Origin: Bdellovibrionales bacterium
Lineage (GTDB): Bacteria > Bdellovibrionota > Bdellovibrionia > Bdellovibrionales > UBA1609
Assembly (NCBI GenBank): GCA_965203095.1
Contig: OZ241877.1
Span: forward strand, 1,024,001 to 1,088,000
Direction: 5' to 3'
Length of the DNA stretch: 64,000 bases
Shown here: piece after piece, positions 1 to 64,000 of the stretch
Layout of the letters: the number at the start of each line of letters is the position of its first letter
How positions within the stretch are numbered: position 1 is the stretch's first letter
Made by a program: the position numbers and the translations under genes
Notes under the pieces: model-generated
What the model was told of the DNA's origin: nothing
What the model saw: the letters and a program-made list of their open reading frames with translations, nothing else
The model's database searches: none

Positions 1-825
1 ACAGTTGATCAGATCACTCCACCGGCCTTCAATTTGCCCACTCATGATTTGTGACAAATTGATACGGGAAAGGGAGGAGAGTAGTCTCATTACAATTGCT
101 TCTTTAGACATTTCTAAAGAAAAAAAAGCCACTTTCTTTTTTTCGTGAAGAGCATTATGAAGGGCAATGTTTAAACTGAGGGCTGTTTTTCCCATAGAAG
201 GGCGAGCGGCCAAAACAATAAGATCAGAGGGATGAAAGCCAAGAGTGATGCTGTCTAAAGCTTGAAAAGAGCTGGGAAGGCCAGTAAGGGATCTTTTTTT
301 GTGGTAAAGATCTTCTAGGTTTTTTAAGCCACTATCCACAAGCTGGCTTATAGGGGCCAGCTCTGCACTGTTTTGTTTGTCCCCTAATTTAAAAATTTCC
401 GCCTCCAAGTAATCCATAAAATGTTCTATCTTGGAGTAATCCTCTTTGTAGGCTTTTTGAATAAACTCCTCAGATTTTCGAATCACTTTTCGGAGTAAAG
501 ACTTCTCTGCTGTGATATCGGCATAAGCCTTAATGTTGGCTTTTGAGCTAAGCTGATGGACGAGATCGCTCAAGTAAGAAGTCCCCCCCACCTGATCCAA
601 TTGCTTGGTTTTTTTTAAGGAATTGGCCACAGTTACAGGGTCTGCACTTTGTCCTTTTTTGTAAAGTTCTTGAATATGAAAAAAAATGGTTTTATGAGCG
701 GGTTGAAAAAAATCTTCTTCTTTTAACTCAGTTGCTACCTCATCCCAATCCGCTTCTTCCCCCATGAGGAGGATCCCAAGAAGAGCCTTTTCAGCAGAAA
801 GATGAGATGGAAGAGTGCCTTTCAT
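1..825 (-). CDS. dnaB: Replicative DNA helicase DnaB (5' part; runs off the window start)
   Basis: Manual translation from ATG at 825: MKGTLPSHLSAEKALLG...DFFQPAHKTIF...LIVLAARPSMGKTALSLNIA (DnaB N-terminal domain and Walker A). Not in the ORF track because it is truncated by the window edge. Confidence 0.93.
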   Translation of the reverse strand, partial: MKGTLPSHLSAEKALLGILLMGEEADWDEVATELKEEDFFQPAHKTIFFHIQELYKKGQSADPVTVANSLKKTKQLDQVGGTSYLSDLVHQLSSKANIKAYADITAEKSLLRKVIRKSEEFIQKAYKEDYSKIEHFMDYLEAEIFKLGDKQNSAELAPISQLVDSGLKNLEDLYHKKRSLTGLPSSFQALDSITLGFHPSDLIVLAARPSMGKTALSLNIALHNALHEKKKVAFFSLEMSKEAIVMRLLSSLSRINLSQIMSGQIEGRWSDLINC

Positions 826-1404
826 TTAGCTTGCCTTTGCCTTAAGCTTTATTTTTTTCTTAAGAGTGTTGCGGTTAATGCCAAGAGCTTCAGCGGCTCG
901 AACCTGATTGCCTTTGCAAAACTCCAAGACTTTTTGAATGATTTTTGCCTTTACCGACTGGCTTATTCGCTTTAGAGCCTTATCTTTTAAAATTTGATGG
1001 GCATTCTCTTCAGACAGTTGGGCCTGACAGGCTGATAGTAAATCCATGGAACGGGCTGAGCTGAGGAAGATACCACTTTTAGGGCCTTTATGCTGGCTTT
1101 TTTGCATGAGGAGTTGCTCAATATTTAAATTGTAAGCCTTTATTTTTTTCTTAAGAGTGTTGCGGTTAATGCCAAGAGCTTTAGCTGTTTTAAGTTGATT
1201 GCCTTTTAAATTTTCTAAACCAAACTCTATAAGTGCTTGTTCAATAGGTTCATAAAATCTTTTTAAAACATTGGTTTGTGCTTGTAAGGGATAAAATTTT
1301 AAATAGTGATCCAGCTTACTTTCCACAATATCTTCGATTTGAACCCGATCCAAGTGAATCACTAAGGCATTTTGTGAAGAATGGATAAAATGATTGGGCG
1401 TCAT
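826..1404 (-). CDS. Protein with two tandem Fis-type helix-turn-helix domains
   Basis: GNQLKTAKALGINRNTLKKKIK and GNQVRAAEALGINRNTLKKKIK (Fis/HTH_8 motif twice). Likely start is ATG 1404 (ORF track starts at 1440). Its stop codon abuts the dnaB ATG. Confidence 0.85.
   Translation of the reverse strand: MTPNHFIHSSQNALVIHLDRVQIEDIVESKLDHYLKFYPLQAQTNVLKRFYEPIEQALIEFGLENLKGNQLKTAKALGINRNTLKKKIKAYNLNIEQLLMQKSQHKGPKSGIFLSSARSMDLLSACQAQLSEENAHQILKDKALKRISQSVKAKIIQKVLEFCKGNQVRAAEALGINRNTLKKKIKLKAKAS
847..1181. repeat. 44-bp perfect direct repeat (847-890 = 1138-1181) encoding both Fis recognition helices
   Basis: ctttatttttttcttaagagtgttgcggttaatgccaagagctt is present at both positions and the flanking bases differ. 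Confidence 0.95.
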
Positions 1405-1538
1405 CAAAAAAAATCTAATACTATCCTGTGCAAAAAGCAATAGAAGATATTTTTTTGCGGGAAACTTTGTGGAAAATCCTGTTAAAAAACAAAAAACCAG
1501 CTTTTTTTTTATAAAAAATCGCTTATACTGAAAAAGCT

Positions 1539-3887
1539 GTGGTTTGGAGCAAAAAAATTCAACGAGAAATAAGGCGAAATCGCCTCAAAGGGGCTTTACT
1601 CTTAAGCGGGACTTTGTTTTTGGGTCTCAGTTTTTTTAGCTATAAGCCTCAAGATCCTTCTTTAAACTTTTTTGGTTCATCCCTTAAGGTTGAAAATTAT
1701 TGTGGTTTTATTGGGGCCAGCTTGGCGGATTTATTTTATCAGTTTTTTGGCTTCTCCTCATGGTTTTTTATTTTAGGAGGCTTGATTTTAGCCTACAAAT
1801 TTTTTACAGGACGCTTGCGGGAATCGGCTATAGAGTCCAGCCTTTTTTTTGGTTTATTTGTTCTTTCTTTTATGAGCTTGAGCGAGCTGTATTTTTCAGA
1901 AGTTCGCTTTTTTAACCATTCTGTTAGTTGGGGGGGAGGCTTGGGAAAAGTGATTATCTCTTCCCTTAAACCCTTGTTTCATACCACGGGCACAGCTGTT
2001 CTTCTATGGTCTTCTTTAGCTGTGATTTTTATATTTTACAGCCCTACAGTTTTTTTGAGAGCTTTTGGCCTCTGGCCGATAAAAATTTTGATCACTTTTT
2101 GGAAACTCTTTAAAGTTAGCCCTCATATTATAGGCAAAGCCGGGCTTAAAGTTAAAAAGGGGATTCAAAAACTTTCGAATTTTTTAAAACTTTCCCTTTC
2201 CTTTTTTGGAAAGATATTTTCCTTTATTCGAAAACTTAAACATAGCGAGACTCCCTCCCCTAAAGCTTTAGATTCTCAAATCAATAAAACAAAAGAGGCC
2301 CCGCAGTTTGTCTTTCAAGACAAATCCTTTTTACATAAGGAAAAAGAACCGCCTCCTTCTCAAAGCTTAATGGCTCCTAAAATTGAAAAGCCTTTTTTAC
2401 ATAAAAAATCTTTTGATAAAGGCCAACTCCCCTCTGTGGATATTTTATCAGATATCCCTCAAAAGCCAGAAAAAATCCATCGCCAAGATGTGGAGGAGCT
2501 GTCTAAAAAACTAATAGATAAACTCTCTCAATTTTCTATACAAGGGGAGATTAAAGCCATTAAAACCGGCCCCGCATTAGTGTTATTTGAATTTAAGCCA
2601 GAAAATCATGTAAAAGTCAGCCGGATCCGTGAAATGGAAAGTGATTTGAGTTTGGCCTTGAGCAGTGAGTCTGTTCGTATTATTGCCCCCATCCCCGGGC
2701 GAGATGTGGTGGGAATTGAAGCTTCTATGCCCTATAGAAAAATGGTGCATTTAAAAAATCTTTTAAGGTCAGAAAGTTTTTTTAAAGCCGATTTGCCCTT
2801 AGTTTTAGGAAGAAGAGCAGATAATGTAATAGGGATTAAAGACTTGGCTCGCATCCCGCATCTTTTGGTTGCAGGAACTACCGGATCAGGAAAATCCATG
2901 TTCATTATTAGTTTTGTGATTAGCCTCTTGTTTCGCCACAGTCCGGATTCTTTAAAAATCTTGTTGATTGATCCTAAACAAGTGGATCTGTCGGCCTTTA
3001 AGGACATTCCTCATCTTTTATCTCCCATTATCACTTCTTCTCATTTAGCTGTCCAAGCATTGCATTGGGCTGTGATGGAGATGGAAAAAAGATATCGCTC
3101 TCTCGCTCTTTTTCAGGCAAGAGATCACAAGTCCTTTAATACTGTAGCCAGAGGATTAAGCTCTAAGGAAAAAAGTTTGCATTCCAAAAAACAGGAGTCC
3201 GCTCGTCCGCAGGACTCTTACTATTTTGAGCCTTTGCCCTTAATATGTATTGTGATTGAAGAGTTTGGAGATCTGATGGCGGATAAAAATATTCGAAGGC
3301 CACTGGAAAGTGCAGTGGTGCGGTTAGCTCAAAAGGCCAGAGCCAGTGGCATTCATCTGATTTTAGCGATGCAAAGCCCCAGAAAGGATGTCGTCACAGG
3401 CTTAATTAAAACCAATATTCCTGGGCGGATTAGCTTTAAGGTGGCCAGTGGGACTGATTCCCGCGTGATTTTAGACGAGACAGGGGCAGAAAAGTTGTTG
3501 TCCCACGGAGATATGCTGTTTTTGGAACCTGGCCATATCAAAGCCCTTCGCTATCATGGGCCTTTTGTTCGGGAAAGGGATGTGGAAGAAGTGGGAAATC
3601 ACTGGAGAAGTCAGGCAGAACCTATTTATGAGAAGGCTTTAATCCCTGGATCAGCTCAGCTGGCTCATAATACGGTAGACTCCAGCATGAATATAAAAGA
3701 GGATCCTATGTATGATGAGATTTTGGAGTTTGTAAAAACTTGCGATGTGGTGAGTGCATCTTTTTTACAAAGAAAATTCCGTATTGGCTACCCTCGTGCG
3801 GCCCGCATGATAGAGATCTTATTTGAAGAAGGGCAAATTGGTCCGCCTCAAGGAAGCAAACCCAGAGAGGTCTTGGCACACAAATGA
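1539..3887 (+). CDS. ftsK: DNA translocase FtsK
   Basis: N-terminal TM region, PHLLVAGTTGSGKS Walker A, RLAQKARASGIHLI, and C-terminal gamma domain SASFLQRKFRIGYPRAARMIE. Confidence 0.96.
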   Translation: MVWSKKIQREIRRNRLKGALLLSGTLFLGLSFFSYKPQDPSLNFFGSSLKVENYCGFIGASLADLFYQFFGFSSWFFILGGLILAYKFFTGRLRESAIESSLFFGLFVLSFMSLSELYFSEVRFFNHSVSWGGGLGKVIISSLKPLFHTTGTAVLLWSSLAVIFIFYSPTVFLRAFGLWPIKILITFWKLFKVSPHIIGKAGLKVKKGIQKLSNFLKLSLSFFGKIFSFIRKLKHSETPSPKALDSQINKTKEAPQFVFQDKSFLHKEKEPPPSQSLMAPKIEKPFLHKKSFDKGQLPSVDILSDIPQKPEKIHRQDVEELSKKLIDKLSQFSIQGEIKAIKTGPALVLFEFKPENHVKVSRIREMESDLSLALSSESVRIIAPIPGRDVVGIEASMPYRKMVHLKNLLRSESFFKADLPLVLGRRADNVIGIKDLARIPHLLVAGTTGSGKSMFIISFVISLLFRHSPDSLKILLIDPKQVDLSAFKDIPHLLSPIITSSHLAVQALHWAVMEMEKRYRSLALFQARDHKSFNTVARGLSSKEKSLHSKKQESARPQDSYYFEPLPLICIVIEEFGDLMADKNIRRPLESAVVRLAQKARASGIHLILAMQSPRKDVVTGLIKTNIPGRISFKVASGTDSRVILDETGAEKLLSHGDMLFLEPGHIKALRYHGPFVRERDVEEVGNHWRSQAEPIYEKALIPGSAQLAHNTVDSSMNIKEDPMYDEILEFVKTCDVVSASFLQRKFRIGYPRAARMIEILFEEGQIGPPQGSKPREVLAHK

Positions 3888-4588
3888 AATCTCAGAAAAA
3901 AACCATTCGCATTGCCTTGAGCGGAGATAGAGGGCGAATGGGCAAAAGCCTCTCTCGCCTAATTAAAGAAAAGCCTTTTATGCAGGTGACGGCTGGAGCC
4001 AACAAAACGAGGGCACCGGAGAGCTGGCCCACTGGCCAAATTGACGGGGTGATTGATTTTTCTCTTCCTGAACTCTTTTCACAAAGTTTAGATTGGGCTT
4101 TTCAGCATAAAAAAGCCTTTGTCAGCGGGACTACAGGTTTAAGCTCAAGCCAAAAAAACTCTTTAAAATCCGCAGGAAAAAAAATCCCTGTTTTTTACAG
4201 CGAAAACATGAGTGGAGGGATTTTTCTCCTCTCCCGGTGGCTAAAAGATATTTTTTATGAAGAGTTTAAGGTTCGGATAGAGGACATTCATCATAAAGAC
4301 AAAAAAGACAAACCCAGCGGGACAGCCTTAAGGCTAAAAGAGAGCCTTCCTCGATTTTTAAAAAATAAAGCTAAAATCCAAAGCTTGAGACAAGCACAAG
4401 AGTTTGGGACTCACCGGGTTTTTCTTCAAAGTGCGGAGGAGATTTTGATTTTAGAGCATCAGGCTTTAAACCGGGAGCTTTTTGCTAAAGGAGCTTTGCA
4501 GGCCCTTTTGTTTATTTTAAAAAAGAAAAAAGGATTCTATAGCCTTTCTGATCTCTACCAACAGAAAAAAGCCCTCCCATTTTTTTGA
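3884..4588 (+). CDS. dapB: 4-hydroxy-tetrahydrodipicolinate reductase
   Basis: GxxGRMG, IDFS, VSGTTG, EDIHHKDKKDKPSGTA motifs. ATGA overlap with ftsK. Confidence 0.9.
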   Translation: MKSQKKTIRIALSGDRGRMGKSLSRLIKEKPFMQVTAGANKTRAPESWPTGQIDGVIDFSLPELFSQSLDWAFQHKKAFVSGTTGLSSSQKNSLKSAGKKIPVFYSENMSGGIFLLSRWLKDIFYEEFKVRIEDIHHKDKKDKPSGTALRLKESLPRFLKNKAKIQSLRQAQEFGTHRVFLQSAEEILILEHQALNRELFAKGALQALLFILKKKKGFYSLSDLYQQKKALPFF

Positions 4589-4632
4589 TTTTTCACTCTG
4601 TTTTTTCTGAAAATCTGGTTCAAAAGCCTATT

Positions 4633-7257
4633 TTAAATTTTGATTTTTTGTTTTTTAAAGGCGGATTGCCGTCTTCTTTGCCGGCGGTTCAATGGCTTTT
4701 CCCTTTGAGGGGGGATCGCCTCTTTAGGAGTTTGTGCAAAAGCAGAGCTTTCTAAAGCTTTTTCATTATAGATTAAACTTTCCTCTTCTTTTTGAGGCTT
4801 ATCCCACTTTGTTTCCTCAGTGATTTGAATTTTAAAAAACTTCTCCACAACCTCAATAGCCACAGCCAAGTTAAGGGCTTCAAACATATAAAAAGTTTCT
4901 TTTTTATATTCCACCAAAGGATCTTTTTGGGCAAATGCCCTCAGGTTGATCCCTTCTCTGAGATGGTCCACATTTTCTAAATGCTCTTTCCAGCGGGCAT
5001 CTGTAGTTTGCAAGAGCAAAAACTGAATTAAAGGCTCAAAATGCTCTCCTAACTCTTGCTTTTTCTTTTCGAACTTGGCTTGAACAGAGAATTTTGTTGA
5101 ATTGTTAATATCTTCTAAAGTCAGATTCTCCAAAGGGGGAAAGCTTATATCTAAATCTAAAGTTCGCTGGCAAAAAGTTTGTAAACCTTTGAGATTCCAC
5201 TCCTCTTTTTTCATATTCTCATTAGCTGTTTGATCCAAGCCTTCAGATATTACATCGGAGAGGCGATCTAAAAAGAGTCTTTCTAAATGATCTTTTTTCA
5301 TCACTTCTTTTCGCATTTTGTAAATGGCAGTTCTTTGTTGATTCATCACATTATCGTATTCTAAAAGATGTTTTCTGATCTCAAAGTTATGCCCTTCTAC
5401 CTTTTTTTGTGCACTGGCTATAGCACGAGTCAAAAGCCGATCTGTGATAGGGGCCGATTCGTCCATTTTTAAAGTGGTCATTATTTTTTGCATTCTCTCC
5501 CCTCCAAAAACCCTCATCAAATCATCTTCTAAAGACAAATAAAATTTTGAAGCTCCGGGATCACCTTGTCGGCCAGAGCGACCTCTCAGCTGATTATCAA
5601 TCCGGCGGGCTTCATGCCTTTCTGTCCCGATGATAAACAGACCACCAGCAGAGATCACATCTTCCCTTTCCTTTAGGCACAGATCTTGAAATTTTTTGAG
5701 CCTCTTTTGATAACTCTCTTCCGAATCTTGTTTTCCCTTTGGCCCGCACAAAAACTCTGGGTTCCCGCCCAGGATAATGTCTGTCCCTCGTCCCGCCATA
5801 TTGGTAGCAATAGTGATGGCAGATTTTCTTCCCGCCTGAGCCACAATTTCTGCCTCTTTGTCATGATGTTTTGCGTTTAAAACTTTATGAGGGATATTTT
5901 CTTGAGAAAGGATTTGAGATAGTCTCTCTGATTTTTCAATACTGACAGTCCCCACTAAAACAGGCTGGTTTTTTTTATACAGCTCTTTTATGAATTGCCC
6001 AATATATTTGTATTTTATAGCCGAGGTTTTGTAGATCACATCCTCATAATCTTCCCGGCGGATGGGCTGGTTGGTGGGGATGACTTTGGTTTGAAGTTTG
6101 TAAATTTTTTTAAACTCTTCGGCCTCAGTTTCCGCCGTGCCTGTCATGCCCGCCAGCTTGTTATACATTCTAAAATAATTTTGGAAAGTGATGGTGGAAA
6201 GGGTTTGGTTTTCTGTTTTGACTTTAACCCCCTCTTTGGCCTCGATAGCTTGATGAAGCCCCTCACTCCATCGCCTCCCCGGTTGAAGACGGCCCGTAAA
6301 TTCATCCACAATTACCACTTCACTTCCTTGAACCATATAGTCCACATCTTTTTTATAAAGGTAATGGGCCTTTAGTGATTGGTAGATATTGTGTAGAAAC
6401 TCAATATGAGCCAAATCGTAAAGATTGTTAATGCCTAAAAGCTTTTCTATTTCTGCATTGCCTTCCTCTGTGAGGGAGACTGTTCGGGATTTTTCCTCCA
6501 TTGTGAAGTGCTTATCTTTTTTAAGATGTGGGATGATTTTTTTGACAGCGTGATATTTGTCTGTGGAGCGGTCTTTAGGCCCGGAGATAATTAGAGGAGT
6601 CCTGGCCTCATCTATTAAAATGGAATCGCACTCATCTACAATCGCATAATTGAGATCCCTTTGAACACAGGCTTTAAGGGAATATTTCATATTATCTCTT
6701 AAATAATCAAAACCAAATTCATTATTAGTTCCATAAGTGACATCGGCTAAGTAGGCTTTTTGCCTTTCTCTATCATCCATATCATGAATGATCGCCCCAG
6801 CACTCAAGCCCAAAAAGTTGTAAAGTTGGCCCATCCATTCCCTATCTCTTTTAGCTAAATAATCGTTGACTGTGACAATATGGACACCTTTTCCCGAAAG
6901 AGCATTCAAATAAACCGGGAGAGTAGCCACCAGGGTTTTTCCTTCACCGGTTTTCATTTCAGCAATTTCCCCTCTGTGAAGGACGATCCCTCCAATCACC
7001 TGAACATCATAATGCCTCATGCCCAAAACCCGTTTAGCGGCCTCTCTGCAAACCGCAAAGGCTGAAGGCAAAATGTTTTCTAAACTTTGCCCTTGATCTA
7101 TTTGCTCTTTAAAGTGAGAGGTTTTAGCCTGTAAGCCCTTCCGGCTCAGCCCGGAGAGCGATTTTTCCAAATGGCCAATGTGCTGGACAAGGGGCCTTAT
7201 TTTTTTCAAATCCCGTTCATATTTTGTTCCAAAAATTTTAGTTAAGAGAGAAAGCAT
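4633..7257 (-). CDS. secA: Preprotein translocase ATPase SecA
   Basis: AEMKTGEGKT, VTVNDYLAKRD, IATNMAGRGTDI, RRIDNQLRGRSGRQGDPG. No C-terminal SEC-C Cys motif. Confidence 0.98.
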   Translation of the reverse strand: MLSLLTKIFGTKYERDLKKIRPLVQHIGHLEKSLSGLSRKGLQAKTSHFKEQIDQGQSLENILPSAFAVCREAAKRVLGMRHYDVQVIGGIVLHRGEIAEMKTGEGKTLVATLPVYLNALSGKGVHIVTVNDYLAKRDREWMGQLYNFLGLSAGAIIHDMDDRERQKAYLADVTYGTNNEFGFDYLRDNMKYSLKACVQRDLNYAIVDECDSILIDEARTPLIISGPKDRSTDKYHAVKKIIPHLKKDKHFTMEEKSRTVSLTEEGNAEIEKLLGINNLYDLAHIEFLHNIYQSLKAHYLYKKDVDYMVQGSEVVIVDEFTGRLQPGRRWSEGLHQAIEAKEGVKVKTENQTLSTITFQNYFRMYNKLAGMTGTAETEAEEFKKIYKLQTKVIPTNQPIRREDYEDVIYKTSAIKYKYIGQFIKELYKKNQPVLVGTVSIEKSERLSQILSQENIPHKVLNAKHHDKEAEIVAQAGRKSAITIATNMAGRGTDIILGGNPEFLCGPKGKQDSEESYQKRLKKFQDLCLKEREDVISAGGLFIIGTERHEARRIDNQLRGRSGRQGDPGASKFYLSLEDDLMRVFGGERMQKIMTTLKMDESAPITDRLLTRAIASAQKKVEGHNFEIRKHLLEYDNVMNQQRTAIYKMRKEVMKKDHLERLFLDRLSDVISEGLDQTANENMKKEEWNLKGLQTFCQRTLDLDISFPPLENLTLEDINNSTKFSVQAKFEKKKQELGEHFEPLIQFLLLQTTDARWKEHLENVDHLREGINLRAFAQKDPLVEYKKETFYMFEALNLAVAIEVVEKFFKIQITEETKWDKPQKEEESLIYNEKALESSAFAQTPKEAIPPQREKPLNRRQRRRQSAFKKQKIKI

Positions 7258-7363
7258 GAAAATAACATAAGGCTTTTGTTGGCAAAAGTCTATAAAATAG
7301 TCCCTTGTGAAACAGACGGGCTTTTGTCCCTCAAAAATTCTGGATTTTTAATTTTATATAGGG

Positions 7364-7393
7364 CTTGACAAAGCTCGGTTTTGTCTCATTATT
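7364..7393 (+). promoter_or_regulatory. Putative dnaK promoter (CTTGACA ... CTCATTATT)
   Basis: TTGACA at 7365-7370 with a -10-like element ~17 bp downstream, upstream of the dnaK RBS (aaggag). Sigma specificity (70 vs 32) is uncertain. Confidence 0.5.
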
Positions 7394-7440
7394 AAGTTTT
7401 ATATTGAGCTTGCACTTTAAACGGGAAAAGGAGTGAAGAC

Positions 7441-9345
7441 ATGGGCAAAATCTTGGGTATTGATTTGGGCACAACCAATTCTGTTGTCTCTATTATTGAA
7501 AATGGCCAGCCTAAAGTTTTAACCAACACAGAAGGAGCTTACACTACCCCTTCTGTTGTGGGTTTTGGCAAAAAAGGGGAGATTCTTGTAGGACAAATTG
7601 CCAAAAGGCAGGCGGTCAGCAATCCCATCAACACCATTTTTTCCTCTAAAAGATTTATTGGCCAACAATTTTCTGCAATTCGTGGGGAAGTTGACAGCTA
7701 CCCATTCAAAACTGTCAAAAAATCCAATAGTGAAAGTTGTGCTTTCCTTATCAACAATGAGGAGGTTTCTCCTGAAAAAATAGCCTCTCTCATTTTATCC
7801 AAGCTAAAAAAAGACGCTGAGGCTTACCTGGGTCAAGAGGTCAAAGAGGCTGTAATTACAGTCCCAGCTTACTTTAATGATCTTCAAAGGCAGGCTACAA
7901 AAGACGCTGGCAAAGCGGCCCGGCTGAATGTCAAAAGGCTTATCAATGAGCCTACTGCCGCGGCTTTAGCTTATGGCATGGATAAAAAGGAAAATCGGTT
8001 GGTGGCTGTTTTTGACTTTGGTGGTGGCACTTTTGACATTTCTATTTTGGATATTAACGACAAACTTTTAGAAGTGAAGGCCACAAATGGAAACACAAAA
8101 CTGGGAGGAGATGACTTTGATGAAGCCCTGTTAAATTGGTTAGCTGAAGAGTTTAAAAAAATGGAAGGCATTGACTTGAGGGAAGACAAAATGGCTTTGC
8201 AAAGGCTGAGGGAAGCGGCGGAGAAAGCTAAGATTGAATTGAGCGTTTCTCAAGAAGCAGTAGTCAATTTGCCTTTTATTACTGCGGGGGCCTCAGGAGC
8301 TAAACATTTAGACATTTCCTTAACTCGATCTAAATTTGATCAGTTAACAGAGCATTTAATTGAAAGTGCTTTAAAGCCTTGTCAGGTAGTTTTAAAAGAT
8401 GCTGGCATTACTACCAACGATATCCATGAGGTGATCATGGTTGGGGGGAGCACACGTATTCCCGCAGTTCAGGAGGCGGTTAAAAAATTTTTTAACAGAG
8501 ATCTAAATCAATCGGTTAACCCCGATCAAGTGGTAGCTATGGGGGCCGCTGTTCAGGCCGGGGTTTTGTCCAGCGAAGTTAAAGATATTTTACTTTTAGA
8601 TGTGACTCCTCTGTCCCTGGGGATAGAGACTTTAGGCGGTGTGATGACTAAACTCATCTCTAAGAACACAACCATCCCCACAAAAAAATCAGAGGTATTT
8701 TCCACTGCGGAAGACAATCAAAGCGTTGTGTCCATCCATGTTCTTCAAGGGGAAAGAGGCATGGCTAAAGATAACAAAACTTTAGGCCGTTTTGATTTGA
8801 GGGACATTCCTCCCGCCCCCAGAGGAGAACCTAAAATTGAAGTTTCTTTTGACATTGATTCCAATGGAATCATTCATGTTTCTGCTAAAAATCAAGCTAC
8901 AGGGAAAAGCCAAAACATTCGTATTGACAAACCCAGCCTCAATGAAGAGGAAATCAGCCACATGATTAAGTCGGCTCAAGTTTATGAGGAGCAAGATCGA
9001 AAAAGAAAAGAGATCATTAGCATAAAAAATGAGATGGATCAAATGATCTATCAGTCGGAAAAAATGATAAAAGAAAATAGCGATAAAATTTCTGATGACC
9101 TAAAAAAAGAATCAGAAAGTGCTATTACACAAGCCAAAGATTTTTTGAAGAAAGACGACTTGGAAGTGAACATGGATGAATTAAAAAAGCTGAAAGACAA
9201 AGTCAAACAACAGTTTCAAGCATTAGGGCAAGAAGTTTATAAAAAAAGTGCTCAGGAAAAAAGCCCGAAGGATCCTTCTCCAAAGAAAAAAAACAAAAAC
9301 GATGGAGAAACCATTAACGCAGACTATGAAAAGAAAGAGGATTGA
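7441..9345 (+). CDS. dnaK: Chaperone DnaK (Hsp70)
   Basis: [53 protein letters not shown]. Confidence 0.98.
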
Positions 9346-9418
9346 GATTCTTCCTCAACAAACAATGAAGAAAAATCTTACAATATCAGTTAAAGCGGGC
9401 TTTTTTCATTAAAAAAAC

Positions 9419-9447
9419 TTGAAAAGCCCAACAGTTTTATATAAAAT
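9419..9447 (+). promoter_or_regulatory. Sigma70-type promoter of rel (probably leaderless transcript)
   Basis: TTGAAA (9419-9424), 17-bp spacer, TAAAAT (9442-9447), then 6 nt to the GTG at 9454. No SD. Confidence 0.6.
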
Positions 9448-9453
9448 GTCTTT

Positions 9454-11652
9454 GTGGCACTTTTAAAACTTCCTTTAGAAAAATCCTCTACTATCACTAT
9501 AGAGGATTTAAAACTCAAGCTAAAAAGCCACAGCTCTAAAATCCAATGGGCTGAGGTTTTTAAAGCTTACAAATATGCTCAAAAAGCCCATAAAGGCCAA
9601 AAAAGACTCAGTGGAGAGCCTTATATCACCCACCCTTTGAGCGTGGCGGATATTCTTTTGGATTTGGGCATGGATCAAGAAAGCCTGATCACAGCTCTTC
9701 TTCATGATGTTGTGGAAGACACCAGCACTTCTCTTCAAGATATAGAAAAAGAATTTGGCCCCACCATAGCTTTTTTGTTGGATGGAGTCACCAAAATTTC
9801 CAGAATTAAATTTCGCAACATTTATCACAAACAAAGTGAGAACATTCGTAAAATGATTGTGGCTATGGGAAAAGATGTCCGGGTGATTTTAATTAAGTTA
9901 GCGGATAGACTTCATAACCTCAGAACTCTCCAATATATGCCCAAAGCTCGGCAAAGGGCCATAGCTAATGAAACTTTAGAAGTTTATACCCCTCTGGCTT
10001 CTCGTTTGGGCATGAATGAAATCAAGGTGGAAATGGAAGATCTGTCTTTTAGTTTTGCCCGGCCAGAGGAATTTACTGAACTGACAAAAAAAATGGCAAA
10101 ACTCAATAAAAATAAAAGCACTTATATAGAAAACACGGCTCGTATTTTAAAAAAGGATCTGCAAAGTCATGGTATTTGGAATTGTGAAGTTCAAGGTCGA
10201 TATAAAAACCTATATTCCATTTACCGCAAAATGCTTTATCAGAGCATTCCTTTTGAGGAGATACATGACATTGTGGCTTTTCGAATCTGTGTGGAGGAAG
10301 TGCATGAGTGCTATGAGGCTTTGGGTTTGACTCATGCCCTTTGGAAGCCGGTTCCTGGCCGATTTAAAGATTTTATTGCTATGCCTAAGAGGAATAACTA
10401 CCAGAGCCTTCATACTACTGTAATAGGGCCTGAAGGGCATCAAATTGAAATTCAAATACGGACACAGGATATGCAGATAATGGCAGAAAGAGGGGTGGCG
10501 GCCCATTGGATTTATAAACTGAAAGGACAAAAAGAGAAGATCAAAGAGAGTCATTTGTCTAAGTTTAACTGGCTAAAGGAGGTTTTGCTCTGGCATCAAA
10601 ATTCTGATGATTCAGAAGAGTTTTTAGAAAATGTCAAAGGAGATCTTTTTGAATCGGAGATTTATGTTTTTACTCCTGAGGGGGATATTAAAGAGTTTCC
10701 CAGTGGTGCCACTCCGGTAGACTTTGCTTATTCCGTTCATACTCAGTTAGGAGAGAGAGCTGTTGGTGCAAAAGTCAATGGCCGACAAGTTTCTTTAGAC
10801 TATCGTTTGAATAGTGGGGACACGGTAGAAGTTGTCACAACAAAAAAGCCCAAGCCATCTAAAGACTGGCTCAAAACCTGCGTGACCTCTAAAGCCCGAT
10901 CCAAAATAAAAAACTTTTTTAAAACAGAGGAGAGAAAAAAATCCCTTGAGATAGGTAAAAAAATGTTTGAAAAAGGTTGTCATCGTTTTAAAGTTTCTGA
11001 GAAATATATTTTATCACATGCCAGCTTTTCTGAATTTATGAAATCCAAAGGCTTAAATAAGAAAGAAGAGCTTTTTATAAGTTTAGGTTTTGGAAAAATC
11101 GTTTTTAAACAAATTTTAGAATATTTTGGAAAAAACAAACAAGGGGAGGCTTTAACCTCCTTAAGTGTCTCATTAAATACAGAGGAAAAAGACCCCTCCA
11201 CTTCTCCTTTAGAGATTGAGGGGGCGGATAATGTCATGGTTCATTTTGCCCGGTGTTGCTATCCGGTAGCAGGAGACCGTGTGAAAGCCTATGTAAGCCG
11301 AAAAAGAGGGATCGTGGTTCACAGGCAAGTATGCAAGGCTTTAGATCAGATATCCTCTGATCGTTTTATAGAAGTGAATTGGAAAAGCGATCAAAGCCAA
11401 AACAATGATTACACTATTTCTTTAAGCACAGTTTGTGCTGACAAGCCGGGAACTTTATCTAAGATCAGCTCTGCTTTTAATTTCTTTGATTTAAATATTA
11501 CCAATCTTAAAGTGAATCGGGCCGACTCTCTAAAGGTTTTTGTGGTTTTTGACACTAAAGTTAAAGGTTTAAGGCAGGCCAATCAACTGCTTGTCCGTTT
11601 ACGGCAAATTGACAATGTCTTGAGTGTTAAAAGGAAGACAGATTTTGATTAA
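9454..11652 (+). CDS. relA: Bifunctional (p)ppGpp synthetase/hydrolase, long RSH
   Basis: Intact HD motif (LLHDVVED), IKLADRLHNLRT, RFKDFIAMPK (RxKD type), YQSLHT, TGS domain (DFAYSVHT), and C-terminal CC/ACT domains. Confidence 0.95.
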   Translation: MALLKLPLEKSSTITIEDLKLKLKSHSSKIQWAEVFKAYKYAQKAHKGQKRLSGEPYITHPLSVADILLDLGMDQESLITALLHDVVEDTSTSLQDIEKEFGPTIAFLLDGVTKISRIKFRNIYHKQSENIRKMIVAMGKDVRVILIKLADRLHNLRTLQYMPKARQRAIANETLEVYTPLASRLGMNEIKVEMEDLSFSFARPEEFTELTKKMAKLNKNKSTYIENTARILKKDLQSHGIWNCEVQGRYKNLYSIYRKMLYQSIPFEEIHDIVAFRICVEEVHECYEALGLTHALWKPVPGRFKDFIAMPKRNNYQSLHTTVIGPEGHQIEIQIRTQDMQIMAERGVAAHWIYKLKGQKEKIKESHLSKFNWLKEVLLWHQNSDDSEEFLENVKGDLFESEIYVFTPEGDIKEFPSGATPVDFAYSVHTQLGERAVGAKVNGRQVSLDYRLNSGDTVEVVTTKKPKPSKDWLKTCVTSKARSKIKNFFKTEERKKSLEIGKKMFEKGCHRFKVSEKYILSHASFSEFMKSKGLNKKEELFISLGFGKIVFKQILEYFGKNKQGEALTSLSVSLNTEEKDPSTSPLEIEGADNVMVHFARCCYPVAGDRVKAYVSRKRGIVVHRQVCKALDQISSDRFIEVNWKSDQSQNNDYTISLSTVCADKPGTLSKISSAFNFFDLNITNLKVNRADSLKVFVVFDTKVKGLRQANQLLVRLRQIDNVLSVKRKTDFD

Positions 11653-11716
11653 AGTTCCCGCAAAGCTTTTCAGCTGGCCCCCGGCAAGTGAGGTGAGGGA
11701 AAAAAGTGGACTCTTT

Positions 11717-12697
11717 TTAAGGTGTTTGATTTTTTAAGGCTTTTGTAAGTTTGGGGACAATATCAAACAGATCACCCACAATTCCATAAGAGCATTTTTT
11801 AAAAAAAGGAGCCGAAGGGTCTTTATTTATCACTACAACGACTCGGCTATTTTGCATTCCGGCCAAGTGCTGAATGGCTCCAGAAATGCCACAGGCAATA
11901 TACAATTTAGGTGAAACGGTTTTGCCCGTTTGCCCCACTTGCCGGCTATAAGCCTGCCAGCCGGCATCGGTGACGGCACGAGAGGCCCCTACAACTCCGC
12001 CTATAGTTTGAGCCAGCTCTTTTAACATTTTAAAATTTTCCCCATTCATCAGACCCCGGCCCCCAGAGACAATGATCTCTGCCTCACTCAGATCTTGAAC
12101 AGGCTTTTCCGGGCTTTTAAAACTTTTATGTGTGATAGGGTTTAGGGGCAATTTGAGATCTAAGGCTGAGGCTTGGGATCCTCCTTTTTTAAAAGCTCCT
12201 TTGAGCCGGCCGGCTGGAATGAGACAAAAAACAGGTTCTTGGCTTGAAACCTTAACTTCAAAATGCCCGACCAGCTTTCCCGCATAAAGAGGTTTAAAGG
12301 CATGAATCAATTCTTTTTTGAATTTTAGATCTTGAACTTCATTTAAAAAAGGAGCATTCAAAATGGCAGAAAGCCATGGGAAATAATCTTTATTTTTTAA
12401 TGTGGCTGTGGAGATTATGCAGTTTGCCGGTTCTTTTTCTAAATAAAGCTTTAAAGCGGTCCCATAAGCTTTGGGATTATAAAATTTGAGTTTTTCGGAA
12501 AAGAAAAAGTGCCGGACAGCAGTCGGTAAATTCTTTTCAGAAAAATTCTCCGGTCTCTCGCCTAAGGCCAAAGCAGAAACTTGAACAGAACCTTCTCCCT
12601 CAAAACAGGAGTCAGAAGTTTCAAAAAAACCCAATAGGTCCAAGTCAGAAGGCTTTAATCCTTCTTTAGAACTGTCTATAAGGATTAAAAGTTTCAT
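11717..12697 (-). CDS. etfA: Electron transfer flavoprotein alpha subunit
   Basis: IIVSGGRG, GASRAVTDAGW, QVGQTGKTVSPKLYIACGISGAIQHLAGM. Confidence 0.95.
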   Translation of the reverse strand: MKLLILIDSSKEGLKPSDLDLLGFFETSDSCFEGEGSVQVSALALGERPENFSEKNLPTAVRHFFFSEKLKFYNPKAYGTALKLYLEKEPANCIISTATLKNKDYFPWLSAILNAPFLNEVQDLKFKKELIHAFKPLYAGKLVGHFEVKVSSQEPVFCLIPAGRLKGAFKKGGSQASALDLKLPLNPITHKSFKSPEKPVQDLSEAEIIVSGGRGLMNGENFKMLKELAQTIGGVVGASRAVTDAGWQAYSRQVGQTGKTVSPKLYIACGISGAIQHLAGMQNSRVVVVINKDPSAPFFKKCSYGIVGDLFDIVPKLTKALKNQTP

Positions 12698-13449
12698 AAA
12701 ATTTTTTCCTTTTCTTTTAAAATTTGGATCAGTTGAGCCACTTTCTCCTCACTGTTCCCTGGAATTATATAAGGAGCTTGTTTTTCCGGAGGAAGACTCA
12801 AGCTTTTAAGCCTTATTCTCTCTTCTTTTTTTATGTCCACCGGAAAGGAGCGAAAGGGCTTTTTTTTTGCTTTCATAATGCCTGGAAGTGAGGGATAGCC
12901 GGGCTGATTAAGCCCCTTGTCTGCTGAAAGAAGTAGGGGAGGAGTGGCGGTTAAACTCTCTTCCACAGCCTGCCCGCATTCTCTTACTAAGTGGAATAGG
13001 CCCTCTTGAAACTCCAGTTTATTTACATTGGTGACAAAGGGAAGATCTAAAAGCCCGGCGAGCATTTGAGGGACAGCAAAGTTGTTAGAATCTGTCGATA
13101 ACTTCCCACAAAAAATCAAAGACAGGCTAGGAATTTCAACAATTTTGTTTTTTAAAATTTGAGCAATGATCAAAGGATCTCTTAGATTTTGATCAACAAC
13201 AAGATGAAAAGCCTCATCTGCCCCAAGGGATAATGCAGTCATCAGTGCCTCTCTGGCTCGTTTTGGCCCTAAGGTGATGACAAAAAGTTTTCCTTGGAAT
13301 TGGCTTTTTAGTTTTAAAGCCTCTTCTAAAGCAAATTCATCATAAGGAGATATGACCCATTTGAGTAAGCTTTCATCCACTTCACCATTTTGAATTTGAA
13401 GATTCAGGCCGGTGTCAGGGACTTGTTTAATGGGGACAAGAATGTTCAT
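12694..13449 (-). CDS. etfB: Electron transfer flavoprotein beta subunit
   Basis: MNILVPIKQVPDT, ISPYDEFALEEAL, YPSLPGIMKAKKKP. Likely start is ATG 13449. Confidence 0.93.
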   Translation of the reverse strand: MNILVPIKQVPDTGLNLQIQNGEVDESLLKWVISPYDEFALEEALKLKSQFQGKLFVITLGPKRAREALMTALSLGADEAFHLVVDQNLRDPLIIAQILKNKIVEIPSLSLIFCGKLSTDSNNFAVPQMLAGLLDLPFVTNVNKLEFQEGLFHLVRECGQAVEESLTATPPLLLSADKGLNQPGYPSLPGIMKAKKKPFRSFPVDIKKEERIRLKSLSLPPEKQAPYIIPGNSEEKVAQLIQILKEKEKIL

Positions 13450-13602
13450 CAATCTTGATTTATAAACCAGTTGAAGGCTAAAGGACAAGTTTCAGCTTAA
13501 AAAAATTGCCCATGTTCATGATTTCGCTGACAAAATTTAGTTAAACTTTTGTCCAAAGAGCATTCCATTTCGTGGAAAAAAGCCTGAGTCAGGCTGTTTT
13601 TA

Positions 13603-13632
13603 TTGTCTATTTTAGGATTTTTATGTTATAAT
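13603..13632 (+). promoter_or_regulatory. Putative sigma70 promoter of nuclease-pilin cassette copy 1
   Basis: TTGTCT, 18-bp spacer, TATAAT with extended TG. Conserved before copy 2 (15534-15563) although the sequence around it diverges. Confidence 0.65.
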
Positions 13633-13705
13633 GTTTCTCAAAAGTGGTTGGTTTTTTACCTTAAAAACTGAAAATATGGCTTCTTAAAAAGATGGAGGAG
13701 AAGGG

Positions 13706-14548
13706 ATGAGTAAAACACCTACACCAGATGAAATCTGGAAAATTTTAAAAGAAATTGCTCTCAATCAAAAGGAGTGGGAAAAGAAATGGGAAAAGAAAAG
13801 TTTAGAAGAGGCTCGGCAAGAAAAGAAGAGGGCAGAGGAAGAGGCTCGGCAAGAAAAGAAGAGGGCAGAGGAAGAGGCTCGGCAAGAAAAGAAGAGGGCG
13901 GAAGCAGAGGCTCGGCAAGAAAAGAAGAGGGCAGAGGAAGAGGCTCGGCAAGAAAAGAAGAGGGCGGAAGCAGAGGCTCGGCAAGAAAAGAAGAGGGCAG
14001 AGGAAAAAGCACGGGAGGAAAAAGAATGGGCGGAGTGGAAAAAGAAAGACCAGAAAAAAATAGAGGAAATTCGCATTTTACAAAAAGAAGCAGAGTTGGA
14101 ATCAAAAAAAACGGAGAAGTTGCTTCATAAAGTAATTGGAGATTCTGGAAATCGCTGGGGGAAGTTAGGTGAAAACTTGGTTAAGGGCCAGTTGGCTCAG
14201 CGATTAAAAGAGAGAGGGATTAAAGTGGAAAGGGTAATTACCAATGCAAAAGGCCCTTTTTCAGAGTTTGATCTTATCGCTATCAATGGGAAGGAGGTTG
14301 TAGTTGTGGAAGTTAAAGCCACTTTAGATCCTTCTGATGTTAATGAATTTGAAGAAAATATTAAAAACTTTAAAACTTGGTGGCCAGAATTTAAAAACAA
14401 AACTCTTTATGGTGGAATGGCTTTTTTAATAAAATCTAATCGACAGGCGGATAGTTTAGCACAAAAACGAGGTTTTTTTGTGATTGAGGCGACTGGTGAT
14501 GTGATCTTTCAAAATGAAAAGGATTTTAAGCCCAGAGTCTTTTCTTAA
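13706..14548 (+). CDS. Coiled-coil repeat protein with C-terminal PD-(D/E)XK nuclease-like domain (DUF3782-like), copy 1
   Basis: Strong RBS ggagga. EARQEKKRAE[E/A] x6, then GNRWGKLGE and EFDLIAINGKEVVVVEVK (D...ExK motif). Confidence 0.8.
   Translation: MSKTPTPDEIWKILKEIALNQKEWEKKWEKKSLEEARQEKKRAEEEARQEKKRAEEEARQEKKRAEAEARQEKKRAEEEARQEKKRAEAEARQEKKRAEEKAREEKEWAEWKKKDQKKIEEIRILQKEAELESKKTEKLLHKVIGDSGNRWGKLGENLVKGQLAQRLKERGIKVERVITNAKGPFSEFDLIAINGKEVVVVEVKATLDPSDVNEFEENIKNFKTWWPEFKNKTLYGGMAFLIKSNRQADSLAQKRGFFVIEATGDVIFQNEKDFKPRVFS
13808..14005 (+). repeat. 6 x 33-bp in-frame tandem repeat (EARQEKKRAEE/A)
   Basis: Unit gaggctcggcaagaaaagaagagggcagaggaa, with two variant units ending gcggaagca. 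Confidence 0.95.
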
Positions 14549-14613
14549 TTTCTTTTAATTTGAGAGAGATTAAAGGGGGTTCACTATAAAGGAGAAAAAA
14601 GAGAGTTTAAACG

Positions 14614-15306
14614 ATGAGACCAGCTTTAAAGTTTTTTTATTCTTTTTTTCAATCAGAAAAAGGTTTTTCTTTAACGGAACTTTTAGTTGTTGTGGGCATT
14701 CTTGGGGTTCTTTCAGCTGTGGCTATTCCTACTTATAGCAAATACAAAATCGGTGTTTTACAGACCATTCAAAAATCAGAGCTTGTGGCTGTTTCCAGAG
14801 TCTTAGATCATGTTCATAATGTGGACGGTGGCTACCACCAAAAAATCTATGCGGCCGGCTATCGCCCCAGTAAAGTCATGAAGGTTAATGTTGGATTCAG
14901 ATACAACAAAACCGATCCCCTTTGTTGCTCCAGCCATCCTCAAAGTGCCACGGGAGATTTTAGTTCTTATCTCACTTTATCCTCAGATGTTTATATCGCC
15001 GGAAAAATAGATTCCTCGGTTTCATCATCTGATATATGTGGCCATGCCGATGGCAACTGCACAGAGAAAGGAAACCAGGGACGAACAAAGAACAGTCATC
15101 TAAGCCCCAGCGGTAGTGACTCCAACTGTGCTACTGCTTTTCACAACAAAGCCATTGAATGTGCTTGCAACAGTTTTGTAGTTTTATCGGGAACCAGACC
15201 AAACCCCAAATCCGGGGGGGCCTTATACAGAGCCTATATCAATCAAGACGGCCTGCTTTGCAAAGGGCTATCCTCAACCAAATCAGCCCCCCTAAAACCT
15301 TTTTAA
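14614..15306 (+). CDS. Type IV pilin-like protein, copy 1
   Basis: Class III signal peptide EKG|FSLTELLVVVGILGVLSAVAIPTY (G-1, F1, E5). C-terminal head with 8 Cys. Confidence 0.92.
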   Translation: MRPALKFFYSFFQSEKGFSLTELLVVVGILGVLSAVAIPTYSKYKIGVLQTIQKSELVAVSRVLDHVHNVDGGYHQKIYAAGYRPSKVMKVNVGFRYNKTDPLCCSSHPQSATGDFSSYLTLSSDVYIAGKIDSSVSSSDICGHADGNCTEKGNQGRTKNSHLSPSGSDSNCATAFHNKAIECACNSFVVLSGTRPNPKSGGALYRAYINQDGLLCKGLSSTKSAPLKPF

Positions 15307-15365
15307 CAAAACCTTTCCACACACTATTAAATTTATATCCTAATATCACAAACTAAAGTCTTGAA

Positions 15366-15435
15366 TGTAGTGACCCAAGCCCCTCGAAAACCCTTGATAA
15401 TACTGGATTCTTGATCACAAAATACGGAAGTTAGG
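15366..15435. mobile_element. Possible relic IS end (IS1634-like) between the two cassette copies
   Basis: TGTAGTGAC ... CGGAAGTTAGG resembles my recollection of IS1634-family right ends. No transposase or partner end is present. Confidence 0.25.
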
Positions 15436-15533
15436 TGAATTATCCCATTCTTATTACTGATAATTTGCCCTATCCTTGAAACCTGAAAACTCCAACAAGA
15501 TGGGTATAAGTTTCTCTGATCAATCCATTTTTA

Positions 15534-15563
15534 TTGTCTATTTTAGGATTTTTATGCTATAAT
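15534..15563 (+). promoter_or_regulatory. Putative sigma70 promoter of nuclease-pilin cassette copy 2
   Basis: TTGTCT, 18-bp spacer, TATAAT with extended TG. One base differs from copy 1. Confidence 0.65.
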
Positions 15564-15634
15564 ATCTTAGAGTTTTTGGTTTTTTTATCTAAAAACGGAG
15601 AAATTGGCTTTTTGAAAAAATTGGAGGAGAAGGG

Positions 15635-16390
15635 ATGAGTAAAACACCTACACCAGATGAAATCTGGAAAATTTTAAAAGAAATTGCTCTCAATCAAAAG
15701 GAGTGGGAAAAGAAATGGGAAAAGAAATGGGAAAAGAAAAGTTTAGAAGAGGCTCGGCAAGAAAAGAAGAGGGCAGAGGAAGAGGCTCGGCAAGAAAAGA
15801 AGAGGGCAGAGGAAGAGGCTCGGCAAGAAAAGAAGAGGGCAGAGGAAAAAGCACGGGAGGAAAAAGAATGGGCGGAGTGGAAAAAGAAAGACCAGAAAAA
15901 AATAGAGGAAATTCGCATTTTACAAAAAGAGGCAGAGCTGGAATCAAAAAAAACGGAGAAGTTGCTTCATAAAGTAATTGGAGATTCTGGAAATCGCTGG
16001 GGGAAGTTAGGTGAAAACTTGGTTAAGGGCCAGTTGGCTCAGCGATTAAAAGAGAGAGGGATTAAAGTGGAAAGGGTAATTACCAATGCAAAAGGCCCTT
16101 TTTCAGAGTTTGATCTTATCGCTATCAATGGGAAGGAGGTTGTAGTTGTGGAAGTTAAAGCCACTTTAGATCCTTCTGATGTTAATGAATTTGAAGAAAA
16201 TATTAAAAACTTTAAAACTTGGTGGCCAGAATTTAAAAACAAAACTCTTTATGGTGGAATGGCTTTTTTAATAAAATCTAATCGACAGGCGGATAGTTTA
16301 GCACAAAAACGAGGTTTTTTTGTGATTGAGGCGACTGGTGATGTGATCTTTCAAAATGAAAAGGATTTTAAGCCCAGAGTCTTTTCTTAA
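15635..16390 (+). CDS. Coiled-coil repeat / PD-(D/E)XK nuclease-like protein, copy 2
   Basis: Same as 13706-14548 but with 3 instead of 6 EARQEKKRAEE units and one extra EKKW. Confidence 0.8.
   Translation: MSKTPTPDEIWKILKEIALNQKEWEKKWEKKWEKKSLEEARQEKKRAEEEARQEKKRAEEEARQEKKRAEEKAREEKEWAEWKKKDQKKIEEIRILQKEAELESKKTEKLLHKVIGDSGNRWGKLGENLVKGQLAQRLKERGIKVERVITNAKGPFSEFDLIAINGKEVVVVEVKATLDPSDVNEFEENIKNFKTWWPEFKNKTLYGGMAFLIKSNRQADSLAQKRGFFVIEATGDVIFQNEKDFKPRVFS
15749..15847 (+). repeat. 3 x 33-bp in-frame tandem repeat
   Basis: Same unit as 13808-14005. Confidence 0.95.
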
Positions 16391-16455
16391 TTTCTTTTAA
16401 TTTGAGAGAGATTAAAGGGGGTTCACTATAAAGGAGAAAAAAGAGAGTTTAAACG

Positions 16456-17139
16456 ATGAGACCAGCTTTAAAGTTTTTTTATTCTTTTTTTCAATCAGAA
16501 AAAGGTTTTTCTTTAACGGAACTTTTAGTTGTTGTGGGCATTCTTGGGGTTCTTTCAGCTGTGGCTATTCCTACTTATAGCAAATACAAAATCGGTGTTT
16601 TACAGACCATTCAAAAATCAGAGCTTGTGGCTGTTTCTAAATATTTATATCATACTCATAATGTGGACGGTGGCTATCATCAAAAAATTTGGGCAATGGG
16701 CTATCGCCCCAATAAAATAATGCAGACTCAAATTGGAATGGACTATGCCAGAGGTGTGGCCAGCCCCATCTGTTGCAATAAATTTCCTCAAGACGCTACA
16801 ACAGCAACAAACCGAGCGAGCAATTATTTCACCCTTACAAGCAATATTTATACCGTAACCCATGATGATTCATTTACTAATATTGAACAGATGTGCACAG
16901 GAGGAAAATGTGAGTTAAAATACTATAAGCACCATTCCCAATGGGCGATTAAACACTCCGGCCTTGCTGGCGATTGCTGGTCTGATTTCAACCAAAAATC
17001 AATTAAATGCACATGTGATACATTTATTTTACTTGCTACAAATAATATTAAGGGTAATATACCGAGGGCTTTCATGAATAACAAAGGGCTTATTTGCAAA
17101 TCTACAGGAAATATCACTACTAACATAAATAAATTTTGA
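16456..17139 (+). CDS. Type IV pilin-like protein, copy 2 (divergent head)
   Basis: N-terminal ~61 aa identical to 14614-15306. The rest is divergent but keeps HNVDGGYHQKI, GYRP and 8 Cys. Confidence 0.92.
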   Translation: MRPALKFFYSFFQSEKGFSLTELLVVVGILGVLSAVAIPTYSKYKIGVLQTIQKSELVAVSKYLYHTHNVDGGYHQKIWAMGYRPNKIMQTQIGMDYARGVASPICCNKFPQDATTATNRASNYFTLTSNIYTVTHDDSFTNIEQMCTGGKCELKYYKHHSQWAIKHSGLAGDCWSDFNQKSIKCTCDTFILLATNNIKGNIPRAFMNNKGLICKSTGNITTNINKF

Positions 17140-17223
17140 TTATATTGCCGGTAAATTCAGAGATAAAGGAGAGTCAATTTAAGTTTTTAGAGTCTTTTAC
17201 CTTAAGGAGGCTTTATTTATCCA

Positions 17224-17895
17224 ATGAATATTTTGATTTATTTTTTGCAAAAAACTATCGGTCAAAAAATTGTTGTGGCCTTAACTGGACTGGGGCTTTG
17301 CCTGTTCCTCTTGATCCACATGGCCGGCAATTTACTGATTCTCTCCGGGCCTTCAGCTTATAACAAATACGCCTATAGCCTTCATGAATTTCCCTTATTT
17401 ATTCTGCTGGAGATGGGCTTAGCCCTTTTTTTTGCCGGACATATTTTGCTCAGCTTTTTGCTCTTGATGAAAAACAAAAAAGCCCGCGGATCAGAGGATT
17501 ATAAAATATTCCATAGTAGTGGGGGGAAAGCCAGCCCTTGGAGACACCGTTTTTTATGGTTTCAAGCTGGCGGACTGTTTATTTTTTTGATCCTTCATCT
17601 GCTGTCTTTTAAATTTGGCCCCTATTATGAGACTCAACTGGAAGGGCAAGTGGTTCGGGATATTTATAGATTGGTTGTGGAAAATTTTAAAAAACCCATT
17701 TACCCTATTGGCTACAGTCTGGTCCTTTTGATTTTATTTGTCCATCTGTTGAGGGGCTTTTCCGCCAGCTTTAAAAGTTTAGGGCTGTCTCGTCCCATCT
17801 ATGTTTTTTTTGTGGAAAAGCTGGCTTGGCTGTTGGCTTTAGTCGTCACCTTTGGCTTTCTTGCTCCAATATGGTATGTTTTTATTTGGATATAA
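17224..17895 (+). CDS. sdhC: Succinate dehydrogenase cytochrome b subunit
   Basis: IGQKIVVALTGL, HMAGNL, several TM helices with His ligands. Lies upstream of sdhA. RBS aaggagg. Confidence 0.88.
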   Translation: MNILIYFLQKTIGQKIVVALTGLGLCLFLLIHMAGNLLILSGPSAYNKYAYSLHEFPLFILLEMGLALFFAGHILLSFLLLMKNKKARGSEDYKIFHSSGGKASPWRHRFLWFQAGGLFIFLILHLLSFKFGPYYETQLEGQVVRDIYRLVVENFKKPIYPIGYSLVLLILFVHLLRGFSASFKSLGLSRPIYVFFVEKLAWLLALVVTFGFLAPIWYVFIWI

Positions 17896-17957
17896 TATGG
17901 TTTTTGTTGGGAAAACCTATTAGACAGTCTTTCGTGAAAAAGCTTAGAATATAAAAC

Positions 17958-19895
17958 ATGATAAAAGAAAATTTTTTTAATAAGCACAGTGCTCGCATTC
18001 CTGAAGGCCCTATAGAGGACAAGTGGGACAATGCCAAGCTCTCCTATAAGTTAATCAACCCTGCAAACAGGAAAAAGTTTGATGTGATTGTTGTAGGTGC
18101 TGGTTTGGCCGGTGCTTCTGCAGTGGCCAGCTTAGGGGAAATGGATTACCGAGTAAAGCTCTTTGTTTTGCATGACAGCCCTCGCCGGGCCCATTCCATA
18201 TCCGCTCAAGGAGGAATTAACGCGGCTAAAAATTATCAAAATGATGGAGATTCCATTCAAAGATTGTTTTATGACACTATTAAAGGGGGGGATTTCAGAT
18301 CTCGTGAAGCCAATGTTTTCCGTTTAGCTCAGCTTTCGGGAAACATTATCGATCAATGTGTAGCTCAAGGGGTCCCTTTTGCCAGAGAGTATGGAGGAAT
18401 GTTGGCCAACCGTTCTTTTGGCGGGGCACAAGTGTCCCGAACTTTTTATGCCAGAGGCCAAACAGGACAACAACTTCTTTTAGGAGCTTACGGTGCACTT
18501 TTAAAACAGGTTCAGGCCGGCACTGTTCAACTTTTTACTCACCATGAAATGCTTAATCTTGTTGTTTATAAAGGTCAAGCCCAAGGGATTGTGACTCGCG
18601 ATCTCCTCACTGGAAAAATCAAAAGCTTTAGAGCACAGGCAGTGGTTTTATGCACAGGGGGTTATAGTAATGTTTTTTACCTTTCCACCAATGCGATGAA
18701 CTCCAATGTCACGGCCATCTGGCGATCTCACAAAAAAGGGGCTTTGTTTGCCAATCCCTCTTTTGTTCAGATTCATCCCACTTGTATCCCTCAAAGCGGG
18801 GATCATCAATCCAAACTGACCTTAATGTCTGAGTCTTTAAGAAATGATGGGCGAGTTTGGGTCCCTCTTAAAAAAGGAGATAACCGTAGGGCTGAGAATA
18901 TTCCGGAAGAGGAGAGAGATTATTACTTAGAAAGAATTTACCCTGCTTTTGGAAACCTTGTCCCCAGGGATGTAGCTTCTCGTCAAGCCAAGTTTCAAGT
19001 GGATAAAGGACATGGTGTGGGGGCCACCAGCCAAGCAGTATATTTGGATTTTGCACAAGTTTTGAGGGAAAAAGGCCAAAAAGCCATAGCAGAAAAGTAT
19101 GGCAATCTTTTCAGCATGTATCATCGTATCACTGGCGAAGATCCTTATAAAAAACCTATGAGAATTTATCCCGCTGTTCATTACACTATGGGCGGTTTGT
19201 GGGTGGATTACGATGGACAAAGCTCACTTAAGGGCCTATTTGTTTTAGGAGAGGCTAATTTTTCCGATCATGGGGCCAATCGGCTGGGAGCATCGGCTTT
19301 AATGCAGGGGCTGGCTGATGGTTATTTTATCCTTCCTTATAGCTTAAGTCATTTTTTAGCTCAAAGTGCTGGGTTGGAGTTTAAAAAGCAAGCTTTTAAA
19401 GAGGCCGAAGAGGAGAGTCAAGAGCATTTACAAAAGATTTTAAATTTAAAAGGTTCTCAAACAGTGGATCAAATTCATAAAAAATTAGGAAATCTTTTGT
19501 GGGAACATGTGGGGATGATTCGCTCTAAAGAGGGCTTAACAAAAGCTCAAGACCAGATCCTATCCTTGAGGCAGGAGTTTTGGAATGATATTTTTGTTCC
19601 CGGTGAGAAAAATTATAAAAATCAAGAGTTAGAAAAAGCTGGCCGAGTGGCTGATTTTTTAGAGTTAGGAGAGTTAATGGCCATTGATGCTTTAAAAAGA
19701 GAAGAGTCTTGTGGTTGTCATTTTCGTGTGGAGCACCAAACCCAAGATCATGAGGCTTTAAGAAATGATAAAAACTTTTCCCATGTTTCGGCTTGGGAAA
19801 TGCAAGAGTTCTCTTTTTCTCGCCTTTTATGGCAAGAGCATAGAGAACAGCTTTTATTTAAAAAAGCACAACCCGGCCAAAGGAATTACAAATAG
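17958..19895 (+). CDS. sdhA: Succinate dehydrogenase/fumarate reductase flavoprotein subunit
   Basis: [56 protein letters not shown]. Confidence 0.97.
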
Positions 19896-19921
19896 AGGCT
19901 CAAAAGCTCTGAAGGGGAATC

Positions 19922-20671
19922 ATGAACTTTACATTAAAAATATGGAGGCAAAAAGGGCCAAAGGCCAAAGGCTTTTTTCAAACAGTTCTTGTGGAGGATA
20001 TTTCACCTGACATGTCTTTTTTAGAGATGTTGGATCAAGTCAACCACAATATGATTTTAAAGCGGGAAGAACCGGTGGCCTTTGATCATGACTGTCGAGA
20101 GGGGATTTGCGGGACTTGTGGTCTGGTAATTAATGGAGAGCCTCATGGCCCGCAAAAAGCAGTGGCGACCTGTCAACTGTATATGAGACAGTTTAAAGAT
20201 CAAACTGAAATTTGCATTGAGCCTTTCAAGGCCAAAGCCTTTCCCATCATTAAGGATCTGATTGTGGATCGTTCCAGCTTGGATCGTATTCAAAAGGAGG
20301 GAGGCTACATTTCTGTCCGGACAGGGAGTGCCCCCTCAGCCAACGCGATTCCTATTTCTAAAAAACAGGCTGGCGAGGCTTTTTCTTCAGCTCTTTGCAT
20401 TGGTTGTGGAGCTTGCGTGGCCAGCTGTAAAAATGCCTCTGCCAGCCTGTTCACCGCGGCGAGAATATTTCACTTTTCTAAACTGCCTCAAGGGCAAGCA
20501 GAACAAGAGGATCGTGTTTTAAATATGACAGCTCAAATGGATAAAGAGGGTTTTGGTGCTTGTTCGCATGCGGGAACTTGCTCCTCAGTTTGTCCAAAAG
20601 AGATTCGATTAGAGACTATTGCTGAAATGAATCGACTTTGGAGAAAATCCCTTCTTAAAAGACAAAACTAA
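19922..20671 (+). CDS. sdhB: Succinate dehydrogenase iron-sulfur subunit
   Basis: HDCREGICGTC, CIGCGACVASC, CSHAGTCSSVCPK. Confidence 0.97.
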   Translation: MNFTLKIWRQKGPKAKGFFQTVLVEDISPDMSFLEMLDQVNHNMILKREEPVAFDHDCREGICGTCGLVINGEPHGPQKAVATCQLYMRQFKDQTEICIEPFKAKAFPIIKDLIVDRSSLDRIQKEGGYISVRTGSAPSANAIPISKKQAGEAFSSALCIGCGACVASCKNASASLFTAARIFHFSKLPQGQAEQEDRVLNMTAQMDKEGFGACSHAGTCSSVCPKEIRLETIAEMNRLWRKSLLKRQN

Positions 20672-20703
20672 AAAAGGTCTCATCAGACAATGAGACCTTT
20701 TTT
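20670..20703. terminator. Bidirectional rho-independent terminator
   Basis: aaaaaaggtctcat-cagaca-atgagacctttttt, between convergent sdhB and the K/R-rich gene. Confidence 0.85.
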
Positions 20704-20722
20704 AAATCAAAAAATCAAATTA

Positions 20723-20911
20723 TTATCTTTTTTTACGCCCTGCCTTTTTTCTTCCGGTTTTTCTGCGAGTCACTTTTTTGCGTCCCGCCTTTTTTCTTCC
20801 GGTTTTTCTGCGAGTCACTTTTTTGCGTCCCGCCTTTTTTCTTCCGGCTTTTTTACGGGTCACTTTTTTGCGTCCCGCCTTTTTTCTTCCGGCTTTCTTT
20901 TTTGCAGGCAT
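20723..20911 (-). CDS. Histone H1/Hc2-like basic pentapeptide-repeat DNA-binding protein
   Basis: 62 aa with 37 K/R and no acidic residue, built from RKKAG/RKKVT/RRKTG pentamers. Strong RBS aggagg and a dedicated terminator. Confidence 0.85.
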   Translation of the reverse strand: MPAKKKAGRKKAGRKKVTRKKAGRKKAGRKKVTRRKTGRKKAGRKKVTRRKTGRKKAGRKKR

Positions 20912-21074
20912 AGTTAACCTCCTGTTGTTTTTTTAGCTGAAGAATAACAACTTCAGCTTTTACTTTTTTAGTGTTGACTCAAAAAACCTCCCCGTCAAAT
21001 CTTTTTTTAATTATTTTTAATTTTTTTTCAATTTAAGCCTTTATGGAAAGTTTTTTGCTAATACATTTATTAGG

Positions 21075-21803
21075 ATGCTGATAGCCATTCAAACTGTGTT
21101 TTTTGGATTTTTATCTCGAAATCTTATCAAAGAGATGTTTTTTCTCCATCTGATAACTCAAAATGGGAGGCGGATTTTAGAGTTTTTCCTTCTTTTTTAT
21201 TTTTTATTTGTGTTTCTTCTTCAAAAAAGCTTGGTTTTTTCTCTTTTTCTGTTTCTCATACCTTTGATTTTTACCCTGATATTGTTTATTTTCTTAAAAA
21301 AACAAGAGGAAAAGAATTTCTTGTCCCAGCTCTGTTCTCTTCTTCTTCCTTTAGAATCTCAAATGAAATCAGGTATTAGTTTTATCAATGGTTGGCAAAA
21401 AGCCCAAGCAGAGCTGAAATCAGAAAAAATAAGAACCAAGGTTCAAAATATTACTGAGATTTTAAAATTTCAACAAAAATTCCATTATCCAGACAAAGAT
21501 GTTGAAAATTTTGTTCAAGATCTTCGTCTCATCCATCAAAGTGCTCATCCTTTGCAAAAATTAAAACATTTGAAGAGAAAAGTAAAAATTGAACAGTCAT
21601 TTCAAATCAAATCCAAAAGAGCTCTTCTTCAAATTCGAATCCAATCTGGCATTTTAAGCCTCTTTTATTTTGGACTTTTGGCTTGGACGGTCACAGCTCA
21701 TTCTGGCAAATACATTCATTTGATAGCTTTTTCATTTATTTTGTTTTTTTCTGGTTTGTTATGGATTTTTCAAACAGGGAGGAAAATGAAATGGTCTGTT
21801 TAG
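21075..21803 (+). CDS. TadB-like membrane protein (type II secretion system F family, divergent)
   Basis: N-terminal TMs, FLSQLCSLLLPLESQMKSGISF, ALLQIRIQSGILSLFY, and two C-terminal TMs, matching TadB topology. Confidence 0.55.
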   Translation: MLIAIQTVFFGFLSRNLIKEMFFLHLITQNGRRILEFFLLFYFLFVFLLQKSLVFSLFLFLIPLIFTLILFIFLKKQEEKNFLSQLCSLLLPLESQMKSGISFINGWQKAQAELKSEKIRTKVQNITEILKFQQKFHYPDKDVENFVQDLRLIHQSAHPLQKLKHLKRKVKIEQSFQIKSKRALLQIRIQSGILSLFYFGLLAWTVTAHSGKYIHLIAFSFILFFSGLLWIFQTGRKMKWSV

Positions 21804-22222
21804 CACCACCGTTAAAAGCAGTTTTAGAGATTCGCCTTCATATTGAAAATGGCGTTTCTGTCTCGCAAGCCATTCGTATTTATTCTCAAAGGAATGTGTT
21901 TGAGCCTTTTGCTAAGGATTTAGGGCTTTGGCTTTTTGCCCAGGAGACGGGAAAAAGCTGTCCAGCAAAAAGTTTCAATACTTTTTACAGAAAACGGCTT
22001 ATCGATATTTTAACTTGTGGTTTGCAAGGAGAACCTATTTTGTCAGCACTTTGTGATTTGGAAAAAGATCTGATTTTTGCTGTGAATGAGGATATCGAGC
22101 AACATTTACAGAAATTGCCTTTGCTCAGTTTGATTCCCTTAATGTTGTTGGAATTTCCTGCTTTTTTTCTGCTTTTAGTTGGCCCTTTGCTTTTGAATCT
22201 TTTGTCGGCTCTGCAAAATTAA
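21791..22222 (+). CDS. TadC-like membrane protein (short)
   Basis: HIENGVSV, GEPILSALCDLE, LPLLSLIPLMLLEFPAFFLLLVGP resemble a TadC C-terminus. Likely ATG 21791 overlaps the upstream stop. Confidence 0.55.
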   Translation: MVCLAPPLKAVLEIRLHIENGVSVSQAIRIYSQRNVFEPFAKDLGLWLFAQETGKSCPAKSFNTFYRKRLIDILTCGLQGEPILSALCDLEKDLIFAVNEDIEQHLQKLPLLSLIPLMLLEFPAFFLLLVGPLLLNLLSALQN

Positions 22223-22235
22223 AAAAGGATAACTT

Positions 22236-22622
22236 ATGTCATCTCTAAAAATTTTTTGGAAAAGCAGTTTATTTTTTTTCTTTTTTTTCAGCTCCCCTTG
22301 TCCGGCAGAGTTTTTGGATCGCATTCTCCGATCAGAAACCATAGAGACTTTGACGCTAAATATCAAAAAGCAAGAACAGGATATGTTTTTGAATAAGCTT
22401 TGTGAAAAGCAAAAAGCCAGCAAAAAAGCTCCAATAGCTTGTTATGAGCTGGATTTATCGGGAGATAATTGGTGTTTGAGCTTGAAAATAGAAGATTTTA
22501 GCCTTGAAAGCTTGAATAAAGCTCTCAAGTCTTCTTTTTTATCTTCCACTTGTCGCAAGTATTTGAAAGAGAAACAAAAAATTTTGATTTATAGAGAAAA
22601 GGATCTTCTTTTGCTGAAATAA
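22236..22622 (+). CDS. Hypothetical exported protein
   Basis: Signal-peptide-like N-terminus, RBS aagga, Cys-containing. Confidence 0.6.
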   Translation: MSSLKIFWKSSLFFFFFFSSPCPAEFLDRILRSETIETLTLNIKKQEQDMFLNKLCEKQKASKKAPIACYELDLSGDNWCLSLKIEDFSLESLNKALKSSFLSSTCRKYLKEKQKILIYREKDLLLLK

Positions 22623-22641
22623 AAAAACTATTGGACAAGTA

Positions 22642-23793
22642 GTGGGCCTATCCCTTAAAAAAAGCAGGATGCCCTTTAAAATTAAAGTCCCTGCCAAAAG
22701 GAATCTTTTGGCACAAGGCTTGCCTTATCAAATTCTTTTTTCTTTTAAAAAAGACTCTTCTAAACAGATTTTTAAAGCTTTGAGAAAAGACTTAAGAACT
22801 GGGGTTCAACAAGAGGTTTTAGTTAAAATCTTTTTAAAGGACAGTTCTTCTTTCCGGGAAGAGTTTGAGTCGCTTTCTCAAATATCTTCATCTTATTGTG
22901 TTCGTTTGATTGGTTTTGAAAGTTTTGCTGGAAAAAACAGTTTGATTTTAGAATACATTCCAGGGGTCAGTCTTTTTAAACTGATAGAGAGCTTTTCGCT
23001 CTCATCTGAAGAGATAGGGCATATTTTGGTTTCCATTTATAAAGGGCTTTTGGATTTGAACCGGCAGAACCTTTGCCATGGGGATCTCAGTTTGGACAAT
23101 GTGCTCATTGATGAGAAGGCTCATATTAAGCTTATCGATTTTGGAAAAGCCAATTATGAGCGAGGCACTCAAGGGACAGCTCCTTTTATGGCTCCGGAAA
23201 TTTTAAAAGGAGCACGAGCCAATTTCCTTTCCGACTTATATTCTTTAGGTGTTATAGAGACTTTACTTCGAACACCCTGCCCGCTCACTTCCCTAAAAGA
23301 TTTGAAGGCGGAAGATTTAAGTCAAAACAACCCTCTTTTATTTAAAGATCCAAAAAAAAGATTTTTTCCAGAGAGTTTAAAAAATCAGGATATATCTTTT
23401 GAACAGCTGAGATTTCTCAGCTATAAGGTTAAAGAGCTGTTGTCCCTTGCAGAATGTCGCCGACAGCCCACTTTAAAAAACTCTTGTTCGAAAAGGTCTG
23501 CTTTTTTTCCTGCTTTTGTGAAGAGTATGGTTTTTTTTCTTTTTTTGCTTTTTGCCGGTATGGCCAGCTCCCCGCCTTATATCTCTTACGGTTGGGTTAA
23601 AGTTTATACTAATGAATGGTTTGTTGTTCGTGTGGATGGTTTTCAATCTTACACACCTCTTGCTCTTCCTTTAAAACCGGGTTGGCGATTTATTGAATGG
23701 AGAAACCGTCAATCCCAAGGCATTAAAAAAATTTTTATATCTGAAGGAAAGGCTGTTTTTTTAAATGATCAAAGTTTTTTATCCGATAAATGA
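22642..23793 (+). CDS. Hanks-type Ser/Thr protein kinase with TM helix and small C-terminal beta domain
   Basis: VLVK, LEYIPG, HGDLSLDNVL, IDFG, GTAPFMAPE, DLYSLG. TM helix near aa 290-310. Confidence 0.88.
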   Translation: MGLSLKKSRMPFKIKVPAKRNLLAQGLPYQILFSFKKDSSKQIFKALRKDLRTGVQQEVLVKIFLKDSSSFREEFESLSQISSSYCVRLIGFESFAGKNSLILEYIPGVSLFKLIESFSLSSEEIGHILVSIYKGLLDLNRQNLCHGDLSLDNVLIDEKAHIKLIDFGKANYERGTQGTAPFMAPEILKGARANFLSDLYSLGVIETLLRTPCPLTSLKDLKAEDLSQNNPLLFKDPKKRFFPESLKNQDISFEQLRFLSYKVKELLSLAECRRQPTLKNSCSKRSAFFPAFVKSMVFFLFLLFAGMASSPPYISYGWVKVYTNEWFVVRVDGFQSYTPLALPLKPGWRFIEWRNRQSQGIKKIFISEGKAVFLNDQSFLSDK

Positions 23794-23861
23794 AATTTTT
23801 ATATTTTTTTGAAAATATAAAAGATCTTTTTACGGATGGCTAATTACAAGAGGGAAATCTA

Positions 23862-24647
23862 TTGGATTGGACTGATATAGGCTTGGGTTTTTTACAAGGA
23901 GCGACAGAGTTTTTGCCAGTATCCAGTTCTGGCCATCTGTTTTTGTTGGAAAGTTTTTTAAATACTGGTTCCAGTTCTCTTTATTTTGTCTTACTGCTAC
24001 ATTCAGCAACTCTTTTTTCTATATTTGTTGTGTTTTTCAAAGATCTCAAAGTTTTTATTTTAAAATGGCCCTCTAAAAGCCATCGCCAATTATTGTTTAA
24101 GGTCTTGTTGTCCCTTATGCCATTGTTTTTAGTGGGTTTGTTTTTGAGATCTTTTGTTGAGCAAAGTTTTGAAAAAAGCACTGTGGCTTGGGGCTTTTTC
24201 AGCTCTGGCTGTATCCTTTTCTCTCTTTTTTTTGTTCGAAAACGAAATCGAACTTTACAGGAAATAAACTATTTTCAAGCTCTGTTGATTGGCACAGCCC
24301 AAGCTTTCGCTGTTTTGCCGGGTTTTTCCCGCTCGGCATGGACTATTGCTACCGGCCTTTACTGTGGCTTGTCTGGTCGGAGTGCTGTCTATTTTAGTTT
24401 TTTGATTTCCATCCCCGCGATTGCTGGTTCTGCTTTAATGGCTTTAGTTTTAAATTTGAAGACTCCACCGGAAAGTGCGGTGGCAGGTTGGACCTCAGTA
24501 ATGTCATTTTCTTTGGCTTTTCTATCTGCTTTTTTAAGTGGGCTTTTAAGCCTACTTTTAGTTTTAAAAATGACTCAGGAGAGGAAACTTCCGTTTTTTG
24601 CCTTTTACCTCTTGCCTTTAAGCTTGATAGTTTATTTGTTCTTATAG
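23862..24647 (+). CDS. uppP: Undecaprenyl-diphosphate phosphatase (BacA)
   Basis: LQGATEFLPVSSSGHL, AVLPGFSRS, FSFLISIPAIAG. Confidence 0.95.
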   Translation: MDWTDIGLGFLQGATEFLPVSSSGHLFLLESFLNTGSSSLYFVLLLHSATLFSIFVVFFKDLKVFILKWPSKSHRQLLFKVLLSLMPLFLVGLFLRSFVEQSFEKSTVAWGFFSSGCILFSLFFVRKRNRTLQEINYFQALLIGTAQAFAVLPGFSRSAWTIATGLYCGLSGRSAVYFSFLISIPAIAGSALMALVLNLKTPPESAVAGWTSVMSFSLAFLSAFLSGLLSLLLVLKMTQERKLPFFAFYLLPLSLIVYLFL

Positions 24648-24671
24648 GCGATTTTTAGAACGTATCAGATC

Positions 24672-24863
24672 TTATAATAGGACATCTAATGGGGGAATAT
24701 GACTGGCTTTTATAATTTTGAGCTTGTCTGCTGTCACATTATCCACAGCTTTTAAGCACAGCTTTTCCAACTCCTTGTTGATCTGATCGATAGCTTGTTT
24801 TGAGGTTTTCATTCCTTTCTGTTTAAAAAGATTTTTTATGTTTTTTGTGACGACTAAATGCAT
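24672..24863 (-). CDS. Bacterial histone, Bd0055/HBb-like, with divergent L2/alpha3 motif
   Basis: LVVTKNIKNLFKQKGMKTS..AID.I.K.LE.LCLKAV aligns with my recollection of B. bacteriovorus Bd0055 (LVVTSKVKKLIKEKGQMNTS..TIDVLSKAIEQLCLKGV). 63 aa, strong RBS aggagga. Confidence 0.85.
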   Translation of the reverse strand: MHLVVTKNIKNLFKQKGMKTSKQAIDQINKELEKLCLKAVDNVTADKLKIIKASHIPPLDVLL

Positions 24864-24909
24864 ATCTCCTCCTTATACTTCATGAAATATTGTAGCTCCA
24901 AAGATCCCC

Positions 24910-25149
24910 TTATCTTTGCCCTGTGCTACTCCCACCACTTCGTCTTTTACTTCGTTTTCTTTTTTGTTTTTTGCCAGATCGGTAGTCTCCTCTCCTCACC
25001 TGAGCTAAAAGTTCAGCATAAGAATTGACAGTAAAATCAGTATCTTGATGGGCATAATCGCATTGTTCTGTTGTGGATTGGAAATCTGTTTTTTTAGCTC
25101 CTGCCAAGGGCAAACAGATAAAAACACCTAAGACAAAGATATATTTCAT
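24910..25149 (-). CDS. Small exported hypothetical protein with basic C-tail
   Basis: RBS aggagg, signal peptide MKYIFVLGVFICLPLAGA, tail KKQKRKRSKRRSGG. Confidence 0.65.
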   Translation of the reverse strand: MKYIFVLGVFICLPLAGAKKTDFQSTTEQCDYAHQDTDFTVNSYAELLAQVRRGDYRSGKKQKRKRSKRRSGGSSTGQR

Positions 25150-25331
25150 TTTAACCTCCTTATATGTGATAGCTATTTCATGGTTTTATGAAACCTAAAA
25201 AGATCTCTCACAAATTCTCATTCATCAGAGATGCATATAAATTATAAATGTTTTTCAAAAAATAAAAAGAAAAAACATAAAAAATTAACTAAAAAAAGTT
25301 TTTTCAGGCCAAAAATCAGCTTTTTTGAAGT

Positions 25332-26492
25332 TTATTTTTGAACCTGATAAGATATTTGCACATGGATGGGGCGGGAGTCTGTGTTTTTAAAGATGATATT
25401 TCTCCCATATTGCCTCCATTCCTTTTTAGCTCCTTTGATAAAATCCACCCTCACAGTTCCGGGAACAGGCTCTTGGCTTAATAAAACACTATTCTCAAGA
25501 GAGTTTTTTATATGTTGAGACAGTTTTTTCAACTCCTGCCCATAATCAGAACTGCATATATTGATATTATGGCCTCCTGTCAGTTCTGCCAGCTCAGCTA
25601 TAGAATGCGAAACATGAGCCACATGGGATTTTTCCCTTTCTGATTCTAAACAAGATGAGGATGAAGAATCATCTGTGACAAGAATGTTAAAGGCAATAAA
25701 CTTTTTATCTAAATGGCCGAAAACTTTGTTAAAAGTTCGGACAACATGTTCAGCGGTGGTGGCTCTTTTGCTGTCTTCTTTTCTCTCCGGTTCATTGGTA
25801 ATAATGATAGAGACAAAGTCAGCAGAAGGACGAAAAAGAGATCGATTATCTAAAGAGGCCCTTTGCATAGCCGACTTCAAAGAGCGAAGAGGTTGTTCCA
25901 GCCCAGAGTGGCAGTAAGGTGGTCTTTTACAGTTTAAAGATGGCAAATGAGAGATAGTGTGCAAAAACACTTCTTCATAATTAGAGATTTTTGGGCTTAA
26001 AATTTTAGATTTTAAAATACGATGTCCATCTTCTAAGTTCATCAGCCCCCCATATTGTCCATAAGGATTTAAGACATGATCTTTCCAGCTCTGTTGAAAA
26101 GCATGAAAATTTTGAGAATCTCCATGGTCAGCTGAAGTGAAACCTATTTGCCAATTATAGTTAGAGATAAAAGACAAGGCACTTGACAGAGAATGGCCCA
26201 ACTGTCCTAAGTGATGATACATTGAAGGGGATGTATCTACAATGAAAAGCATATCTAATAAGGCCTTTTTTTCCTCCAAAAAAAACTCCTCTTTAACATA
26301 AACCCTTTTAAAAGAACTTTCTTTTGATAAAGAAGCCATAGAGAACCTCCCATCGGCTTCTTTTAAGCTTTGAAATCCTGAAGAGTTGCAAGAGGCCCAC
26401 AAACTGCTGGAAAAAAGCAACAGTCCTGCTCGTTTTAAACACCAGTTTTTGTATTTGTTAGACAAAGGCTTTTTTTGATATATAGTTTTCAT
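25332..26492 (-). CDS. Lipoprotein with vWA/MIDAS-like domain
   Basis: Lipobox LWASC, LDMLFIVDTSPSM (DxSxS), SIIITNE, ICSSDYG. Paralogous to 60546-62063. Confidence 0.7.
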   Translation of the reverse strand: MKTIYQKKPLSNKYKNWCLKRAGLLLFSSSLWASCNSSGFQSLKEADGRFSMASLSKESSFKRVYVKEEFFLEEKKALLDMLFIVDTSPSMYHHLGQLGHSLSSALSFISNYNWQIGFTSADHGDSQNFHAFQQSWKDHVLNPYGQYGGLMNLEDGHRILKSKILSPKISNYEEVFLHTISHLPSLNCKRPPYCHSGLEQPLRSLKSAMQRASLDNRSLFRPSADFVSIIITNEPERKEDSKRATTAEHVVRTFNKVFGHLDKKFIAFNILVTDDSSSSSCLESEREKSHVAHVSHSIAELAELTGGHNINICSSDYGQELKKLSQHIKNSLENSVLLSQEPVPGTVRVDFIKGAKKEWRQYGRNIIFKNTDSRPIHVQISYQVQK

Positions 26493-26506
26493 AATTTTTA
26501 TTAGAA

Positions 26507-26564
26507 GCGAGCTGAGACGGGGGCCAGGGAGGATGATCCAAAACCCCCCGCCATTAGTGCTCGC
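26507..26564 (-). promoter_or_regulatory. GC-rich hairpin in the presumed 5' leader of the vWA lipoprotein gene
   Basis: Minus strand gcgagc..ggcgggggg..gga-tca-tcc..ggcccccgtc..gctcgc forms nested complementary arms in an AT-rich context. Confidence 0.55.
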
Positions 26565-26582
26565 ACTTTCATACCACTTTCT

Positions 26583-26610
26583 TTTTCGGCAAGTTTTTAT
26601 GAAAAATTTA
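26583..26610 (-). promoter_or_regulatory. Sigma28 (FliA)-like promoter
   Basis: TAAA-N16-GCCGAAAA on the minus strand, upstream of 25332-26492. Confidence 0.55.
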
Positions 26611-26664
26611 GCATTTTTTGCCTTAGAATTTGCTCTATTCCAATAATTTTCATAGTCTAAGAGG

Positions 26665-27303
26665 ATGAAAATGCTCAGTTGGCTTTTTGTGAGTTTTTTT
26701 TCTTTACCTCAAGAACCTCAGACAACTTTTCTTTTGCAGGCTCAGCAAGCCCTCAAGCAGGCCCTTAAAAGCTATCGTTTTAAAGCTATGCAGATCTCAA
26801 CCGATCAAGAGATTTTTTTATCCTCTGCTAAAACCAGTATAAAAAGTCAGGGAATTTTAAACATCAAAGGCAAAAAATTCTATCTTTACTTAAAAGGGCA
26901 CCCCTCCTCCACTGTTCTTTTTGATGGAAAGGTCTTATGGTATCAAGCGGACATGAGTGAAAAAACTGTTTTCAAGTTAAAAAATCCGCCTCAAATTTCC
27001 ATTTTAACCCATTGGTTTAACGAGAAGAGTTTTTTTGATCATTTTCTTATTCAACAGGCTCAGGTAAAAAATAAGGATTATATCCTTCAACTCTCACCAA
27101 AACGGGAAATTGCTGGACTAAAGGCTATTTATATAAAACTCAGCTCTCACATTACAGAGCTGAGAATAGTATGGGAAGATTTAGACAACTGGCAAAAGTA
27201 TCATTTTGCAAGACCGATTCCAAAGAATATTCCTGATAAAAACTTCCAATTTTCCATAGAAGGCTTTCAAGTGATCACAAAAGAGGCTTTGAGCCTGTTT
27301 TAA
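26665..27303 (+). CDS. LolA-like outer-membrane lipoprotein carrier
   Basis: Signal-like N-terminus, SQGILNIKGKKF, VLFDGKVLWY, and C-terminal IPDKNFQF, as in the LolA fold. Confidence 0.65.
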   Translation: MKMLSWLFVSFFSLPQEPQTTFLLQAQQALKQALKSYRFKAMQISTDQEIFLSSAKTSIKSQGILNIKGKKFYLYLKGHPSSTVLFDGKVLWYQADMSEKTVFKLKNPPQISILTHWFNEKSFFDHFLIQQAQVKNKDYILQLSPKREIAGLKAIYIKLSSHITELRIVWEDLDNWQKYHFARPIPKNIPDKNFQFSIEGFQVITKEALSLF

Positions 27304-27308
27304 GCTCT

Positions 27309-28256
27309 CTAACCACCATTTTTATTTTTCATTTCCAAAACCATTTTTTTAACTGAATTTGCTGAGTTTTTAAATTGTTTTTGCTCTTCAGAGTTTAATG
27401 GGACTTCTATAATCTCTTCCAAGCCCTTTCCCCCCAATTTACAGGGGACTCCTACAAAAACATTTTCTTCCCCATACTCTCCTTTCAACAAGGCGGAGCA
27501 AGGCAAAATCCTCTTTTGGTCTTTTAGAATGGATTCCACCATTTCCACCACTCCCATTGCTGGAGCATAATGAGCAGAACCCCGTTTTAAAAGAGAAACC
27601 ACCTCTCCGCCTCCTTTTTTAGTTCTCTCCACAAGCTCCTCCTGATCTTTTTTGCTTATTAAGACGGAGAGAGGGATCGCCCCTACAGAGCAGTAGCGAA
27701 TTAAGGGGACCATGTTGTCTCCATGTCCTCCCAGGACTAGAGCGGAGATGTCTTTCACTGAGCAGTTCAGCTTTTCCGCAACAAAGCTTTTAAACCGCAA
27801 GCTGTCTAAAACACCGGCCATGCCAACAATTTTTTCCCTTGGAGGTTGGAGAATTTGATAAGCCAAAGAAACCATTGCATCTAAAGGGTTAGAAACCACA
27901 ATAAAAATAGAGTGAGGCGAGTGTTTTTTTAGTTCCTCACAAACACTTTTCATAATTTGCCCATTCATGGCCAAAAGATCTGAGCGACTCATCCCTGGCT
28001 TTCTGGGCTGGCCAGCGGTAATGACTACAATATCTGAGTTTTTTGTTAGGTTATAGTCTGCCCCGCCTTGAATGGATATGCTGGCCCCCAATGCTGGAGC
28101 TGAAGACAAAAGATCCACAGCTCTGCCCCGGGCCAAGCCCTCATTAACATCAATTAGGCTTATGTCGGCCAAATCCTTGGACAAAATCCAATGGGCTGAG
28201 CTTGAGCCTACAAAGCCACTACCTATAATGCTCACTTTTTTTCTTTTATGGGTCAT
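27309..28256 (-). CDS. mdh: Malate dehydrogenase (LDH-like)
   Basis: IIGSGFVG, ITAGQPRKPGMSRSDLL, VSNPLDAM, GMAGVLDSLRF, LGGHGD. Confidence 0.95.
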   Translation of the reverse strand: MTHKRKKVSIIGSGFVGSSSAHWILSKDLADISLIDVNEGLARGRAVDLLSSAPALGASISIQGGADYNLTKNSDIVVITAGQPRKPGMSRSDLLAMNGQIMKSVCEELKKHSPHSIFIVVSNPLDAMVSLAYQILQPPREKIVGMAGVLDSLRFKSFVAEKLNCSVKDISALVLGGHGDNMVPLIRYCSVGAIPLSVLISKKDQEELVERTKKGGGEVVSLLKRGSAHYAPAMGVVEMVESILKDQKRILPCSALLKGEYGEENVFVGVPCKLGGKGLEEIIEVPLNSEEQKQFKNSANSVKKMVLEMKNKNGG

Positions 28257-28502
28257 AAAAACTCCTGAACATCCCTCTGATAAGCTTATTATGCAGTAGG
28301 GACAGGCTCTAAAATTTTCCTTTTAATAAGAATTATCAGAAAAGCAAGGACAATGGCAAAGCTCTTTTTTAAAAATTATTTTAAAAAATATATAGACAAT
28401 GGCTTTTTTTTACTTTATGTTAGCTCCATTCGCCAAGCTTTTTACAATCTCACAAAAAAGGGTGAGGGGGCAAAATCAGCGGGCCATAAAAAAGAGGGAA
28501 AT

Positions 28503-28742
28503 ATGATAGATCAATTAAAAAAAAATCCAAAGGATACAGGTAGTGCTCCGGTGCAAACGGCCCTATTGACACAAAAAATAATTCGGCTTACAAAACACTT
28601 TAATACTCATAAAAAGGACTTTCATTCTATGAGAGGGCTTATGAAAATGGTGAGCCAGAGGAAAAAACTGCTATCCTATATGAAAAAAACAGAACCTAAA
28701 ATTTGGCAAAAAACTGTTGAGAGCTTATCTCTAAGAAAATAA
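28503..28742 (+). CDS. rpsO: 30S ribosomal protein S15
   Basis: DTGSAPVQ, HKKDFHSMRGLMKMVSQRKKLL. Lies directly upstream of pnp. Probable start ATG 28503 (RBS gaggga). Confidence 0.93.
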   Translation: MIDQLKKNPKDTGSAPVQTALLTQKIIRLTKHFNTHKKDFHSMRGLMKMVSQRKKLLSYMKKTEPKIWQKTVESLSLRK

Positions 28743-28789
28743 AAAAAACTTAAACCCAACTATTAAACGAAAGGATAACCTTAATTATT

Positions 28790-30877
28790 ATGAACAAAAA
28801 ACACACTTCTGAATGTGAAATTCAGGGCCAAAAAATTAAAATTGAAACAGGGTTTATGGCTCGTCAAGCGGATGCAGCGGTTCTGGTCAGTTGTGGTGAC
28901 AACCGCGTTTTATCTGCTGTGGTTTCATCTAAAAAGCTCCCTTCAGTGAATTTTTTCCTTTTAACTATAGAGTATCAGGAAAAGTTTTATTCTGTGGGTC
29001 GTGTGCCCGGAGGCTTTTTTAAAAGGGAGGGACGACCCAGTTATGAATCCATTTTGCGTGGCCGGCTAATCGATCGGTCCATTCGCCCGCGCTTCCCAGA
29101 GCATTATCGCTCGGAAACGCAAATAGCCACAGTGATTTTAAGCTCAGATGGGCTTTTCCCAGTGGAAGTTTTAGCCGGTATTGGGGCAAGTTCCGCTTTA
29201 CACATCAGCGATATACCCTTCGAAGGCCCTGTTGCTTTTTTAAAAACCACTTTAAATAAAGGGAAATGGCTTTTGAATCCACAAGAAGAAGGGGAACCAT
29301 CCGATATGGACCTTATTGTTGCGGGAACATTTAAAGGACTGCTTATGGTGGAAGGATCTGCACGATTTGTGTCAGAGGCTCAAGTTTTGGAAGGGTTGAA
29401 ATTTTCTCACCAATCTATGCGACCCATTTTGGAAATGCAAGAAGACTTGAGGCAAAAAACAGGTCAAAAAGCCAAAAGAGATTTTCCCACTATTGAGATA
29501 GAGGAAGAGTTAAGAAAAAAAGTTCAGGAGTTTGTATCCTCTGATTTAGATAAAGCTCTCTTACAAAAAGACAAAAAGACAAGATATTGTATTTATGATG
29601 AGATTGAACAAAAGGCTTTAGAGGAGTTTGTATCTGAAGAAGAGGATCTTACAAAAGAGGTCATATCCATTATTGAAGATTTAAAACACAAAAAAGCCAG
29701 AGATAAGCTCACAAAAAAATCCGAACGGATTGATGGTAGAAGAAACGATGAAGTTCGCCCCATATCCTGTGTGGCGGATATTTTGCCAAGAGCTCATGGT
29801 TCAGCCCTGTTCACGCGGGGGGAAACTCAAGTCCTTGGAGCTGTGACATTAGGAACAGGCGAGGATGAAAAGGTCATCGATAACCTCTGGAACTCTCATA
29901 GCAAAAAGTTTTTCCTTCATTATAACTTTCCTCCTTATTGTGTGGGGGAAACGGGCCGTTTTGGTGGTCAAAGCCGAAGAGAAATTGGGCATGGCTTTTT
30001 AGCCGAAAAGGCTTTGACCGCGGTGATCCCCTCGCATGATAAATTCCCTTATACTATTCGAGTGGTTAGCGAAGTTTTGGAGTCCAACGGTTCCAGCTCC
30101 ATGGGCACTGTTTGCTCTGGAATGATGGCTTTAATGTCAGCAGGGGTCCCTGTCACTGATCAGGTTGCGGGGATTGCCATGGGTTTGATTAAAGAAGGAG
30201 ATCAGGTGATTGTGCTGTCGGATATTCTTGGAGATGAGGATCATCTTGGGGATATGGATTTTAAAGTAGCTGGTTCTAAAGAGGGAATTACAGCTCTACA
30301 AATGGATATTAAAATAGATAGCATAGGTTTTGACATAATCAAAAGGGCACTTGAACAGGCTTTAAAAGGCCGACGGGAAGTTTTAAGTGAAATGCAAAAA
30401 GCCATCTCTGAGCCACGAAAAGAGTTGAGTCAATATGCTCCCAGGATTGAAATTCTAAAAATTGACCCGGAGAAAATCCGCGAAGTGATTGGAACAGGAG
30501 GCAAAACCATCACTGCCATCACTGAGGAAACAGGGGTAAAAATTGATATTGAAAATGACGGAACTTTGTTTATTGCTTCCGTGAAACAAGAGAATTTGGA
30601 AAAAGCAATAAAACTCATTGAACGTATATGTGAAGAGGTAGAAGAGGGGAAGGTTTATGAAGGCTTAGTGACTGGGATTAAAGAGTTTGGAGCATTTGTT
30701 GAGATACTTCCTAAAACCTCTGGTTTGCTTCATGTCTCTCAAATATCTCATAAGAGGGTTGCCAAAGTGTCCGATGTTTTAAAAATGGGAGATAAAATAA
30801 AAGTGAAAGTTGTAAATATAGATAACAGTGGCCGAATCCGCCTCAGTGCCAAAGCAGTTGAGAAAAAAGACAACTAA
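28790..30877 (+). CDS. pnp: Polyribonucleotide nucleotidyltransferase (PNPase)
   Basis: PGGFFKREGRP, RIDGR, HGSALFTRGETQ, ESNGSSSM, EDHLGDMDFKVAG, KH and S1 domains. Confidence 0.98.
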   Translation: MNKKHTSECEIQGQKIKIETGFMARQADAAVLVSCGDNRVLSAVVSSKKLPSVNFFLLTIEYQEKFYSVGRVPGGFFKREGRPSYESILRGRLIDRSIRPRFPEHYRSETQIATVILSSDGLFPVEVLAGIGASSALHISDIPFEGPVAFLKTTLNKGKWLLNPQEEGEPSDMDLIVAGTFKGLLMVEGSARFVSEAQVLEGLKFSHQSMRPILEMQEDLRQKTGQKAKRDFPTIEIEEELRKKVQEFVSSDLDKALLQKDKKTRYCIYDEIEQKALEEFVSEEEDLTKEVISIIEDLKHKKARDKLTKKSERIDGRRNDEVRPISCVADILPRAHGSALFTRGETQVLGAVTLGTGEDEKVIDNLWNSHSKKFFLHYNFPPYCVGETGRFGGQSRREIGHGFLAEKALTAVIPSHDKFPYTIRVVSEVLESNGSSSMGTVCSGMMALMSAGVPVTDQVAGIAMGLIKEGDQVIVLSDILGDEDHLGDMDFKVAGSKEGITALQMDIKIDSIGFDIIKRALEQALKGRREVLSEMQKAISEPRKELSQYAPRIEILKIDPEKIREVIGTGGKTITAITEETGVKIDIENDGTLFIASVKQENLEKAIKLIERICEEVEEGKVYEGLVTGIKEFGAFVEILPKTSGLLHVSQISHKRVAKVSDVLKMGDKIKVKVVNIDNSGRIRLSAKAVEKKDN

Positions 30878-31086
30878 ACAGAGGCATGCTTCTTTTAAAA
30901 ACGGGTTCAATTTCTCCATCTTCACGCAGGAAATAAAATAGGATCCAGCCCATAGGCGGTTGTTTTTCTCCTCTTATTATATTCCTTATCCTTTTACTTA
31001 TAGACATTAAACTTTAGTCCATGAACTCACATGACACACAAAATAAAAGATTAACTTACAAGGGCATTAGAGATTAAAATAAGGAC

Positions 31087-32055
31087 ATGCCACAAGGCGA
31101 CATGACTCCCTTTTTATTTAAAGAAACATTTGAAGCTAAAAAAGAATCTCTTTTAAATCAGTTATCGTCTAAAAACAAAAGATATAAATATAAAAGGTTG
31201 TGCCTTTCACCAATAAGATATGCTGGGGGAAAGTCTTTAGCTGTTGGCCATATTATTGAAAATTTACCTAATATAAAAAGGCTTATTTCTCCGTTCTTTG
31301 GTGGGGGAAGTGTTGAGATTGCAATAGCTCAAAAATTAGGCATTAAAGTAATAGGTTCAGATATAGATAAGCCTCTTGTGAACTATTGGAAGTTCCAGTT
31401 AAAACACCCGGAAAAACTATACAGATCTTTAAAGAGACTTCAGCCGGACAGGGAGACTTATTATAAAGTCATGAGGATATGCAGGAAATGGAGAAGTGGG
31501 GAAAAGAAATTAACGGATCTTCAACTGGCCACATATTTCTTTTTTAATCACGCTTTAAGTTATGGCCCCAGCTTTATAGGCTGGCCGTCAAAAATTTACC
31601 TTAATAAAGAAAGATATTTAAAATTATTGAGTAAATTAAGAAATTTTAAGGCAGAAATAAAAATTTATAATCTTTCTTTTGAAAAACTTTTTAAAAAATA
31701 TCCTAATGATTTTTTTTATTGTGATCCGCCTTATTTTTTAAAAGAAGATTGCCCGTCAAGCAAAATGTTTAACGGAGTATATCCGGAAAGAAACAAACCC
31801 GTTTATCATAATAATTTTGACCATGATTCGTTAAAAAATTGCTTAAAAAAACATAAAGGCGGTTTTATTCTTTCTTATAATAACTGCGATAAAGCTATCA
31901 AGTATTACGAAACATACAAAATAGTTTATCCTGATTGGCAATATACAATGGGTCAAGGGGAGACCAGGATTTCAAAAATCTTAGGGAATAGAAACATATT
32001 TAAAAACAATGCCCATATAAAAAAATCTCATGAAATATTAGCAATTAAAACTTAA
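31087..32055 (+). CDS. Dam-family (D12) N6-adenine DNA methyltransferase
   Basis: RYAGGKS, SPFFGGGSV (motif I), YCDPPY (motif IV), ILSYN. Confidence 0.93.
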   Translation: MPQGDMTPFLFKETFEAKKESLLNQLSSKNKRYKYKRLCLSPIRYAGGKSLAVGHIIENLPNIKRLISPFFGGGSVEIAIAQKLGIKVIGSDIDKPLVNYWKFQLKHPEKLYRSLKRLQPDRETYYKVMRICRKWRSGEKKLTDLQLATYFFFNHALSYGPSFIGWPSKIYLNKERYLKLLSKLRNFKAEIKIYNLSFEKLFKKYPNDFFYCDPPYFLKEDCPSSKMFNGVYPERNKPVYHNNFDHDSLKNCLKKHKGGFILSYNNCDKAIKYYETYKIVYPDWQYTMGQGETRISKILGNRNIFKNNAHIKKSHEILAIKT

Positions 32056-32068
32056 AAATGATTTTCCC

Positions 32069-32626
32069 ATGAAAATACAAGACACAAAAGGATTTGTGTT
32101 AATAGCTAAATGTATTAAAAACACTAAGCAATCAAAAGCATTGATAAGATTTGATTATTCTGTCTGCAAAGACAAACAACTAATTAAGAAAAGAGGAGGA
32201 AGAGTATATTTGATTTGCGTTAATGATGAAATTTATAAAATAGGTTATTCTATAGATAAAAATGGAATGAAAGGAACACTTGGCTTTTATCAAGGGGCTA
32301 TGGCTGGAAAACCAAGTATCAGAAGTTATGGGATACATAAACTGATAAATAAAGAATTAGAAAAAAGCAAAAATGTTTCCGTTTATGTAAAGTATTCTAA
32401 AAAAATAAAAATAGATTCACTTATAATTGGATTAAACAAGGAGCATTCTATACAAGTAAGCCCATCCAAAGAGTTCGAGGATATATGTAAAAAAGATTAT
32501 TATGAATTTGAAGAAATAAAATATCCAAAATGGAATTTTCAGGAAAATGGAAAACAATGGCCAAAAGATATTCAACTTTCTCATAATCAACATGGAAAAA
32601 AACAAATTGACAAAAGAAAAAAATAA
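32069..32626 (+). CDS. Putative GIY-YIG type II restriction endonuclease (Hpy188I-like fold)
   Basis: GRVYLICVNDEIYKIGYS (VY..KIG variant of GIY-YIG), late SKEFE and PKWNFQ. Directly follows the MTase. Confidence 0.65.
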   Translation: MKIQDTKGFVLIAKCIKNTKQSKALIRFDYSVCKDKQLIKKRGGRVYLICVNDEIYKIGYSIDKNGMKGTLGFYQGAMAGKPSIRSYGIHKLINKELEKSKNVSVYVKYSKKIKIDSLIIGLNKEHSIQVSPSKEFEDICKKDYYEFEEIKYPKWNFQENGKQWPKDIQLSHNQHGKKQIDKRKK

Positions 32627-32677
32627 TGTCAAACTATTACACTACAATATAAAATCTAACTCTGCGAATGGAAGAAT

Positions 32678-34267
32678 ATGGCTGAAGACAAACATATAGA
32701 ATGGAAAGAATCCTGGAGAGATGAATATCTCAAATGGATTTGTGGTTTTGCTAATGCTCAAGGTGGGATTCTTGAAATTGGACGAAATGACAAAGGTAAG
32801 GCTATTGGAGTCAAAAACATATCCAAGCTTTTAGAGGATCTGCCAAACAAAATAAGAGATATTTTAGGAATCCTTCCTGAAATAGATCAAACAAAAGAAA
32901 AAGGCAAAAATCTTATTCAAATAAAAATAAGATCTTATACTCATCCTGTAAATTTCAAAGGCCAGTTTTATTATCGAAGTGGTAGCACCAATCAGGAATT
33001 AAGAGGTTCTGCTCTTCATCATTTCCTTTTAAAAAAACTGGGTAAGACATGGGATAGTATTCCTGTTGAAAAGCTATCTGTTTCTAATTTAGATACTGAT
33101 GTTATTGCAAGATTTTGCAAAATGGCTGTTGAGAAGAAACGACTTACTCCCGGCACCTTGAAAGAAACAAACAATAACTTGATTAAGAAACTGCAATTAA
33201 AAGAAGGGAATCAGCTAAAGCGTGCGACTGTTCTGCTTTTTCATCCTGAGCCTGAATCCTACTTCACAGGTGCTTATATCAAAATCGGTTATTTTGCGAA
33301 CCCCGCGGATATTTTATATCATGATGTTGTTCATGGAGATTTATTTACTCAAGTGGAAAGGACTATGGAACTTCTTTTAACAAAATATCTCAAAGCATTT
33401 ATTTCTTATGAAGGTTTGTATAGAAGAGAAACTTATCCTGTTCCTGAAGAGGTATTGCGGGAGGTGATTTTAAATGCTGTTATTCATAAGGATTATACAA
33501 CGGGAGCACCAATTCAAATCAGAGTTTATGAAGATAAAATTGTAATTTGGAACAGTAGCCGTTTCTCTGATAATTGGACAGTGAAAAAACTGCTTTCAAA
33601 ACACATATCGGATCCGTTTAATCCCAATGTGGCAAAAGTGTTTTTCCTGTCAGGGATGATTGAAGCTTGGGGTAGAGGAATTGAGAAAATGATAGAAGGA
33701 TGCAAAACACATGGAGTTCCAAAGCCTTTGTTTCGTGGGGAGACAACTGGTCTGTGGGTTCAGTTTAAAAACCATGATGCGGAAATGAAGAAAAAGCTAA
33801 AAAAAACGCCTATAGAAACGCCTATAGAAACGCCTATAGAAACGCCTATAGAAATCCTTAAAATACTGGCCTCAAATCCAAATATGACAATTCCTGAACT
33901 GGCACAAAAGATTAAGAAATCAGAGAGTGCTACTTGGCGAGCTGTTCGTAGCCTTAGAAAGTCTGGTCATTTAAAACGAATAGGATCAACAAAAAGTGGA
34001 CATTGGCAAATCATGAAAACAAAAATAAAGAAAAAACTAAAAAAAACGCCTATAGAAACGCCTATAGAAACGCCTATAGAAATCCTTAAAATACTGGCCT
34101 CAAATCCAAATATGACAATTCCTGAACTGGCACAAAAGATTAAGAAATCAGAGAGTGCTACTTGGCGAGCTGTTCGTAGCCTTAGAAAGTCTGGTCATTT
34201 AAAAAGAGTGGGATCAACAAAAAGTGGGCACTGGAAAATCATGAAAAATCAAAATAAAACAAGGTAA
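32678..34267 (+). CDS. AlbA_2 (Schlafen-like) / HATPase_c_4 ATP-binding protein with duplicated C-terminal wHTH
   Basis: EDKHIEWKESW, GFANAQGG, YYRSGST, LREVILNAVIHKDY, IEAWGRGI. HTH repeated twice. Confidence 0.88.
   Translation: MAEDKHIEWKESWRDEYLKWICGFANAQGGILEIGRNDKGKAIGVKNISKLLEDLPNKIRDILGILPEIDQTKEKGKNLIQIKIRSYTHPVNFKGQFYYRSGSTNQELRGSALHHFLLKKLGKTWDSIPVEKLSVSNLDTDVIARFCKMAVEKKRLTPGTLKETNNNLIKKLQLKEGNQLKRATVLLFHPEPESYFTGAYIKIGYFANPADILYHDVVHGDLFTQVERTMELLLTKYLKAFISYEGLYRRETYPVPEEVLREVILNAVIHKDYTTGAPIQIRVYEDKIVIWNSSRFSDNWTVKKLLSKHISDPFNPNVAKVFFLSGMIEAWGRGIEKMIEGCKTHGVPKPLFRGETTGLWVQFKNHDAEMKKKLKKTPIETPIETPIETPIEILKILASNPNMTIPELAQKIKKSESATWRAVRSLRKSGHLKRIGSTKSGHWQIMKTKIKKKLKKTPIETPIETPIEILKILASNPNMTIPELAQKIKKSESATWRAVRSLRKSGHLKRVGSTKSGHWKIMKNQNKTR
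33788..34247 (+). repeat. Intragenic tandem duplication (~33788-34019 and ~34028-34247), each copy starting with a 12-bp repeat (ACGCCTATAGAA x4 at 33806-33853, x3 at 34046-34081)
   Basis: Directly visible near-identical segments encoding (TPIE)n-ILKILASNPNMTIPELAQKIKKSESATWRAVRSLRKSGHLKR. Confidence 0.95.
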
Positions 34268-34277
34268 GAGGTTTTTT

Positions 34278-34412
34278 ATGAAGGAAGAATTACTGAAGAT
34301 TTTATTAAAGTTTCAGGACAAATTGCTTGATTTGTCTAAAAGAAATAAAATGATAAATTCTAATTTTCAATCTCGATCAAGAACCCACTTTAGAATCATT
34401 GAAAAAATATTT
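34278..34412 (+). pseudogene. 5' remnant of a DUF4011-type (helicase-associated) gene, in frame with the downstream lipoprotein
   Basis: FQDKLLDLSKRNKMIN matches the DUF4011 N-terminal signature (KLLDLSxRNxLLN). It has its own RBS (agagg) and stops resembling the family after ~42 aa. Confidence 0.6.
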
Positions 34413-35228
34413 ATGAAGAAATTTAAAAATTATTTTATTTACGGTATTTTCTTAAGCGTTTTAAGCATTTCTTGTTCTCAAAAAACTGTTCCTGCTTCTG
34501 TGCCTATCCCTCTTGAAAGAAGTCCACATAAAGCATTTTCCTGTCAAAAGGAGAGCCAGGCATGTTGGGGCTTTCCCGCTTGTGTTCGTTTTTGTGAAGA
34601 ATTGTTTTTTAATAAAGAAAGCCGGAAAAAATGTCTCCAATGGCCGATGGTTTTGTTTGAAGATTTTAACAATTTATTAAATATAATAAGGACACAACCC
34701 TTTCAAGAAATTGATTTAAAGGTTTTAAAATGTTTTATGGATCTCTCAGAAGAAGATAAAACCATCCTTTTTAAACGGCTAAATAAAGATTCAGCTCAGG
34801 AGTTTTTAGAAGAAATAGCCAAAACACCGGAACTGGCATTGATTTTAGCTAAAGAAGATGATAAAAATTTCTCTATTTTTCGCACATTAACAAAAAAAGT
34901 GAGTAGCCGAATTCCCACAGCCATAAAAGGCCGGGGAGGCTCTAAAAATTTTCTTATTTTGCTAAATGAAAATGAAAACCGACCGGCTGGAGTTTGGTTA
35001 GACGACTTTATCAGCCATTTTTGCCGAAGAGACTCCAGTTGCGATGAACCTTTAGATTACTATTGTAAAATTTTAGACAAAACTCGCTCCGAACCTTTAA
35101 AAGACTTTTTTGAAAATGCTTACTTTAAAAAAGAATATAAAAGAAATATTGAATCCAAGTCTTGTGGATCCCAGAACTGTGAGTATGGGAATCTGATTGA
35201 TTTTCGATCCCTCTGTCGTTCATTTTAA
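34413..35228 (+). CDS. Cys-rich hypothetical lipoprotein
   Basis: MKKFKNYFIYGIFLSVLSISC lipobox starting at ATG 34413. Many Cys. Confidence 0.72.
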   Translation: MKKFKNYFIYGIFLSVLSISCSQKTVPASVPIPLERSPHKAFSCQKESQACWGFPACVRFCEELFFNKESRKKCLQWPMVLFEDFNNLLNIIRTQPFQEIDLKVLKCFMDLSEEDKTILFKRLNKDSAQEFLEEIAKTPELALILAKEDDKNFSIFRTLTKKVSSRIPTAIKGRGGSKNFLILLNENENRPAGVWLDDFISHFCRRDSSCDEPLDYYCKILDKTRSEPLKDFFENAYFKKEYKRNIESKSCGSQNCEYGNLIDFRSLCRSF

Positions 35229-37210
35229 AAAGTGAGAGGCAGAGCCTCCCACCGGATCAACTCTTTAGGAATTTCTGAGAGGAATCGGCTGGGAGCATTG
35301 TATTGATCTCTCCCCCAAAGCTTTCTCCGTTTCGCGTAAGAAAGTGTCAACCTCTCTTTAGCTCTGGTCATTCCCACATAAGCCAAACGACGTTCTTCTT
35401 CTAAATTATTATCCTCAACACTTTGAAAGGAGGGGAAAAGATTTTCCTCCATACCGGTAATAAAAACAGAATTAAACTCCAACCCTTTTGAGTTATGAAG
35501 AGTCATTAAGGTCACACAGTCCTGCTCTTCACGAGTTTTGTCCTCTTGTGCCAACAAACTCATTTCCTCTAAAAAATCCTCTAAAGCTATTGATCCCTCG
35601 CTGTGCTCCTCTTTTTGCTCAATGAGATGGCCCAATTCCTGTAAATTTTCAATACGGCTTTGCGACTCCATAGATCGATGAGCTTGCAAAGCTTCAACAT
35701 AGCCACTGCGATCTAAAATCAAACTGTAGATGTCATGAAGAGTAGCCCCTTTAGCTTTTTCACTTTTAGCCTCCTCTATACAACGAATAAAATTATCGAT
35801 CTCTAAAAGGCTTTTGCCCTGGATTCGCCCTTGACGAGCTTGCTCTTTTAAACAATTATATAGGCTTTTTCTCTCCCGCGAAACCTCTTCCTGCAAGCGG
35901 GAGAGAAAACGAGGCCCTATCCCTCGGCGAGGGCTGTTAACTATACTGAGAAAAGAGACATCATCATTGCTATTTAAAACTAACTTCATATAGGACAACA
36001 GATCTTTAACTTCTTTTCGCTCATAAAATCTCAGCCCTCCCACAATTTTATAAGGCACTCCTTCAGCACGAAGATGATCCTCTATCATACGAGATTGAGC
36101 ATTAGTCCGGTAAAGCACAGTGAAATCCCCATAGTTATTTTCATTTCCTGCACAAAAAGAGCGAATGCTTTCTGAAACAAATCGCCCTTCCTCGTAATCA
36201 CTCAATGCCTCGCAGATATGTATTTTCCTGCCGGGTTTTTTTTGGGTTCTAAGGCTTTTCCCTTTGCGAATGCGATTGTGTGAGATAAGCCCATTAGCCC
36301 CTTGGACAATGTTTTGTGTGGAGCGATAATTTTCCTCCAGAAAAAAAGTAGAGCAAGGCTGAAAATCTTTTTCAAAATCCATAATGTTGTTAATATCCGC
36401 CCCTCGCCAGCTATAGATAGACTGATCCTCATCCCCCACAACACATATATTCCTATGTTTTTCCGCCAGTTTTTTTATCAACAAATATTGGATATGGTTA
36501 GTGTCTTGATACTCATCCACACAGATATACTGAAATTGATTTTGAAGGGACTTTAAAAAATCCGGCCACCGGAGCATTAAACGATAAGTTTCTAAAAGGA
36601 GGCTCTCAAAATCAAAAGCATCGGCTCGTTTAAGGGCTTTTTCATAATTTTGATAAATGAGTTCAAACTGCTGATCGTAAAAAAGATGAGGTTGTGAGCT
36701 TATCTCATGAGGGGCCAGCCCCATCCTCTTGCACAAATTGATTTGAGATCGAAGGTTTTTTGGATCTTTAATTTTAGAATCTATATTCAAATCCCTTAAA
36801 ACTTTTTTAATCAGTTTTAACTGATCAGCTTGATCGTAAATGTTAACGGATTTTCTGCCATGTAAAAGATGTGTATTTTGCCTTAAAATTTGAGCACAAA
36901 CGGAATGAAAAGTGCCTATCCAGGGAGTCCAACCTATACTTTTCCCATAAAAGGAAAGTAAATTGAGTGCTCTCTCCTTCATTTCCCTTGCGGCTTTGTT
37001 GGTGAAAGTGACAGCCAGAATGTTATCCCAAGAGCTTATACCCTCTAAAACCAAAGCGGTAATCCTGTAAACTAAAACACGGGTTTTCCCTGAGCCGGCT
37101 CCGGCCCAAACTAAAACCGGCCCTTTAAAAGTTTTAACTGCTGACCGTTGGCTGGTATTAAGATCTTTATACAAATCCCTTTCCGAGCTTTTTAAAAATA
37201 AATTTTCCAT
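35225..37210 (-). CDS. uvrD: UvrD/PcrA family DNA helicase
   Basis: AGAGSGKT, VTFTNKAAREM, GTFHS, VDEYQDTN, VGDEDQSIYSWRGA, TLHNSKGLEF, EERRLAYVGMTRA. Confidence 0.95.
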   Translation of the reverse strand: MENLFLKSSERDLYKDLNTSQRSAVKTFKGPVLVWAGAGSGKTRVLVYRITALVLEGISSWDNILAVTFTNKAAREMKERALNLLSFYGKSIGWTPWIGTFHSVCAQILRQNTHLLHGRKSVNIYDQADQLKLIKKVLRDLNIDSKIKDPKNLRSQINLCKRMGLAPHEISSQPHLFYDQQFELIYQNYEKALKRADAFDFESLLLETYRLMLRWPDFLKSLQNQFQYICVDEYQDTNHIQYLLIKKLAEKHRNICVVGDEDQSIYSWRGADINNIMDFEKDFQPCSTFFLEENYRSTQNIVQGANGLISHNRIRKGKSLRTQKKPGRKIHICEALSDYEEGRFVSESIRSFCAGNENNYGDFTVLYRTNAQSRMIEDHLRAEGVPYKIVGGLRFYERKEVKDLLSYMKLVLNSNDDVSFLSIVNSPRRGIGPRFLSRLQEEVSRERKSLYNCLKEQARQGRIQGKSLLEIDNFIRCIEEAKSEKAKGATLHDIYSLILDRSGYVEALQAHRSMESQSRIENLQELGHLIEQKEEHSEGSIALEDFLEEMSLLAQEDKTREEQDCVTLMTLHNSKGLEFNSVFITGMEENLFPSFQSVEDNNLEEERRLAYVGMTRAKERLTLSYAKRRKLWGRDQYNAPSRFLSEIPKELIRWEALPLTF

Positions 37211-37942
37211 TTACAAAGAGACCTCTTCTAAAAATATTTGAGAAAAAGGAGAAGGCTCAGGAATGGATTTTTTAAACTCTAAAGCCTTTTGTTTTGAAGG
37301 GAAAGGCCCTAAATAAACACGAACATGGCCACTGTGGGCTTTTATCAAAAAACTCCATAGAGGGTAAAATTTTTTCATCTCCTGAATATAATCCAAAGCC
37401 TTTTCCTGTTCAGAAAACACATCAATAAGAAAGCTGAACTTCCCATCTATTGTAAAAAATTTTTGATTTCCCGCAATTTTAATAAGTTGTGCACGATTTT
37501 TTTTGTCATATTCCTCTTGCAGTTTTTGCCACTCAAAGTTCTCCATTTTTTCCGGAGGAGGTAGTGAAGGGTTGAGGACAGCTGGTGCCGGATCCATCTT
37601 TTTTTGAGGAGGAGGAAGGTTTTTAATAGGGGCTAATTTTACTGGCCGAGGTTTAAATGGGCTATTTTCCCCTTTTATTGAGGAAGTTCCTTTAATAAAA
37701 GAATCCATTTTATAAGGATCAAATAAAAACAAGATGTTATCCTTCATTTCTGTGAAAAATGCGGGGTTTTTCCCCTCTTTTGAGGGAGGAAGATTCTCCC
37801 TCCCTGGAACTAAAGAACTTGCCTTTAAATCAGTTTTTTTGGCCATTCCGCCGGGAATCACGAAAACAGCCGTCCCCCAACCTAAGAGAAAACTTACAAA
37901 ACAGAGCAAAAAAACAAACAGCACAGATGGTAAAAAACGCAT
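37211..37942 (-). CDS. SPOR-domain membrane protein
   Basis: N-terminal TM, Pro-rich linker, C-terminal VRVYLGPFPSKQKA. Likely start ATG 37942, 7 nt after TATAAT. Confidence 0.75.
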   Translation of the reverse strand: MRFLPSVLFVFLLCFVSFLLGWGTAVFVIPGGMAKKTDLKASSLVPGRENLPPSKEGKNPAFFTEMKDNILFLFDPYKMDSFIKGTSSIKGENSPFKPRPVKLAPIKNLPPPQKKMDPAPAVLNPSLPPPEKMENFEWQKLQEEYDKKNRAQLIKIAGNQKFFTIDGKFSFLIDVFSEQEKALDYIQEMKKFYPLWSFLIKAHSGHVRVYLGPFPSKQKALEFKKSIPEPSPFSQIFLEEVSL

Positions 37943-38098
37943 TTTTGCTATTATACAAAAAAGAGGATTAGACTCAACGGGTTTTTCCACTAATAGGCTT
38001 GAAAAAACAATGTTTTTAAGCTGGATTCTGCTCTTGACAAAAAAAGCCCTCTAATGTATGCAAACACAGTCAATTAACCATCTATCAACTTGTGAGCA

Positions 38099-39007
38099 AT
38101 GAGATCTATCCGATCCTTTTTTAAAATTTATTGCCAGCTCAGCAAAATAGGCATTGTTCTTTTTGCCCTTTTGACAGCAGGTTTAGCTTATATTTTGTCA
38201 TGTCAAAATTTTTCTTCAATCTCTTGGTCCCAGTTGAGCTTTTTTGTATTGGGTTTTTACATGGTTTGTAGTGCCGGCTTTATTTTGAATCAAGTTCAGG
38301 AGCGGGATTGGGACAGAAAAATGAAGCGAACCCAAAATCGCCCGATTCCCCTTGGCAAAATATCCCCTTTACAAGCTTACGGCTTATCCCTGTTCTTTTT
38401 ACTATTGGGCTTATGGATTTTATTTTTGCTTAAGCCCCAGACCGCCTTATTGGCTTTGTTGGCAGTGGTGCTTTATAATGGTTTTTATACTTTATTTTGT
38501 AAGAAGTTTATGAAGTATGGGGCTGTTCCGGGGGCTTTGCCGGGGGCTTTGCCTCCAATAATAGGCTGGTCTCTTGGGGAAAGCAGTATTTATAGTGCTC
38601 CTTGTGCTTATTTGTTTTTGCTTTTGTTTTTATGGCAACTGCCTCATTTTTGGAGTTTGTCTCTTCATTACAAAGAAGATTATAAAAAAGCGGGTTGGCC
38701 TATGTTAGCTGTTTTGTCTGCCAGATCAAAAACACTCTATTATATTGGGCTTTACCTTTTAGCTTATATTGGACTGGCTTTGATTTCCCCTTTATTTTTG
38801 CCTGCTGGCTGGTTGTATATGTTTTTGATAGTCCCTTTAGCTTTTATGCTTTTGTATCAATTTTATAAATATATGAAAAATCCCACCCGATGGCTTAAGT
38901 TTTTTTTGTGGGTGAATGCCAGCATTATTGTCTATTTTGCCGTTCCTGTTTTGGATCGTTGGATTTTTTATTATTTTACTCATTGGCAAGTTTTTCATGG
39001 AACATAG
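38099..39007 (+). CDS. ctaB: Protoheme IX farnesyltransferase (heme O synthase)
   Basis: NQVQERDWDRKMKRTQNRPIP, GALPGALPPIIGW, WQLPHFWSL, EDYKKAG. Confidence 0.93.
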   Translation: MRSIRSFFKIYCQLSKIGIVLFALLTAGLAYILSCQNFSSISWSQLSFFVLGFYMVCSAGFILNQVQERDWDRKMKRTQNRPIPLGKISPLQAYGLSLFFLLLGLWILFLLKPQTALLALLAVVLYNGFYTLFCKKFMKYGAVPGALPGALPPIIGWSLGESSIYSAPCAYLFLLLFLWQLPHFWSLSLHYKEDYKKAGWPMLAVLSARSKTLYYIGLYLLAYIGLALISPLFLPAGWLYMFLIVPLAFMLLYQFYKYMKNPTRWLKFFLWVNASIIVYFAVPVLDRWIFYYFTHWQVFHGT

Positions 39008-39114
39008 CAGACAACAAAAAAGCTTCTTATACTGATTACATTTGAGATTTCCGGTCAAAACAGAATAGAGAAAGCAGGAATTTTTAAACAAAATCAGTAT
39101 AAAATATTTATGCC

Positions 39115-39693
39115 TTATTTTTTTAAAGAAGAGTGGTAATTAACAGAGTGTAAAAACTCTGGTTTGGGCATAATCCTTCTTATCTCCCCTGTCCAAGGAT
39201 GAGTTTTACAATCCATCATTTTCCAATAGCCACTATCCTTAGGTCTTGTGTTTTTTGGCACGATGGCTTCGGTATAGGAAAACCAGTTTAATTCCTCTTT
39301 TGAAAGCGATCCCCCACGAGAAAAAGTTTTGTCATTTCTTTTTTTTCTAAATGTATAAATGGCAACTATTCCATTTTCAGATGAATATTTAAGCATTTTT
39401 TCAAAACAAAGTCCGGCCCCATTTTTTTCTCTGTTGAAAAACATATTTCTTTCTTGAGACGAGAGATAAATCATACAAGCATAAGGTAAGCTCGTCCATT
39501 TGTAAAGTCCAAGAGTAAACATAAGTTCGTCTTTTTTAAAAGCACCAAAAATACAAGGGAAAGGAGAAGATCTAAAATAAGCAGATAAATTATCATTAGG
39601 ATCATATAATAAAGGTTTATTTTTTATAAACTCTATAAACTGGGCTTTATGCTTTTCACTTAAGCGAATAACCGATAATTCTTTTTTGCTCAT
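39115..39693 (-). CDS. Hypothetical protein, possibly a remote GNAT-like fold
   Basis: IFGAFKKDELMFTL and KNGAGLCFEKMLKYSSENG loosely recall GNAT motifs. ATGA-coupled to the upstream gene. Confidence 0.55.
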   Translation of the reverse strand: MSKKELSVIRLSEKHKAQFIEFIKNKPLLYDPNDNLSAYFRSSPFPCIFGAFKKDELMFTLGLYKWTSLPYACMIYLSSQERNMFFNREKNGAGLCFEKMLKYSSENGIVAIYTFRKKRNDKTFSRGGSLSKEELNWFSYTEAIVPKNTRPKDSGYWKMMDCKTHPWTGEIRRIMPKPEFLHSVNYHSSLKK

Positions 39694-40601
39694 TGGATTA
39701 GCACTCCTTCCCTCTTTATTTTTTCTGCCAAGGATAGGGCAGGGTAGTAGAGGATTTGGTTTTTATTTAATGGGTTTTTAGAAAATTTTGCTCTAAACAC
39801 GGCATCTTCTTTTTGCAGGTTTTCAAACCCTGTTTGTTTCTCCCTTATTTTTAAGCCAAAATGTTTATAGTAAAATTGGCTTTTGTATTTCATAAAATCA
39901 AAATAATCTCCAGGAGCTTTTAAAAGGGATTGAGTTAAGGGATCTTTTAGTTGGGAATAAATGATTTCTACTGTTGCGGAAAAGAAATGAACAAAAGCGG
40001 GCATTCTTTTTTTATAAAAAAACTTAGGCCAAGCATAAAATTTTTCCTCCTCTTCCATAAACCATAATTCACCCCCCCCCCCCCCATATTTGAAGTAAAG
40101 ATCTCCCCCTCCAAGAACAACAAAACCCTCCAGCTTTTCACTAACAATTAGAGGCAAGATCAGTTGTGGAGAAGCGGTTTGAGACATTTCAGAAACTCTT
40201 TCTCCATCGAATTTCCATTTTTGAACAGGATCTAATTCTATGACTTTAGGCTTTAGTTTTTCTGAATCACAAAATTCATAAGCGAACCGCAAATCATATT
40301 CATTGTGCCCGCCTGAATATTTTAAAATAATGGGTTGGAAATCTGCTTTTACCTCTTTTAAAGAAAGAGCTATGGCGGAGCTGTCTATACCTCCAGATAA
40401 AAAAAGTAAAATACTTTGTCCTTTAGCCAGTTTTTTTATGTGAGCGGCCAGGCCCAAGCATTCTGTCCGCCAATCTTTAACTGGCCTTTTAATTGGAGGG
40501 ATATAGATTTGAAGTTTGTCGGAAGGCGATTTTCTTCTCATTTCACCATGGGGTTCATAAAAGAAGAAGGGATCTGTTTTTGAGGTCGAAGGCTTAAGCA
40601 T
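39690..40601 (-). CDS. Asparagine-synthetase C-terminal-like / PP-loop ATPase
   Basis: LFLSGGIDSSAI (SGGxDS PP-loop), VVLGGGD, REKQTGFE. No glutaminase domain. Likely start ATG 40601. Confidence 0.75.
   Translation of the reverse strand: MLKPSTSKTDPFFFYEPHGEMRRKSPSDKLQIYIPPIKRPVKDWRTECLGLAAHIKKLAKGQSILLFLSGGIDSSAIALSLKEVKADFQPIILKYSGGHNEYDLRFAYEFCDSEKLKPKVIELDPVQKWKFDGERVSEMSQTASPQLILPLIVSEKLEGFVVLGGGDLYFKYGGGGGELWFMEEEEKFYAWPKFFYKKRMPAFVHFFSATVEIIYSQLKDPLTQSLLKAPGDYFDFMKYKSQFYYKHFGLKIREKQTGFENLQKEDAVFRAKFSKNPLNKNQILYYPALSLAEKIKREGVLIQ
40072..40085 (-). repeat. G14 homopolymer (C14 on +) inside the PP-loop gene
   Basis: 14 consecutive C at 40072-40085, encoding GGGGG, currently in frame. 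Confidence 0.9.
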
Positions 40602-40626
40602 AATTTGTGAAAACCTAAAAATAGCA

Positions 40627-41076
40627 TTATATTTTTTTAAACATATAAAGATGAGGGCCATACTCAAATTGTTTTGTTATCCCACAATCTTTCATCCCTA
40701 CAGATAAATAAAAAGCCTTTTTAGAATGCCGGCATAAGCCCCAAAGGCTTGATCCTCCTCTCTTTTTGGCTTCTTTTTCCACCTCAAAAAAAAGCCGAGA
40801 GCCTAAGCCCTGTCTCCTGAAATTTTTAAAACAATATAAACCCCTAAAGCGAAACTCATGAGGGCGAGTCCTTTGGCCACTCACCACCCCAACAGTTTGC
40901 CCTTCCTTTTCCATTTTTAGAAAAAAAGCCTCATGGGATTTATAACTCATATCTATCCCCCCTTTAAAAAGAAGAGCACTTGTGGCTTCAATAGGACTTT
41001 CCCTCTCCGGCCAAAGATTATTCCTCCAGATAGGGAAAACTATTGAAAAATCAGTTGCGGAAACAACATATTGCAC
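40627..41076 (-). CDS. GNAT family N-acetyltransferase
   Basis: VGVVSG, RFRGLYCFKNFRRQGLGSRL (acetyl-CoA motif A), AFYLSVGM. TTGACT-17-TATAAA lies 5 nt before the GTG. Confidence 0.88.
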   Translation of the reverse strand: MQYVVSATDFSIVFPIWRNNLWPERESPIEATSALLFKGGIDMSYKSHEAFFLKMEKEGQTVGVVSGQRTRPHEFRFRGLYCFKNFRRQGLGSRLFFEVEKEAKKRGGSSLWGLCRHSKKAFYLSVGMKDCGITKQFEYGPHLYMFKKI

Positions 41077-41219
41077 AGCTCTTTATATCAAAATTAATGG
41101 AATCAGTCAATTCCTCTTAATAAAAAAGCCCAAGTCCGGGCAAATATATATAAAATAATGAAAATTTGGCAAAAAATCCTTGATTGTCTTTAAGCTTTTG
41201 TCTTACTATTCGATAAGTT

Positions 41220-41384
41220 ATGAGCAAATCTGTAAATAAATTAACAAGAAAAAAGTATTTCCAAATAAAAGAGGTGGAAAGGCTTTATAAAACAATTCAT
41301 AAATACAATTTAAGGCTAATAGCTTATAAAAAGTTATTACAGCTGTATATACAATTTAAAAAAAATCAATGCGATAATAGCTAA
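41220..41384 (+). CDS. Small basic hypothetical protein (54 aa, below ORF-track cutoff)
   Basis: MSKSVNKLTRKKYFQIKEVERLYKTIHKYNLRLIAYKKLLQLYIQFKKNQCDNS. TTGATT-18-TACTAT promoter-like element ends 10 nt upstream. Confidence 0.55.
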   Translation: MSKSVNKLTRKKYFQIKEVERLYKTIHKYNLRLIAYKKLLQLYIQFKKNQCDNS

Positions 41385-41621
41385 TCTGTCAACAAAAATT
41401 TCTTGAAAGTTTTAAGCTTTGATCTGTCCATTGATTTTAACATTTATTATGACAATAGTAGAGATAATCCTGTAAATCCCGATCCAAAAAGAACAGTGTC
41501 TTTCGGTCCCTTTACCAGTGAAAATGAAATGCATGACTGTTATTTCTCTTTTCTTGTTCCTTCTGATTCTCAAGATCACTTATTATGGATTATGAAATAG
41601 TCCTCTGTAAAACCAGATTCT

Positions 41622-42131
41622 CTATCCTATAGAACGATTTTCTAAACGGGAAAAATACTGAACTTCAACTGTCAAATTCTTGCCTAAGGCTAAAGGATGG
41701 AAATATCCTTTGCCACTAAAAAATATTCTTTTTTTGTTGGGTTTTTGCCATTTTTCTGTTGTCAAAAAATGTTCTTGTTTATAGTTTTCCTCATTTTCCT
41801 TTAGAAAACGATCATGAATGGCTTTGTTTTTAAAAAGCAATGTCCAAAAATGATGCTCATTAAGAGTCCATCTTTTTTCACTAAGAATGGCCGAGTTCTT
41901 TTTATAGTGCTGGACCAACCGGTTTTCTCTTTCAAAATCATAAATACGAGACATCAAATCTTTATATTTTTTATTTTTATAAGGAAATTTTACCTTCATA
42001 TTGAAAGAACAAAACCCTGATTCAAAATCTCCCCCTTGAGCTATTGCTGGTGAAAGCCCTTTTAAAAGCCCGCTAAAAAATCCCAAAATAAGAAATCGCA
42101 ATAAAAAAAATCTTCTTGTTATGCTTTTCAT
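41622..42131 (-). CDS. Hypothetical protein with twin-arginine (Tat) signal
   Basis: ITRRFFLL...SPAIA|Q N-terminus. Confidence 0.6.
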   Translation of the reverse strand: MKSITRRFFLLRFLILGFFSGLLKGLSPAIAQGGDFESGFCSFNMKVKFPYKNKKYKDLMSRIYDFERENRLVQHYKKNSAILSEKRWTLNEHHFWTLLFKNKAIHDRFLKENEENYKQEHFLTTEKWQKPNKKRIFFSGKGYFHPLALGKNLTVEVQYFSRLENRSIG

Positions 42132-42291
42132 AATTATCTTTTATGGTTTAAAATAAAACTTAAAAGCATCTTACACCAAAAACTTCCTTTATGAAAGAAA
42201 AAAATGCAAAATTTTGTAGTAGAAAGCTCTTTACTCATAAATTTTGCGATTATCTTTCCTGATTCAACTCTGCCCACAACGGGTTGAGGAT

Positions 42292-42897
42292 TTATTTCAG
42301 GCATGAAATTTCTTTATGGATTATTTTTGTCACAGTTTCAAAATAAAAAGCTTTCTCCATTTTTTTGACTCTTTTTTCTAACTCTAAGGCCGACTCTCCT
42401 TTTTTCACAGCTATTTTTTTTTGAGCTAAAACCCTGCCCTCATCATAATTTTTATTAACAATGTGAATGCTTACCCCAGTATAGCTTTTTTGTGCTTGAA
42501 TTACTGCTTGATGAACTTTTGAACCATACATCCCTGGCCCGGAAAATTCCGGCAGTAAAGAAGGGTGAGAGTTAATGATTTGATTGGGGAATTGACTAAG
42601 GACTAGGGGCCCAATTTTTTTTAGAAAGCCGGCTAAAAGGATGAGATGGGGTTTGTAAGACAGTAGAATTTGGCAAAGCTCTTGATCCCAAAGTTTAAAA
42701 TTTTTGTTTTTGCATTCCACTATATGGGCGGGCCGGTTAAATTTTTTAGCCACAGACAGAACTCCGGAGTGAGGATTTTCTGTGACAAGGGCTTGAATTT
42801 GAAAGTTCTTTTCCCCTTCTGAAATCGCTTTTTCACAAAAAAACTCTATGGTAGAGGCTTTTCCTGATCCTAAGGCCACAATAGGATGACAACTCAT
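42292..42897 (-). CDS. purN: Phosphoribosylglycinamide formyltransferase
   Basis: LILLAGFLKK, IINSHPSLLPEFSGPGMYG, TGVSIHIV, YDEG. Confidence 0.88.
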   Translation of the reverse strand: MSCHPIVALGSGKASTIEFFCEKAISEGEKNFQIQALVTENPHSGVLSVAKKFNRPAHIVECKNKNFKLWDQELCQILLSYKPHLILLAGFLKKIGPLVLSQFPNQIINSHPSLLPEFSGPGMYGSKVHQAVIQAQKSYTGVSIHIVNKNYDEGRVLAQKKIAVKKGESALELEKRVKKMEKAFYFETVTKIIHKEISCLK

Positions 42898-42960
42898 AAA
42901 AAAAGACTATTTCACAATAGTAGCAAAAGTCCATCTCTAACCTAAGTCCCTTATGAAAAC

Positions 42961-43010
42961 TCGTCTTTCCCTCTCAGCATACCCCTGTGAAAGCAGAGGG
43001 CAGGAATCCA
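42961..43010 (+). repeat. Possible degenerate REP-like element
   Basis: tcgtctttccc...cctgtgaaagcagagggcaggaatcca resembles GTCATTCCCGCG-aaa-GCGGGAATCCA-type repeats. Single copy in the window. Confidence 0.3.
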
Positions 43011-43036
43011 TACCAAAACAGCAAAAAAATATTTTT

Positions 43037-43063
43037 TAAGTTTTCTTGTCAATGAGCCGATAA
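43037..43063 (+). promoter_or_regulatory. Sigma28 (FliA) promoter
   Basis: TAAG-N15-GCCGATAA, a near-perfect consensus, ending 5 nt before ATG 43069. Confidence 0.72.
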
Positions 43064-43068
43064 AGGTA

Positions 43069-43752
43069 ATGATGAAATATTTTTTCAGCTTTTTTTTAGC
43101 TGTTCTTTTTTTAAGCTGTGACAAAAATGTCAGTGTGGGTGGAGGCTTGACAAAAATGCCAAATCGTATCCTCGTCACTACAACCCCTCCTGCCACAGTC
43201 CAACACATTGTTTATGGAAATCATTTTCAAGTTCAAAACAGCTCTGTATATCAAAGCCTGTTGGAAACCTGCCGGCGATGTGGAGCCAAGCGATTTCAGA
43301 CAGATGCTTTTGGAAGAACCACTTATCAGAGGATTTATGCCTTCCGGTCCAACCCCAAACGGTGCGAAAGCTGGCTGAAGAAGGGCTATCTACAAATCAC
43401 ATTTGCGGAAAACAAACTGCCGAGCCAAGCCTCCGTTTTGATTCAGCCCCAATACACTGTCGCCGGAAGCTCTACATTTTGGGGAGAGCCTTTTGAACTC
43501 AAGACTACAGCCCAGCCCATCAATCAAAATAAAGGCTTTCAAATTTTAATCAATCCCTCAGATGGATTGGGTGGGGCCCATGCTTTAAATGTCTATTCCG
43601 ACAGCTCTAACCATATCAATAACTCTGAATTGCATGTGACAGTCACTTTTGGAGCGGGAAGAGGGCAGTCCATTATCTCTAAACCACTGGCAAAACTGTC
43701 AAAAAAAGCTGTTCCAGTGGCCAATTATGATTGTAGCACTTACACAAACTGA
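43069..43752 (+). CDS. Hypothetical lipoprotein
   Basis: Lipobox LFLSC, a CxxC motif and further Cys. Confidence 0.72.
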   Translation: MMKYFFSFFLAVLFLSCDKNVSVGGGLTKMPNRILVTTTPPATVQHIVYGNHFQVQNSSVYQSLLETCRRCGAKRFQTDAFGRTTYQRIYAFRSNPKRCESWLKKGYLQITFAENKLPSQASVLIQPQYTVAGSSTFWGEPFELKTTAQPINQNKGFQILINPSDGLGGAHALNVYSDSSNHINNSELHVTVTFGAGRGQSIISKPLAKLSKKAVPVANYDCSTYTN

Positions 43753-43972
43753 CTTTTTTGGCTTAAAAAGCCCCCCAATGTGGCTTTTTTTAAAAAAATC
43801 CCTTGATTTCCTGATAAAATTGTCAAAAATAGGGCTTTGAATTGGTTTTGTTTGAATTTTCACGAGCTTTCATTCTCAAAAGGCTGAAAAGTCTTGAATG
43901 AGCCTTGGGGGAATAAACCGGGATTTTTTAAACAAAACCAGAAAATAACATTAACAAAAAGAGGAGTCATAA

Positions 43973-44245
43973 ATGAACAAATCAGAAATTGTAAGTGCCA
44001 TTGCGGCTAAAACCAATTTATCCAAAGCCAAAGTGGATGAAGTGGTCTCTTGTTTTTTTGAAACAGTCAAAACCGCTGTGAAAAGAAAAAAAAGTGTAAA
44101 GCTTATTGGTTTTGGCACTTTTTCATCCAGTGAGAGGAAAGCAAGAACAGGGCGTAATCCTCAGACAGGGGATAAAATACAAATCCCTTTCTGTCATTAT
44201 CCAAGATTTAAGCCCGGCAAAGAATTTAAAGATTATTTGAATTGA
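43973..44245 (+). CDS. hup: DNA-binding protein HU
   Basis: MNKSEIV, VKLIGFGTF, RKARTGRNPQTG, PRFKPGKEFKD. RBS gaggag. Confidence 0.95.
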   Translation: MNKSEIVSAIAAKTNLSKAKVDEVVSCFFETVKTAVKRKKSVKLIGFGTFSSSERKARTGRNPQTGDKIQIPFCHYPRFKPGKEFKDYLN

Positions 44246-44322
44246 TAAGCCCTTAGGTTTTCTAAAACTTCAGTTTTAAATTTCTTTCTTGCCTGCTAAA
44301 AAACAAGACGGGAAGACGACTA

Positions 44323-44832
44323 ATGACAAAAAGCTTTTGGCTAAGCTTGGCTATAGTGGGCTTGACTGGTTTTTTGCCTGCCTGCTCATCCATTAAGAAA
44401 AAAGCTTTAAGCTTTTACTTGGGCCGTTTTCAGGATCAAAAGGCTGAGGAGATCCATTTTATTCCTCCTTCTGCTCCTTATAAAAAACAAAGCCATCCCG
44501 TTTTGGATGGCTTTTATTGGAATGCTTTAACTAAAAGCTCTATTTCGTATTTTTCTAACTGCTCCAAAGTCCAAAAAACTTTGGAGGAATTTCAAAAAGA
44601 TTCGTTCCCCCAAACAACCCCTTATAAGCTTCTCAAACAACTGAAGGACAAAAATGGCTTATATTCTATTTTGCAAATATCTAATTCTTCACAAGCTGTT
44701 TATAGTGGGGTTTGGACTATTCGCCAAAAAAAATGCCTGTTTAACATTAACTTAGTGGCTGGTTCTCTTATTTCTTTTGAAAAGGAGGAGCCGGTGTTTA
44801 AAAAATTTGTCAAAAGCTTTCGATCTCAATGA
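44323..44832 (+). CDS. Hypothetical lipoprotein, first gene of the mla operon
   Basis: Lipobox LPAC. ATGA overlap with mlaE. Confidence 0.7.
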   Translation: MTKSFWLSLAIVGLTGFLPACSSIKKKALSFYLGRFQDQKAEEIHFIPPSAPYKKQSHPVLDGFYWNALTKSSISYFSNCSKVQKTLEEFQKDSFPQTTPYKLLKQLKDKNGLYSILQISNSSQAVYSGVWTIRQKKCLFNINLVAGSLISFEKEEPVFKKFVKSFRSQ

Positions 44833-45608
44833 AACAGTCTCTTCAAGTTTTAAACCCTGCATGGCTTTTTGTTAAAAGTTTTTTGGCTTTATCTGGTTTG
44901 GTTTTTGCTCATTTTTGGAAACGGCCTTTTTACTATCGCCTCATCATTAAAAACATGTATGATTTTGGATACCGCTCCCTTTTTATCATTATTTCTTTTG
45001 GCATCACTATTGGTATTGTGCTCACTTTGCATATTGGGCTTTCTTTGGAAAAATACGGTGCTAAACTCTATGTCCCTAAGATCATAATTCTCTCTCTTTT
45101 TTCAGAGGTGGGAACTGTATTAGTGATTTTTGTTTTAGCGGGAAAGATTGGAGCAGGCATTACTTCTGAAATTGCCTCCATGAAAGTGACTGAACAGTTG
45201 GACGCTCTTAGAGCTTTAGCCGTTTCCCCCATTAAGAGGGTGATAGCCCCTAAGGTGATTGCTTGCCTTATTATCATACCTATTCTCTCCATCATTTTAA
45301 ACGGTATTGCTTTTTTAACCAGTGCCTATGTGGGAAAAGTAGAGCTACTCTTAGATCCTATCAATTTTTTAGCCAGAGGATTATACACGCCGACTTTAGC
45401 TTTTTTTCTTTTTGGAGTTTTTAAAACCATTGTATTTGCTTTTTTTATTGCTATCACATCTTGTCATTATGGCCTAAACATTACAAAAGGTTCTTACGAA
45501 GTGGGTCGGGCCACAATGAGGGCGGTTGTGGTCTCTTTTATTCTCATTATTTTTGGAGATCTTTTACTAACTAAATTTTATTATAGTTTTTTACATTTAT
45601 CTGGGTGA
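44829..45608 (+). CDS. mlaE: MlaE-family ABC transporter permease
   Basis: GKIGAGITSEIASMKVTEQLDALRAL, VGRATMRAVV. Confidence 0.92.
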   Translation: MKQSLQVLNPAWLFVKSFLALSGLVFAHFWKRPFYYRLIIKNMYDFGYRSLFIIISFGITIGIVLTLHIGLSLEKYGAKLYVPKIIILSLFSEVGTVLVIFVLAGKIGAGITSEIASMKVTEQLDALRALAVSPIKRVIAPKVIACLIIIPILSIILNGIAFLTSAYVGKVELLLDPINFLARGLYTPTLAFFLFGVFKTIVFAFFIAITSCHYGLNITKGSYEVGRATMRAVVVSFILIIFGDLLLTKFYYSFLHLSG

Positions 45609-45614
45609 AATAAA

Positions 45615-46355
45615 ATGAGCAAAGCCCTAATTGAATTTAAAAATTTTCATGTCGCTTATGGTGACAAAATGATTTTAAAGGATTTGAATTTCACTGTTCG
45701 TGAAAAAGAATGTTTTACTATTTTAGGAGAGTCGGGAGCGGGTAAAACCACACTCCTTCGCACTATCATTGGTTTAAAGAAACCTACTAAAGGGGAGGTG
45801 ATAGTGGAAGGGCAAAATATTGTGGAAATGAATGAAGACGAGCTGGCCCCTGTTAGAAAAAAGGTAGCCTATGCTTTTCAAAATGGGGCTTTGTTTGACT
45901 CAATGACTGTTTTTGAAAATCTGGCTTTTCCCCTTTTAGAACATAAAAAAATCCAAAAAAAAGCCCTTAAACAAAGAGTTCAAGCGGAACTAAAGGAGTT
46001 TGAATTGGCGGGAACACAAGATCTTTATCCCTCTGAACTTTCCGGAGGTATGAAAAAAAGAGTTGGCATTGCCCGTTGTATGATGTTAAAACCTAAAGTG
46101 ATACTTTACGATGAACCCACAGTGAGTTTAGACCCTTATAATACAGCTAACTTAGTTAAAACTATGATTAAATTAAAAAAAAAGGGCACGACTTCTGTTT
46201 TAGTGACTCACAATATGTCTGTAGCTCTTAAAATTTCCGATCGAATAGCCCTCCTATCAGACGGGAAAATTTCAGCTATTGGAACACCCAAAGCTATTGA
46301 AAAAGATTACAATGTTTTATTAAAAAACTTTATAGAAGGAGTTAAAGGAGGATAA
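45615..46355 (+). CDS. mlaF: MlaF-family ABC transporter ATPase
   Basis: GESGAGKT, FQNGALFDSMTV, ELSGGMKKRVGIAR, LYDEPT. Confidence 0.92.
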   Translation: MSKALIEFKNFHVAYGDKMILKDLNFTVREKECFTILGESGAGKTTLLRTIIGLKKPTKGEVIVEGQNIVEMNEDELAPVRKKVAYAFQNGALFDSMTVFENLAFPLLEHKKIQKKALKQRVQAELKEFELAGTQDLYPSELSGGMKKRVGIARCMMLKPKVILYDEPTVSLDPYNTANLVKTMIKLKKKGTTSVLVTHNMSVALKISDRIALLSDGKISAIGTPKAIEKDYNVLLKNFIEGVKGG

Positions 46356-46360
46356 GTAAT

Positions 46361-47095
46361 ATGAAAAACTTTTTATTAAAAGAGCTTATTGTCTGGCTGA
46401 TCATTTTGACCGGTTTAATTGTTTTTTCTGTTTTTGCTTATATTATTGCTGTAAATAAAGGCCGGCTTTTAACCAGCCTTGTATCTTATAAAACCCATTT
46501 ATCAGAATCCACGGGTATTTATGTCGGCACAAAAGTCACTATTCAGGGGGCTAACACGGGGAATGTGATTAAAACCACTCTTCTTCCTAATGGAAATGTA
46601 GAAATTCGCTTTAGTGTCCGGAAAAGTCATGCTTTTGGAATCACATCAGCCAGCAGGGTTCAAATAAAAAACTCAGGAGCTTTAGGGGATCGTTTTATTA
46701 ATATTGCCACAAAGGACATTTCTGCTCCCGTTTTAGAAAAAGGCTCTCTGATACCTTATGAGTCGGCCAGCACTCTTTTGTCTGTTTTAACAGAAGGCGG
46801 AGGTGAGGTTAAAAAATCCCTTCAAAGTGTTATATCGCAAATTGATGAATTGCTTGGCAACCTCAACGAAAAAGGAGCCAGTGGGCTTTTGTCTGAAAGC
46901 CAACAGGAAGATATTTCTCAAATATTAAAAAGTGCAAAAAGTATTTTAGAAAAAGCAGATTCTGGGAAAGGGACACTGGGAGCCTTAATCAATGATCGTT
47001 CTCTATATAACCGTCTCCTCATTCTTTTAGGGAAACAGCCTAAGAGCAATTACTTGCAGGAGCTGTCCCATAAATCAGGGCAACCATCAAAATAA
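46361..47095 (+). CDS. mlaD: MlaD/MCE family protein
   Basis: N-terminal TM, GIYVGTKVTIQG, GALGDRFINI, GKGTLGALINDRSLY. Confidence 0.88.
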   Translation: MKNFLLKELIVWLIILTGLIVFSVFAYIIAVNKGRLLTSLVSYKTHLSESTGIYVGTKVTIQGANTGNVIKTTLLPNGNVEIRFSVRKSHAFGITSASRVQIKNSGALGDRFINIATKDISAPVLEKGSLIPYESASTLLSVLTEGGGEVKKSLQSVISQIDELLGNLNEKGASGLLSESQQEDISQILKSAKSILEKADSGKGTLGALINDRSLYNRLLILLGKQPKSNYLQELSHKSGQPSK

Positions 47096-47124
47096 CACTT
47101 TTTGTTATAGGCTTTTTGAAATAT

Positions 47125-48327
47125 TCATCTCATTCCATTTTTAGTCCAAATATTTACCCACACAGCGAAGGCTCTGGATGGAAGTCTATACGAACCTTTC
47201 TGATTAGGATGATCTATAATAATTTGTCGCTCCTTTAATGCTCTTAAGGCATTGTTGATAGTGCTGGTTTTTATTTGTGAATTTTTTACTATATCCGATC
47301 GAGTCACCCATACATCAGATTGCCGGGCCATGTATTGCAAGACTTTTCTATAATCATTGGAATCTATTTTATCATAAAACATATTATTAAAAAGCTTCTC
47401 CCCTAATTGCTTTAAAGCTCCTTCGTTTTCATCATAGATTCCTTTCCTGACATCCTTTTCATCAATAATATCATCTTGATCCACTTCAAAAGAACTATAA
47501 CAGAACTGTTGCAAAAAATAAGGGTATCCTTCTGCCAGCTCAACTATTAAATCTTTTGCTAATTTTTTAATAATTATTTGTCTTTTATTTTTCGCATTGG
47601 CCTCTTTCATCCCTAAATCTATGACAGTTTTACTGTCTTCTAATGTTAAAGGCTGAAGATTCAAAATGTGAAAAATTCTTAATGAAGACTCATGGCTTTG
47701 TCTTAATCTATTTATAGTTTCCGGAAGACCAGATATTCCAAAACAAACATTATTGCTCTCTATTGTAGCCAACCTCTCAGTCAACAGCTTGAAAAAAGCT
47801 CCTAAATCAGCCTTTCCTTTAGGTTTATCCACATCATCAATCAAAACACATATACCGTCTATTTCCTTTCTTTGGCCAATTTTTTTAAAAAGATTAGCTA
47901 TATGTGGAATGAGCATGTGATTTGGTGTTTTTCTTTCTCTTATTGAGATATATGAAGATTGAATGTTTGCAATTAAGTCTTTTACATGGCTAAAAACTTC
48001 TCTTTTGTTTATTTCTATTTCTGTTTCAGAAATTAATTTGCCAATTATGTTTAAAAAGCTGTCATGTCTCGGTTCTAAATCAACTTTAATAATTGCAAAC
48101 TTATACTTTTCACTATGATCTTTATTTAAAGCACCGTCGGCCAAAGCTCTGGCATATAGCATTAATGACGATTTGCCTATCCCTCGCTCCCCTTGTATTA
48201 AAAAATTTTGTGAGTTCCCATACTTCGCTTGAAACAAACTTTTTTCTATAATTTCTATTTCTTTCTTTCTTCCAGAAAACATGCCAGGATGAATAATACT
48301 GCCCGGTTTAAATGGATTGTATTTCAT
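47125..48327 (-). CDS. AAA+ P-loop ATPase (AAA_16/archaeal-ATPase-like) with C-terminal winged helix
   Basis: NPFKPG..FSGRKKE, GERGIGKSS (Walker A), VLIDDVD (Walker B), GYPYFLQ, and C-terminal wHTH (STINNALRALKERQII). RBS aggagg. Confidence 0.85.
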   Translation of the reverse strand: MKYNPFKPGSIIHPGMFSGRKKEIEIIEKSLFQAKYGNSQNFLIQGERGIGKSSLMLYARALADGALNKDHSEKYKFAIIKVDLEPRHDSFLNIIGKLISETEIEINKREVFSHVKDLIANIQSSYISIRERKTPNHMLIPHIANLFKKIGQRKEIDGICVLIDDVDKPKGKADLGAFFKLLTERLATIESNNVCFGISGLPETINRLRQSHESSLRIFHILNLQPLTLEDSKTVIDLGMKEANAKNKRQIIIKKLAKDLIVELAEGYPYFLQQFCYSSFEVDQDDIIDEKDVRKGIYDENEGALKQLGEKLFNNMFYDKIDSNDYRKVLQYMARQSDVWVTRSDIVKNSQIKTSTINNALRALKERQIIIDHPNQKGSYRLPSRAFAVWVNIWTKNGMR

Positions 48328-48350
48328 TGTTTATTTTCCTCCTAAATTGA

Positions 48351-48670
48351 TAATAACAGCTAATAATCGGTAATAATAGCTAATAATCGGTAATAACAGC
48401 TAATAATCGGTAATAATAGCTAATAATCGGTAATAATAGCTAATAATCGGTAATAATAGCTAATAATCGGTAATAATAGCTAATAATCGGTAATAATAGC
48501 TAATAATCGGTAATAATAGCTAATAATCGGTAATAATAGCTAATAATCGGTAATAATAGCTAATAATCGGTAATAATAGCTAATAATCGGTAATAATAGC
48601 TAATAATCGGTAATAATAGCTAATAATCGGTAATAATAGCTAATAATCGGTAATAATAGCTAATAATCGG
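48351..48670. repeat. Non-coding tandem array of 16 x 20 bp (TAATAATAGC TAATAATCGG), flanked by direct repeat TAAATTGAT (48343-48351 and 48671-48679)
   Basis: Counted directly. Units 1 and 3 read TAATAACAGC. Stop codons occur in all frames on both strands. Confidence 0.97.
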
Positions 48671-48678
48671 TAAATTGA

Positions 48679-48861
48679 TCAAGCCTTTTGAGAGATGGAG
48701 TAAATAAGCACATCAAAGCTCATCCCATCTCGTTTATAAGATTGTTTTATCATTTTCTTTTTTTTCATGCCAATTTTTTCAAACATTCTTTGGCTAATAA
48801 TTTTGTTCATGGCACTTAAACTTTGTAGCATTCTTGGGCTTAATCGATATGGGAAAGCCAT
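48679..48861 (-). pseudogene. C-terminal remnant of a RimJ/RimL-type GNAT acetyltransferase
   Basis: NKIISQRMFEKIGMKK...YKRDGMSFDVLIYSI matches the RimL-family C-terminus. The N-terminal part is missing. Confidence 0.6.
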
Positions 48862-49696
48862 TTTTTTCCTGCTTGAACATAATCTGGATTGATCTCTATC
48901 CCTAAAAAATCAATGCCTAAACTTTTGGCCATAGCACATTCTGAACCCGAGCCCGCAAAAGGAATGAGTGCCATCCCCCCGCTCCCATTGATTTTAGATT
49001 TTAAAAGCCGGGCCGAAAGCTCTAAGGGCTTTTGTGTGGGATGTCTTAAAGGGCTCCTTTCCACCAAACCTTTCCCACCAGCAAGGGCTGAGATTTTTAA
49101 AACATCTCTTGGCAAAGCCCCGTTTTTATGGCCATTATAAATAGTCTCTTTTTGGCCAAATCGGCTGGGAGTCCCCTTTCTCTTTTTACCAATGCACTTT
49201 TGATAAGCCGAAGTATAAGGTTCTCTGATTTGATCTATTTCCAACTGAGGTCTTTTCCCACTCCAAAAGCATAGGTTCATGACACTTTCATGGCTGGTTT
49301 GCCAAAATTTAAGAGAGGGAACAGTTTTGTTAGTGTAATGCCAGACTAACCATTTTTGATTTTTCAAAGGGAATTGGACAGATATATGAGACAGTATTTC
49401 CGGAAAGCCATAAACATAGAGCAAAGCTCCATTTTTTAGACGGGAGAGGCAAAGTTTTATCCAACAAACAGACCAATCCACATAATCCTTTAAATCCCGG
49501 CGATCTTTGTTATTCCCAAAATCTTTCCCTATATTATAAGGGGGATCGGCAATAATCACATCAAAGTTCAGCTGAGAGGGGAGTTTTTAATTACTTCTAC
49601 GCAGTCTCCTAATACAATATTGTTTAATACAGGATTGGGATTTTTGAAAGTTTTTTGGGGAGTGGTTTTTTCTTGTTTTGCTACGCAAAAAGCCAT
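48840..49696 (-). pseudogene. N4C/N6A DNA methyltransferase (beta class), frameshifted
   Basis: RBS gggagg and ATG 49696 give ...NNIVLGDCVEVIK then a stop. One extra A in the A5 run (49584-49588) restores KKLPSQLNFDVIIADPPYN...HPTQKP...PFAGSGS...GIEIN. Confidence 0.85.
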
Positions 49697-49793
49697 GTTT
49701 TCCTCCCTTAAGTAGAAATATAAACTGGGGGAGGCTGAGCCTCAAGCTTTAACGGCTTTTGTCAATTCCGAATCGGCTTTAGTCGGGCTGGCT

Positions 49794-49828
49794 AAAAAAA
49801 GCCCAAACTTAAGAAAGCTTGGGCTTTT
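49794..49828 (-). terminator. Rho-independent terminator of groESL
   Basis: aaaagcccaa...ttgggctttt hairpin followed by T7 on the minus strand. Confidence 0.75.
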
Positions 49829-49850
49829 CAGGTTAAACAAAAGAAGTTTT

Positions 49851-51503
49851 TTACATCATAGGCATTCCGCCACCCATGCCTCCGCCGGGCATTCCGCCAC
49901 CAGCTGGCATTGGAGGATCCTCTTTTTTCGGCTCATCAGCAACCATAGCCTCAGTGGTAAGCATTAAAGAGGCTACAGAACTGGCATATTCCAAAGCACA
50001 ACGAACCACTTTTTTAGGGTCAATCACCCCCGCTTGGAAGAGGTCTTCGTATTTACCAGTCCAGGCATTAAAACCAAAATTCATTGTGTCTTTTGATTGG
50101 AGGGTGCGATCCAAAACAATCGCTCCGTCCACTCCCGCATTAACGGCAATCTGACGGATCGGGATCTCACAAGCTTTTTTAACAATGTTCACCCCAAACC
50201 GCTCCTCTTCACTCACTTTAAGAGAATCTAAAGTTTGTGCGGCCCTTAAAAGTGCCACTCCGCCTCCGGGAACAACCCCTTCCTCCACAGCCGCTCGTGT
50301 AGAGTTAAGAGCGTCTTCCACACGGGCTTTCTTCTCTTTCATTTCCACTTCAGAGGGAGCACCCACATGAATTACAGCCACCCCACCGGAAAGTTTAGCC
50401 AATCGCTCTTGGAGCTTTTCTTTATCGTAATCGGAGGTGGATTCCTCAATTTGTGCCCGAATTTGCTGAACTCTGGCAGAAATAGCCGTTTTGTCCCCAG
50501 CCCCGTCAACAATTGTAGTGTTGTCTTTGTCAATCACTACCCGTTTGGCTCGGCCTAAAACTTTAAGGCTCGCGTCTTCTAATTTATCGCCACGCTCTTC
50601 ACTCACTAATTGGCCTTTAGTTAAAATGGCAATGTCTTCTAACATAGCCTTCCGGCGATCGCCAAAGCCGGGAGCTTTAACTGCCGCCACCTGCAAAGTG
50701 CCTCTGAGTTTATTGACAACCAAAGTGGCTAAAGCCTCCCCTTCCACATCTTCTGCAATAATCAAAAAGGGTTTTCCTGCCTGAACCACACTTTCCAACA
50801 GTTTCACAATGTTTTTCATGGAGCTGACTTTTTTGTCATGAATCAAAATGTAGCAGTCTTCTAAAACGGTCTCCATCCTCTCTGCATTTGTCACAAAATA
50901 AGGGGATAGATAACCTCTATCAAACTGCATGCCTTCCACAACATCTAACTCTGTCATGGAGGTTTTGCTCTCCTCAATGGTGATAACACCCTCTTTCCCC
51001 ACTTTGTCCATAGCTTCGGCAATGATCTCGCCAATCTCTTTATCATTATTGGCAGAAATTGTGCCCACTTGAGTGATCTCCTTTTTCCCTTTCACGGGTT
51101 GAGAAAAGGTCTTTAACTCTGAGATCACCTTTTCTACCGCTTTATCAATCCCTCTTTTAATTTGAGTGGGGTTGTGATGGGCACTAATGTATTTTAGCCC
51201 CTCATTGTAAAGGGCTTGAGCCAAAATAGTAGCAGAAGTTGTGCCGTCCCCAGCTTCATCGTTGGTTTTGCTGGCCACTTCCTTAACCATTTGAGCACCC
51301 ATGTTTTCAAATTTGTTTTTCAACTCAATCTCTTTAGCCACAGTCACCCCGTCTTTTGTGATGACTGGCGAACCAAAAGATTTTTCAATCGCCACATTCC
51401 GACCCTTAGGCCCAAGAGTGGTTTTTACAGCATCAGCCAGAATGTTAACTCCTCTGGCAATGGAGTTTCTGGCTTCTGAGCTAAAACGCAATTCTTTGCT
51501 CAT
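49851..51503 (-). CDS. groL: Chaperonin GroEL
   Basis: [44 protein letters not shown] tail. Confidence 0.99.
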
Positions 51504-51563
51504 CCTTACCTCCTTATTATATGTAAGTTAATGGCGACCCTAAAAAGCCACCTGATGAATTTT

Positions 51564-51854
51564 TTAGTTTAAAACTCCGTAAATATCCTCTTCCCTCATC
51601 ATCAGATATTCATCTCCGTCTAACTGAAACTCGGTTCCCGCATATTTACCAAAAAGGACTTTATCCCCTTTTTTAACATCTAAAGGTAGAACTTTGCCTT
51701 CGTCGTTTACGCGACCTTTCCCGATAGCCACAACTTCCCCTTTAAGAGGCTTTTCCTTAGCGGTGTCAGGGATAATGATCCCACCAGTGGTTTTGTTCTC
51801 CTGCTGGAGTCTTTTAACTATAATCCTGTCTTGTAATGGTCTTACTGACATCAT
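51564..51854 (-). CDS. groS: Co-chaperonin GroES
   Basis: [36 protein letters not shown]. Confidence 0.98.
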
Positions 51855-52089
51855 TTTCTTCCTCCTTATTTATTTGTAGAGTAAAATAAGCGGATTTTAC
51901 AAAAAGAAGTCAAGCTTTTTAATGATTTTAATAAAAATTTTTTGGATTTTCGCCAAAAAAGCTCATAAAAAGGGGCTTTTTATAAACTTTTTGAGACATT
52001 TTTAAAGTCAGGGAATGCCTTTTTCTTGCTTTTTTCAAAAAAACAGCTTAAAAATCAGGAGATTTTAAATAAGAAAGGGTTCAATTATT

Positions 52090-52443
52090 ATGAAAGTGGC
52101 TTTTTTGATTTTTTTAATAACTTGTGCTATGGGCACTCAAGAGGCTTTGGCCACCCAGAAATATATAATAAAATGTGATTGTCACTTTAGAGCCTCAGAA
52201 GGAACAGAATCATCAACATTTCTGGTTAATGGCTTTGGATATGGGGATCCCGATGCTATTCGTAATGCTTATGATAATTGCACAAAAAACCTTGAGGGAG
52301 TGAGCATCTCAAATTGTCGCCGGATAGAGGTAGATTCTTGTGAAAGCTCACAACAAAGCCGAAGAAAAAACCAAAAAGGAAACCAAACAGCACGGGATGT
52401 GACTATGATTCGGGAGTCGTTAAATGATTTTGAGAATCAGTGA
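52090..52443 (+). CDS. Hypothetical exported Cys-containing protein
   Basis: Signal peptide MKVAFLIFLITCAMGTQEALA, several Cys. Confidence 0.6.
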   Translation: MKVAFLIFLITCAMGTQEALATQKYIIKCDCHFRASEGTESSTFLVNGFGYGDPDAIRNAYDNCTKNLEGVSISNCRRIEVDSCESSQQSRRKNQKGNQTARDVTMIRESLNDFENQ

Positions 52444-52663
52444 GGCATTGGTTTTGATATTGTTGGCCCAATTCTTCTAAATGTTCATCCGCCTTTAGGG
52501 CCTGTGCTTTTGCTTTTTGGACTTCTTCCGCTTTGACTAAAGCCATCACTAAGGCCACTTTTCTTTCTAAATCCAATTGGCGACAGCTCTCCTCTTGGTC
52601 ACTAAAAAGAAAAGGCGAAAAAAAAACACAAATAAACAAGATAAAAAACTTCATTTTAATCAT
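52403..52663 (-). CDS. Small hypothetical exported protein
   Basis: Signal peptide MKFFILFICVFFSPFLFS. Follows the protease gene. Confidence 0.55.
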   Translation of the reverse strand: MIKMKFFILFICVFFSPFLFSDQEESCRQLDLERKVALVMALVKAEEVQKAKAQALKADEHLEELGQQYQNQCLTDSQNHLTTPES

Positions 52664-52666
52664 TTA

Positions 52667-53770
52667 CTAACTCCAAAACCAATTTTTTGACCATTTTAGC
52701 CCCCGCTCGTCCCGTTCCCGGCGGGAAAGGGATGAAGTGACCCCTCGGGCCCTACGAGATGTGGCCGACAGATCTCCTGAACCGTTTTGAGACAAAAGAT
52801 GTTTTATCCTATCAATATGAGGGCCTCCGTTAAGATTATTATGTGTGATACTGCTAAAGGCCACTAAGCCCACCAACTCTCCTTGGTTATTGAAAACAGG
52901 GCCACCGCTGTTTCCGCCACCAATAGGAATATCAAAAGTGATGCATGCATTACAGCGATAACCATCATATTCTAATGGTCTGCTGGGGTTTTTGTTGGTT
53001 AAATGCCCTTTAGAGCTTGTCCATTTTATTCCATTGGGGCTACCTATGGTCCAAAGCTCATCTAAGAGCTTAAGGGAATCCAAACTTCCATGGTCAGGCA
53101 CCTTTGTATTGGGCAAAGCTCTAACCAATACCCCAAGGGCAATATCATCTTCATCATCATACCAAGCCACTGAACTCAATACCTCCCGATTCCCAGAGTG
53201 ATTTTCCGCAATGGTCAACATATTATACCTGTGTTTCCCAGCTACCGTATAAGCACCAATGACCTCTCTAATCACATGGTGATTGGTTAAAACACTGGAG
53301 GAGGTTTGGAAAACTCCGCTTCCATGATATCCCGTTGTTATACAAGTATTAGCGGTGTCGCAAGTATCTATACAAGCGTTGACGGCGGTCACTGTGTTGT
53401 AAGTGTCCGGATCAAGACAACCCAAATCCGTTTCAACATCTGGATCTCCTAATACACAATTTTTATGGGTGGTTTCAGAAGAGGCAGAATCGCATACCCC
53501 CACCAATTTATAGATATAAACAGCAGTATCTAAATAATCTTCCACTGATAGATTGGGGTTTGTGCTCAAAAAAGAAAATCCCGAACGAGAAGACGAGGAG
53601 CTTGAACTCCGGCGGGAAGAACTTCCCCGGCTACGATAAGATCCACTATCTCGCTCCCGGCGGGAAGAGCCAGAAACCGCTCCTGTAGAAGCCCGAACAA
53701 TAAGCTGACCCTCCTGAGGCTGGACCATGCAGGCCGGCAAAAGCAAACAAAAAGCAAAAAAGAACCTCAT
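52667..53770 (-). CDS. Trypsin-like serine protease lipoprotein
   Basis: Lipobox LLPAC and catalytic triad motifs LTNHHVI, DDIAL, GGNSGGP. Likely start ATG 53770. Confidence 0.88.
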   Translation of the reverse strand: MRFFFAFCLLLPACMVQPQEGQLIVRASTGAVSGSSRRERDSGSYRSRGSSSRRSSSSSSSRSGFSFLSTNPNLSVEDYLDTAVYIYKLVGVCDSASSETTHKNCVLGDPDVETDLGCLDPDTYNTVTAVNACIDTCDTANTCITTGYHGSGVFQTSSSVLTNHHVIREVIGAYTVAGKHRYNMLTIAENHSGNREVLSSVAWYDDEDDIALGVLVRALPNTKVPDHGSLDSLKLLDELWTIGSPNGIKWTSSKGHLTNKNPSRPLEYDGYRCNACITFDIPIGGGNSGGPVFNNQGELVGLVAFSSITHNNLNGGPHIDRIKHLLSQNGSGDLSATSRRARGVTSSLSRRERDERGLKWSKNWFWS

Positions 53771-53777
53771 GTTTTTA

Positions 53778-53805
53778 TTTTCGGCAAAGTTGGTCTCAAA
53801 TTTTA
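53778..53805 (-). promoter_or_regulatory. Sigma28 (FliA)-like promoter
   Basis: TAAA-N16-GCCGAAAA ending 7 nt before the protease ATG. Confidence 0.6.
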
Positions 53806-53958
53806 AAAAAATCTTCCGGCCCAAGGTTTTGTGCTTTCTACAACCTTTTTTTGGCATTGAGTTATTTTCATAAAGTGTCTATACTCAACAAAAGTCGGGG
53901 AAATTTTTGTGAAACCTCTCCCGGACATAAAAACAGCTTATAAATTCAAGGGGAAAAC

Positions 53959-54858
53959 ATGAGAGAACCTGTGAGCATTTTAGAAGTGGGCCCCAGAGAT
54001 GGCCTTCAAAATGAAAAAATTCTTCCTTTAAAGTGCAAATATGATTTTATCCAAAAGCTTTCCCACTCTGGCCTCCACCGGATAGAGATAGGCTCTTTTG
54101 TTTCTCCTCAGTGGATTCCTCAAATGCAAGACACTTTGGAGCTAAGCCAAAAAGTTTTAAAAGCTCAAAGGCAGGGGCAAATCCCTAAAAAAATCAAGTT
54201 TTCGGCCTTAGTTCCTAATCTTAAGGGCTTAAAGAAAGCTCTCAACTCTGGCCTCCGGGAGATCTCTGTTTTCCTGTCCGCCACAGATTCTTTCTCCAAA
54301 AAAAACCTCAATCGCTCTATGGAAGAAAGCTATCTCATCTATAAAGAAGTTTGCCGGGAGGCTTTAAAAGAAAACTTAAAAATCCGAGCCTATTTGAGCG
54401 TTTGTTTTGACTGCCCTTATGAGGGAAAAGTCCCCATCGCCTCTGTTTTGGAATGGGTTAAAAAAATAGAAGATCTCTCTGTTTATGAAATCTCCATTAG
54501 CGACACCACTGGCCGGGCCAGAGCTTGGGAGGTTCAAACTCTTCTGGAAAAGCTTTTCCGCTTTATTCCTAAAAACAAAATAGCCGGGCATTTTCATGAT
54601 GTCCATGGCATGGCTTTGGCCAATATTTTAATGGCCTATCAGATGGGGGTTCGTAGTTTTGACGGGAGTGCGGGAGGATTGGGCGGATGCCCTTACTCTA
54701 AAACCCCTTCGGGAAATGCCCCCACAGAGGCTATTATTTATCTTCTAAAAGATCCCAAGGATCCCACTATTAAAAATTTGATTAAGACCGCTCTTTGGCT
54801 GGAGAAAAAATTAGGGAAAAAACTCCCCTCTCCCTTCCTCCATGTAAAAAAAAATTAA
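53959..54858 (+). CDS. hmgL: Hydroxymethylglutaryl-CoA lyase
   Basis: EVGPRDGLQNE, SFVSPQWIPQM, ISDTTG, HFHD, GGLGGCPY, GNAPTE. Confidence 0.93.
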   Translation: MREPVSILEVGPRDGLQNEKILPLKCKYDFIQKLSHSGLHRIEIGSFVSPQWIPQMQDTLELSQKVLKAQRQGQIPKKIKFSALVPNLKGLKKALNSGLREISVFLSATDSFSKKNLNRSMEESYLIYKEVCREALKENLKIRAYLSVCFDCPYEGKVPIASVLEWVKKIEDLSVYEISISDTTGRARAWEVQTLLEKLFRFIPKNKIAGHFHDVHGMALANILMAYQMGVRSFDGSAGGLGGCPYSKTPSGNAPTEAIIYLLKDPKDPTIKNLIKTALWLEKKLGKKLPSPFLHVKKN

Positions 54859-57029
54859 GTATCAGGCAAAAGCTCCTTTAACTCTAAAAAACCCTCATTA
54901 TATAGAGTCTCAATATAGTCCAAAGCAGATGATTGAAGGTTCTCAATGTTTTTTAAAATATTGAGAACCAGCCTGCGAACTTGAGGATCGGGATCTCTAA
55001 TGTAATCTAAAAAAAGAATCTGAATTTCCGGGTGAAGCCATATTAAAGCCTCTAACTTTTTTAAAACTTCTTTTTTAAGTCTTGCAGAAGGTTCTTGCTG
55101 AAAAAGCAAAAATCGATGATGGATACCTAAATCCCTCATTTTTTTGTTTTTAGATAGCATTTCTAAAGTCGCTAAAAGCAAGTCTTCATCCTCTTTTGAT
55201 TCCAAAAGTTGGTAAAAAAAAGACAAACTGAAATCATAAAATTGGGATGTGTTTTGGAAAGCCAGAATAACTTTTCCTCTAAGGGCTTGAGGAATAGGGT
55301 TTTGAATAATATATTGAATGATCTTTTCCTGAGCTGTAGGACTTTTTATATCCATCTGGCTAAAACTCCAAAAAATATCTTCTATTAAAGCCTCATCCGC
55401 TTGGGGCAAGAGCTTGGCTATATCCTCTTGAATATCCTCATAAGGGCTTTTTAAAAATGCTAAAGCCTCTAAAGCTTCTTTTGATAGTAGCGGATCATTA
55501 CTTATCAAGAGGTCGGCCACTTTTCGGTGAGTTTCATAATCCTCAAGCTCGCTTTGCCCTATCAGGCGAACAGCATAATAAACCAAGCTATCGTCTGAAG
55601 AACTTAAAAATTCAGAGCTTTTTTTTGCTATTTCTGGGAGAGGTTCTAAATGGGCTAAAGTATTTAAGGCCTGATGGCAGATCACAGGTTTTTTTTGAAG
55701 TTTGTCTTCACAGTATTTGAGTATATCTTCTTGCCATTCTGAGCCTATCACTTTTAATTTTTCAAAAATCAAAAGTCCCCATAAATTTTGAACATATTTT
55801 ACCGGGAGATCTTGTTTGGAAATATAAAATTGCCCCGCCTCAATTTGATTTTCTTTTAATAAAAGGAGGACAGAGATATAAGCCTCCAGCCCTGGATTTT
55901 TAATCAGATCTATAAGGTTCTCCCTTCTCAAAATATGCAAATCAAAAGGATTTATCCATCTCAACATTTCCAGCACATTCAAATAAACCAAACGAATATA
56001 AGGCAAAAAATTCAAATGCTCATAATAAGAGAGAAATTGAGAGGAAAAGGTAGAGCTGGCCCTAATGGATCGAAATATCTTTCGCCCCTGCCCCTCTATC
56101 ATCTCTTTTTTGTTGCGATTGAGAAACCTCTCAATAGCAAAAAAAGCTCGCCCGGACTTTCCCGATTGAAACAGATCTTTGAAAGCCTTTGCTCTTTTAT
56201 CAAAATCCTGTTCATCATTATAAAGGAGGCACTTATTATTAAAAAACTCTTGTTCTTCAATCTTCTCATTAGATAAAGATATACGGGACTGATTGAGGCT
56301 GAAAATAGAGGGGGGCAGTTCATGAAACAGCTCTTTATTTTCTAGCCTTTTGTATTTCTCTGTTTTTAAATAATTAGCATAGCCTCCAAATTTTCTATTG
56401 ATAGCTTGAAAATATTTTTCCAAAGGGTTTTTTATATCAGGCCCTAAGGGGCTTAACTCATCAAAGCCGTAAATAGTTTCTGACCCGGAAAAAACAAAAT
56501 TCATTCTATCATGAAAGGGGGTTCCCAAGGGGGAGTAGCGGTAAGCCACTACCCTTTCTGCCTCCTCTCTGGCCATTCCATCATCTAATAGAACTTGCAA
56601 ATACTCTGTATAGGTCCGGCGGTCTTTGGCTTTACTGGCCAAAGTGTTGCATCCAAACAAAAAAATCTCTTTGACAGAGGATAAAATGCCTTTGCAGGAG
56701 TTTTGGCAGGCCTTTTCCTCTAAAAGTTCTGTAGGTAAGCTGTAGCCGGACTTTCCAAAAAAGATGCCACCAAAATGGCCAGATACGACTAAAATATCAC
56801 AAGAAATGTCTCTTTTACAAGCCGAGTCAAACCAATGAGAGCTATGGTCCTGAGCCTTGTTGATATGAGAGGGCAAAAGCTCTATAAAATCAAAATCGCT
56901 ATCGGGCAGAAACTTCTTAAAAGCCTCTATTTCATCTGATGAGTTGATAGTGATGGAGCAAACCTGATATTTAGCCAAAGCTGAAGGTGAGAGAAAAAGC
57001 AAGCACAGCCCAAACAACTTGTAAAACAT
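54855..57029 (-). CDS. Large exported hypothetical protein with C-terminal HEAT-like helical repeats
   Basis: Signal peptide, conserved-looking N-domain (VCSITINSSDE, LVVSGHFGG, LFGCNTL), HEAT-like DPDPQVRRLVLNIL. Confidence 0.7.
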   Translation of the reverse strand: MFYKLFGLCLLFLSPSALAKYQVCSITINSSDEIEAFKKFLPDSDFDFIELLPSHINKAQDHSSHWFDSACKRDISCDILVVSGHFGGIFFGKSGYSLPTELLEEKACQNSCKGILSSVKEIFLFGCNTLASKAKDRRTYTEYLQVLLDDGMAREEAERVVAYRYSPLGTPFHDRMNFVFSGSETIYGFDELSPLGPDIKNPLEKYFQAINRKFGGYANYLKTEKYKRLENKELFHELPPSIFSLNQSRISLSNEKIEEQEFFNNKCLLYNDEQDFDKRAKAFKDLFQSGKSGRAFFAIERFLNRNKKEMIEGQGRKIFRSIRASSTFSSQFLSYYEHLNFLPYIRLVYLNVLEMLRWINPFDLHILRRENLIDLIKNPGLEAYISVLLLLKENQIEAGQFYISKQDLPVKYVQNLWGLLIFEKLKVIGSEWQEDILKYCEDKLQKKPVICHQALNTLAHLEPLPEIAKKSSEFLSSSDDSLVYYAVRLIGQSELEDYETHRKVADLLISNDPLLSKEALEALAFLKSPYEDIQEDIAKLLPQADEALIEDIFWSFSQMDIKSPTAQEKIIQYIIQNPIPQALRGKVILAFQNTSQFYDFSLSFFYQLLESKEDEDLLLATLEMLSKNKKMRDLGIHHRFLLFQQEPSARLKKEVLKKLEALIWLHPEIQILFLDYIRDPDPQVRRLVLNILKNIENLQSSALDYIETLYNEGFLELKELLPDT

Positions 57030-57394
57030 TACTGACTAATTTAACGGAAAAAAGAGATTTATTAAAGCAAAAAACCAGCGAGGTTTAGGCATTATGTCCA
57101 GTTTATTTTGTTCTATTTTTTTAGGAGGGCTATATTATTCCCTCAAGAAAAACCTTGCCTAATAAGAAAGCTAAGACTATAGTCTTATTTATACAAAGCA
57201 TAAAAAAGCAAAGTCGGCTTTGTTTTTTGACAAATAGGAAAAATACTGCAAATATATGGTTTAACAGCCCGTGAAAAGTTTGTATTTAACAGATGGCATA
57301 AAAATCCAGCTTGTCCGGGGAAAAACACCTCAGCCCTTCACTGTTGGGATTTTTATGTTATAATTTCATAAGGGAATAATTTAAAATTACATTT

Positions 57395-59452
57395 ATGATG
57401 GATACAGCAAAAGATAAAAAAACTATTGATAATCCCTCTCAAGATAGCTCTCCTGAGCCTTTAGGCCAAGGGAAAACCATTTATGACATCATCAACTCAG
57501 AAGAGCTGGAGCTTTTATATAAAAAAAACACACATCTTTTAAATCGCCTCTCAAAAACAGGGAAGGAAAACACCCGGCTTTGTGCTCAGCTCTCTACCCT
57601 CAGTCGCAAAACTTCTCATTTAGGAGATAAAAACACAGTTTTAACTAATAAATTTTTAGGTTTGAAGGAGCAGATCTCTTTATTTGCCCGGCAACATCGC
57701 GAATTTAACTATCAATCAAAAAAACTAAAAGAAGAGCTAAAAAAAGCCAAAGAGTTAAAAATTCAGGAAACAGAGAGTAAGCAAAAAGCCACTCTTACCC
57801 AGAAAGACAAACAAATCCATCTGTTGGAAAAAAAGGAGCAAGTTTATAAAACACAAATTAAAAACCTGCAAAATTTATCTCAAAAAATAAAAATGGAAAG
57901 GCTGGAGGAGCAAAAAGCGAGGCTATCGGAGAGCGAAAAAAATAAACAGGCTTTAAGGGCAGAAGTTCAAAAACTAAACCAAAGCTTAACAGAGGAGAGG
58001 AAAAAAACTTCCAAAATCTCTAATTTAAAGACAATAAATCAAAGCAGAGCTATTAAAGGTTTAGAAAAAGAGCTGGAGCACCGGAGCCAAATCTGCCAAA
58101 CCGCTTTACGGGAAAGCGACCGGTTAAAACAGGAAACGGAAAAACTAAAAAAAGTTTTAGTAAAACAAGCTCAAAACCAGACTATTTTAGAAAAAAAGTG
58201 GAGTTCAGCCAAAAAAAAGCTCCAAAGTTTAAATGGGAAAAAGCACTGGATGGCTCAAAAGGCGGAGAAACTAAAAAAAAGAGAGCAATGGCTTGCCCAA
58301 TCTATCAAAAAAATTAAAGAGACAGAAAATAAAATTCAGCATTTTGAAAAAAACCAGCAAGAACTTTTAAATTGTAAAGCTCAGATCCTTGAGCTGAAAA
58401 AGCAAAAAGAAAAATTAAAATCTGGTTTTTCTACTCAGTTAGATCTTTTTATTAAAGAAAAAGCCACTTTAAAACTAAAGTGCGAAAATTTAAAAAAAGC
58501 TCTTGTTGTTGGCAAATCGGGTTTTGACCAAGCCATGTTATCCTTCCAAAAAAAGTATGCCAACCTATATAAAAATCAAAAGGACTGGCAAAAACAGATA
58601 GAGGAAAAGGCTTGTTATGCACAATCTTTAGAACAAAAAATACTTTATATCCAAAAGCAAAAAGAAGAATCAGAAAATCAATTAAAAAAAGAAAAAAGGC
58701 AATATATCAACTCTCTCCAAGGCAAATTAAAAGCCAGTCAAGATCGGGAGGCAGAATTAGAAGGCCAAATTCAACTTTTTAAGTCTCAATCGGAAAGCCT
58801 TGTTTTTAAAGAGAAAAAACTCCTTCAAGAAAAACTTAAAAATATCCAATGGGATAGGGATAAAAGTTTAATGCGAATGGAGGAGCAGAACAAAAAAGGA
58901 TTAGAAGATTTAAAATCAGATTATGAAAAGCGGATAGATCGGATAGAGGCCAGTTGGAAAAAACGATTGGAGCATATTCAGATAGAGATGGAAAATGACC
59001 TCTGTAGTGAAAAAAAGCGACATGAAGTTTTTAAAAGTATAAAGATGAGGGAATTTCAAGAGATAGAAAAAAGAGAGGCAGGCTTGCAGGAGGAAAATCA
59101 TAAATTAAAAACAACAAAATTTGTTTTGGAAAAATCTTTAGAAGAGATCAAAAGGAAACAGGAGCATTATTTAAAAAACAGTAAAAAATGGAAAGATCAA
59201 ATGGAAAGCCTGAAAAGCCTTTGGCAAGAGGGGCAAAAACAAAATGAAGCTAAAGATCAACAGATTCGTGCTTTGCAAAATCTCAACAAAGCTTTAAGTT
59301 GTTCTTTAAATCAAAACAAAAAAACAAAACATCTCACTAAGGATCAAGCTCAGTCGGAAGGGGCAAACTCAAATACAGTCTCAAAAAAGCCAGAGGCCAA
59401 TGAGGAATCACCAGCCTTCAATCATGTTCTGGCAAACATTTATTTTGAGTAG
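57395..59452 (+). CDS. Long coiled-coil hypothetical protein
   Basis: 685-aa K/E/Q/L-rich heptad sequence with no ATPase motifs. Confidence 0.75.
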   Translation: MMDTAKDKKTIDNPSQDSSPEPLGQGKTIYDIINSEELELLYKKNTHLLNRLSKTGKENTRLCAQLSTLSRKTSHLGDKNTVLTNKFLGLKEQISLFARQHREFNYQSKKLKEELKKAKELKIQETESKQKATLTQKDKQIHLLEKKEQVYKTQIKNLQNLSQKIKMERLEEQKARLSESEKNKQALRAEVQKLNQSLTEERKKTSKISNLKTINQSRAIKGLEKELEHRSQICQTALRESDRLKQETEKLKKVLVKQAQNQTILEKKWSSAKKKLQSLNGKKHWMAQKAEKLKKREQWLAQSIKKIKETENKIQHFEKNQQELLNCKAQILELKKQKEKLKSGFSTQLDLFIKEKATLKLKCENLKKALVVGKSGFDQAMLSFQKKYANLYKNQKDWQKQIEEKACYAQSLEQKILYIQKQKEESENQLKKEKRQYINSLQGKLKASQDREAELEGQIQLFKSQSESLVFKEKKLLQEKLKNIQWDRDKSLMRMEEQNKKGLEDLKSDYEKRIDRIEASWKKRLEHIQIEMENDLCSEKKRHEVFKSIKMREFQEIEKREAGLQEENHKLKTTKFVLEKSLEEIKRKQEHYLKNSKKWKDQMESLKSLWQEGQKQNEAKDQQIRALQNLNKALSCSLNQNKKTKHLTKDQAQSEGANSNTVSKKPEANEESPAFNHVLANIYFE

Positions 59453-59774
59453 CTGAAAAAGACGAAACAGCCTCCTCCTCACTACGGAAAAGGGCCGAGT
59501 GCAAACCTTCATTTTGAAAATATTTTTCAAACTCTGAGCTGGCACAACAGATTTTTAAATCACTATCTTTATTTATAAAATCCAAAGTTTCTGAAAAAAC
59601 TCCTACTCCTTTAGAACCAACAAAAGATAGCGATTTGAGGTTAAAAACAATCTTTTTTTTCTGAAAAGATTTGCTGAAGCAAAAAGATTTTAAACTATCA
59701 ACCCCTTTGAGGTCTAAATTCCCCTCTACATCAATGAAGTAAATGTCTTTGTCTTTTCGGAGTCGAGTTTTCAT
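59418..59774 (-). CDS. STAS-domain anti-sigma factor antagonist
   Basis: VEGNLD, IVFNLKSLSFVGSKGVG, SEEEAV. Confidence 0.85.
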   Translation of the reverse strand: MKTRLRKDKDIYFIDVEGNLDLKGVDSLKSFCFSKSFQKKKIVFNLKSLSFVGSKGVGVFSETLDFINKDSDLKICCASSEFEKYFQNEGLHSALFRSEEEAVSSFSATQNKCLPEHD

Positions 59775-59878
59775 TACGAGGCTATTATAAACGATAAAAA
59801 TAGTTAACAGGGAAAAAACCCGGCCAAAGCCTTATCACTTATAAAAAAACCTCTTTATTATATTATAGAGAAACAAAT

Positions 59879-59897
59879 GAAAATGATTATTATTTTT
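59879..59897 (+). promoter_or_regulatory. Putative Fur box upstream of fur
   Basis: GAAAATGATTATTATTTTT matches 14/19 of the E. coli consensus GATAATGATAATCATTATC and is adjacent to TTGACT at 59899. Confidence 0.55.
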
Positions 59898-59935
59898 ATT
59901 GACTTTCTTCTAAATTTTTTTAAAAATTTGGAAAA

Positions 59936-60445
59936 ATGAGAAAACATCACCTATCAACACCGGACCTTCCTTTTGGACAAGATCAAGACATTTTAATTGA
60001 ACCCAGAAAGCCCCTGGGTGAGGAGGAATTTAAAAACATTTTACAAAAATGTGGCTTAAAAATAACAACTCAAAGAATGGCGATTTTAAGAGTTTTAAAC
60101 TCAGGCCCCCGCTATCACAAAACCGCTCAAGACATTTTAGATGAAGTCAAAAAAACAGGGCTTTCTTCCATTGGCTTTGCCACAGTCTATCGTTTTTTAA
60201 AAAAGCTGGCCAAATCTCAAATGATTTCAGAAATATCTATGGGAACCGGCTCTTCTTGTTATGAGCTCAAATCCAATCAGTTTCACTATCACATAGCTTG
60301 TGTCCGGTGTGGCAAAATTGTTGAGTTTAAAAACAGATCGATTGAGAGGACTTTAAAAAAAATTGTCTCTGAGAAAAATTATAAAATGCAAAATCAAATT
60401 TTAGAAGTTTATGTGACATGCGATTCAAAAAAATGCCAGAAGTAA
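59936..60445 (+). CDS. fur: Fur-family transcriptional regulator
   Basis: GLKITTQRMAIL, IGFATVYRFL, HYHIACVRCG, CxxxxC. Confidence 0.9.
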   Translation: MRKHHLSTPDLPFGQDQDILIEPRKPLGEEEFKNILQKCGLKITTQRMAILRVLNSGPRYHKTAQDILDEVKKTGLSSIGFATVYRFLKKLAKSQMISEISMGTGSSCYELKSNQFHYHIACVRCGKIVEFKNRSIERTLKKIVSEKNYKMQNQILEVYVTCDSKKCQK

Positions 60446-60545
60446 GTTGTCCTGCACTGATCACAGTTGAAGTTTCCGGTCAAACAGAGCCAAGAAAGTA
60501 AGAATTTTTCAAAAAAATCGATATAAAATAAAAGGCTTGTTCTTC

Positions 60546-62063
60546 TCAAAAAGTTCCAGTAGTCCCTGCCTCTGTGCTCTCAACAGGAACTTCACACACA
60601 ATTTCCACTTTAAGACGAGCATCTAAGCGAAGCTCTCTTGGTTCCATAATTAAAGTTCGCCCTTCAATTTTTTGTTGGAAACGGATCTTTCGATTATTGG
60701 CAAATAATTTTACACTTCGAGGGTCTTCACAAGAAAGCGGGACACGAATTTTCTGTGTGGACAAATCCACCCTTTGCATTTGAGAACCATAATTTCTATC
60801 ACATATAGAAATAACAGATCCTTTAATCAAGTTGCCGTATTTTGTAATCTCTTGATCCCGCCGGCGGGCTTGCGATAAGCGGGCGTATTCCTCCCCATAA
60901 TAACCTCTTCCTGTTCCAAAACCTCCATGGCTGTCTCGGTTTTGCTCGTTCAAGCAAGAGCTGTCCCCCGGAGGAATAATGATGGAGTGAACACTAAAAC
61001 TTTTTAAAGGTCCGAAATGATTATAAAAATTTTGGGCAAGGACTTCTGGATAATCTTCGTTTTCATAAGCATAAATTTCATTACCAGGTTGTTGGATATA
61101 TTCTTTAGAACTTCTATTATCTTCATCACTCAAAATAATGATCATTAAATGATCTAAAGGATCGAAAAAACTTTGATGTTGAGGATTGTTAATCGCCCTA
61201 TTTAAAGCGTAAATCCCTCTTTCATCATGGCTGGGGCAAGCTTGAGGAGTTGGGGAAGTGCTACTCCCTTCATAAAGTTGGTCAAACCGGTTTCCGCTGG
61301 CCCTTCTTTGAGGGAAATTACTTGTATCGCACTGTTGAGTTTCTGGACGAACAATAGCACTTTTAAAATCTTCCACTATTTTTTGAGAGGGCTTTCCGCC
61401 TAAATTTTCATTTTCCAAAAAAAGTTTTCCTCCAATAGGGATGAATCGACCATCTTGATAAGAAGCATTTCTGACTGGATTTTCAGGAGAAGAGCTAATA
61501 TCTGTCGTAATGACAGCAATACGGTATTTTATGTTTTTGATCCGATTCAAAAAATTTCTGAATTGCTTAGCTAAACTCCGATGCTCTTTAGCCATAGAAC
61601 TGGAGTTATCAATTACAAAAAGTATCTCCACATTGCCTAAGGCCAAATTATAGGATATTTTAATTCTCTCAGTTGCGGGTTGGGAAGGGCGATCTTCTTC
61701 ATAATACTCTCCCTCTCCTCTTTCCGAATCATAATACCCGTCTTCTCCTGCCCCTTCTGGATAATCGCCATCTTGGCCAGAATACCCATCCCTATCGCCT
61801 CTGTCAGATTCGCCATCTGCTCTTCCATCCGCTCGATCTCTTCCTCTGGTCCGGTCACTGCCCCCTTCACCGGTGGGATCAATGTAATCACTAACATCAA
61901 GCCGTTCCTCATTGCATTCCGAACCCTCTGGCATAAAAGCACAGCCCGTATAATCGCTAACTCCCACAAAGCCAGTGGGAGAACACCCCGGCATACCTAT
62001 AGCGTAAATTAAGCCGGCCAGGGCCAAAACCAAAAAAATTTGAACAGAACGACGAAAAAACAT
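60546..62063 (-). CDS. Lipoprotein with acidic low-complexity linker and vWA/MIDAS-like domain
   Basis: Signal ending MPGC, G/D/E/R-rich linker, VEILFVIDNSSSM, IAVITTD, IILSDED, ICDRNYG. Confidence 0.72.
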   Translation of the reverse strand: MFFRRSVQIFLVLALAGLIYAIGMPGCSPTGFVGVSDYTGCAFMPEGSECNEERLDVSDYIDPTGEGGSDRTRGRDRADGRADGESDRGDRDGYSGQDGDYPEGAGEDGYYDSERGEGEYYEEDRPSQPATERIKISYNLALGNVEILFVIDNSSSMAKEHRSLAKQFRNFLNRIKNIKYRIAVITTDISSSPENPVRNASYQDGRFIPIGGKLFLENENLGGKPSQKIVEDFKSAIVRPETQQCDTSNFPQRRASGNRFDQLYEGSSTSPTPQACPSHDERGIYALNRAINNPQHQSFFDPLDHLMIIILSDEDNRSSKEYIQQPGNEIYAYENEDYPEVLAQNFYNHFGPLKSFSVHSIIIPPGDSSCLNEQNRDSHGGFGTGRGYYGEEYARLSQARRRDQEITKYGNLIKGSVISICDRNYGSQMQRVDLSTQKIRVPLSCEDPRSVKLFANNRKIRFQQKIEGRTLIMEPRELRLDARLKVEIVCEVPVESTEAGTTGTF

Positions 62064-62210
62064 AATCTACTATATAAAACGGGATTTTAGATAGGAATCT
62101 TTAAAAAAATTGCAGGAATGCGGGATTTTAAGCTTTAAAAGGGCAGATAAAGCAAAGCCTTCCTCTTCCTTTGAGCGGTTTTAGCTCAAAAAACAAGACC
62201 AATACCGCTT

Positions 62211-62861
62211 TCAAGAACCGCTGTTTTTGAGACTATTGATGCGAGAGGAGTAATTTTTGCCTTGGAAAATGTAATTTCCAGAGACCAATACATCCACATT
62301 CTGAAGATAGGGGCTGATTTCAGGACGAATACCTCCATCCGCCACAAGTAGAGGGGGAGAGGGAAGGGAATGGATTTTTTCTCTGAGAATATCCGCTTTT
62401 TTTGCCTGTTCCTTTAAAAAAGTTTGCCCACTGGCTCCCGGTTCTACTGTCATAATTAAAATCAAATCCAAATCTTTCAAAAAGGGAAAAAGACTTTGAG
62501 CTGGCGTCTCTGGCCGAATAGCCAACCCGGCTTTAATATTTTGCTTTTGAATAGCACGAAGGATTTTTTGAGGTTTTTGACTAACCTCTAAATGAAAACT
62601 GATATGATCCGCTCCCGCCTGGGCTAAAGGCTCTATTAAATTCTCCGGATGAGATACCATAAGGTGAGCGTCAAAGGGCAACCGGCTATATGGCCTTAAG
62701 TCCTGAAGAGCTTTAGGGCCAAAGCTCAGGTTAGGAACAAAATGAGCATCCATAATGTCCCAATGGATCCAGTCCGCTCCGGCCTTTTCTAAAGCCTTAG
62801 CCTCCTCTCTCCACTGAGAGAAGTCACTGGACAGCAAACTGGGAGCTACTAAAAAAGCCAT
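62211..62861 (-). CDS. rpe: Ribulose-phosphate 3-epimerase
   Basis: APSLLSSDF, HWDIMDAHFVPNLSFG, DAHLMV, MTVEPG, ADGGI. Confidence 0.95.
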   Translation of the reverse strand: MAFLVAPSLLSSDFSQWREEAKALEKAGADWIHWDIMDAHFVPNLSFGPKALQDLRPYSRLPFDAHLMVSHPENLIEPLAQAGADHISFHLEVSQKPQKILRAIQKQNIKAGLAIRPETPAQSLFPFLKDLDLILIMTVEPGASGQTFLKEQAKKADILREKIHSLPSPPLLVADGGIRPEISPYLQNVDVLVSGNYIFQGKNYSSRINSLKNSGS

Positions 62862-62864
62862 GAT

Positions 62865-63845
62865 TTACCTTATCCTCCGGCGGACTGCTTTTTTATTTTC
62901 TTTTCCCAAAAGATCTCTTAATTTAATGGGGCAACCTTTTAAAAACTCTTTAATGTTTTGTTTGTTTTTCCCCTCCCTTTGCAGTTCTATAAGGCTTAAA
63001 GCCCCCTTCCCACAAGCTATAAAAAGGGCATCTTTTTTAACAAGGCAGACCTCTCCGGGCGAAAAACCCGGAAAATTTGTGAAGAGAGCCTGGCTTTTAT
63101 AAATTTTGAGTCGCCAGCCTCTCCAAAAAGAAAAGGCCTGAGGCCCTAAAAACAAAGCTCTGATTTTATTATGAAGACTAAGGGATTCCTCTTCCCACAG
63201 GATTTCCCCTTCCTCTTTCTTGATTTTTTTAGCCACTGTTCTTTTTGAGTGATCTTGCGGAAAGGCCTTAAGCTCTCCTTTAAGGTATTTTATCAGTTCG
63301 GATTGCAATAAAAAACGGGCCTCTTTTAGGGCCTTTTCAAAAACATTTCCGGCATGATCACTCTCCTCAATCACAAAACTTCTTTGGCCAATAAGATCCC
63401 CTGTGTCTAAACCTTCTGTCATTATTTGTAAAGATACTCCCGTTTTTTGATCTCCTGCCATTAAGGCTCTTTCCACTGGAGCCGCCCCACGCCATCGAGG
63501 CAGAAGGCTAAAATGCAAATTGATCCCCCCCTTAGGAAAAATCTGAAGATAAGCTAAAGGGAGTATTTGCCCATAAGAACAAACAAAGGAAAAGTCACAT
63601 TTCTTTTGCCTAATTTCATTTAGAAAATGGGGCTTATCTGTTTTTTCCACAGTCCATACTGGAAAAGCCTGTTTTTGAGCGAAAGCCTTAATTAAAGAGC
63701 TTTGTTTTTTTAGCCCGCGACCTCTTAAACTATCGGGCCGAGTGAGCAGACCTTTAAGGCTAAAAGCCGGGCATTTCATCAAAAGCTGAAGGCAGTTTAA
63801 GGCTGGCTCTGAGGTCCCCACAAAAATAAAGGAAAAGTTTTTCAC
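62865..63845 (-). CDS. fmt: Methionyl-tRNA formyltransferase
   Basis: [43 protein letters not shown] start overlaps the def stop. Confidence 0.95.
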
Positions 63846-64000
63846 AAAGGCGGGCCTGCTGGCTGTTCTTCCGGGTAGCCATTTTTTTTAATTTCTTCTT
63901 TCAACTTTTGAGCTTTTATAAAGCTCAAGTGATCGATAAAAAGCCGGCCATTTAAATGATCTATCTCATGTTGCAAGCATATAGATAAAAGCCCATCAGT
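63842..64000 (-). CDS. def: Peptide deformylase (3' end; runs off the window end)
   Basis: Manual translation [25 protein letters not shown] (QHExDHL motif), immediately upstream of fmt. Confidence 0.93.

Follow-up and report, generated by a model that had tools for sequence, protein, structure and literature searches.

The closest described relative of the protein studied here is Bd0055, or HBb, of Bdellovibrio bacteriovorus (structures 8FVX, 8FW7, 8CMP, 9EZZ and 9F0E), a histone of the 'bacterial dimer' class. The HBb residue R51 is held in a clamp by both D58 and D49, and the DNA phosphates are contacted by K12, T23, S24, A25, K52, T53 and R57; R57 and T53 rank high in their number of DNA contacts, and molecular dynamics adds contacts by N22, S9, T8, K10 and K16 (PMC11317129). 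The same L1–L2 DNA site is reported for Bd0055 by Hocher 2023, whose histone census leans on Pfam models and finds a Bd0055 homologue in 67% of genomes. Attempts to delete bd0055 in B. bacteriovorus are described in both HBb papers, and Hocher 2023 judges the gene to be of probable importance for fitness. The 'bacterial dimer' category was defined by sequence clustering, and the RKTxxxxD motif is present in it (Schwab 2024, PMC11390915). Its members have a shortened α2 and an α3 of 3-4 residues, carry conserved α1 lysines presumed to bind DNA (K10, K12 and K16 in HBb), form dimers but no confident higher oligomers, and count as abundant nucleoid proteins that bind DNA. The same α3-truncated fold is found in the face-to-face histones HLp of Leptospira perolatii (9QT0-2) and HTkC of Thermococcus kodakarensis (9F2C), and HLp keeps the Arg-Asp clamp as R55–D62 (PMC12701072). 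The clamp and the RKTV motif have been presented as universal, functionally linked histone signatures (bioRxiv 10.1101/2025.06.26.661778). As far as the available text of the literature on Bd0055, bacterial histones and the Arg-Asp clamp goes, we found no description of a clamp-less Bd0055-type histone, and the supplements to that literature (Hocher Supplementary Fig. 3 and Table 1; Schwab Supplementary Figs 14–15) could show such a protein.

Here we analyse P0001, a protein encoded in the window, by which we mean the whole 64,000-nt stretch of DNA examined. By homology, fold and position P0001 is a Bd0055-type 'bacterial dimer' α3-truncated histone. It is the positional orthologue of Bd0055/HBb and the sole histone-fold gene product found in the genome of this Bdellovibrionaceae bacterium, and it probably still acts as a homodimeric, non-specific DNA-binding nucleoid protein in which loop L2 is predicted to be held by Leu48, His55 and Pro57 instead of the Arg-Asp clamp.

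The variant gene and its sequence matches

The features of the locus and of the protein are collected in Table 1. A scan of positions 24400-25400 returned no sigma-70-like promoter site, and the sole terminator-like site in this interval lies on the + strand, at 24536-24557, within the BacA-family gene. A phmmer search of all PDB chains with P0001 retrieved HBb (8fvx and 8cmp, E values of 4.3e-9 and 4.7e-9, residues 3-56), the next match being the weak one to Leptospira HLp (9qt0, E value of 0.024). The alignment sets ADKLKIIKASHI of P0001 opposite ADGRKTVMARDI of Bd0055/HBb, and the Bd0055 motif given in the first-pass annotation of this DNA is the one printed in the HBb row. With HBb numbering first, the substitutions are R51>L48, T53>I50, D58>H55 and R57>S54. 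The exchanges R>L, T>I and D>H, and with R51 and D58 the loss of the Arg-Asp clamp, had been claimed in that annotation and are real in P0001.

A profile of canonical histones (A2) matches P0001 with an E value of 2.1e-10. The Pfam histone model PF00808 (gathering cut-off 21.4 bits) gave no match to P0001 even at E ≤10; Pfam as a whole returned chance-level matches alone (UPF0154, DUF2789 and Gag_p10), and NCBIfam had no family for the protein. At E ≤0.01, PF00808 matches 3 of the 28 sequences of the variant family compared with 14 of 15 canonical ones. Since 25 of the 28 are missed, censuses that apply Pfam cut-offs could overlook the variant, and some Bdellovibrionota may have been counted wrongly as histone-free, provided that the variant still binds DNA.

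The C-terminus of P0001 ends in LDVLL and is devoid of the Ser/Asp-rich tail (DSSEDHS, for example) of most of its variant relatives in alignments A1 and A3. P0002, which is 98% identical to P0001 and lies on another contig, has the same C-terminus without the tail.

Table 1. Position of the genes, ribosome-binding site and predicted structural elements in the window.
Feature	Position	Strand	Remarks
Ser/Thr protein kinase domain gene	22642-23793	+	Downstream of the histone gene
BacA-family gene (PF02673, 'bacitracin resistance protein BacA')	23862-24647	+	Downstream of the histone gene; place of ligA in relatives
Variant histone P0001, CDS	24672..24863	-	63 aa and TAA, stop included; intact
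L2/α3 motif, D46-K-L-K-I-I-K-A-S-H-I-P57	24693..24728	-	Rewired relative to HBb
Helix α2, residues 22-45	24729..24800	-	Predicted dimer handshake, contacts 32:32, 28:35, 36:28
Loop L1, residues 16-21	24801..24818	-	S21 = HBb S24; K19 replaces HBb N22
Helix α1, residues 5-15	24819..24851	-	K10 and K14 = HBb DNA contacts K12 and K16
Shine-Dalgarno site, AAGGAGGA	24867..24874	-	Strong; 4 nt 5' of ATG; from sequence
Neighbour ORF, 79 aa	24910..25149	-	Next ORF upstream; separate from the histone
Neighbour protein, 386 aa	25332..26492	-	No Pfam family; not part of the histone
HU/IHF-family gene (PF00216)	43973-44242	+	One of three in the genome

Predicted fold and homodimer

AlphaFold2 predicts a histone fold with a short α2 and a 3-residue α3 turn for P0001 from each of two alignments. 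With a mixed alignment (pLDDT of 81.6) the helices span residues 5-15 and 22-45, followed by a one-turn α3 at 53-55; an alignment restricted to variant-type sequences yields the same elements (pLDDT of 80.0). A Foldseek comparison of the model with the PDB places the HBb chains on top (TM 0.76-0.82, 42-46% identity over the fold), followed by HLp and the archaeal HTkC (TM 0.73-0.82, 24-27% identity). Together with the HBb match at an E value of 4e-9, the model agrees with the Bd0055-type fold that the first-pass annotation had assigned from the sequence.

The P0001 homodimer was predicted with an ipSAE of 0.83, compared with 0.00 for the best of three controls; this mark is reached by 20 of 30 same-chain-pair structures and by 1 of 23 single-chain structures. 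Contact agreement between runs was 100% and the partner pLDDT was at least 89. In the predicted dimer the α2 helices cross (32:32, 28:35) and L1 pairs with L2 (21:51, 19:50), as in HBb. Because HBb dimers have been solved, the score may reflect the likeness of P0001 to these structures, that is, the model's memory of them. P0001 resembles HBb in its short α2, its one-turn α3 and its predicted homodimer, and the hydrophobic dimer core of HBb (V11, L31, I35, L38 and I59) is kept; the N-terminus is 2 residues shorter.

HLp and HTkC keep the clamp and form tetramers via conserved Arg/Asn residues, whereas P0001 is without the clamp. Archaeal nucleosomal histones of the HMfB type share with P0001 the paired L1–L2 loops and the invariant Lys of RKT, and the hydrophobic residue that follows the Lys motif in HMfB has its like in the V, I, A or L found at position 51 of the variant family. 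P0001 differs from the HMfB type by the absence of the Arg, of the Thr and of the Asp seven residues downstream, and its α2 and α3 are shorter.

The variant genes of two sister genomes (L007:1480-1701 in G004 and L012:1483-1701 in G008) carry a 4-residue insertion in α2. From its length, this insertion would amount to one extra turn and make α2 more like the longer archaeal helix again.

Signature of the variant family

The equivalent of HBb K52, K49, is Lys in all 28 sequences of the variant family. Position 55, the place of the clamp residue D58, is His in 27 sequences and Gln once, and never Asp. Position 48, which corresponds to R51, is hydrophobic in 26 of 28 (Leu 20, Met 3, and Ala, Ile and Val once each) and Arg in the other two. 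Position 50 (HBb T53) is Thr in 16 sequences, Ile in 9 and Val in 3, and position 54 (HBb R57) is variable. The RKTxxxxD motif of the 'bacterial dimers' is therefore absent: P0001 reads LKIIKASH, in which the Lys alone is kept, and in the family Arg is found in 2/28, Thr in 16/28 and Asp in 0/28.

Basic residues are gained nearby. Position 52 (HBb M55) is Lys in 22 sequences and Arg in 4, position 47 (HBb G50) Lys in 20 and Arg in 3, position 19 (HBb N22) Lys in 17 and Arg in 10, and position 7 (HBb S9) Lys in 22. Pro occupies position 57 (HBb V60) in 25 sequences, and position 46 is Asp or Glu in 22/28. S21 (HBb S24) is conserved in 27/28, K14 (HBb K16) in 26/28, and position 10 (HBb K12) is Lys in 25 and Arg in 3. 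Relative to HBb, P0001 itself has thus lost R51 (to Leu), D58 (to His), R57 (to Ser) and, as in its sub-clade, T53 (to Ile), and has gained S9>K, N22>K, G50>K, M55>K and V60>P; in its L2/α3 segment L48 stands for R51, I50 for T53, K52 for M55, S54 for R57, H55 for D58 and P57 for V60, around the invariant K49. The variant core carries a net charge of +5.8 and has a pI of 9.3, which makes it more basic than its canonical counterpart (+3.7 and 8.3); P0001 has a pI of 9.7, against about 8.3 for the HBb type.

The clade-wide changes are therefore the replacement of R51 by a hydrophobic residue, the replacement of D58 by His and the nearby gains of Lys or Arg, while T>I is found in a sub-clade only. 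Where R>L, T>I and D>H had been read as one joint change, the Arg and Asp parts hold throughout the clade and the Thr part does not (Ile in 9 of 28).

Two metagenomic sequences, P0019 and P0021, read ADRRKTVKKSHI, with the R, K and T kept and His already in the place of Asp. This suggests D>H as the earliest of the changes. In the histone tree (43 rows, 74 columns), which is mostly unresolved, both sequences remain unplaced.

P0019 and P0021 stand out as R-retaining intermediates with the motif RRKTVKKSHI. Long, basic, disordered-looking N-terminal extensions are present in P0021 (110 aa, encoded on a 1.14 Mb contig), where the extension covers about 55 residues, and in P0013 (88 aa).

Probable DNA binding without the clamp

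P0001 keeps the equivalents of HBb K12, K16, T23, S24, K52 and T8. Among the α1 lysines, HBb K10 corresponds to N8, and the neighbouring S9 is replaced by K7. We infer from these correspondences that DNA would still be bound through the paired L1–L2 site, using the kept K49, S21, K10 and K14, and that the loss of the basic R51 and R57 would be offset by K7 (S9), K19 (N22), K47 (G50) and K52 (M55). Judged by its residues, the DNA face would be rewired and not lost, and a different DNA-binding mode is possible in the variant. As for the loop itself, His55 might pair with Asp46 (HBb D49), with Leu48 in the site of the Arg, and so provide another lock on the same loop. The sole hint for the Asp46–His55 pairing comes from P0013, which has Gln at both 46 and 55.

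A bolder proposal would make this lock a regulatory element. In a lineage devoid of both the Arg-Asp clamp and the RKT triad, the DNA loop would be locked by His55–Asp46, Pro57 and a packed Leu48, and the near-invariant His would render the loop geometry, or DNA binding, sensitive to pH or charge. We put this forward tentatively, as something that may well prove wrong. If true, such a loop would act as a chromatin switch of a kind that no histone is known to possess.

Histone-fold proteins that function without touching DNA are known among eukaryotes. The fold of P0001 could likewise have been kept while the protein was co-opted as a protein scaffold or an RNA binder, without coating or bending DNA. 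DNA-binding residues of L1L2 have been lost (the R51/D58 clamp, R57 and, in P0001, T53), and the loss of the clamp and of RKTV could mean that the canonical L1L2 geometry has gone too. The genome has three HU/IHF genes, which could cover its nucleoid needs; the Pfam histone models miss P0001; and bacterial histone folds may act outside DNA binding according to Hocher 2023. However, conservation within the variant family is highest at the equivalents of the HBb phosphate contacts K52, S24, K16 and K12, the new Lys and Arg residues share this face, and the core exceeds that of canonical histones in basicity. Moreover, the neighbourhood offers no obvious partner gene, its conserved members being ligA, the 386-aa protein and a small secreted-looking ORF. 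We therefore regard co-option as unlikely.

The reading of P0001 as a DNA-binding nucleoid protein bears on the role of the clamp. The single, conserved histone orthologue of a three-genus clade is without it, an exception found in nature to what is supposed to be a universal feature of histones. Should the variant still bind DNA, the clamp can be dispensed with, and the variant offers a natural set of compensating substitutions with which to probe its role. If DNA is no longer bound, a histone has been retired from chromatin with its fold kept, which would also be informative.

Distribution, rate and selection

The substitutions are not private to one assembly. The gene is covered by sequencing-run contigs from two studies, one of which is identical over 24598-25021. 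A second run contig has two differences from the gene, one synonymous and one K16R, and a third, from a strain about 95% identical, has I51V, A53S and K16R as its readable changes. Codons 48, 50 and 55 are free of differences among those listed for the run contigs (5 further differences are not displayed). P0002 and the genomes of the clade share the type as well.

A histone match was found in 60 of 61 genomes of the same order and the protein was read in all 60. The variant motif is present in 12 of them, namely the ten of its own genus (G000-G009) and one from each of two other genera (G011 and G026); the remaining 48 relatives have RKTV[ML]xRD without exception. The scores of a profile built from the 28 variant sequences are bimodal over 109 genomes of the family. 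At 90-123 bits, 29 of these genomes are of the variant type (10 in genus g1, 15 in g18 and 4 in g3), 17 of them assigned by score alone, and all other matches score at most 53 bits; three genomes, 64-82% complete, had no match to this profile. The 29 genomes of this type are all small, at 1.2-2.5 Mb. An exhaustive search of 1.84 billion representatives gave 14 clusters at E ≤0.001, all of the His type, and a word-based homologue search with P0001 gave 6 close relatives.

When pairs with the same LigA divergence (53% identity) are compared, the identity of the histones is 56% in the variant type (45 pairs) and 78% in the canonical type (55 pairs). The rate of the variant is thus about twice the canonical one, yet the variant is as conserved as LigA. 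The median dN/dS (NG86) is 0.21 for variant orthologues (30 of 66 pairs usable) compared with 0.09 for canonical ones (24 of 105 pairs usable), values that are rough since dS is saturated (at least 0.9 in all usable pairs). The variant histone is under purifying selection, and the near-invariance of H55, P57, K52 and K19 points to a new constraint, not to drift.

These data also bear on whether the loss of the clamp is mere damage, in a weakened histone that is heading for loss under the relaxed constraint of fast-evolving, reduced genomes. The small size of all 29 variant-type genomes and their long LigA branches would fit such a course, as would the roughly doubled rate of the histone and the missing Ser/Asp-rich tail of P0001. 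However, the 12 variant genes that were read are all intact, each of the 29 genomes has one match in an open frame of at least 66 aa, and the new residues are near-invariant (H55 in 27/28, P57 in 25/28, Lys or Arg at position 52 in 26/28). In addition to the conservation at the level of LigA and the dN/dS below 1, other small genomes of the family (G030, 1.2 Mb, and G015, 1.6 Mb) keep the canonical motif. Decay is therefore quite improbable, in line with the first-pass annotation, which had argued against it from the intact ORF and the strong ribosome-binding site.

Locus, orthology and copy number

Both variant and canonical histone genes of the order lie beside a gene for what we take, by eye from the neighbour sequence, to be the C-terminal part of LigA, the NAD-dependent DNA ligase. 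Of 30 loci, 25 show this adjacency, namely 10 of the 12 variant and 15 of the 18 canonical ones. Since the adjacency is common to both types, the variant is an orthologue of the canonical histone and not an extra copy. A single origin of the variant genomes fits the LigA tree (one change, with a weak support of 63/37); in this tree 12 canonical genomes split off with a support of 98/96, and the variant genomes lie on long branches. The locus of the window lacks the ligA adjacency and has the BacA-family gene there, while the clade-specific upstream neighbour is kept: the local gene order is rearranged in this genome.

The genome that contains the window amounts to 1.80 Mb in 2 contigs and is 90% complete. 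A search of this genome for a second histone with P0001 returned P0001 itself alone, and PF00808 and PF09123 returned nothing. A profile of 15 canonical histones revealed no canonical paralog in any of the 12 variant genomes, its hits besides the variant gene being two weak matches inside ORFs of 720 and 467 aa. A single match to the variant profile is found in each of the 29 variant-type genomes. With a completeness of 90% for this genome and of 83-95% for the other variant genomes, a paralog could in principle have been missed. The failure to find a canonical copy and the position beside ligA indicate that the variant stands in for the canonical histone instead of being added to it. The first-pass annotation had proposed a neofunctionalised variant that acts on a canonical histone as heterodimer partner, capping subunit or antagonist, in keeping with an L2/α3 motif which contributes to the DNA-binding site and is sharply unlike the canonical one; such a role is highly improbable, as it would have no partner histone to act on in any variant genome searched, the variant profile does detect canonical histones and longer paralogs in other genomes, the canonical locus is occupied by the variant gene, and the homodimer is predicted with confidence.

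The 79-aa ORF directly upstream of the histone gene has, by eye, a signal-peptide-like N-terminus and a very basic C-terminal stretch. It was found in the same place in 4 other variant genomes (tblastn, E <0.01; loci L003, L005/L032, which are the same stretch, L008 and L012), and its homologues share the pattern C..(Y/H)A.QDT and STG(Q/K)R. In 10 of 12 variant loci the gene for the 386-aa protein adjoins that of the histone; the L007 counterpart of this protein starts with what looks by eye like a signal peptide. In canonical loci a protein of about 440 aa (cluster c1) lies on the side of the 386-aa gene.

Finally, many genomes of the canonical type have a second histone-fold gene, with a longer open frame, mostly of 140-220 aa, and the motif RKTVMERDF; examples are L060 (G012:C1:718003-718952) and L064 (G055:C107:14098-14650). 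The variant profile detected no such longer gene in the 29 variant-type genomes. One of the longer paralogs has a Cys-rich N-terminal part. The longer paralogs may be of the Bd3044 type, which is mentioned by Hocher 2023, or of the ZZ type.

Follow-up and report, generated by a model that had tools for sequence, protein, structure and literature searches.

A tandem array of 32 decamers in the genome of a Bdellovibrionales bacterium is, on comparative evidence, very likely bound by the Orc-like AAA+ ATPase whose gene it immediately precedes, and it is probable, with less assurance, that the bound ATPase also represses its own gene. The array lies in the window, by which we mean the whole stretch of 64,000 nucleotides analysed here, and the window belongs to G000, a genome that is 90% complete. 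Because relatives of the ATPase carry related, helically spaced repeats before their own genes, the array is likely to be the ATPase's own docking site, and array and gene move jointly as a stand-alone cassette.

Anatomy and Authenticity of the Decamer Array

The array, a putative cognate operator on the minus strand, occupies window positions 48351-48670 and consists of TAATAATAGC followed by TAATAATCGG repeated 16 times, with the variant TAATAACAGC as the reading of units 1 and 3. On the strand of the ATPase gene, ATTATTACCG and ATTATTAGCT alternate, giving a core ATTA[CG]C each 10 bp. TRF reports a period of 20, 16.1 copies, 99% matches and a score of 632, the highest of the 14 TRF rows in the window. 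The array is 75% AT and stands immediately upstream of the AGGAGG of the ATPase gene (48338-48343, minus strand; a Shine-Dalgarno sequence as read from the letters) and of its ATG at 48327. An earlier sequence-only reading had described a non-coding satellite of 16 units of 20 bp; its non-coding nature was borne out, and TRF, our reading of the units, and the read evidence from runs X1 and X6 agree on the satellite itself. That reading had also proposed a genome-wide search for the 20-mer, which proved to be single copy, with no second occurrence in the 1.80 Mb of G000.

In run X1, which is possibly the source sample, the repeat contig has a depth of 234 against 20.6 for the flank, a ratio of 11.4x where ∼12x is expected by arithmetic, contig depth being a rough guide only. 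Run X6, from a separate study whose runs carry the label sponge metagenome, contains the junction between the RBS and the array together with the first units. Relative to the flank, the depth at the start of the array is greater in X4 (about 29x) than in X1 (about 19x), a difference from which no copy number was derived, since depths summed over contigs do not measure one. The array is confirmed as real and not an artefact of assembly, and it is the longest A-type array seen.

Other tandem repeats in the window include those of 33, 45, and 66 bp at 13805-14034, 15746-15847, and 20729-20896, which are probably coding. A 529-aa protein encoded at 32678-34267 ends in a duplicated HTH-like segment (a 228-bp repeat), each copy of which is preceded by 12-bp in-frame repeats of AAACGCCTATAG (ETPI); these are possibly the protein's own binding sites.

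Flanks of the Array

The 9-bp sequence TAAATTGAT stands on either side of the array on the plus strand, at 48343-48351 and 48671-48679, and had been taken for a target-site-like duplication. The direct repeat exists, but as a mark of insertion it fares badly, with a flanking repeat longer than 5 bp in only 1 of the 28 arrays tested, namely this one. One base of the left copy and the first three of the right copy are contributed by the array itself, leaving about five bases without explanation from the array, and the left copy, read on the gene strand, looks like one more unit of the array, degenerate and last in line before the RBS; it is probably no target-site duplication. The repeat and its unexplained bases are what can be said for the view that the array is an inserted element, or a reverse-transcriptase repeat product, captured with a 9-bp duplication. 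This view is largely refuted, and we give it next to no credence. There is no further copy of the array in the genome that might have its own flanking duplications, a reverse transcriptase as source of the unit was not found in the 90%-complete genome, and homologues at other genomic sites bear the same decamer unit. An empty-site allele was likewise expected under insertion, and its joint was not seen in the reads of four runs searched with the left flank. These results in effect remove the insertion and reverse-transcriptase readings.

On the distal side, the array abuts the TGA of a 60-aa ORF (48679-48861, minus strand). The ORF is a mosaic: only its first ∼15 codons match an ORF that follows a methyltransferase gene in genome G007, and the remainder gave no family hit. 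A GNAT identity considered for this tail was dropped when Pfam gave no hit. The placement of the array between a stop codon and the RBS of the ATPase gene thus holds on the RBS and ATPase side, whereas the stop codon is that of a mosaic ORF. Because so little of that ORF matches G007, the "empty" junction left on removing the array, earlier judged normal and compact, is not a native operon junction. Next to it lies an N6/N4 DNA methyltransferase gene (48840-49696, minus strand), unlinked to the ATPase in G007 and split by an apparent frameshift near 49570-49590, close to a run of A, which may be real, phase-variable, or an assembly error. Given that mla genes, methyltransferase, ATPase, and groEL occupy four separate places in G007, the neighborhood in the window is a recent patchwork.

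The Adjacent ATPase

The ATPase gene (47125-48327, minus strand) encodes a 400-aa AAA+ protein of STAND/Orc-Cdc6 type with a C-terminal winged helix at about residues 324-398. Its Walker A motif (GERGIGKS) is intact, Arg-217, which precedes strand 5 (219-223), is arginine in 118 of 119 family rows, and a GYP motif at 267-269, which we take to be the STAND GxP motif, is invariant. Where the family has DEAD as its Walker B motif, the window's copy has DDVD. Residue 165 is glutamate in 118 of the 119 rows, and the E165D (window 47833-47835) and A166V substitutions are unique among them, with no alternative letter there in the reads of three runs. Given that these changes are unique and uncontradicted by reads, this copy of the ATPase may be impaired; that a hydrolysis-weak protein should be linked with the longest A-type array is speculation from a single case.

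The structure model is confident (pLDDT 92) and comprises an AAA+ core, a helical insert after strand 2, a helical domain, and the C-terminal winged helix. Over its full length it aligns with PAB2304 (2qen; Z 22.2, rmsd 5.5, 325 aligned), SSO1545 (2fna; Z 21.4, rmsd 6.0, 323 aligned), and the DNA-bound Cdc6/Orc1 structure 2qby (Z 20.4, rmsd 6.7, 326 aligned), and this predicted fold places the protein among the STAND/Orc-type AAA+ ATPases that bear a winged helix. The homodimer prediction (score 0.00) carries no weight either way. Pfam ATPase_2 and AAA_16 match weakly, with scores under the cut-off, and the TIGR02928 profile scores 15.7 bits against a cut-off of 181.3; the ATPase lies outside TIGR02928, the family of Orc1/Cdc6 replication initiators. 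Neither an RNase domain nor an effector domain was found in the ATPase, and there is no conserved partner gene among the 391 ORFs called in homologous loci. PADLOC 2.0, with a library from 2023, returned solely weak partial matches (E 1e-4 or worse).

An Orc1/Cdc6-like fold beside an array of 75% AT might also signify a mobile origin, in which an initiator and its iteron- or ORB-like array form an auxiliary origin of replication as in haloarchaeal orc/cdc6-origin pairs, and the family-specific repeats beside the gene do resemble haloarchaeal ORB linkage as set out in the accessible part of PMC3528665. We consider such an origin quite improbable, in view of the TIGR02928 score, the presence of dnaA at C1:990 kb, the lack of a recurring helicase, primase, or other partner, and the empty result of a search through 72,556 plasmids (E 1e-20). 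The decamers, moreover, are contiguous direct repeats, whereas ORBs are inverted and surround an unwinding element. The GC skew of G000 is too unstructured for origin mapping.

Arrays at Paralogous and Homologous Genes

When 954 upstream regions of G000 were ranked by their tandem repeats, the three ATPase paralogues took ranks 1, 2, and 3. Given rank 1, the chance of the other two ranking so is about 2e-6 by our own arithmetic with a simple ORF caller. These two distant paralogues carry arrays of 53 bp x 5.9 and 31 bp x 7.6.

Tandem arrays also stand beside other genes of G000. At L060 (C1:788948-789413), a 70-bp x 6.7 array whose cores are palindromic extends to the start of a Fic_N/Fic gene that has a weak C-terminal wHTH hit. 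At L058 (C1:1724569-1724930), a 23-bp x 15.8 array runs from the stop codon of a Schlafen AlbA_2/HATPase_c_4/wHTH gene and is therefore downstream of its gene, not upstream. Tandem repeats of 31, 63, and 32 bp lie upstream of AAA_14 ATPase genes (C1:1195533-1195637, 30117-30250, 1687268-1687347, and 750075-750139); AAA_14 has 13 matches above cut-off in G000, and upstream regions of AAA_14/DUF4143 genes rank 5, 15, and 17.

The search for the ATPase family gave 1380 hits. Directly upstream of the G007 homologue (67% identity) is the same ATTA[CG]C decamer in 6.7 units, and it recurs upstream of the L029 homologue (59%; 13.8 units, with ACC and AGC alternating as well) and the G006 homologue (50%; 3.2 units), all of them in unrelated genomic contexts. 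The ATTA[CG]C word is also found upstream of the metagenome homologues L071, L073, L074, L075, L092, and L114 (40-60% identical); in a quick version of the tree, the full-length ones among them, at 40-44% identity, sit on branches apart from the Bdellovibrionales clade. In L071, L074, and L092, small genes with 7-9-bp tandem repeats at their flanks surround the cassette, with polysaccharide-export-like genes near (by eye), and two of these ATPases are broken. Their host was judged by eye from neighboring genes, and a search for Bacteroidia relatives gave one genome. One homologue, P0004, has an N-terminal extension resembling translated array.

A three-core pattern occurs in 7 of the 390 genomes of the class, four times before the ATPase, once as a gene-less remnant with the RBS-like sequence of the cassette (G008), and twice as unrelated hits. 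The reversed control pattern hits three unrelated genomes and two of the same arrays. In the genomes searched, four of the five close-subfamily genes have the three-core pattern; in the remaining one, from G017, the word is altered. Inspection of the regions upstream of ATPase homologues, a check that the sequence-only reading had called for, revealed arrays at 25 of 31 Bdellovibrionota loci but at only 7 of the 83 elsewhere, including a marginal one; two loci, one of which (L073) has an array, were set aside from these counts for short flanks. No array precedes 42 of the 52 full-length close-family genes, and several of these 42 lack any forward core upstream despite recognition helices that are near-identical. 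Because these 42 genes and 76 of the 83 loci outside Bdellovibrionota have no array, the tandem operator is not universal in the family. The site is nevertheless conserved with the ATPase gene and specific to it, though absent from those same 76 loci. A regulon of the ATPase in G000 was considered and discarded, since two cores of the A word come together nowhere else in the genome.

Remnants of the cassette were also seen, at L020:3142-3199 and L022 of G008 and at L021 of G002. They comprise an array and RBS-like sequence without the ATPase, and ATPase genes truncated after 22-27 codons, with two cores left. Cores of the C paralogue's word stand at C1:970860-970918 and 973942-974000, upstream of a 118-aa gene present there in two identical copies; they could be what is left of a promoter put to new use, or sites on which the C paralogue acts.

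Core Words, Helical Spacing, and Orientation

Across homologues the core word tracks the protein subfamily. In subfamily A the word is TA[CG]C, recurring at 10 bp; in B it is CGG[CT]A[AG], recurring at 11 bp with links of 20 or 31 bp; and in C it is TTCTATA or TACTAA, spaced at 11+20 bp. With cores picked by eye and units that are not independent, 234 core-to-core distances from 34 loci cluster at 10-11, 19-22, 29-33, and 44 bp, with a mean cosine of 0.935 for their phase at 10.4 bp. Relative to the gene, the array is reversed in L114, L282, and L285. Together, the subfamily-specific words, the helical spacing, and the flipped orientation point to binding of double-stranded DNA. Four further loci, found once the hypothesis existed, show phased cores of their own subfamily's word: L283 and L285 have 11-bp CGGTA[AG], forward and reversed respectively, L284 has AGTAGC, and L282 has a weak, reversed TATTAG. 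Three of the four pass the formal test and L282 fails (p 0.05). At helix position 362, a position chosen afterwards and in few lineages, Gln, Arg, or Lys accompanies T-type cores in 9 of 9 cases and Ser or Asn accompanies G-type cores in 3 of 3, a pairing that is suggestive only.

A neutral satellite, grown by slippage from a short ancestral repeat with no protein bound to it, would be in keeping with core numbers that vary from 2 to 32 among arrays, with the persistence of gene-less arrays (at G008 L020, and as C-type cores that precede another gene at C1:970.9 and 973.9 kb), and with the lack of arrays at most homologues outside Bdellovibrionota. As an account of the array it is nonetheless unlikely, since it leaves unexplained ranks 1-3 of 954, the recurrence of one word on separate branches where the proteins are 40-44% identical, and the retained phasing. 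Both mutS and mutL are present in G000, which also counts against it and led us to reject loss of mismatch repair as the cause of expansion. The expansion step may well be neutral in itself.

Promoter and RNA Features

A single -35/-10 pair was found at the window's array, at its distal edge, where a σ70-like match to consensus, TTGATC-18-TATTAT (9/12; 48653-48682, minus strand), overlaps the distal repeats. Such a distal-edge match is seen at five A loci, the window's included (L016, L028, L029, L023, and L092), and in many B and C loci the match lies just proximal to the array. These positions are consistent but the matches are weak and not above chance in number, with 7 observed against 11.5 expected in shuffles, and among 34 array loci there is no match near the array in 14 and none anywhere in 12.

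Should the distal promoter be genuine, transcription would run through the array as a leader of ∼320 nucleotides. The sequence-only reading had offered two explanations at this level, a repeated RNA resembling type III antitoxins and a stack of -10 boxes directed at the ATPase. The RNA has an MFE z-score of -2.2 in its favor, but its centroid is near-unstructured (-3.5 kcal/mol), Rfam gave no hit for it, the ATPase showed no RNase domain, and reversed arrays exist (L114, L282, and L285). As for the stacked boxes, TATTAT is not conserved across homologues, being absent in L029, L037, L284, and the reversed arrays, and the one -35/-10 pair at the distal edge makes this version weak. An RNA-level or multi-promoter element is, on these grounds, very unlikely. 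No terminator was found between the array and the ATPase gene.

Viral Loci and a Possible Role in Defense

Among viruses, 77 loci contain similar 10-bp repeats, none of them with the ATPase nearby within the flank examined, and control patterns gave 60 loci (reversed) and 94 loci (11-bp spacing). Because the controls match 60 and 94 loci, the word is not enriched in viruses, and because the viral loci have it without the ATPase, the word alone is not diagnostic. The idea that the array mimics phage DNA, with the ATPase sensing a word common in phages, was rejected, the viral pattern being at background rate. MSTV1 ORF7 is the one annotated phage homologue of the ATPase, aligned over its full length with 26% identity over 408 columns, and by eye there is no array in the 260 bases before its gene.

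The solo, patchy, prophage-cargo distribution of the ATPase suggests a role in conflict or defense. One could then suppose that the bound array mainly stores the protein on host DNA, from which loss of or damage to the DNA, as in phage infection, frees it for defense. We think this unlikely, and no less so its more general form, in which the array is a DNA tether, the ORC-like ATPase is released on damage or degradation in a dose set by repeat number, and the principle is shared with Fic, DUF4143, and Schlafen winged-helix genes. Large arrays at other solo effector-plus-wHTH genes of G000 (Fic, AAA_14/DUF4143, and Schlafen-HATPase-wHTH) would fit such a store, as would the seven ATPase homologues in viral contigs, three of which are beside an integrase-like gene by our own reading, and 32 sites would seem to exceed the need of simple repression. 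Yet the ATPase has neither an effector domain nor a conserved partner gene, none of the PADLOC matches was stronger than E 1e-4, and the seven viral copies show no array.

Proposed Mechanism

The reading we favor is that the array is bound by the adjacent ATPase. Of what had been suggested from the sequence alone, a phased array bound by the winged-helix ATPase is the part that comparative evidence of word, phase, and linkage supports well, whereas its centromere or chromatin variant found no support. The winged helix would read each core and the ATP-bound AAA+ domains would oligomerize along the phased sites, lining up the ATPase head to tail across its own promoter and leader at roughly one subunit for each turn of the helix. 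So placed, it would be likely to repress transcription of its own gene. Slippage or unequal exchange may have multiplied a minimal operator of two to four cores to the present 32 with its phase kept, and the extra sites could deepen repression or keep a larger pool of bound protein. A rheostat of expression acting via the number of binding sites, as distinct from -10 boxes, is possible.

A widespread, uncharacterized family of bacterial Orc/STAND-like ATPases thereby gains a predicted DNA site, and because natural cognate and non-cognate pairs exist across three subfamilies, the mechanism of the family is directly testable. That mechanism would reveal how an ORC-fold protein recognizes decamers placed head to tail and whether their number sets the level of expression. 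If borne out, it would also explain the amplification of operators at solo winged-helix genes in small-genome Bdellovibrionales with helical phase kept.

Comparison with Known Systems

DnaA boxes, plasmid Rep iterons, and MalT boxes are cases in which a protein oligomerizes on phased direct repeats to control its own or nearby promoters. The proteins belong to different families, the window's ATPase has no MalT-type sensor domain and no replicon context, and the copy number of its repeats reaches 32. In type III toxin-antitoxin systems such as ToxIN and AbiQ, tandem repeats stand just upstream of a single gene. Unlike these, the window's array has an ATPase as neighbor, free orientation, unstructured RNA, and no terminator between array and gene, so the structured RNA repeats, fixed orientation, and RNase toxin of type III systems are not found here. 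PAB2304 (2qen) and SSO1545 (2fna) are the best whole-length structural matches and share the GYP motif and the weak ATPase_2/AAA_16 hits; the accessible literature, which does not include the SSO1545 paper, gave no DNA site or function for either.

Haloarchaeal Orc1/Cdc6 proteins with their ORBs, as portrayed in the available sections of PMC3528665, are alike in the AAA+ plus winged-helix fold, the intergenic repeats beside the gene, and the family-specific word. The window's system differs in being bacterial and in its contiguous 10-11-bp direct repeats as opposed to inverted ORBs flanking an unwinding element, and contiguous decamers in the same orientation do not make an orc/cdc6-adjacent origin by the description given there. 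From Orc1/Cdc6 initiators in general it differs further in that its ATPase is far under the TIGR02928 cut-off and its host retains dnaA.

Closer in function are Orc-like ATPases that serve as transcription regulators. Orc1-2 of Sulfolobus islandicus recognizes a short motif in promoters and acts there as a regulator of transcription, in a model that includes its own gene (PMC6061795, in excerpt), and by analogy it is a precedent for an Orc-fold promoter-binding regulator. SNJ2 Orf8 and MSTV1 ORF7 are viral Orc1/Cdc6 regulators (PMC10123103 and PMC11375127, in excerpt), the latter being proposed in its paper as a lysogeny-switch regulator. As far as these excerpts go, the three act on other genes or on a lysogeny switch, unlike the case in the window, whose genome has neither a second two-core site nor a recurring partner gene. 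Orc/Cdc6-family ATPases also recur in conflict systems, as stated in the accessible text of PMC10853773 and PMC12839542. The open literature gave no description of the gene-plus-array module. Regulators or initiators with adjacent cognate repeats are a known kind of system, to which an ORC-like ATPase with a decamer array would add a further version.
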